Below the pieces are notes generated by a model. It saw nothing but the letters and a program-made list of their open reading frames with translations. It was not told where the DNA came from and did not search any database. A program made the translations under genes and the position numbers. Shown here in pieces: positions 1 through 32,000 of a DNA stretch of 32,000 nt (position 1 is its first letter; every line of letters starts with the position of its first letter). The DNA lies in contig NZ_CP064923.1 of NCBI RefSeq assembly GCF_018336915.1, forward strand, positions 4,500,001 to 4,532,000, given 5' to 3'. Origin of the DNA: Acaryochloris marina S15. GTDB taxonomy: Bacteria; Cyanobacteriota; Cyanobacteriia; Thermosynechococcales; Thermosynechococcaceae.

Positions 1-4
1 TCTG

Positions 5-40
5 ACAAAAAGGAGGAGAGGTAGGTTAACCTACCTCTCC
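5..40 (-). terminator. Rho-independent terminator of the rbcL-rbcX-rbcS operon
   Basis: Perfect palindrome ggagaggtaggtt/aacctacctctcc (15-40) lies about 40 nt downstream of the rbcS stop. On the minus strand it is followed by TCCTTTTTG. Confidence 0.7.
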
Positions 41-79
41 GTTCAGCTTAAAAAGCTAATACCCTATTCACACTAGAGT

Positions 80-427
80 TTAGTAAGGGCGGTACCCACT
101 ATTGTTACCAGGCTTCTGAACAATAAAGCTCATCACTTGGCACTGGCGGATATTGTCAAATCCAACCACCCGAACATATTTATCAGAATACTCAGAGCGG
201 CACTCACCAATCTCATACAAAACATCCTGAACAGAAGGATTTTTGAAGAGAGGCAACTTCCACATGGTCCAGTAGTATTCGGTTGGCTCAGGAGAGTCAT
301 TAAACTCAATCGCTGCAATATAGCCTTGATCCAAAATGTACTGAATTTGCCGACGAATCTGATCATCGTTCAGAGGAGGCAAGTAGGAAAAAGTCTCGAA
401 ACGTCTTTCTATGGGTAAAGTTCTCAT
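80..427 (-). CDS. rbcS: RuBisCO small subunit
   Basis: [19 protein letters not shown]...[10 protein letters not shown] is a textbook RbcS sequence. I chose the ATG at 427 because homologues begin MxTLPxERR; the ORF-track start at 463 adds 12 unlikely residues. Last gene of rbcLXS. Confidence 0.95.
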
Positions 428-487
428 GGTTTTATCCGTAGTATTTCCATCAAAAAGCTGCAAAAAAGTTTACGGGCAGAAGAGAGT

Positions 488-889
488 TCAATCCAATTCT
501 TCATCAGCATCCGCTTCAAACACATTGTCATTAGAAGTTGACTCTGGCGTGGACATTTGGGTCATACGCTCAAGGAGCTGTCGCCGATGTCCTACATTCG
601 ATTCTTGAATCCCAGTTTTGACCATTTCTGGCAGGAATTCAACCACTTCTTCTGCTAAATGCTCTCTCACGGTCAACAGCCGTAACGCTAACTCTCGGTT
701 CTCTTGCATGAGTGCTTTGAGATAAAGTTCACCGTCTTGAATTCGATCCGTGGAAGAAAATTCCGACAACCAAATTCCCAGACCGGGGTTTGTCTCATAA
801 AGCTGAGTCACCACCAACTTGGCCGCTTGATAGGTCAAATAGCTGATCAGCACTTGGGCTGTATCTTTGGAAACTCGTTTGTGATCCAT
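488..889 (-). CDS. rbcX: RuBisCO assembly chaperone RbcX
   Basis: KDTAQVLISYLTYQA..TNPGLGIWL..LTVREHLAEEVVEFLPEMV matches RbcX. It sits between rbcL and rbcS as in beta-cyanobacteria. ATG at 889; the ORF-track start at 901 is GTG. Confidence 0.9.
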   Translation of the reverse strand: MDHKRVSKDTAQVLISYLTYQAAKLVVTQLYETNPGLGIWLSEFSSTDRIQDGELYLKALMQENRELALRLLTVREHLAEEVVEFLPEMVKTGIQESNVGHRRQLLERMTQMSTPESTSNDNVFEADADEELD

Positions 890-983
890 GCAATCCAACA
901 CATCCCTGTTTTAAGCAGGGAGTAGATATTGCGTTGAGTTAACTGAGAAAGAAAAGGAATATGTATCTTCCTCTGTCCGTATA

Positions 984-1006
984 AGGGCAAAGACTTTCTT
1001 TGCCCT
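984..1006 (-). other. 9-bp stem-loop in the rbcL-rbcX intercistronic spacer
   Basis: agggcaaag-N5-ctttgccct with no U-tract. Possibly an mRNA processing or stability element rather than a terminator. Confidence 0.35.
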
Positions 1007-1019
1007 AACTTCAAGGGAA

Positions 1020-2450
1020 TTAGACTGTATCCATTGCCTCGAATTCGAACTTGATCTCTTTCCAGACCTCTAAGGCAACAGCCAGTTCAGGACTCCACTT
1101 AGCAGCTTCACGCAGAATGTCGCCACCTTCACGGGTCAAATCACGACCTTCGTTACGAGCTTGGACACAGGCTTCAAGAGCAACCCGGTTAGCTGTTGCA
1201 CCTGGAGCACAACCCCAAGGGTGACCCAAGGTTCCACCACCAAACTGGAGAACAGAGTCATCACCAAAGATCTCAACCAGAGCAGGCATGTGCCAAACGT
1301 GAATACCACCAGAAGCCACAGCCATGACGCCGCCCATAGAAGCCCAGTCTTGGGTGAAGTAGATACCACGAGAGAGATCTTTCTCAACGTAGTTCTCACG
1401 CAAGAGATCCACAAATCCCATGGTGATGCCTTTTTCACCTTCCAACTTACCCACAACTGTACCGGTGTGGATGTGGTCACCACCCGACATGCGGAGGCAC
1501 TTCGAAAGCACGCGGAAGTGCATACCGTGGTTCTTCTGACGGTCAATCACAGCGTGCATGGCGCGGTGAATATGGAGCAGAACGCCATTATCACGACACC
1601 AGTGAGACAACGTAGTGTTAGCTGTGAAACCACCGGTGATAAAGTCATGCATGACGATGGGCATTTCGAGTTCTTTAGCGTACTCGGCCCGCTTCAGCAT
1701 TTCCTCACAGGTAGCCGCGGTGACGTTTAGGTAGTGACCTTTAATTTCACCGGTTTCCGCTTGGGCTTTATGAATGGCTTCAGCTACAAAGAGGAAGCGA
1801 TCGCGCCAGCGCATGAAAGGCTGAGAGTTAATGTTCTCGTCATCCTTGGTGAAGTCAAGACCACCACGTAGACACTCATATACGGCTCTACCGTAGTTCT
1901 TCGCGGATAGACCTAACTTAGGCTTAATGGTACAACCCAACAAAGGACGACCATACTTGTTGATCTTGTCTCGCTCAACCGTAATTCCGTGAGGAGGACC
2001 TTGGAAGGTCTTCATGTAGGCAACAGGAATGCGAATATCTTCAAGACGCAAGGCCCGAAGCGCTTTGAAACCAAACACGTTACCCACAAGGGAGGTCAAC
2101 AAGTTGACGACCGACCCTTCCTCAAACAAGTCGAGGGGATAGGCAATATAGGCAATGTACTGATTATCTTCGTTGGCAACTGCTTCGATGTCGTAGCAAC
2201 GGCCTTTGTATCGATCCAAATCGGTCAACAGGTCAGTCCACACAGTGGTCCAGGTTCCCGTTGAGGATTCAGCCGCAACAGCAGCACCAGCTTCTTCAGG
2301 AGGAACACCTGGTTGAGGAGTCATCCGGAAGGCAGCGAGGATATCTGTATCTTTTGGGGTGTAGTCCGGCGTGTAGTAAGTCAGCTTGTAGTCTTTAACG
2401 CCAGCATCATATCCGGCTTTTGACTGAGTTCTAGTTTGTGAATAGGACAT
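1020..2450 (-). CDS. rbcL: RuBisCO large subunit, form IB
   Basis: 476 aa with [49 protein letters not shown] and a C-terminal [14 protein letters not shown]. Start MSYSQT at 2450. Confidence 0.98.
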
Positions 2451-2781
2451 GTTGCTCTTGAACAACCTCATCTAAACGTGATAAATCCCGGACAAAACAA
2501 CCGAGGCTAACTTTTCAGATAGCCTGTAAAAAGTGTTGAATTTTATCCTGCAAAAATCGCCTAATGCCAACTCTTCAACGGCAAGCGAACCATAGCTTTC
2601 CTTAGATGGCCGCCTTGAGAGGAATACTGGAGAAAGATATTTCCAACAGAAACACTCTGGAATTGGCTAAAACTCAATTTACCAGAGATTGCATAAGTTT
2701 AACTTTGGAGGTTTTGAACCTTTTGATAAGTAAATCTTATTCAATATAAGTGGATTAAGCGTATTTCATCTTTACAAGGTT

Positions 2782-2799
2782 TTACATTAGCAAATGTAA
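2782..2799. promoter_or_regulatory. Inverted repeat TTACATT-N4-AATGTAA (contains TTA-N7-TAA), candidate LysR-type (RbcR/CmpR-like) site upstream of rbcL
   Basis: Seen in the 640-bp AT-rich divergent region between rbcL and the GNAT gene, about 335 bp upstream of the rbcL ATG. Assignment is by motif resemblance only. Confidence 0.2.
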
Positions 2800-3091
2800 T
2801 CACCCTCGCACAACTCAGACTTAACTTAATTTATTCACACTGAGAAATTTTTAGGTTCATGGAAGTGTCGCCTCTAACCCATACATCAGGGAGAGCACCA
2901 GGATAGCCAGCTCAAATTTTATACATTATGTAATTGTGTAGTAATATTACGACCACCCATCACTCCCACATAGGGGAATAATTCCGACACCAAATCCCAT
3001 CCCGACGGTGACCTGGCTTATACTAACTTAAGTGGTCTTTTGTAAAAAAATTTAGGCCATTCGTTACACTTAGCACTTAACACACTCCTGC

Positions 3092-3643
3092 ATGGGTTTT
3101 TGGAAAAGCTTATTTGGTGGCTCAAACGGGGCGTCTGCTCAGACCTTAGCCCCTGCGAATGGCTCGATTGGGACAGCCCTATCGATTTCCAACAACGGGC
3201 GGGACTCCAAAGCTGCCCCATCTAAAATCACCTTCAGCAAAGATCGCGAAATCGATCTGTATGAGTTAGAAGAGCTTTGCGATGCCGTGGGCTGGTCACG
3301 CCGCCCTATTCGCAAAGTCAAAAAAGCCCTTAAACATAGCTTTATTGTGGTCTCCATGTGGGAGCAACGCGGCAGCTACAATCGCCTCATTGGGTTCTCT
3401 CGAGCCACCTCCGACCATACGTTTAATGCCACAATTTGGGATGTTGTGGTTCATCCTGACTTTCAAGGCCAAGGCCTAGGCAAAGCCTTGATGAAACAAA
3501 TCATTAAAGAACTCCGGCGCGAAGACATTAGCAATATCACCCTCTTTGCCGACCCCCATGTCGTCAACTTTTACCGAGATTTAGGGTTTATGCCCGATCC
3601 AGAAGGGATTAAAGGTATGTTTTGGTATCCCAATTTTCGGTAA
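3092..3643 (+). CDS. GNAT family N-acetyltransferase (cyanobacterial/plastid-type)
   Basis: Acetyl-CoA binding motif [16 protein letters not shown], then NFYRDLGF and a C-terminal KGMFWYP. The ~45-aa N-terminal region is low complexity. Confidence 0.85.
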
Positions 3644-3725
3644 TCATCCCTTAGGTTTTCCTTCCCCTCAATATCATCGTTGCCATCAGAGGAAGAGACT
3701 TCCATCTCTAGACTGGGCTATTCCC

Positions 3726-4604
3726 TTATTCGTTTACAAAATCCTGCAATCTAAAATAGGCTTCGATATAGACAGGGTTTAACTGCATTGCTTGCTCTAA
3801 GGCCACACTAGCCTCTTGATACTCTCCAAATTCAAAATGGGTAACCGCCAATCCCAGAAAGCTCTCGGCATGCCGAATATTCAGTTGAGTGGCTTGCTCA
3901 AAGGCCGTCATCGCTTCTTCTTGAAACCCAATTTGAAACTGGGCTAGGCCCAAACCATAATAGGCGGCATGCAAGTAAGCATTATAGTGAATGGCTTTTT
4001 GATAAGCTAGGGCAGCCTCATCATAGTTTTGAATACGATAAAGAGCACTTGCCAGATTGCAATAGAGTTCAGCATTCTCCGGTGCATAATCCAAGGCTTG
4101 GCTATAAACAACCACCGCTTCGACAAAATCCCGAAATTGATACAAAACACTTCCCAGACCGTTGTGGGCTGCAGCTAAAGTGGGCTGCTTGTGAATCGCC
4201 TGCTTAAAATTATCCTTCGCCCCCATATAGTCTGCTTGCTCATACTTATGCAGCCCTCGCCGCAGCCAAACCACCGCCCAAGAGGTTTCATCCATCTCTT
4301 CCGAATTGAGGGTCGGCTGGCTCGTTACGGTCGGTTGCACCAGGGTCAATCCCTCTAAAGGGTCTGGCGGAAACGGAGATTCAGGCTGTTCAGACCTTTG
4401 ATAGCCAGCTGGCTCCTGATCCTGCTGCTGTGGATTGTCCTGGACTTCCACTTCAGATCCAGAATTAACCAGATCTTCTTCAATTTCATTAGCAAGATTT
4501 AGCCCGCGTTTAATCAACGAAGACATTTGATCATCAACACGGGCATGAAGAGATGGAAGATTGAACTTGCCCTGCTCGGACTGTTCCTTGGGCCCCTCCA
4601 CCAT
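3726..4604 (-). CDS. Tetratricopeptide (TPR) repeat protein
   Basis: The C-terminal two thirds consists of consecutive 34-aa TPR-like units (e.g. AELYCNLASALYRIQNYDEAALAYQKAIHYNAY). The N-terminus is acidic and Pro/Gln-rich. It starts 5 nt after the J-domain gene stop. Confidence 0.8.
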   Translation of the reverse strand: MVEGPKEQSEQGKFNLPSLHARVDDQMSSLIKRGLNLANEIEEDLVNSGSEVEVQDNPQQQDQEPAGYQRSEQPESPFPPDPLEGLTLVQPTVTSQPTLNSEEMDETSWAVVWLRRGLHKYEQADYMGAKDNFKQAIHKQPTLAAAHNGLGSVLYQFRDFVEAVVVYSQALDYAPENAELYCNLASALYRIQNYDEAALAYQKAIHYNAYLHAAYYGLGLAQFQIGFQEEAMTAFEQATQLNIRHAESFLGLAVTHFEFGEYQEASVALEQAMQLNPVYIEAYFRLQDFVNE

Positions 4605-4609
4605 AATCT

Positions 4610-5347
4610 CTATCCCATTTTTTCCTTAAGCTCTGTCAACTGTTGCTGCGCCATCGAGATTTCTTGATCAAAACGGTGCGACATTTCCAACAAAAGATCT
4701 TGCCCAAGTTGTTCCAACTTTACTGCCTTCATCCTCAATTGATGCAAATCTGATTGAGATAGTTGCTGCAATTTATCTTCAATCGACTGCAAGCGCTGTC
4801 GGCTCTGAGCAATTTGACGAATCGTCCGGATTAAATCTGCTGTTATCCCTTCCCCTTGGACAGAGTCTGGGCTACTTTCCCAATCATGCAAAATCGCCCT
4901 AAGACGATCTTCATCCCCCGATTCATAGGCACGATTGACGAAGGCCATCAGTTGTTCGCGGCGGGAACGCTCTTCAGGATCCGTTGCCAGGTCAGGATGA
5001 ATCCGTTTGGCCACTTCTCGATAGAGCTGTTTCAAACGAGCGGATGGCCGAAAGTTGTGGTTAGACGCCATCAACGTTAAATATTTTGAAATTTGGGCAT
5101 TAATCCGCTCTAATTCTTCCTGGCGGATACCCACAACCTGCATATAACGATACTCAAACGAGTGGAGTTCAGCCTGAAACGTAGCCAATTCTAGCTCCCG
5201 TTGTGCTAACTGAGCTTCCAAATCCAATAGCTCTGACTGCTTTCTCTGAAGTTCTAGCTCTTCTGGCGTCGATTGACGAACAAGACTACTACTCATTGAC
5301 TTTGAATCGTGATGTGAGGAGATACTATTAAATCGAGTTATGTTCAA
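4610..5347 (-). CDS. J-domain (DnaJ-like) coiled-coil protein
   Basis: J-domain with HPD tripeptide (LYREVAKRIHPDLATDPEERSRREQLMAFVNRAYESGD) flanked by Q/E/L-rich coiled-coil segments. No Zn-finger or DnaJ C-terminal domain. Start uncertain: TTG at 5347 or ATG at 5296. Confidence 0.75.
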   Translation of the reverse strand: MNITRFNSISSHHDSKSMSSSLVRQSTPEELELQRKQSELLDLEAQLAQRELELATFQAELHSFEYRYMQVVGIRQEELERINAQISKYLTLMASNHNFRPSARLKQLYREVAKRIHPDLATDPEERSRREQLMAFVNRAYESGDEDRLRAILHDWESSPDSVQGEGITADLIRTIRQIAQSRQRLQSIEDKLQQLSQSDLHQLRMKAVKLEQLGQDLLLEMSHRFDQEISMAQQQLTELKEKMG

Positions 5348-5425
5348 GATAGAGAGCGTACCCTAGGAAAATGGCAAACGATGCTGCCATACCTCAGTTG
5401 AAAAGCCAGTTTTATCTAACTTAGC

Positions 5426-6982
5426 TTACTTACCGGTGTTGATGAAAGAGGGGGCTACCGCAATCAGGCTGAGCACCACCAAGCTAGGTAAGAACCAGTT
5501 TCCCCACTGTACATATAAAGTCTGGGTTTGACGACGATAAATTGTGGCAGCATGGGTAGCAAACACCAGAGGTTGCGAACGCCACAAGGTTTGGCCATGG
5601 GGATTAATCACACCAGAGTATCCCGTATTCGTCGAGCGAACAGTCCACCGATCGGTTTCTATGGCTCTCATCACATCATGGGCATGGTGCTGAGCCATCA
5701 TCCGAGTATTATACGGATCGTTATTGGAGGCCGTCAGAATAAACTCTCCGCCTTGGGCAGCTTGTTTCTGAAACAGTTGCGGAAAGGCAGAATCAAAACA
5801 AATCCCTGCGATCGCAGGTCCCCAAGGGGTGAGGAATTGTTGATCCGGCTTACCTAAATTCATCTGTGTACCGACAGGCGTCAACCGACCGATTACCCCA
5901 CCCAACAGAGACTCAAAGGGAATATATTCACCTAAGGGCACAAGCTTAATTTTGTTGTAGCGGCTCAAGATGCTGCCATCAGCCAAAACGGTAATTAAAC
6001 TTTGGGTAATGCGATGGTCTTCAGGCATAAAACTCCCGAGCCAGGCAACCACCTGTTTATCTTGAATTGCCTCTACTAAGGGAGGCTGGTCTCGCCATAA
6101 AAAGGGGAAAGCCCCTTCTGGAGTGAGTACAGCATCAACACCTTGATCGGCCAACTGCCGATAGCCAGCCTCGTAATTTTTACGCCCTAGTTCAAGGCCT
6201 TGCTTAAACAATTTGATCCGGGTTGGGACATTGCCTTGAATAATACCAATATCGAGGGCAGTATCCTGATTAGCCTGCAACGGTTGCAGGTAAAGGCTCA
6301 AACCTAATAGATGTAAACCGATCAAAAGTGCGATCGCAGTGCCACGATACCGCCACCGATGTCGTATAGCGGTCCAACCTTCTGCCAAACAGCCATTAAC
6401 CATCACTAATGCAGCAACGACAACCGTCGGTCCGGAGATCCGCCCCAAATGCAGAATCACTAGGTTCGCTGGGCTTTGAGTATAAGAGATCGGGGTCCAC
6501 CATAATGGAGATTGGGTCCAGAGCCACTCCAATGTCGTCCAAGCTGCTGTTCCCACCAAAATTCGACTATAAATGGGTAACTTGAACGCCCTCCAAGCCA
6601 TCCATCCAGACCAGAAAGCAGCAATCAACGCCCCATAAACCGTTACAAACAGCCAGCAAACAACTGCAATGGTAAGACTAGTCCACCAAGATAGGCCCAT
6701 CCATGTCATGGGATGTAAGCCTGTTAGCCAAGACACGGCAGCACCCTGATACCCAACTCCCCACGCCAGCCCCAGCCGCATCGCCAAGCACACCTGCCCC
6801 TGAGCACGTTTAACGTATATCCACAGGGGCACCAAAGCAACCCATGCAAACCACCAAGTTCCCACTGGTGCGGGGCTAATACCCATTATTAAGCCCGAGA
6901 GAAAAACGAGACCAAACCCTCGCCATCTAACCGAAGAATTTTTCGGTTGGGTACGGTCTTTCACAATATTTTCCACGCGCAT
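5426..6982 (-). CDS. lnt: Apolipoprotein N-acyltransferase
   Basis: Polytopic N-terminal half plus a CN-hydrolase domain. Lnt catalytic-triad contexts are present: LTPEGAF, YNKIKLVPLGEYIPF and GICFDSAFP. Confidence 0.85.
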   Translation of the reverse strand: MRVENIVKDRTQPKNSSVRWRGFGLVFLSGLIMGISPAPVGTWWFAWVALVPLWIYVKRAQGQVCLAMRLGLAWGVGYQGAAVSWLTGLHPMTWMGLSWWTSLTIAVVCWLFVTVYGALIAAFWSGWMAWRAFKLPIYSRILVGTAAWTTLEWLWTQSPLWWTPISYTQSPANLVILHLGRISGPTVVVAALVMVNGCLAEGWTAIRHRWRYRGTAIALLIGLHLLGLSLYLQPLQANQDTALDIGIIQGNVPTRIKLFKQGLELGRKNYEAGYRQLADQGVDAVLTPEGAFPFLWRDQPPLVEAIQDKQVVAWLGSFMPEDHRITQSLITVLADGSILSRYNKIKLVPLGEYIPFESLLGGVIGRLTPVGTQMNLGKPDQQFLTPWGPAIAGICFDSAFPQLFQKQAAQGGEFILTASNNDPYNTRMMAQHHAHDVMRAIETDRWTVRSTNTGYSGVINPHGQTLWRSQPLVFATHAATIYRRQTQTLYVQWGNWFLPSLVVLSLIAVAPSFINTGK

Positions 6983-7185
6983 TCTGGAGCTTGCAGTAAG
7001 GTCTGCTGGCAGTTTACCCTGATTAAGTTTTTCCTGATTCAGGAATCCATTGCGTGCATTAGACCGAGCCCAGTGTTAGTAGCCACCGTACTATCCCTAC
7101 TTTCGAGAAGTTCTTTGACTTCGCTATGCTGGAGTTCAGCAGCCCGCGTAACTATCACAACTTCATTCCCAAACCCGAGGTTTTC

Positions 7186-7509
7186 ATGGACAATAACAAT
7201 TTCCTCAAGCAAATGTTGATGATTGGGGTCGGAACCACCTCTTTTGTCACCGATAAACTTCGGGAAGTCAGTGATCAATGGGTCAATGAAGGACGGTTAA
7301 ATCCCGAGCAAGCTAAAGCTTTTGTAGATGATCTGTTACAACAAATGCGCTCGGACCCAGGAGATTGGGAAGCTCAGATGGAGCGCCAAGTTCGCAATAT
7401 GATGCAAGATTTAGGGTTAGCAAGACAGGCTGAAGTGGATGAATTACGCGGTAGGATTGATCGACTGGAGCGACAAGTGCGAGACTTAGAAAATAAGCTT
7501 TGGCGGTAG
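7186..7509 (+). CDS. Phasin-like (PHA granule regulator family) coiled-coil protein
   Basis: MLMIGVGTTSFVTDKLREVSDQWVNEGRLNPEQAKAFVDDLL plus a C-terminal heptad region. ATG at 7186 is preceded by GAGG. Confidence 0.6.
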   Translation: MDNNNFLKQMLMIGVGTTSFVTDKLREVSDQWVNEGRLNPEQAKAFVDDLLQQMRSDPGDWEAQMERQVRNMMQDLGLARQAEVDELRGRIDRLERQVRDLENKLWR

Positions 7510-7570
7510 CCTCCTCAATCAAAACCAACCATTCAAAGCATCACTGTCCTAAACCGATCGGAGGAACATC

Positions 7571-8107
7571 TTGCGTAATATCTTAATCAGTTTCGGGATT
7601 GTCCTTGTTTGTAGCGCCGTTTTGGTCATTGCCCAAGTTACTAACGGCACTCCCGAAGTATCTGCAGAGCCCTTACAAACAGATAATACTCTAACAACTG
7701 TTGCTGCTATTCCTGTTGCCCAAACACCTACATCTGAAATGAATTCAACTGACACTGAAGATTCTGATTACACCACCACCGCATCTGGCTTGCAATATCG
7801 TGACTTAGTAGAAGGCACAGGTGAGCAACCTATGCTAGGTCAAATGGTTGTCGTTCACTATACTGGCACCTTAACCGATGGGAGCAAATTTGATAGTTCT
7901 CGCGATCGCGGACAGCCATTCTCCTTCCCCATTGGAAAAGGGCGAGTGATCAAAGGTTGGGATGAAGGCGTTGGCACCATGAAAGTAGGCGGTCGTCGGA
8001 AGTTAGTCATTCCTCCTGATTTAGGGTATGGCTCAAGAGGCGCTGGTGGCGTAATCCCCCCCAATGCTACCCTAGTTTTTGATGTTGAACTACTGAGAAT
8101 TCAATAG
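7571..8107 (+). CDS. FKBP-type peptidyl-prolyl cis-trans isomerase with N-terminal signal/anchor
   Basis: FKBP domain [42 protein letters not shown]...[11 protein letters not shown]. Hydrophobic N-terminus. TTG start at 7571 is preceded by GGAGGA. Confidence 0.9.
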
Positions 8108-8127
8108 CTTAAGCCTTATATAAACTG

Positions 8128-8168
8128 AAAATAAGCCCGAAATCTATGAAATATCCGGGCTTATTTTT
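8128..8168. terminator. Bidirectional intrinsic terminator between the convergent FKBP and LON-domain genes
   Basis: 12-bp stem aaaataagcccg/cgggcttatttt (8128-8139 / 8156-8167) with an A-tract on one side and a T-tract on the other. Confidence 0.6.
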
Positions 8169-8208
8169 GGTTTTCGGGAGCGATAGGTAAACAAGCCGCT
8201 CAATACAA

Positions 8209-8856
8209 TCAGGGCTCTAATGTATCTTTCAGAACTGTACGCGCTGCTAAATGATTGCGTGTAGACGTCAAAATCTCCGCTTCTCGCTCCAGCCGAGCCT
8301 GAGTGTCCTGCATTTCCAATAGAGATTGTTGCTCTAACGCCGCACCGTAAAAATTACTCGCCACCCAGTAGGAAAGATCTACAGGGAGACTTGGAATATC
8401 ATCTGGAAGGTTAATATCTTGTTCAGTTAGCTTTGCAGAAAGCCTAACAACATCTTGCAACAGCTGTGTGACACTTGTGGTTAAAGCTTGCAAGTCTTGA
8501 TCCTGCAGAGGTTGATCGTCGATCCACTCGACTAATCCAACACGGTAAGGCTTTTCGCGAACATAATGAAGTACCTTAAATCGCTGTTTCCCCAGCGTTA
8601 GGATCATAATTCGATCATCAGGCAGTCTTTCATGCTTTGTGATTTCAGCACAACACCCTACTAAAGCCGCTTCACCTTTGTTAGGGTCCCACATCAAAAC
8701 ACCAAATTGTCGATCCTCTTCCAAAATAGTGTTCATCATTATCCGGTAGCGATATTCGAAAATATGCAACGGTAATGGCCGCCCTGGGAACAGAACTACA
8801 TCAGGAAGAGGGAATAGGGGCAGCTCACGTACAGCAATTGAAGAGGGAATAGCCAT
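8209..8856 (-). CDS. LON substrate-binding (N-terminal) domain protein
   Basis: LPLFPLPDVVLFPGRPLPLHIFEYRYRIM is the Lon N-domain signature. No AAA+ or protease domain. ATG at 8856. Confidence 0.8.
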   Translation of the reverse strand: MAIPSSIAVRELPLFPLPDVVLFPGRPLPLHIFEYRYRIMMNTILEEDRQFGVLMWDPNKGEAALVGCCAEITKHERLPDDRIMILTLGKQRFKVLHYVREKPYRVGLVEWIDDQPLQDQDLQALTTSVTQLLQDVVRLSAKLTEQDINLPDDIPSLPVDLSYWVASNFYGAALEQQSLLEMQDTQARLEREAEILTSTRNHLAARTVLKDTLEP

Positions 8857-8962
8857 TAGCAACGGGAGAGGTGGGATAGGGAGTACTCTTATTCACTCTA
8901 GCCCATGTCCCCCGAAGAATTCACAAACAACTCAGGCAAGCACCTAACAACTACAGTCGAGA

Positions 8963-9280
8963 CTAAAGCTTGACTTCAATATCAACACCAGCAGGCAAAT
9001 CAAGCTTCATCAACGCATCAATAGTTTTGGGTGAAGGCTGATAAATATCAACAATACGACGATGAGTACGTGTTTCGAAGTGCTCACGTGAGTCCTTGTC
9101 TACATGTGGAGATCGTAGAACACAATAAATACGTCGTCGGGTGGGTAAAGGAATAGGTCCAACAGGGGAGGCATTAGTTCGCTTAGCAGTCTCAACGATT
9201 TTGTCACAGGATGTGTCGAGCAAACGGTGATCAAAAGCTTTCAGGCGAATGCGGATTTTTTGTTGCTGGAGAGTTGTCAT
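8963..9280 (-). CDS. rpsJ: 30S ribosomal protein S10
   Basis: [14 protein letters not shown]...[26 protein letters not shown]. It follows tuf as in cyanobacteria and plastids. Confidence 0.97.
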
Positions 9281-9426
9281 ATCTTAGATCAATCGTTAAG
9301 TTGTCAAGGTTCTGGATGACAGCAAAATTATGTAGAACTGCTGTTAGCAATCGGATCTTGTCAGACAAGCTGAAGGTAAGCACTACCGCTATGCCTCCAG
9401 CTCTATCTTAAGGGCTGTTTAGGAGA

Positions 9427-10656
9427 CTATTTCAGGATTTTGGAGACAACACCAGCTCCAACAGTCCGGCCACCTTCACGAATCGCAAATCGCATCCCTT
9501 GCTCAATCGCAATAGGGTTGATTAATTCAACTGTCATTTTAATGCGATCGCCAGGCATAACCATCTCAGCGGCACTACCATCGTCAGCTGTAAAAGCGCT
9601 GATTGTACCCGTTACATCTGTCGTTCTGACATAGAACTGGGGTCGGTAACCAGGGAAAAACGGTGTATGACGTCCTCCCTCATCTTTCTTGAGGATATAA
9701 ACTTCAGACTCAAACTGGGTATGAGGAGTAATTGAACCAGGCTTGGCTAACACCATGCCACGCTCAATATCTTCTTTTTGAACACCCCGCAAAAGTAAGC
9801 CGACGTTATCACCAGCCATCCCTTCATCAAGGGTCTTTTGGAACATCTCAACACCAGTCACAGTAGTATTGCGTGTATCTCTAATTCCAACTAACTCGAC
9901 AGTCTCGCCAACGACAACCTTGCCCCGCTCGATCCGTCCAGTAGCGACTGTTCCACGACCTGTAATAGAGAAGACATCTTCTACAGCCATCAAGAAAGGC
10001 TTATCAATATCTCTTTCAGGAGTAGGAATATAGGCATCCACTTCATCCATCAAAGCGTAGATTTTATCTACCCACTCGTTGTCTCCTTTCTTCATGGAGT
10101 CCGCACCATTGAGGGCTTCTAAAGCCATTAGCGCCGAGCCAGAAACGATGGGAATATCATCTCCTGGGAAATCATAGTCGTTTAAAAGTTCTCGAACTTC
10201 TAGCTCAACCAACTCTAGCAACTCTTCATCATCTACCTGGTCTTGCTTATTCATAAAGACCACAATATTGGGAACCCCAACCTGCTTAGCCAGTAGAATA
10301 TGTTCACGAGTTTGGGGCATGGGACCATCAGCAGCGGAGACTACTAATACTGCTCCATCCATCTGGGCAGCCCCAGTAATCATATTTTTGACATAGTCAG
10401 CATGCCCAGGACAGTCCACGTGGGCATAGTGACGATCCGTCGTCTCATACTCCACGTGAGCCGTATTAATCGTGATCCCTCTTTCCCGCTCTTCCGGGGC
10501 CGCATCAATGTCATCGTACTTCCTGGCTTTAGCTTGGCCAATGGCAGCGAGAGACATGGTGATTGCTGCTGTCAAAGTGGTTTTACCATGATCAACGTGA
10601 CCAATGGTACCAATGTTGACGTGGGGTTTTGTTCGTTCAAATTTTGCGCGTGCCAT
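9427..10656 (-). CDS. tuf: Elongation factor Tu
   Basis: [36 protein letters not shown] and NKQD GTPase motifs. 409 aa. Confidence 0.98.
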
Positions 10657-10681
10657 GTATCAACTATTCCTTTTCGATGAA

Positions 10682-12757
10682 TTATGCGTTCCCTTTGTTT
10701 TTTTCGATAATGGGTTCAGCCACATTACGAGGAACGTCCTCGTAGTTACCAAACTCCATTGTAAAGATACCTCGACCCTGAGTCATAGACCGGATATCTG
10801 TGGCATAGCCAAACATGGTCGCCAATGGGACTTTAGTCGTCACCTTGGCGAGCCCTTGGGCCACTTCTTGACCTTCGATTTGGCCTCTTCGAGAAATGAG
10901 GTCACCCATTACAGGGCCGAGGAAGTCTTCAGGTACTTCTACCTCAACTTTCATCATGGGCTCTAGCAGCGCAGGTGAGGCTTGCATTACCCCATCTTTG
11001 ATTGCTATTGAGCCCGCGATTTTAAAGGCCATTTCAGAAGAATCAACATCATGGTAAGACCCATCAACTAATGTCGCTTTGACATCAATGAGGGGATAAC
11101 CAGCTAAGATACCAGATTCGCAAGCTTCTTTCATCCCTTGCTCAGCCGGACCAATAAACTCTTTAGGGATAGAACCTCCCACAATTTTTGAGATAAATTC
11201 AAAACCAGTGCCCTCTTCAGCGGGTTCTATCTCAACAACAACATGACCATATTGGCCTTTCCCCCCACTTTGCCGTACAAACTTGCCTTCAGCAGTCACT
11301 GCTTTACGAATCGTCTCTCGATAGGCTACTTGGGGGGCTCCAATATTAGCCTCCACTTTAAATTCTCGTAGCATCCGATCAATCAAAATCTCTAGATGCA
11401 GCTCACCCATACCTGCAATCACTGTCTGATTGGTTTCCGGGTCCACACTGACGCGAAAGGTAGGGTCTTCTTGAGATAAAGATTGCAAGGCTTTGGAGAG
11501 CTTATCCATATCCTGCTTGGTTTTAGGCTCTACTGCCACAGAAATCACAGGTTCAGGAATAAATAAAGACTCCAGGACAATGGGCTTCGCCGCATTGCAT
11601 AGAGTTTCGCCGGTAAAAGTATCCTTAAGACCTAGGGCAGCTCCTAAATCTCCTGCGCGCAACTCATCAACCTCAATTCGATCATCAGCTTTCATGATAA
11701 TCAGCCTTGAAACACGCTCTTTTTTGTCCTTAGTAGGATTGAGGATATAGCTGCCTTTGGTGAGAACGCCTGAATACACCCGGATAAAGGTAAGTCGTCC
11801 ATAGGGATCGGACATCACTTTAAATGCGAGGGCAGCCAAAGGCGCTTCATCATCAGCCGGACGCTCAGCTTCAGTGCCATCCAATAATGTCCCTCGAATA
11901 GCAGGAACATCAATCGGTGCTGGCATATAGTCAATCACAGCATCCAAAAGCAGCTGAACGCCTTTATTTTTAAAGGCAGAGCCACAAAGAATAGGGACTA
12001 TCGTGCCTGCAATGGTGCCACGACGCAAAGCTGATTGAACTTCTGTTTCTGATAAAGATTCACCTTCGAGATACTTCTCCATCAAGGCATCATCTGCTTC
12101 AGCAATTGCCTCAACTAGAAGTGTTCGATACTCTTGAGCTCGCTCTTGATTAGACTCAGGAATCTCAGTCTCTTGAATATCTGTACCTTGATCATTGGTA
12201 TAGATGAAGGCTTTCATATTGACTAGATCAACAATGCCCTCAAATTTATCTTCACTACCAATTGGAATTTGAATAGCGACGGCATTGGCTTTAAGACGAT
12301 CACGAATTTGATCATAAACCTTGAAAAAATTCGCACCCGTCCGATCCATTTTGTTGACGAATACAATTCGGGGAATCTGATAACGATCAGCTTGCCGCCA
12401 AACTGTCTCTGATTGAGGTTGAACACCCCCTACAGAACAGAAAACCGCAATCACGCCATCTAATACTCGCATTGAGCGTTCAACTTCAATCGTGAAATCT
12501 ACATGCCCAGGCGTATCAATAATGTTGACCTGATGATCTTGCCAGGTTGTGGAAATGGCGGCAGCGGTAATAGTGATACCACGCTCCCGTTCCTGATCCA
12601 TCCAATCAGTAACTGTATTGCCATCATGAACTTCTCCGACCTTGTGTACCACACCGGAGTAGAACAAAATACGCTCAGTTGTTGTCGTTTTTCCCGCATC
12701 AATATGGGCTGCAATGCCAATATTGCGCACTTTCTCTAGCGGGACGGAACGTGCCAC
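10682..12757 (-). CDS. fusA: Elongation factor G
   Basis: [30 protein letters not shown] and NKMD motifs. 691 aa. GTG start. Confidence 0.98.
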
Positions 12758-12854
12758 AGCTACCTCCTTCGCCCTAGCAAGTTATTTGCATAAGGGTATA
12801 CAACATTCTTGCTGCAATGATTCTATAACTTTTTTCAGATAAACTTCACAAAAC

Positions 12855-13325
12855 TTAGTAGCGATAATGGGCAAACGCTTTATTGGCCTCTGCCATACGA
12901 TGAGTTTCTTCACGCTTACGTATCGCTGCGCCTGTTTCGTTAGCAGCATCGATCAGTTCGTTAGCCAGTTTACTCACCATAGATCGCCCAGGACGCTGGC
13001 GCGAAAAGCGAATAATCCATCGCAACGCCAAGGCAATGCCTCGATCAGATCGAACTTCCATCGGGACTTGATAGGTAGCACCACCCACCCGGCGAGCTTT
13101 CACTTCTACTAATGGCGTTACATTACGAACAGCCGTTTCAAACACCTCTAAGGGGTCTTGATTGGTACGTTCTTCGATAATTTTCAAAGCATCATAAAGA
13201 ATACGAGAGGCCAAAGATTTCTTCCCACTCGCCATCAAACGCCGAATAGTCATACTGATGAGGCGGCTATTGTAAACCGGATCGGGAGGAACAGGGCGCT
13301 TTTGGGCACGAATACGACGAGACAT
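12855..13325 (-). CDS. rpsG: 30S ribosomal protein S7
   Basis: [11 protein letters not shown]...[29 protein letters not shown]. Confidence 0.97.
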
Positions 13326-13523
13326 GAGAAATCCTACACAAGATAGTAATAATTAAGGGCTTATGGATCCTCGCTACTTCGAGGAACACATTGTCAGACT
13401 ACGCAAACTGCGGCAATCTATCTAAAGCTTGAACTGATGAGGGAAATAGTATTAAGGTGTCCCCAAAACATAAGCCACAGTCAGGGAACTCTACTCAATC
13501 TCAGGTTAAGAGCGCTGGAGCTA

Positions 13524-13904
13524 CTAACTCTTACCTTTAGGACGCTTTGCTCCATATTTTGAACGACTTTGACGTCTATCTTTAACTCCAGCAGTATCCA
13601 AAGTACCGCGGATAATATGGTAGCGAACACCCGGCAAATCTTTAACACGACCACCCCGAATCATGACAACGGAATGCTCTTGCAAATTATGGCCAATTCC
13701 AGGGATGTAGGCTGTAACCTCAAATCCAGAAGTTAAACGGACCCTGGCGACTTTCCGCAATGCAGAGTTGGGCTTCTTAGGGGTTGTGGTATAAACGCGA
13801 GTACAAACACCACGGCGCTGAGGACAGCTTTTTAAAGCCGGAGACTTTGTCTTCTTCTTTGTGTTGTAACGCTCGCTGCGGATAAGCTGCTGAATTGTGG
13901 GCAT
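13524..13904 (-). CDS. rpsL: 30S ribosomal protein S12
   Basis: MPTIQQLIR...[31 protein letters not shown]...[18 protein letters not shown]. Confidence 0.97.
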
Positions 13905-13956
13905 AGATGGGCGATAGTAAGTTGAGTTAGGATTTTGAATTCTTCCAAATCCTAAC

Positions 13957-13984
13957 TATATAGATCTTTGCGGCCTTGTGTCAA
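13957..13984 (-). promoter_or_regulatory. Candidate sigma70-type promoter of the str operon
   Basis: Minus strand reads TTGACA (13984-13979), 16 bp, TATATA (13962-13957). It lies directly after the ybaB stop and about 55 nt upstream of the rpsL ATG. Confidence 0.45.
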
Positions 13985-13985
13985 C

Positions 13986-14342
13986 TTACCCACCTAAACC
14001 CGGCAAATTAAGATCGCCTGTCAAGTCTTCCATGCGTTCTCTCATCGTGTCGGTAGACTTATGGTACGCATCTTTCATCGCTTCAGCAACCAGTTCAGAT
14101 AATGCATCTAGGCCTTTATCCACGGCCTCTTGGGTAATTTCAGCACGAATAGGTTCTTGGTTACCGCTCATGACAACCTTAACTAAGCCACCACCAGCTT
14201 GACCCTCGATCTCCATTTGTTCAAGATCTTCTTGTAATTGCTTTGCACCTTCTTGCACTTGTTGTGCTTTCTGGATAGCTGCAGCTAGTTCTTTCATTTT
14301 GCCGAGGCCGAAGCCAAAGCCTTGTCCTTGCTCTTTTGGCAT
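13986..14342 (-). CDS. ybaB: Nucleoid-associated protein YbaB/EbfC family
   Basis: [26 protein letters not shown]...[20 protein letters not shown] is typical YbaB. Confidence 0.9.
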
Positions 14343-14473
14343 AGTCTTTATGGTTTGTTAATGTGCTTGAATCTTTGCTTTGCTCTAGATGAGCTCTTTT
14401 AAGGAACTTCAAATTGAACTGTTTACTATGATACTGAGAGTCTACCCCAAGAGGCGTAAAGGGAATCTACTTT

Positions 14474-15400
14474 CTAGGTGATTTGTGGGAATTCACCCAA
14501 CATTTTCACTTCTGGCTTGAGAAGCAACGACCAATTTTCCTCAACTTTTTGCTGAACATAATGAATCAGATTGAAGATGTCAGTTGCCGTAGCGTTATCA
14601 GAGTTAAGGATGAAGTTAGCGTGCTTCTGAGCAACTTGCGCCCCTCCGAGTGAATATCCTTTCAATCCTGATTGTTCAATTAACCAACCTGCCGTCCGAG
14701 GAAGAGGATTGCGAAACACACTGCCACAGCTTGGCCAATCATAGGGTTGTGTACTGAGACGATGATCCAAGTGCGATTGAGTCGTTGCCTTGACCTGGTC
14801 AGTAGATTGATTAGCACTGAGTTGAAACACCCCCTGTAAAACGGGTTTGGGAGATTGCTGCAAGATAGAGGACCGATATTGAAATGCCATGTGTTCAGGT
14901 TTCAATACCTGAATAGTCCCATTTCTCTCTAGGACATGAACCTCAGCTAAAACATCCGCAGTACATCCACCATGCGCACCAGCATTCATGACCAATGCTC
15001 CGCCCACAGTTCCAGGAATACCGACGGCCCATTCCAATCCAGACCAACCTCGTTTAGCAGCCTGCCAAGCCAGTTTAGGTAACGATTCCCCAGCATAGGC
15101 TGTGACTTGACAAGTATCAGGCTCGAACGTCCTTTGCCGCAAATATCGCGTTGAGATGACTAAGCCAGGTAAGCCCTGATCACTAATCAGTAAGTTTGAC
15201 CCTGCGCCCAAAAAGGTAATGGGCAGATTTTGCTCATTAGCCCATGCATAACTACCTTGTAGTTCTTCCAGATTATGGGGAGCAATAAACCATTCTGCGG
15301 CGCCCCCCACACGGAATGTCGTCATATCTGCCAAACTCACATGAGGCTGAATCTCGCAGGTTCCATTGTCAATAAAGATGGAGGGTGAAGACTGAGTCAT
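14474..15400 (-). CDS. murB: UDP-N-acetylenolpyruvoylglucosamine reductase
   Basis: FRVGGAAEWF, LGAGSNLLISD, GIPGTVGGALVMNAGAHG and PSCGSVFRNP motifs. ATGA start/stop overlap with murC. Confidence 0.93.
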   Translation of the reverse strand: MTQSSPSIFIDNGTCEIQPHVSLADMTTFRVGGAAEWFIAPHNLEELQGSYAWANEQNLPITFLGAGSNLLISDQGLPGLVISTRYLRQRTFEPDTCQVTAYAGESLPKLAWQAAKRGWSGLEWAVGIPGTVGGALVMNAGAHGGCTADVLAEVHVLERNGTIQVLKPEHMAFQYRSSILQQSPKPVLQGVFQLSANQSTDQVKATTQSHLDHRLSTQPYDWPSCGSVFRNPLPRTAGWLIEQSGLKGYSLGGAQVAQKHANFILNSDNATATDIFNLIHYVQQKVEENWSLLLKPEVKMLGEFPQIT

Positions 15401-16860
15401 TGCAAAACAACCTCAGGAGAAGGTTTTGAAGAAACCTGATAATGGGCAAGTAAGTCTGGAATGATACGGTTCAAATCTCCTGCTCCCAAGAATAGAACTA
15501 CATCACCCGATTGCAAATGTCCCTGTAAAAAATCGATAACATTGGCCAGGGTTGGTTGATAAGTTACGGCAGAATGGTTAGAGGTAATTGCATTTGCCAA
15601 CTTTTGACCATCAATAGTGCCAGGATTTGCTTCTCCAGCGCTATAAATATCAGTCACAACGACTAAATCTGCATCTTGAAACGATTGGCTAAACTCTTGA
15701 AAGAAGGTAATTGCACGGCTATAGCGGTGGGGCTGAAAGACAGCTACAACTCTTGATTGAGAATAGGTTGCAGCCGCAGCTTGGGCTTGAAGCTTCGCGG
15801 ATGCCAAGGTCACTTGAATTTCACTCGGATGATGCGCATAATCATCTATCAAACAAATCCCTTGCGCTTCTCCATAAATTTCGAAACGGCGTTTAGCCCC
15901 CGAGAAAGTCTGCAATGCTTCCGCAATGGTGGGGAATTCTAGGCCTACATAACGGCCAATCGCAACGGCTGCCAGGGCATTACTGAGGTTATGTTCCCCC
16001 AGCAAAGGCAGTTCTAATGACCCTAAGCTCTCCTCACGTTCTAGGATATCTACGATTGTTCCTTGGCCTGAATATTCAATATTTTGCACCGTATAATCTG
16101 CCGATATTTCAGCATTCAGACTGTAAGTAATCATAGGCTGATCGGGGGCTGATGTAGAAAAACGATCAGCGATAGTGGGGCAATCAATCGAAACGATCAG
16201 GGTATGGCAATGGTCTACAAACTGTTCAAAGATGCCAACCACTTGATCTAGAGAGGTGTAGTGATCAGGGTGATCAAGTTCAATATTGGTAATGACACCA
16301 ATATGAGGGAAGAACTTAACGAGGGACCCATCCGATTCATCGGCCTCAGCGACTAAATAGGGGCTATCGCCAGTGCGGGCATTCCCACCCCATGCAGCGA
16401 CCTCTCCACCCACAATAATGGTGGGATCTAAACTCGCTTTCAACAATAAATAGCCTACCAAGCTACTGGTTGTTGTTTTACCATGAGTTCCAGCAATTGC
16501 AATGCTTTGAGAGAACTCTTGCATTAGCGCTGCCAGCACATCAGAGCGATGAAAGATAGGACATCCTGCCTGCACAGCAGCCTGGTATTCAGGATTATCC
16601 TCGTGAATGGCCGTTGAGCAAATCACTTGAGGGGGGGCAGAAGAATCTTGGCAAAGCTGCTTGATGTTAGTAGCTTCTTGACGAGAAAAGATTCGAGCGC
16701 CCTGGGACTCTAACTTTTGAGTGATATGGTTAGCTCGAACATCTGAACCCGATATAGGCAATTGTCGTTTGAGGAGGATATGGGCTAGTGCAGACATGCC
16801 GATACCACCAATACCAATGAAGTGAATGGGACGGCCACCTAAATCGACTGCACTTTGCAT
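15397..16860 (-). CDS. murC: UDP-N-acetylmuramate--L-alanine ligase
   Basis: IHFIGIGGIGMSALA, AIAGTHGKTTTSSL and DDYAHHPSEI motifs. ATG at 16860 preferred over the ORF-track start at 16890. Confidence 0.93.
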   Translation of the reverse strand: MQSAVDLGGRPIHFIGIGGIGMSALAHILLKRQLPISGSDVRANHITQKLESQGARIFSRQEATNIKQLCQDSSAPPQVICSTAIHEDNPEYQAAVQAGCPIFHRSDVLAALMQEFSQSIAIAGTHGKTTTSSLVGYLLLKASLDPTIIVGGEVAAWGGNARTGDSPYLVAEADESDGSLVKFFPHIGVITNIELDHPDHYTSLDQVVGIFEQFVDHCHTLIVSIDCPTIADRFSTSAPDQPMITYSLNAEISADYTVQNIEYSGQGTIVDILEREESLGSLELPLLGEHNLSNALAAVAIGRYVGLEFPTIAEALQTFSGAKRRFEIYGEAQGICLIDDYAHHPSEIQVTLASAKLQAQAAAATYSQSRVVAVFQPHRYSRAITFFQEFSQSFQDADLVVVTDIYSAGEANPGTIDGQKLANAITSNHSAVTYQPTLANVIDFLQGHLQSGDVVLFLGAGDLNRIIPDLLAHYQVSSKPSPEVVLQ

Positions 16861-17296
16861 TACTGTATTTCGCTCCTTCTCGGCCCACACCTAGTTACAC
16901 GCGACATCATAGCAGGAACTCTAAAAAATTCGAGTCCTTTCCTTGCTTCCAGCAAATCTCTTCTGGATTTATATCAATCTTGATGCTGCTGACATTGCCA
17001 GCATTTTTTACTCTCTATCCTGCAGGTAAAAAGCTAAAGCTTATAGATGCACAAGCATCCTGAGTCCTATAGAGTTTTAACTACCACTTTGTTTGCTAGC
17101 TGATTGTATTTACAAGAACGACTTATAATTTTCTTCTGTAAAATTTTTAATACCTTCCCACCTATGGTGTCAATCTGGTTATGGTTGGAAGTCTCGCCAA
17201 CACCCCGAACAACCCGAATATGTAATTATCTGTAATGGTTGGCATGATACTGTTTGCGATCGCATTTCCAAGACATCCATTTGAGTGACGTTACCC

Positions 17297-18049
17297 ATGA
17301 GCGAACCACGGTTAGCCTCGATCAAAATTGTTTTAGTCGAGCCGGCTGGCCCCCTCAATGTGGGGAGCATCGCCCGAGTGATGAAAAACATGGGGTTAGG
17401 ACAGTTAGTGCTCGTCAATCCCCACTGTGATCCCTTAGGTCCAGAAGCCCAACAGATGGCAGTTCATGCCGCTGACGTCTTATCCCAGGCAACAACAGTT
17501 CAGACTTTAGCCGAAGCACTCGTAGGATGTCAGCGAGTGGTGGCCACCACCGCCCGACAACGGCGATTACAGGTGATGACTCAGGCACCGAAACAGATCT
17601 TGCCCTGGATACTAGAAGATGAAGCCGCATTGATCTTTGGCCCGGAAGATCGAGGACTGAGTAATGAAGAACTTTATCATGCCCAAGCTTTCCTCCAAAT
17701 CCCTACGAGTTCTGACTATGCAGCCTTAAATCTAGCCCAGGCCGTCACGATTTGCTGTTACGAGTTGCGTCAATGCCTATTCACAGACCTTGACAACCTG
17801 CCCACTGGACCTAGAATTGCAGAGTCTAATCATCCTCAGACAGAATTGGCCCCCTTCCAACAAATGGAAGCGTTCTATCAAGCCCTAGAGCTCGCCTTAT
17901 TGGACATCGGCTATCTCCATCCCCATACAGCAACCGTTAGGATGCAAAAACTACGGCAGCTCTTTAATCGCAGCCAGCTATCAACCCAGGAATTAGCTAT
18001 GTTAAGGGGGATGATTCGTCAGGTACACTGGAAAATTCAGGCAAATTGA
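17297..18049 (+). CDS. SpoU/TrmH-family RNA 2'-O-methyltransferase, TrmJ-like
   Basis: IKIVLVEPAGPLNVGSIARVMKNMGLGQLVLVNP, ALIFGPEDRGLSNEEL and LNLAQAVTICCYEL. ATG at 17297. Confidence 0.8.
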   Translation: MSEPRLASIKIVLVEPAGPLNVGSIARVMKNMGLGQLVLVNPHCDPLGPEAQQMAVHAADVLSQATTVQTLAEALVGCQRVVATTARQRRLQVMTQAPKQILPWILEDEAALIFGPEDRGLSNEELYHAQAFLQIPTSSDYAALNLAQAVTICCYELRQCLFTDLDNLPTGPRIAESNHPQTELAPFQQMEAFYQALELALLDIGYLHPHTATVRMQKLRQLFNRSQLSTQELAMLRGMIRQVHWKIQAN

Positions 18050-18180
18050 TTAAAATACCCATAATCTTTTGCTGTAGGTAATGCTTCAAAGATTGAATAA
18101 AGCTTTGGAAATTGCCGATCCAGATTGAAGAGGATTAAAGTCCTCTGAAACATTGCGCTCCATCACGTCTATAGCCCAAT

Positions 18181-19584
18181 TTGTTGATTCAGGAGAGGGT
18201 GGTGCTTCAACACTCCAGGCAATCTTTGACTTCACGACAGCAGCGCCAGTTATGGCAGCAGCGCCGGAGGATGCATCAAACGCGCCGAGCAATGCGCAAA
18301 CAGCTTGTGCAGCAAACTCAGCATCGCGCCCCTTCTAAGCATCTCCGAGCCCCCTCTCCTTCCCCTCAGCCCCAAAGATCCCAAGGCATTTCCCGAAAAC
18401 CGGCTCCAAGGAATTCGTCTGCCTCAAAATCATCTATTCGACCAACCCGGCCCCGAACTAAAACTCATTCCAGCTCTTGGGGATGGTTTGTATATCTCAC
18501 TCGTTTAGCAATTGTTGGCTCTGGGGTCGCTGCGATTGCAGGTACCGCCTTGACCGTCTTTGATCCCACACCCCACTCATCATCTTCTGGGTCCCCCTCT
18601 ATATCCTCTGCCCTAGCCCCCATTCCCCTGAAGTCTGTAAGCACAATAAATTCTGAGCCAGCGATTGAACCGAAAAACTTTGATACCCAGCCGGATGGTC
18701 CACAGTCTTTGTTTTATCGATGGTCCCAAGAGCCCCGGATGAAACGCTTGGTTCGAGAAGGGCAAGAGCTATCAACGATCAAGGGACAAATCCAGCAGTG
18801 GTCTGCAGCTCAATCGGAGCTTAAGCCCGCTATGTTTTTCCTGAATCCCAGCACTGGCGAATATCTAGATATCAACGGGGCAAAAAGCATATCCGCCGCT
18901 AGTACTATCAAAATCCCTGTCTTGCTCGCTTTTTTTGAGGAAGTTGATGCTGGCACTATTGACCTAGATGAGCCCTTAGTGATGCGTCAGGATCTGGTGG
19001 CATCTGAAGCCGGCTCCATGCAATATGAACCTGTGGGAACGACGTTTTCAGCTCTAGAAACAGCGGAGTACATGATTGCGATCAGCGATAACACCGCGAC
19101 CAATATGCTGATTGATCGCCTAGGGGGTGCCCAAAAACTCAATCAGCGGTTTAAATCCTGGGGTCTTAAGCACACTGCCATCCGTAATCCTTTACCAGAC
19201 TTAGAGGGGACTAATACCATCAGCCCTCAAGATATGGCAGCCTTAATGCTAAAGCTCAAAGATGACGATCTACTCTTGTCTGCCAGTCGCGAGCAAGCAT
19301 TAGATATTTTGCGCCAGACGGTGACCAACACCCTACTTCCACAGGGGATAGATAAGGATGCCAATATTGCCCATAAAACTGGAGATATTGGCTCTGTTGT
19401 TGGGGATATAGGCCTCATCGACATGCCTAATGGCCAGCACTATGTTGCCGCCATTTTAGTTCAGAGACCCCACAATGATCCCCGTGCCCAGGAACTGATT
19501 CGTAAGATCTCTAAACTCACTTACAGAACATTTCGAAAACAGGATCCATCCATTGCCACTCCTGCCACAACATCAGACAATTAG
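18181..19584 (+). CDS. Membrane-anchored class-A beta-lactamase-like serine hydrolase with a basic N-terminal tail
   Basis: SxxK (ASTIKIPVLL), SDN (ISDNTATN) and KTG (HKTGDIG) motifs. One TM helix (LAIVGSGVAAIAGTALTVF) follows an R/Q/S/P-rich region. The true start is uncertain: TTG at 18181 or ATG at 18271 are candidates. Confidence 0.75.
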   Translation: MLIQERVVLQHSRQSLTSRQQRQLWQQRRRMHQTRRAMRKQLVQQTQHRAPSKHLRAPSPSPQPQRSQGISRKPAPRNSSASKSSIRPTRPRTKTHSSSWGWFVYLTRLAIVGSGVAAIAGTALTVFDPTPHSSSSGSPSISSALAPIPLKSVSTINSEPAIEPKNFDTQPDGPQSLFYRWSQEPRMKRLVREGQELSTIKGQIQQWSAAQSELKPAMFFLNPSTGEYLDINGAKSISAASTIKIPVLLAFFEEVDAGTIDLDEPLVMRQDLVASEAGSMQYEPVGTTFSALETAEYMIAISDNTATNMLIDRLGGAQKLNQRFKSWGLKHTAIRNPLPDLEGTNTISPQDMAALMLKLKDDDLLLSASREQALDILRQTVTNTLLPQGIDKDANIAHKTGDIGSVVGDIGLIDMPNGQHYVAAILVQRPHNDPRAQELIRKISKLTYRTFRKQDPSIATPATTSDN

Positions 19585-19620
19585 CAGATATAGGTTGGGA
19601 CTATAGGGTTTAAGACATCC

Positions 19621-19998
19621 ATGAGATCATGGCCATCTATCACTCCCATGAGCATCGATCGGAGCCTTCTTCACGAATACTCCGACGGCGATCGAGATTT
19701 CGAGCAAGAGCTCTTGCATTTGTTTGTGGATGATACTCAGCAACATTTAGCCAGCTTAAAAGCTGCTATCTCAACTCAGAACTTCGATATTGCCAAACGA
19801 GAAGCCCATCACATCAAAGGGGCCAGTGCTCATGTGGGTGCCGTAGCTATGTTTGCGATCGCAGCCGAAGTTGAAGCCCTAATCAAGCAACAAACCACAC
19901 CTCCGAGCCTCCCTTTACTCAGCCAGTTGGAAACAGCCTACCAAGACGTCATTGCCGTGACTGAGCAATGGGCTCATGAATCCACAACACTCAGTTAA
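19621..19998 (+). CDS. Stand-alone Hpt (histidine phosphotransfer) domain protein
   Basis: [15 protein letters not shown] contains the HxxKG phospho-accepting His motif. Predicted four-helix-bundle size (125 aa). Confidence 0.8.
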
Positions 19999-20114
19999 GC
20001 TGTAGATTAGCTTGCCCATTCAGCGTCGCTCAAACCTCATTCGTCTTTAGACGTGGGCCAGAGCACTGGCAAAACAGCTATTTTCCCAACATTTTTCTCC
20101 CAGGCATTACTTTT

Positions 20115-21167
20115 ATGCGCTTCATCGACCAAACCGAAATATTCGTCAAAGCCGGAGACGGGGGAGACGGAATGGTGGCCTTCCGACGCGAGAAATACGT
20201 TCCTGCGGGCGGTCCTGCAGGAGGAAATGGGGGTCGAGGTGGCTCAGTGGTGCTCCAGGCTTCAACTAATCTCCAAACGCTGCTTGATTTCAAATACAAA
20301 CACCAATTTATTGCTGACGATGGCAAACGGGGCGGCCCCAAGAATTTAACCGGTGCATCGGGACAAGACCGCTTGATTGAAGTTCCCTGCGGAACGGTCA
20401 TTTATGATGCAGACTCCATGACTCTGTTAGGAGATTTAACCACGAATGGACAAACCCTAACGGTTGCCCAGGGAGGCAAAGGGGGATTGGGAAACAAACA
20501 TTTTCTGAGCAATCGTAATCGAGCACCAGAACATGCCCTGCCAGGACTACCTGGGGAGGAACTTCGACTTCAGCTAGAGTTGAAGCTCCTGGCAGAAGTT
20601 GGCATTATTGGGTTACCCAATGCTGGCAAATCAACCCTTATTTCCGTACTATCAGCAGCTCGCCCAAAAATTGCCGACTATCCTTTCACCACATTAGTCC
20701 CCAACCTGGGGGTCGTCCCTCGGTCAACGGGGGATGGTACCGTCTTCGCTGATATCCCTGGGCTAATCGAAGGTGCCCATGAGGGGGTTGGTTTAGGCCA
20801 TGATTTCCTTCGACATGTTGAGCGAACCCGGCTACTAGTCCATCTGGTTGATGCCACCGCTGAAAATCCAGAGCAAGACTACCAGACCATTCAGAAAGAA
20901 TTGTCTGCCTACGGTCAAGGCTTACACAAGCGACCCCAGTTATTGGCATTGAACAAAATAGATGCCATGGACTCAGCGCTACTGCTGCAAAAGCAAGCCA
21001 GCCTAGAGCAAATGAGCGGTAGCCCAGTGTATTTAATCTCTGCCGTGGCCCAACAGGGTCTAGACACTTTACTTCAACAAGTCTGGGAGGAATTAGATCA
21101 TCTACCCGACGAACCTCAAGATTCTCCACTCCCCATTCTGGACTCGCCCATCTTAAGAGAAACGTAA
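20115..21167 (+). CDS. obg: GTPase Obg/CgtA
   Basis: [43 protein letters not shown] Obg fold, with G motifs [13 protein letters not shown] and NKID. Confidence 0.95.
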
Positions 21168-21315
21168 ATTTCAGCGGCAGGAAGTTGAATTATCATTCAA
21201 TTTGGGAAAGATTAAGTAATAATACGGTATACATTAGCAGTGCTCGACAACTTAAACTACGGTTACAAGATTTCTGAGCACCGCTAAGCATAAAGACACG
21301 GGCGGCTTCTAGAGT

Positions 21316-21963
21316 ATGCAAGACGTTATCACAGCTGATCAAAATCAACTGCTACTCATTGATGATGATCCAAATCTGATTCTATTAGTGAAGGATTACT
21401 TGGAATTGCGTGGATATGAGGTGACAACGGCCAAGAATGGTCGGGAAGCCCTGCGCGTTCTGGAGAAAAGTATCCCCAATCTAATCATCTGTGATGTGAT
21501 GATGCCAGAGATGGATGGCTATGCGTTTGTCAAACGCGTTCGAGATAATCCTCAGACTAGCTATCTCCCCGTTCTCTTTTTGTCAGCCAAGGGGCAAATT
21601 CAAGATCGGGTCACCGGACTTAACACCGGGGCTGATGTTTATATGATTAAGCCCTTTGAACCGGATGAATTAGTGGCACAAATCGAAGCATCTCTGAAGC
21701 AAGCGTCTCGGATGATGCAGAAACAATCTAACTCCCTAGAAGGAGAGCTATCGGTTCAAGTCCCCTTTGATGTCGATTTGACTCCCACAGAGACTAAAGT
21801 TATTCAGCTCGTTGCCAAAGGCATGTCAAACCGAGAGATTGCAGATGACCTCAGCGTCAGCCAACGTACGGTCGAAAGCCACGTCAGCAACATGCTCGGG
21901 AAGACTGGCTTAAACAACCGCACAGAACTTGCCCGCTGGGCCATTGAACAACGAATGGTCTAG
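21316..21963 (+). CDS. Two-component response regulator, NarL/FixJ (LuxR HTH) family
   Basis: Receiver domain (LLIDDD, ICDVMMPEMDG, MIKPF) plus a LuxR HTH (LTPTETKVIQLVAKGMSNREIADDLSVSQRTVESHVSNMLGK). Confidence 0.9.
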   Translation: MQDVITADQNQLLLIDDDPNLILLVKDYLELRGYEVTTAKNGREALRVLEKSIPNLIICDVMMPEMDGYAFVKRVRDNPQTSYLPVLFLSAKGQIQDRVTGLNTGADVYMIKPFEPDELVAQIEASLKQASRMMQKQSNSLEGELSVQVPFDVDLTPTETKVIQLVAKGMSNREIADDLSVSQRTVESHVSNMLGKTGLNNRTELARWAIEQRMV

Positions 21964-22232
21964 GTACGAGACCGCTCTAGCCAAAACAGCCATAGCATCA
22001 AGGACAACACGCCAACCTGTAGGGCGAAGTTCGGAAGCGTAGTGGTGATATCTTCTCCCGCCAGTAATTGGAAGAAAAATACCACTGCCCCTATAAACGC
22101 AGAGCCAGCAAAAGCAATATAAAAAAACCGTCTCAACCCACGATAGGGAGACTTTAACTCGGCACGCAGTCGCTTTTGCTGCTCCGGGCTTAATGAAGAC
22201 CGGGAAGAGTTAGGCGTTGGGGGTTGGGACAT
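21960..22232 (-). CDS. Small two-TM membrane protein (resembles the cyanobacterial/plastid DUF3493 family, from memory)
   Basis: KSPYRGLRRFFYIAFAGSAFIGAVVFFF plus a second hydrophobic helix. ATG at 22232. Confidence 0.5.
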   Translation of the reverse strand: MSQPPTPNSSRSSLSPEQQKRLRAELKSPYRGLRRFFYIAFAGSAFIGAVVFFFQLLAGEDITTTLPNFALQVGVLSLMLWLFWLERSRT

Positions 22233-22315
22233 GAATTGCAATCAGTCATTGTCGTAAAGATTTTCTCGAAAACGCACTTACGGCTCCCCAAGGTAGACCG
22301 CATTCTCTAGACTAA

Positions 22316-23686
22316 TTAGGCCACTTCTTGGGGTTGGGGAGTCGTCGGTGGGGACAAAGCTGCATCGGGTGTAGAGCTCTCAATCATTTCCACCAATTCT
22401 CGCTCAAAGGTCAACAAAGCTCGGTTCGTGCGTCCACCCACATAAAGTTGATCCTCAACTGTTAGCAGCCAGATTTGCGAATGAGACACATAACTCATGA
22501 TCACACCAATCATCAGTAATCCGAATCCGGAATAGATCCAGGGGATGCCAGGGTCAGACTTAATTTGTAACCCTGTACTACCCACCAGTTCAACTAACTT
22601 TAGGCTAATGTCATTCACATCTGTAGACATGCCCGTTCTTACGGTTGAAACAAGCTTGCCGGACTCATCGTAGACCACGACCGTGCCCTGCAAATCCGTT
22701 GTAAGTAGGGTTACCCCTGCACTGAGATCCGGTTTTGTAGGCACCCACGTCCCCCATATTCTGCCACCGGCGGCCTCTAGGGGTGCCATGGGTAGCTGCA
22801 AAACAGGGCTGTTGTTGAGCTGCACCCGCACTCCAGCAATGGACCAATCTGCTTGATATAGAGTCACTCCCTTATGCTTAAAGGGCTGATTCACGTGAAT
22901 CGTTTGTCGATCCAATTCGTTCTTATCTTCATCAACAATCGATAAGTCTGAGTAAAATTGGTCGATTTGGCCTTCGGGCGTGTAGTCAATCCAGAAACGA
23001 TTCACCTGTACGGCCCAATCGTCAGGAATTTGAGCCCCAGACCATGGGCCCGATTTCACAATATTGCTGACCTTGGCCGTGGTGCCACTGGGAATCATTT
23101 CTTGCGCCATAAATCCTGTCAGTGAGCCCCAAATGGACCCCAACAAAATCAAGATCATGCTGGCATGGACGATGATCGGACCAATGCGCCCAGGCATGCC
23201 TTTACGAGCATAAATGCTCTGATCTTCTTCAAAAATTTTGTAGCGATTCTTTGCCAACGCCTCAAGTAAAAAAGGCTTTTGGCCGGGATCGAGCGTTGTA
23301 CTCAAGGCCAGTTTGTCAAACTGACGGGGTTTCTTATAGAATTTCCAGCTGCGGGCCGCCTTAAGGGCGGGAAGCTGACGCATAAACGTACAGGCCGTCA
23401 AGCTAGTGCCAAACAGGATTAGCAACGATAAAAACCACCAGGTCGCATACACATGATCTAAGCCGACCGTCACCAATACTTTCCAAGTTAAGAACCCAAA
23501 CAATGCTGGCTCTTCAGGATAGTTAGCCTGATAAAACTCCAGGGATTGGCCTTGCTCAATGACAGTACCGGAAATGCTGAAGAGTGCGATCGCAAGGAGC
23601 AATACAATTGCCAACCGCAAATCCGCTAGGACAGGTACTAAGTTTTTTTTGATAAAGGCTTGAGGTTGGCCAAGATTAGAGGTCAT
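22316..23686 (-). CDS. ccs1: Cytochrome c biogenesis protein Ccs1/ResB (system II)
   Basis: N-terminal [26 protein letters not shown], a large soluble domain and a C-terminal TM helix. Immediately downstream of ccdA. Confidence 0.9.
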
Positions 23687-23722
23687 GGAATAGGATCAAA
23701 AAGATGGGACTCGACAACAAAA

Positions 23723-24460
23723 TTAAGCGCTGGGCAATACATGGTTCAGCAAGGAAAAGACACCGAAAGCGATAAGAATAACGCCACTAGTGGGAGTAAT
23801 CCAAGCAGACCATTGGCGAATAGCGAGAAATCGCTTGATCGCAGCCGTAAACGTACCTGCAATGACCAGCGGAGCGGTATAGCCTGCCGTGTACGACAAT
23901 AACAAACCTCCCCCCAGTATAGGATCCTGGGTACTTGAGATCCAAGCCAGTAACGTCGCTAATACTGGGGTACTGCAGGGAGAAGCGACCAGACCAAAGG
24001 TAAGTCCCAAAAGGAAAGAGCGTACTCCTCTGGGTAGCTGATCAGAAATCAGTTCTACCCCCGAGAAGCTCGGTAATCGCAGCGGTAGGGCTTCCAGTAA
24101 ATTGAGCCCCATAATGATTGCAACCAGGCTGACAACAATTGCCAGTCCAACACCAATTTGCCCATAAACCCGACCCAATAGGGCTGCGCCAATTCCCAAG
24201 CCTGCCAGAGTTGAAGCTAACCCTAAGCAGAACCAAATGGATTGAGCCATGGATTGCCAGCGGTTCTCTGTTTCATAGCCACCGATATACCCCACCGTAA
24301 TGGGCAGCATCGATAACGTACAGGGGGTGAGACTAGTTAATAGGCCTGCCAAAAAGATGATGCCAACACTCAGAGCAGAAAGGTGAGAGAGTTGGGTCGA
24401 AACAATCGTATTAGCGAATTGTTCAAGGTGATAAAGCTGAATTTCCAGCGTTTCCAGCAT
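23723..24460 (-). CDS. ccdA: Cytochrome c-type biogenesis thiol-disulfide transporter CcdA
   Basis: DsbD-beta/CcdA fold with the two conserved membrane cysteines (LLTSLTPCTLSMLP and GLVASPCSTPVL). ATG at 24460; the ORF-track TTG is at 24478. Confidence 0.9.
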   Translation of the reverse strand: MLETLEIQLYHLEQFANTIVSTQLSHLSALSVGIIFLAGLLTSLTPCTLSMLPITVGYIGGYETENRWQSMAQSIWFCLGLASTLAGLGIGAALLGRVYGQIGVGLAIVVSLVAIIMGLNLLEALPLRLPSFSGVELISDQLPRGVRSFLLGLTFGLVASPCSTPVLATLLAWISSTQDPILGGGLLLSYTAGYTAPLVIAGTFTAAIKRFLAIRQWSAWITPTSGVILIAFGVFSLLNHVLPSA

Positions 24461-24510
24461 AAGGAGAAGCTGCTTCAACGCAACTAACTATCAGGTGTTC
24501 GCTCTTGATC

Positions 24511-25962
24511 TTAACGAAGTCTGTGTTTTCGGCGTTGTTTTAGTCGTTGTTTTTTGGTAGACAGTACTGCTTTAGGATCTTTTTTTCTAGCAGATGCAAG
24601 GGCTACACCCTTTGATGAACGAAGTTTAGCAAGCATTCTGCGCCATAAAGAGGGCTGTTTCCGTTTGCGTACTAACTTAAGCGGTCCTTTTTCCCCAGGA
24701 TGAAGAGGAGTTTGAGGACCTGGTAATGCATTTGCAGAGGCACGGTGTCTAGCCGTTGCCACAGAAGAATGATCGCCAACTAGTCGAATCAAAGAGGGGG
24801 ACTCACCTTCGTGATGAGGAATAGCTACCACATCGGCACTTTGGCTCTCCCGAGCAGCCCGAATCAATAAACCTGCGATCAATAAGCTAGAAATCATAGA
24901 ATTTCCCCCATAACTAAACATGGGGAGAGGAAGACCAGTGGTTGGCAGTACGCCAATAACAACCCCGATATTAATTAAGGCCTGACCAACTAGAAAAATC
25001 ATGGCCCCAATGGCAACTAAACGCTGAATGACATGGGTAGATTTCATGGCCACCCGTAGAGCCAAAAAGCTATAAGTCCCCAACAACAATAAAAAGCAGA
25101 ATCCGCCTAGTAGGCCAAATTCTTCTGCAAAGACCGCAAAGATAAAATCCGTATGCTGGATGGGTAAATAAGAAAGCTTCAGTTGTGATTCACCAAAGCC
25201 AACACCCAGAATGCCCCCTGAACCAACGGCTAACAAGCTCTGATGGAGCTGAAAACCATCGCCAAGAGCATCGGCCCAAGGGTTCAAGAAGGACAGAATC
25301 CGACTCAGCTGATATGGGTTCCGAAAAATACTGATCGCCGCTAAACCTATCCCTGCCAAAGCCGTTAACAAAAGGGACTGGTATCGTAATCCCGCTGCCA
25401 AGGCAATCAACCAAAGGGTCATACCACATAGGGCCGTAGTGCTGAGATTGGGTTGTATCAATATTCCTAAAAGGGTCAGGGCAAACAGAGACAACCACCA
25501 TAGTCGCTCACCCAGGGTTAGCCGAGACCAGCGATTAAAAATATAAGCACTCTGAAGGATCAAGAATGGTTTGATTAATTCGGAAGGCTGGAGTGGAAAG
25601 GGACCAATATCAATCCACCGGGTCGCACCATTAATGGTTATCCCTAGACCTGGAATTTTTGTGGCAAAAATCAATATCAGAAACAGAAAGAATCCAAATG
25701 CAGAGACTTTCATGAGTTTTTGTAAGGGAATGTGAATAACCGCACAAAATCCCAACAGTCCCAAAATCACCCCTAAAAGTTGGCGCTTGGAATAGTAGAG
25801 GCCATCTCCAGATTCAATCGCCCCCGCATGATAGGAAGCCGAGAATAGGACGACAAGACCAATTCCTAACCAAAAGAGGGTTAGCCAATGAAGAAATCGG
25901 GCTTCGGCAGCCCATTCTTCTGTTGAGTATGGGAGGGAGGGAATGAGGCGACGTATCTTCAC
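24511..25962 (-). CDS. ftsW: SEDS-family peptidoglycan polymerase FtsW/RodA-like with a long basic C-terminal tail
   Basis: Ten-TM SEDS pattern (QPSELIKPFLIL, HTDFIFAVFAEEFGLLG, LPLPMFSYGGNSM). GTG start. It has a ~109-aa K/R-rich extension. Confidence 0.85.
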   Translation of the reverse strand: MKIRRLIPSLPYSTEEWAAEARFLHWLTLFWLGIGLVVLFSASYHAGAIESGDGLYYSKRQLLGVILGLLGFCAVIHIPLQKLMKVSAFGFFLFLILIFATKIPGLGITINGATRWIDIGPFPLQPSELIKPFLILQSAYIFNRWSRLTLGERLWWLSLFALTLLGILIQPNLSTTALCGMTLWLIALAAGLRYQSLLLTALAGIGLAAISIFRNPYQLSRILSFLNPWADALGDGFQLHQSLLAVGSGGILGVGFGESQLKLSYLPIQHTDFIFAVFAEEFGLLGGFCFLLLLGTYSFLALRVAMKSTHVIQRLVAIGAMIFLVGQALINIGVVIGVLPTTGLPLPMFSYGGNSMISSLLIAGLLIRAARESQSADVVAIPHHEGESPSLIRLVGDHSSVATARHRASANALPGPQTPLHPGEKGPLKLVRKRKQPSLWRRMLAKLRSSKGVALASARKKDPKAVLSTKKQRLKQRRKHRLR

Positions 25963-26485
25963 AACCAGTAATTCCCAGCGATAAGTCGAGGCCAGTATAG
26001 CAGACCTATCCAGGAATTGAAGGGGATTGATGATTAGCCCATCACATCAACGAATAGTCATCAATTCCAAAATTGTGGAATATCTATTGATCCTGATATC
26101 AGGATCAGCTAAAGATCTGACTTTTGAATAGGCTGAAACCTATTATTTGTCCATAAGAACATCTCGAAGAAAAGCCATGCTTGAACTGGGTAGATTTACC
26201 AGGGTTTTCAGCATCCCACTATTTCCTCCATAAGCTTCCAGACTCGACTGGACAATACTCATGCTCAAGTTTCATTGCTCCATTTCATCGGAGGATTACA
26301 ACTATCAAGTAATAAGCCCTTTCATTTAAATTAGGTGCAATATCTCCAACTCTGGTCGATCTGGGAGTCCGGACGTCTCAGGATACAAGGCTATGGGGTG
26401 CTATATGACTTTAGGGAATCAACCTTTAGCCAACGGGAAACCAGTTCAGCTCTATCACGCGTAGCAGTCACCGACCAGTCCTAAC

Positions 26486-26977
26486 TTACTGTTCGGGTAA
26501 AGCTTCCGTTTGAGAATGATCTAAGGGAATAGAGAGAACATCAACCTCCTGATTTAGCACCATTGTTGTACTAGAATTACTGACAAATCCGATGTGCTCA
26601 TAAAAACTCTGTTGATGAGTCGTGGTTAAGTAAATGCGTTCAACACGGTTCATCTGTGGATGCGCCAGCAGGGTCTGCACAAGCTGTCGCCCCAACCCTT
26701 GGCCACGATAGTCAGGGTGAATAACCACGTCCCACACCATTGCGCGATAAATACCATCTGATGTGGCTCGCGCAAACCCAATCAATTCTTCACGATCCCA
26801 GACACTAATAATGGGGTAACTATTTGCGATCGCAACCGCCCAATCCTCCAAGCAACGCTCTCCTGCCCAAAAGGCCCCCACCTGAAATAATCGCTGTAGC
26901 TTTCGCAATACGGAGACGTCAACCTTCTGGTCTGCCTCAGTTAATCCATCTCGGAACTGAATATGTCGATTATCCAT
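26486..26977 (-). CDS. GNAT family N-acetyltransferase (paralogue of 3092..3643)
   Basis: FARATSDGIYRAMVWDVVIHPDYRGQGLGRQLV aligns with [33 protein letters not shown] of the first GNAT. Confidence 0.8.
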   Translation of the reverse strand: MDNRHIQFRDGLTEADQKVDVSVLRKLQRLFQVGAFWAGERCLEDWAVAIANSYPIISVWDREELIGFARATSDGIYRAMVWDVVIHPDYRGQGLGRQLVQTLLAHPQMNRVERIYLTTTHQQSFYEHIGFVSNSSTTMVLNQEVDVLSIPLDHSQTEALPEQ

Positions 26978-27233
26978 AGCGATGATTATGTCTTAGAAAT
27001 CTGAGAACCACAATGACGGTCATTTCCCTTGTCTAGACTGAAGAGTTAACCTACATCGGCGAGTGATAAGTAAATACGCTACAGTGTATAAGAAATATTT
27101 AACAAAAGTACACTGTTTTTTGTACTTCTTGATACAATAACCTCATGTCGTAACGCTTCATTGCAAGAGTCAAAGGATGTTAAGGCAGAGTGGTAGGTTC
27201 ATTTTATGTCCTTTGAGTGATTGTTTGTTTGGT

Positions 27234-27452
27234 ATGGAGACCCCTGTGCAACTCAATTCACAGCCCCTTTCAAAAAACTCGAATCGAAGAGAAGACTTAA
27301 GTGAATATGTAGCTCATCTACAGCTCCATATGACCTTGCAAGCTCGGAACTTAGTTCCTACCTTGACTCGTCCTGAAGATAGCCGCGAGGAAATGCTTCA
27401 AGAAACTCAGGCTACCTTCGAGAAACATGTCTCTCGCCAAAGTGTTCAATAA
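27234..27452 (+). CDS. Hypothetical small protein (72 aa)
   Basis: An ORF only, followed 55 nt later by a strong terminator. No recognisable motif and no clear SD. An alternative start at 27177 gives 91 aa. Confidence 0.3.
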   Translation: METPVQLNSQPLSKNSNRREDLSEYVAHLQLHMTLQARNLVPTLTRPEDSREEMLQETQATFEKHVSRQSVQ

Positions 27453-27507
27453 CATAATTGGCAGCTTAACGTTATAAACAACAAAATTTAATATATTTCA
27501 ACTAACT

Positions 27508-27537
27508 AAAAGGAGTGTTAAGAAACACTCCTTTTTT
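27508..27537. terminator. Strong bidirectional intrinsic terminator
   Basis: aaaAGGAGTGTTaagaAACACTCCTttttt: 9-bp GC-containing stem, 4-nt loop, A-tract upstream and T6 downstream. Confidence 0.8.
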
Positions 27538-27552
27538 GTTGAGCCGACATTA

Positions 27553-27560
27553 ATAAGAAA
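27553..27560. repeat. Left copy of the 8-bp target-site duplication ATAAGAAA
   Basis: Identical octamer abuts both IS ends (27553-27560 and 28464-28471). Confidence 0.85.
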
Positions 27561-27583
27561 GGTCGTGCCTCAAGTAATTGTGG
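27561..27583. repeat. IS left inverted repeat
   Basis: GGTCGTGCCTCAAGTAATTGTGG compared with the reverse complement of 28441-28463, GGTCGTGCATCAAACAATTGTGG (20/23 identical). Confidence 0.85.
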
Positions 27584-27624
27584 GTTGAGTATACTAGAGG
27601 CTCAGCTCAGCTTCTAACCTACCC

Positions 27625-28002
27625 ATGCAATGCCCACTATGCGGTCATTCCAAAGCACACAAGCATGGCAAGATGCCCAACATGCTTCAACGATACCGTT
27701 GTCCTGAGTGCCAGCAGACCTTTACTGAACGCTTTGATACCCTTTACTATCGTCGTCAGGTGAGTCCAGAGCAGGTCCGACAAGTTCTCCAAGCCCATGC
27801 AGAAGGGAGTAGTCTTCGAGGTATCACTCGGACCAGTGGCCTGGCTTACAACACTGTAGTCTCTCTAGTAAGAGCTGCTAGCCAACGATCTCAGCAACTC
27901 CATAATGGCCAAGTGCAAGCCGTTGAAACGGAGGATGTCAGTGCAGATGAAATGTGGTCCTTTGTGAAAAAAAGCAAAAACACTGTCTTCCCCATGAGCT
28001 AG
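27625..28002 (+). CDS. insA: IS1-family InsA-like protein (zinc finger + HTH)
   Basis: CPLCGHSKAHKHGKMPNMLQRYRCPECQQTF (CxxC...CxxC) followed by an HTH-like SSLRGITRTSGLAYNTVVSLVR. Confidence 0.85.
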   Translation: MQCPLCGHSKAHKHGKMPNMLQRYRCPECQQTFTERFDTLYYRRQVSPEQVRQVLQAHAEGSSLRGITRTSGLAYNTVVSLVRAASQRSQQLHNGQVQAVETEDVSADEMWSFVKKSKNTVFPMS

Positions 28003-28454
28003 AGATGGGTGATTGTTGGATGGCGATTACCTTGGCAAACACAAGCGGCGTGATCCTCTCGTGTCGTGTGGGCAAGCACACCGATTCATTATTGAATGAA
28101 CTGGTGACTAGCACTGAAGGTAAGACCGATTGCAAGGACTGGAATAGCGACGATTGGGGGGGGTACGAAAGAGTGTTGCCTTGGGAGATTGACCATTACA
28201 TTGGCAAGGACAGAACTCAACGACTCGAACGCACCAATGGCATTATTCGGCAGCACAGTGGTCGATGGCATCGACGCCAGAACAAATTTGGCAAAGTGTG
28301 GGCGCAAACCAAAGTCACTGCTCGATTAGTGGTCAGCTATTTCAATTGGATTTGGACACACAGTCGGCTTAAAACAACGGCGGCACAACGTGCTGATCTA
28401 GCCTCGCGAACTTGGCATTGGGATGACATACTCACCTACCCCACAATTGTTTGA
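27954..28454 (+). CDS. insB: IS1-family transposase catalytic part (InsB'), expressed as InsAB' by -1 frameshift
   Basis: It lies in the -1 frame relative to insA. The A7 run at 27967-27973 falls within the 49-nt overlap. Reading through gives ...DEMWSFVKKKQKHCLPHE... The ORF lacks its own ATG/SD. Confidence 0.85.
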   Translation: MVLCEKKQKHCLPHELEMGDCWMAITLANTSGVILSCRVGKHTDSLLNELVTSTEGKTDCKDWNSDDWGGYERVLPWEIDHYIGKDRTQRLERTNGIIRQHSGRWHRRQNKFGKVWAQTKVTARLVVSYFNWIWTHSRLKTTAAQRADLASRTWHWDDILTYPTIV

Positions 28455-28463
28455 TGCACGACC
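28441..28463. repeat. IS right inverted repeat
   Basis: CCACAATTGTTTGATGCACGACC is the reverse complement partner of 27561-27583. Confidence 0.85.
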
Positions 28464-28471
28464 ATAAGAAA
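28464..28471. repeat. Right copy of the 8-bp target-site duplication ATAAGAAA
   Basis: Identical to 27553-27560. It doubles as the U-tract of the porin terminator on the minus strand. Confidence 0.85.
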
Positions 28472-28491
28472 CCGCCCTCCGAAGAGAGCGG
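28464..28491 (-). terminator. Intrinsic terminator of the porin gene
   Basis: Minus strand reads CCGCUCUC-UUCG-GAGGGCGG (8-bp stem including one G.U pair, UUCG tetraloop) followed by UUUCUUAU. It lies 36 nt after the porin stop. Confidence 0.65.
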
Positions 28492-28526
28492 CAATGCAAG
28501 TGAGGGAAAATTAAAGCGTAAATGCC

Positions 28527-30344
28527 TTAGAAAGAGAACGTGGCTCTTACTAATCCCTGAATAATGTCATTGGGATTGCCGTTACTGACATTGAAAGGAT
28601 TGGTAATCAGCATGACAGTCGGTGTGATGGTAATGTTTTCGTTCACAGGGAACCGATAAAACGCTTCAAAGTTAGTTTGAGCGGAATAATTAGGATCCGT
28701 AGTGCTGACAATAAACGGCTGACCAGCTGCTACCGCAAGCATAGACCCCGGCACTAGCAAGTCATTCACACCAACACCTGCCATCCAAGTTTGGATGCTG
28801 CTGTTGTTGCCAACGGGAAGAACATTCTGGAATAAATCATTGTTAACCCCACCAAAAGCGAGTTGAGGGTCAATGGAAATTCCATAGCGGCCAAAAATGC
28901 CGAATTGTCCCAGGGTCAACTCAACGTTGGCACCAATGATATTTTGGTTCACGTTATAGGTTTCAGCATGGGTAAACTGAGCCCGAACCGCAAAATTATT
29001 TTGGTCATCTTCACCAAAGTCATTGGTATATTCAATCTCTGCTGAAGCTTGAAAGGGATCCCCAAACAAACCACCCTCACAGGTATTGAGAGGATCTGCA
29101 CAGGAATTTACGGCAGTACCAGACGCAATTCCAGCATCTGCTGCAATAAATAGACCCCGAACGCTAATAGGACCACCGTTGACATTCCAATCAAACGCAG
29201 CACCTGCACCACCAGGACCGTCAACCGCTTCAGAGATGATCAGAGGGTTATTAATGAAGAAGCCAGAACTGAAATCAGCCGCTTCATCATTGGCGTAACT
29301 GTTGCCATCAATAAAGGCACTAGGATAAATCAAGGGACCGACGGTTACAGCTAGGTTCTCGACGGGCTTGAAGGTATATCCCAAGTTATACAAGGTAACA
29401 CCAGGGCCAGAACCGGTATAGTCCACCACACCAGGATCGCCTAAAGTCGTGGCTGTTCCTGCACCAACAACGGGAGGAACAGGGAAGAAATTAGCGGGAC
29501 CCGCCACACCTGCAGATGAGAAGAAATCAGAACCACCGTTGCCAGTTTCCAATGTCAAATCTAGGACATCATCTCCATTGAAGCTGGTAAGGAACGACAT
29601 TCGTACCCGAGAAATTGCACTCACCCGAGAATCTCCTGGATCAACGTTAGCAATACCAGGTGCCCCCGTATCAACAGCGGCCACACCTGTTGCCGCAGCA
29701 TTCGGGGTGGGAATATTATCCCCAGGGTTATTCAAGAAATCCCCAAACTGGGCCGCCATCACGACTTGAGCTTGAAGTTTAGTCGTGGTTGAGAACTGTT
29801 GCGATTCTACGGTGGCAACACGAGCTTCTAGACCATCAACGCGACCACGCAAGGTTGCTAGTTCAGCCGCAAATTCATCCTGAAGAGCCTTGAGAGCATC
29901 TAAGTCTTCTTTGGTAGCAAATCGATTGCTGAGATTATCCAAACAAGCATTCACCAAAGCAGCAGCTTCCCGACGAGACATGGCCCGGCTGGGGCGGAAC
30001 GTACCGTTTGGGTAACCCGCAACGCAACCATAGCGCTCTACCAAAGATTGGATGGCTTGGAAAGCCCAGTCATCAGGCTGCACATCTGAGAGTTGAGAGA
30101 CCGATGTGACCTGACCGACAGAATCGGCTTCCGTTTCAGACATGAGATCGGAAACAGCTGGCGTATTATCGGCTAAGACTAAAGGCTGTTGCGGACTTTC
30201 TTGAGAAATGGCGGGAGCTTGCTCTAGGGATTCATCAGAAATCTCTGAGCTTTCCAAGGATAAAGTACTAGCACTGGCCATACCCGTGACCATTAGTGCA
30301 CTGGATAAGCCAATCACACTAGCTAGCAAACGAAAATACTTCAT
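28527..30344 (-). CDS. Outer-membrane porin with N-terminal SLH domain (cyanobacterial OprB/Som-type, iron-uptake porin class)
   Basis: Signal peptide MKYFRLLASVIGLSSALMVTGMASA. SLH domain (VQPDDWAFQAIQSLVERYGCVAGYPNGTFRPSRAMSRREAAALV). Coiled-coil linker, then a Gly/Asn/aromatic-rich beta-barrel ending in RATFSF. ATG at 30344 is preceded by GAGGA. Confidence 0.88.
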   Translation of the reverse strand: MKYFRLLASVIGLSSALMVTGMASASTLSLESSEISDESLEQAPAISQESPQQPLVLADNTPAVSDLMSETEADSVGQVTSVSQLSDVQPDDWAFQAIQSLVERYGCVAGYPNGTFRPSRAMSRREAAALVNACLDNLSNRFATKEDLDALKALQDEFAAELATLRGRVDGLEARVATVESQQFSTTTKLQAQVVMAAQFGDFLNNPGDNIPTPNAAATGVAAVDTGAPGIANVDPGDSRVSAISRVRMSFLTSFNGDDVLDLTLETGNGGSDFFSSAGVAGPANFFPVPPVVGAGTATTLGDPGVVDYTGSGPGVTLYNLGYTFKPVENLAVTVGPLIYPSAFIDGNSYANDEAADFSSGFFINNPLIISEAVDGPGGAGAAFDWNVNGGPISVRGLFIAADAGIASGTAVNSCADPLNTCEGGLFGDPFQASAEIEYTNDFGEDDQNNFAVRAQFTHAETYNVNQNIIGANVELTLGQFGIFGRYGISIDPQLAFGGVNNDLFQNVLPVGNNSSIQTWMAGVGVNDLLVPGSMLAVAAGQPFIVSTTDPNYSAQTNFEAFYRFPVNENITITPTVMLITNPFNVSNGNPNDIIQGLVRATFSF

Positions 30345-30420
30345 ATTAATCCTCACACACTATTTTTGTTGGAATTAGAGTGGGGGATCCTAATGTTGAT
30401 AGGACGCCACTACAAACCTA

Positions 30421-30439
30421 GATAATGATAATCATTATC
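30421..30439. promoter_or_regulatory. Fur box (19/19 match to GATAATGATAATCATTATC)
   Basis: Exact consensus, embedded in a perfect 13-1-13 palindrome at 30417-30443. It lies 77-95 nt upstream of the porin ATG. Confidence 0.8.
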
Positions 30440-30453
30440 TAGGTTTTCTTCAA
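30425..30453 (-). promoter_or_regulatory. Candidate porin promoter
   Basis: Minus strand reads TTGAAG (30453-30448), 17 bp, TATCAT (30430-25). The spacer and -10 are covered by the Fur box. Confidence 0.5.
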
Positions 30454-30489
30454 TAGAGAAGAAACTTAAATGAACTCACCAATCTTCTG

Positions 30490-31047
30490 TTAGAAGTGCT
30501 GTTGAAGAATGTTGGTGATGTTTTTGGGCTTTACTTTGGTGTAGCGAGCCTTGTCAGGTAAAACAACAAGGTTAGGTCCGGCTTTACATTTACCGATACA
30601 GCCCATAGGTTGCAGTTGAATCTCTTTGTCTTGGCCTGAGGCTTGCAAAGCTGAATTCAATGCTGTTAAAACTTGTTGACTGCCGCGTTTACGACAGCTC
30701 GATTTTTGGCAAATTCTAATTTTGCCCTTTTGAACGTTACCAACAAGCTCAGAAGGCTGTTGAGAAGATGAAGGTGAGGAGTTGGGGAGGGCAGGCATGA
30801 TAGTCTTTGCCTTGAGTTTTATCTTGCCTGTTTTGATATTGATTTTTTGGCAACCCTGCACTTGAATCCATGCTCCGGGTTGCAAAATCCCAGAGCAGGC
30901 TGGGCGCAGAGACTTGGCTAGCTTAATATCTTGCTCTCCTTGGGAGGTAGCCAGACGAATCCCTTTGACACTACAGCCCTTTGACAAGATATAAGTTAAA
31001 AATCGACCACTCAGGGTGAATTCTGACTTTTTTGTATGTTTACCCAT
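30490..31047 (-). CDS. Thioredoxin-like [2Fe-2S] ferredoxin domain protein with an unassigned N-terminal domain
   Basis: The C-terminal ~75 aa carry C-x4-C (ICQKSSCRKRG) and C-x3-C (GCIGKCKAGPNLVV), as in NuoE/thioredoxin-like 2Fe-2S ferredoxins. The N-terminal ~100 aa are Lys-rich with no motif I recognise. Confidence 0.7.
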   Translation of the reverse strand: MGKHTKKSEFTLSGRFLTYILSKGCSVKGIRLATSQGEQDIKLAKSLRPACSGILQPGAWIQVQGCQKINIKTGKIKLKAKTIMPALPNSSPSSSQQPSELVGNVQKGKIRICQKSSCRKRGSQQVLTALNSALQASGQDKEIQLQPMGCIGKCKAGPNLVVLPDKARYTKVKPKNITNILQQHF

Positions 31048-31093
31048 GAACTTTTAAGTGCGTATTCCTTAAATGATTTAGATAAAGTCTTGA

Positions 31094-31658
31094 TTAAAGT
31101 GAGTGCTGCTCTTGGAGAGATTGCCATAAATAGCTAGGAATATCAGGAGCTGGGCAGTGCATAAATGCAATATTACCCAAATCACCTTTGCAATAGTGGA
31201 GTCCCACTTTTGCACTACCATCTAGGATGCTCTGGCAAGGAACCTCAGGTGCCTGAGCACTGCCAATGAAGAAATCAACCCAGTCATCCTGCTCTTGTCG
31301 GATACAAGGTAAGGGCTCTAGGCCTGAATCTCTAAGGTTTCTAGTTCCAGCACTGTTCCAACCAGTCAACCAGTTCTGCCCGAGAAGCGACAAACTGCTG
31401 GAGAACACTGTAAATTTGAGCGGCTTCCACATCATTGTTAATCTCCACTTGCAACGATCCATCTGAGGAACACCAAGCATTAACAGAGAGTTCCAGCAGC
31501 CGTCGCAGAACCTGTCGGCAATCGCCAGGACACACTCTCAATATGAGGGATTCAACAGTGGACTGATATCCAGATGGGCGCATCCATAACCTCCAAACGG
31601 TTTGATAGGGTTGTGCTGTACTTGAACCAAAACGATCCCCACTTAGCAACATCGTCAC
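31094..31658 (-). pseudogene. Hypothetical Cys-rich protein split between two overlapping frames (31341..31658 and 31094..31480)
   Basis: The upstream frame ends ...AELVDWLEQCWN*. Protein-like sequence continues in the +1 frame (..NLRDSGLEPLPCIRQEQDDWVDFF...). The downstream frame has no plausible start outside the overlap. This could be a frameshift mutation or a sequencing error. Confidence 0.5.
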
Positions 31659-31660
31659 GT

Positions 31661-32000
31661 CTACGCAACCTTAAGGCTGTCACTCACCCAGAAATGGGCA
31701 AGGTAGAATACTCTTTCTTCAGGGGTAAGCAGCAGTTGTTCAAGCAGATAACGGGTTGCACGAGCACAGAGGCTTTCAGCCTGGGCGACTTGCGATCTCA
31801 ACAGAGAAATCACCGATTTCTCTGCAGCTAAGTCATGCTCCACCATCTGCGGCTCTGTAAAGCAGCCATCCTCCTGAGGGGTATCAGCACCCTCAACGAC
31901 AAAGTGGTGTTTTTGATACTGCAAATAGAGACCTTGAAAACTAGCTAGCACAATATTCAAGCCTTCACACACCGGAATGGTAACGTCTATATCCAACCCG
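31661..32000 (-). CDS. Dps/ferritin-like protein, 5'-partial (runs off the window), apparently lacking helix B
   Basis: [27 protein letters not shown] resembles Dps helix [25 protein letters not shown] and [24 protein letters not shown] resemble helices C and D. The reading frame is open to position 32000; the ORF-track M is a TTG codon. Confidence 0.5.

Follow-up and report, generated by a model that had tools for sequence, protein, structure and literature searches.

A conserved Fur-family palindrome upstream of an SLH/OprB porin gene in Acaryochloris marina S15 is a candidate zinc-responsive (Zur) operator

The porin gene and the palindrome upstream of it

The DNA analysed here, which we refer to as the window, is a stretch of 32,000 nucleotides from Acaryochloris marina S15 (contig NZ_CP064923.1, positions 4,500,001 to 4,532,000). 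Towards its right end it contains a porin gene on the minus strand (Table 1). The encoded protein combines an SLH domain (PF00395, residues 86-128) with an OprB beta-barrel (PF04966, residues 145-605), as identified with Pfam, and it scores 258 bits against the NCBIfam model NF033921 (por_somb, 'iron uptake porin'), for which the cut-off is 100; the SLH/OprB class given to the gene in a preliminary description of this DNA is therefore correct. The name 'iron uptake porin' applies to the NCBIfam family as a whole and is no evidence on this particular gene. The porin is preceded, in the same orientation, by dpsA, which the window end truncates, by a gene for an Asr1405/Asl0597-family protein and by one for a thioredoxin-like [2Fe-2S] ferredoxin. 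The remaining part of the window consists of chromosomal housekeeping genes, including rbcL, the str operon, murB/C, obg and the ccs genes. Directly downstream of the porin (27625-28454) lies an IS1-family transposase represented by two overlapping InsA/InsB-like ORFs, and since the otherwise identical sister contigs L001-L006 do not have the transposase, this insertion is recent and strain-specific.

The intergenic region between the ferredoxin and porin genes contains a 19-bp box, GATAATGATAATCATTATC, which in direct comparison agrees with the classical Fur-box consensus at 19/19 positions, as had been noted before. When the whole window was scanned at up to 3 mismatches to this consensus, the box (read on both strands) provided the sole matches, compared to 0.02 matches per window expected by chance from 100 dinucleotide shuffles. 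The second-best site in the window, at position 8725, has 4 mismatches, lies inside an ORF and is probably a chance occurrence. The box forms the centre of a larger palindrome, which the preliminary description gave as 13-1-13; the symmetry is perfect as claimed, and its extent is greater, the described segment being nested in a perfect 16-1-16 palindrome of 33 bp with the sequence AAACCTAGATAATGAT-A-ATCATTATCTAGGTTT. Two further perfect palindromes occur in the window, namely GGAGAGGTAGGTTAACCTACCTCTCC (26 bp, positions 15-40) and TGATCCTGATATCAGGATCA (20 bp, positions 26088-26107).

The 19-bp box is located 77-95 nt upstream of the porin ATG, exactly where it had been placed. A minus-strand TTGAAG-17 nt-TATCAT arrangement (30453 to 30425) agrees with the promoter consensus at 9/12 positions and is the best and only sigma-70-like match there, and the box covers its -10 hexamer and most of the spacer. 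The earlier claim that the box lies over a sigma70-like promoter holds for the motif and for the overlap; the promoter match itself is no commoner than chance, with 1.1 such matches expected in the region, and the promoter is accordingly referred to as predicted.

Table 1. Positions in the window of the porin gene, the gene upstream of it and the sequence elements between them
Feature	Coordinates	Strand	Remarks
SLH/OprB porin gene (por_somb family), 605 aa	28527..30344	-	ATG at 30344
GTGTGTGAGGAT at the porin RBS, complementary to the Yfr1 sRNA loop ACUCCUCACAC	30349..30360	-	invariant in 8/8 orthologues
Full perfect palindrome in this strain, 33 bp	30414..30446		16-1-16
27-bp unit (13-1-13), outer positions ±11-13 covarying among orthologues	30417..30443		24/30 pairs, P = 4e-5
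Zur-type 7-1-7 site A, AGATAATGATAATCA	30420..30434		2 mismatches to TGATAATNATTATCA; Zur matrix 18.7 bits, Fur-type 3.0 bits
19-bp core, 9-1-9 palindrome, identical to the classical Fur-box consensus	30421..30439		0 mismatches
Predicted -10 hexamer TATCAT, within the box	30425..30430	-	consensus match only; implied start near 30418
Zur-type 7-1-7 site B, TGATAATCATTATCT	30426..30440		1 mismatch to TGATAATNATTATCA; Zur matrix 21.7 bits, Fur-type 7.6 bits
Small conserved hairpin TTTCTTC-N6-GAAGAAA, between the ferredoxin stop and the box, overlapping the predicted -35	30445..30464	-	not scored as a terminator
Predicted -35 hexamer TTGAAG	30448..30453	-	promoter scanner; TTGAAG, GTGAAG or CGGAG in orthologues (partly conserved)
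Thioredoxin-like [2Fe-2S] ferredoxin gene, upstream of the porin	30490..31047	-	stop codon 44 nt before the palindrome

Conservation of the box and covariation of its flanks

The locus is conserved in related genomes. In A. marina MBIC11017 the orthologue is 94% identical (NC_009925.1, at ~1.80 Mb), and the gene order Dps, Asr1405-family protein, ferredoxin, porin is kept in every orthologous contig. All 12 orthologous porin promoters examined have the box at -90 to -104 from the start codon, in several cases in its perfect form and in others with 1-4 mismatches. The box was absent from ~70 paralogous or other porin loci, including Acaryochloris paralogues that are 60% identical. Judged from this pattern of conservation, the box is the phylogenetic footprint of what we take to be a functional operator.

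A related arrangement is found in the sister genus. A porin gene of Altericista sp. CCNU0014 has a degenerate double box, GAGAATTAAAATCATTATC (L025, 2773-2795), ~125 nt upstream of a GTG start, together with the same GTGTGAGGAT ribosome-binding site as in the Acaryochloris porin, and follows a different upstream gene. Because the Altericista porin carries it as well, the combination of the box with the RBS motif predates the genus Acaryochloris. The RBS motif is of interest in its own right. The small RNA Yfr1 has a conserved loop, ACUCCUCACAC, and porin mRNAs are known Yfr1 targets. Among the loci retrieved, 19 porin genes have GTGTGAGGA at their RBS, compared to ~2 occurrences expected by chance per strand, which suggests that post-transcriptional control by Yfr1 acts on top of the putative operator.

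Scanning metagenomes for the box core in combination with the RBS motif yielded four loci on marine contigs (L102, L112, L119 and L121), in which a palindrome with a AATGATTATCATT core is located 75-81 nt upstream of a GTGTGAGGA RBS. The genes downstream start with MKLFQRLL..., which is typical of the Som porins of marine picocyanobacteria, and porin homology was confirmed for L119 and L121. Since these four Som-porin-like loci carry one too, the presence of a Fur-family box (along with a Yfr1 site) on porin genes is widespread. The boxes at the four marine loci are intermediate between the Zur and Fur types discussed below, and the neighbourhood of L121 holds housekeeping genes only and provided no clue to the metal. 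The marine metagenomes also contain a conserved non-coding family (L100, L101, L106, L107, L109, L110, L114, L115 and L120) in which arrays of TTGAGAAT/ATTATCA boxes precede GTGTGAGGA(A/T)...CCATGTGAG by 62 nt. This family may represent a Yfr2-like sRNA promoter, the motif of such an sRNA being nearly complementary to that of Yfr1.

The flanks of the core evolve in a different manner. Among 10 orthologues (the window, L007, L008, L010, L023, L026 and L095-L098), 24 of the 30 base pairs at positions ±11-13 are complementary, compared to 9.9 expected from cross-sequence pairing (permutation P = 4e-5), although the flanks themselves vary: the pairs seen are CCTA/TAGG, GCTA/TAGC, ATCA/TGAT, TAGA/TCTA and TTAA/TTAA. 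The effect stops at ±13, and no enrichment of pairing was detected at ±14-17 in the orthologues. Base-specific contacts with a protein are a poor account of the covariation at ±11-13 because such contacts would conserve the bases rather than make them covary. The options are a function as an RNA or DNA hairpin, template-switch correction seeded by the 19-bp core, and a symmetric shape read-out over a footprint of ~27 bp.

If the first of these options were the whole story, the palindrome would serve mainly as a nucleic-acid structure, that is, as an RNA hairpin acting as a terminator or stabiliser at the 3' end of the ferredoxin transcript, or as a DNA hairpin or cruciform. The persistence of pairing at ±11-13 is in line with such a role, and so are the folding of the sense RNA into a hairpin (z = -4.1 for the entire intergenic region) and the observation, made by eye, that the core mismatches in the orthologues are mostly of the G/T type on the sense strand. 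A search for intrinsic terminators between 30250 and 30650, however, found no terminator-like site; the stem is rich in A+T, and UUUGUAGUGG follows it with no U-tract, and for these reasons we rejected the palindrome as a terminator. Moreover, the 19-bp core is a specific protein-binding motif common to unrelated promoters, which structure alone would not need, and the template-switch correction of a quasi-palindrome could yield the covariation without any function. We therefore regard a mainly structural role as extremely improbable. An Rfam search of the window found no RNA families. A hairpin at 30379-30411 in the 5'UTR, which forms in the single-sequence fold, was discarded because RNAalifold gave no consensus structure for 12 orthologues, and the small hairpin adjacent to the box (30445-30464) shows G-U-compatible changes in L007 and L010.

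The type of the box and the identity of its regulator

The agreement with the classical Fur consensus had been interpreted as evidence of iron control. We compared the window with the boxes recognized by Fur-family regulators in cyanobacteria. The consensus site of Anabaena Zur (FurB) is a 7-1-7 palindrome, TGATAATNATTATCA; the Zur site of alr3242 is TGATAATCATTATCA, and the EMSA-validated operator of all3515 (zepA) is a double site consisting of TGATTATGATAATCA and TGATAATCATTATCG, in full TGATTATGATAATCATTATCG. The palindrome in the window contains two 7-1-7 sites, A and B in Table 1, which overlap at an offset of 6 bp and jointly read AGATAATGATAATCATTATCT. Its core, ATGATAATCATTATC, or the centre-base variant ATGATAATGATTATC, is held by all the zepA promoters that we inspected (from Leptolyngbya, Brasilonema, Microcystis, Nostoc and Chlorogloea). 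AAATAAATTCTCAATAAAT, the consensus of Anabaena FurA, shares the half-site ATTCTCA with the iron-type box of Acaryochloris, TGAGAATNATTCTCA, to which the window sites have at least 3 mismatches. When the two 15-mers were scored as log-odds with a Zur matrix built solely from sites in other genera and with a Fur-type matrix built from sites on the Acaryochloris plasmid pREB1, the Zur matrix was ahead by 14-16 bits. Judged by sequence type, the box in the window is thus best described as a pair of cyanobacterial Zur (FurB) 7-1-7 boxes that overlap, and the classical Fur consensus is a poor guide to the regulator in cyanobacteria.

The plasmids of Acaryochloris allow a comparison within the organism. 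A BLAST search of the box against 72,556 plasmids detected few perfect copies, three of them on Acaryochloris plasmids. These perfect 19-mers, on pREB2, pREC1 and pREC2, are located at the promoter of a folE paralogue, and the clusters of zinc-enzyme paralogues around them encode ThrS without the editing domain, CysS, MetH, dihydroorotase (pyrC), DacB and M23 metallopeptidases, with another box 81 nt upstream of cysS. Published Zur regulons include folE2 and thrS2 in Anabaena and folE2 in Synechococcus 7002. Since the box itself served as the query that led to the zinc loci, only their gene content constitutes independent evidence. A control that does not depend on the motif is provided by 125 kb of pREB1, a region chosen because the literature places a siderophore cluster and a TonB receptor there. 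This segment contains no Zur-type box (0.6 expected) and 6 boxes of the type TGAGAATNATTCTCA (0.5 expected), located at the starts of siderophore operons, at an AraC gene and at a fur paralogue.

These comparisons alter the earlier description in two respects. Of the proposed Fur operator on the porin promoter, the operator-like palindrome of the Fur family stands (12/12 orthologues, over the predicted -10 and spacer), and the assignment to Fur and iron is not supported, given that the box type is that of cyanobacterial Zur, that the siderophore promoters of Acaryochloris carry TGAGAATNATTCTCA and that the matrices favour Zur. The suggestion that the box probably ranks with the genome's strongest Fur sites is misdirected because equally perfect boxes are found at the promoters of the folE paralogues. 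On the other hand, a genuine Fur (FurA) operator, at which Fe-Fur would repress the porin and iron starvation would induce it as in the por_somb porins of Synechocystis, has several observations in its favour. The classical consensus is matched in full, the Fur motif of Synechocystis resembles the Fur boxes of other bacteria, Fur-regulated por_somb porins with Fur boxes are documented (Sll1550 and D082_28000), and the porin has Dps and a 2Fe-2S ferredoxin among its neighbours. A further copy of the box, on pREB6, has a FurA-like gene on one side and an oxidoreductase/FeoB-like operon on the other. In the PDB comparison the FurA-like protein is matched best by a Fur and does not match 7ne9, a cyanobacterial Zur structure. 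The context of the pREB6 copy could be read as iron control. We still consider FurA control of the porin unlikely, in view of the use of TGAGAATNATTCTCA at the siderophore promoters and the absence of the window box type from the 125 kb around them, the scores of just 3.0 and 7.6 bits on the Fur-type matrix, the identical perfect boxes at the clusters of zinc paralogues, and the binding of this sequence type by Zur in Anabaena. A paper on low-iron RNA-seq in Acaryochloris does not mention porins.

Hybrid sites exist, such as the cysS box TGATAATCATTCTCA and the boxes with GAGAAT in the orthologues L095, L098 and L011, and consequently the T/G discriminator between the Zur and Fur types is not absolute. 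Fur paralogues in Anabaena are reported to cross-bind promoters, and Anabaena furA carries putative Zur sites, which suggests cross-regulation. The pREB6 box is part of a metal island (L088, 61392-75409) in which 14 kb hold four paralogues of the Fur family. One is FurA-like, another PerR-like and a third a short Fur-like protein, and the fourth, beside zigA, is a Zur of the proteobacterial type. The island also includes the FeoB-like operon, a metG paralogue and three boxes of the type AATGATAATGATAATCATT. When compared to the NCBIfam models, none of the Fur paralogues reaches the cut-off, and the PDB comparison is more informative. Two other plasmid features did not contribute: the hypothetical gene divergent from folE on pREB2 has no domains and looks cytoplasmic, and a copy of the box on a Gloeothece plasmid adjoins a transposase.

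With so many paralogues, the protein that binds the porin box could be another member of the family, either FurC/PerR or a plasmid-borne one, or several of these proteins could bind it, in which case the porin would respond to peroxide, redox state or several metals. Such a response would have a parallel in Anabaena, where FurC (PerR) binds the promoter of the OprB porin gene all4499 in EMSA and furC overexpression lowers porins, and cross-regulation of the kind suggested by the putative Zur sites at furA would be compatible with it. Against this, the identical boxes lie among zinc genes, which favours Zur. Moreover, the window box has 3 mismatches to TTATAATNATTATAA, the PerR box of the Bacillus type. 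Altogether, binding by such a paralogue is very doubtful.

The same locus may carry a second kind of metalloregulator site. Neither dpsA nor the ferredoxin gene has a box of the porin type upstream. The dpsA gene has other conserved elements, ATTGAAAnnnnATTGCAATAG and TTGA(T/A)A-N-T(T/G)CAAT, which are present in L096, L097 and L098 and in L001 (~4150-4270, past the right end of the window). These elements are unlike the porin box and more reminiscent of the Fur-type boxes on pREB1, and for that reason the porin and dpsA might be under two different metalloregulators.

The proposed zinc operator and its relation to known systems

From the observed sequence of the box, its conservation at a fixed position, the occurrence of boxes of its type at zinc genes and the different boxes at the iron promoters of the organism, we infer that the box is probably an operator at which zinc-loaded Zur (FurB) represses the porin promoter and from which repression is relieved under zinc limitation. 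Zur is preferred to Fur because the comparison of zinc and iron promoters within the organism points to zinc. The two overlapping Zur boxes would cover the -10 hexamer and the spacer of the predicted porin promoter. With sufficient zinc, Zn-loaded Zur dimers would occupy the site, exclude RNA polymerase and block initiation at the predicted start. When zinc is scarce, apo-Zur would leave the site and the SLH/OprB porin would be made, presumably raising the permeability of the outer membrane for zinc, the proposed substrate, and thereby feeding uptake across the inner membrane. Against the Zur reading stand the iron-flavoured neighbours (Dps and the 2Fe-2S ferredoxin), the pREB6 context and the hybrid sites. 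A survey published in 2021 found none of the porins under Zur control in Anabaena; the prediction of a Zur-controlled porin is new and also unprecedented.

A more far-reaching version of the proposal is that the porin is a dedicated zinc-starvation channel and the first Zur-controlled SLH/OprB porin in cyanobacteria, and that the 27-bp palindrome at the same time serves as a Zur operator and as a selected hairpin, acting at the 3' end of the ferredoxin RNA or in DNA. Such a dual role would explain why the flanks covary instead of being conserved. We consider the full combination quite unlikely.

Knowledge of how zinc passes the outer membrane of cyanobacteria is incomplete; TonB-dependent transporters and ZepA are among the known Zur targets. 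A conserved, near-ideal operator of the Zur type on a porin promoter constitutes a testable candidate for a zinc-starvation porin. [quoted passage not shown]

The closest parallel is the operator of all3515 (zepA) in Anabaena PCC 7120, which likewise consists of two overlapping 7-1-7 sites at a 6-bp offset and is identical to the window site at 18/21 positions. Both sites overlap -10 boxes (predicted in the window), and in both cases the repressed target is an envelope or exported component of zinc acquisition (as proposed for the window). The window differs in that the target is an SLH/OprB porin and in that the palindrome is perfect and its flanks covary. Synechocystis Sll1550 and D082_28000 of PCC 6714 belong to the same porin family and combine a Fur-family box at the promoter with derepression on metal starvation, as is proposed for the window. 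The boxes of the Synechocystis porins were derived from iron-responsive promoters, whereas the window box is of the type found at zinc genes and unlike the boxes of the Acaryochloris iron promoters. The Fur box of E. coli, GATAATGATAATCATTATC, is identical to the window at 19/19 positions, but the cyanobacterial user of this type is Zur and the FurA sites differ, for example AAATAAATTCTCAATAAAT; identity to the consensus of another phylum does not transfer the regulator or the metal. At Anabaena all4499 a Fur paralogue, FurC (PerR), acts on the promoter of an OprB-family porin; the paralogue and the signal differ from those proposed here, and the box there is undefined. Finally, the Zur-regulated, TonB-dependent alr3242 and alr4028-4029 of Anabaena resemble the window porin in being outer-membrane uptake components behind boxes of the type TGATAATNATTATCA, the difference being that they are energised transporters whereas the gene in the window encodes a passive porin.
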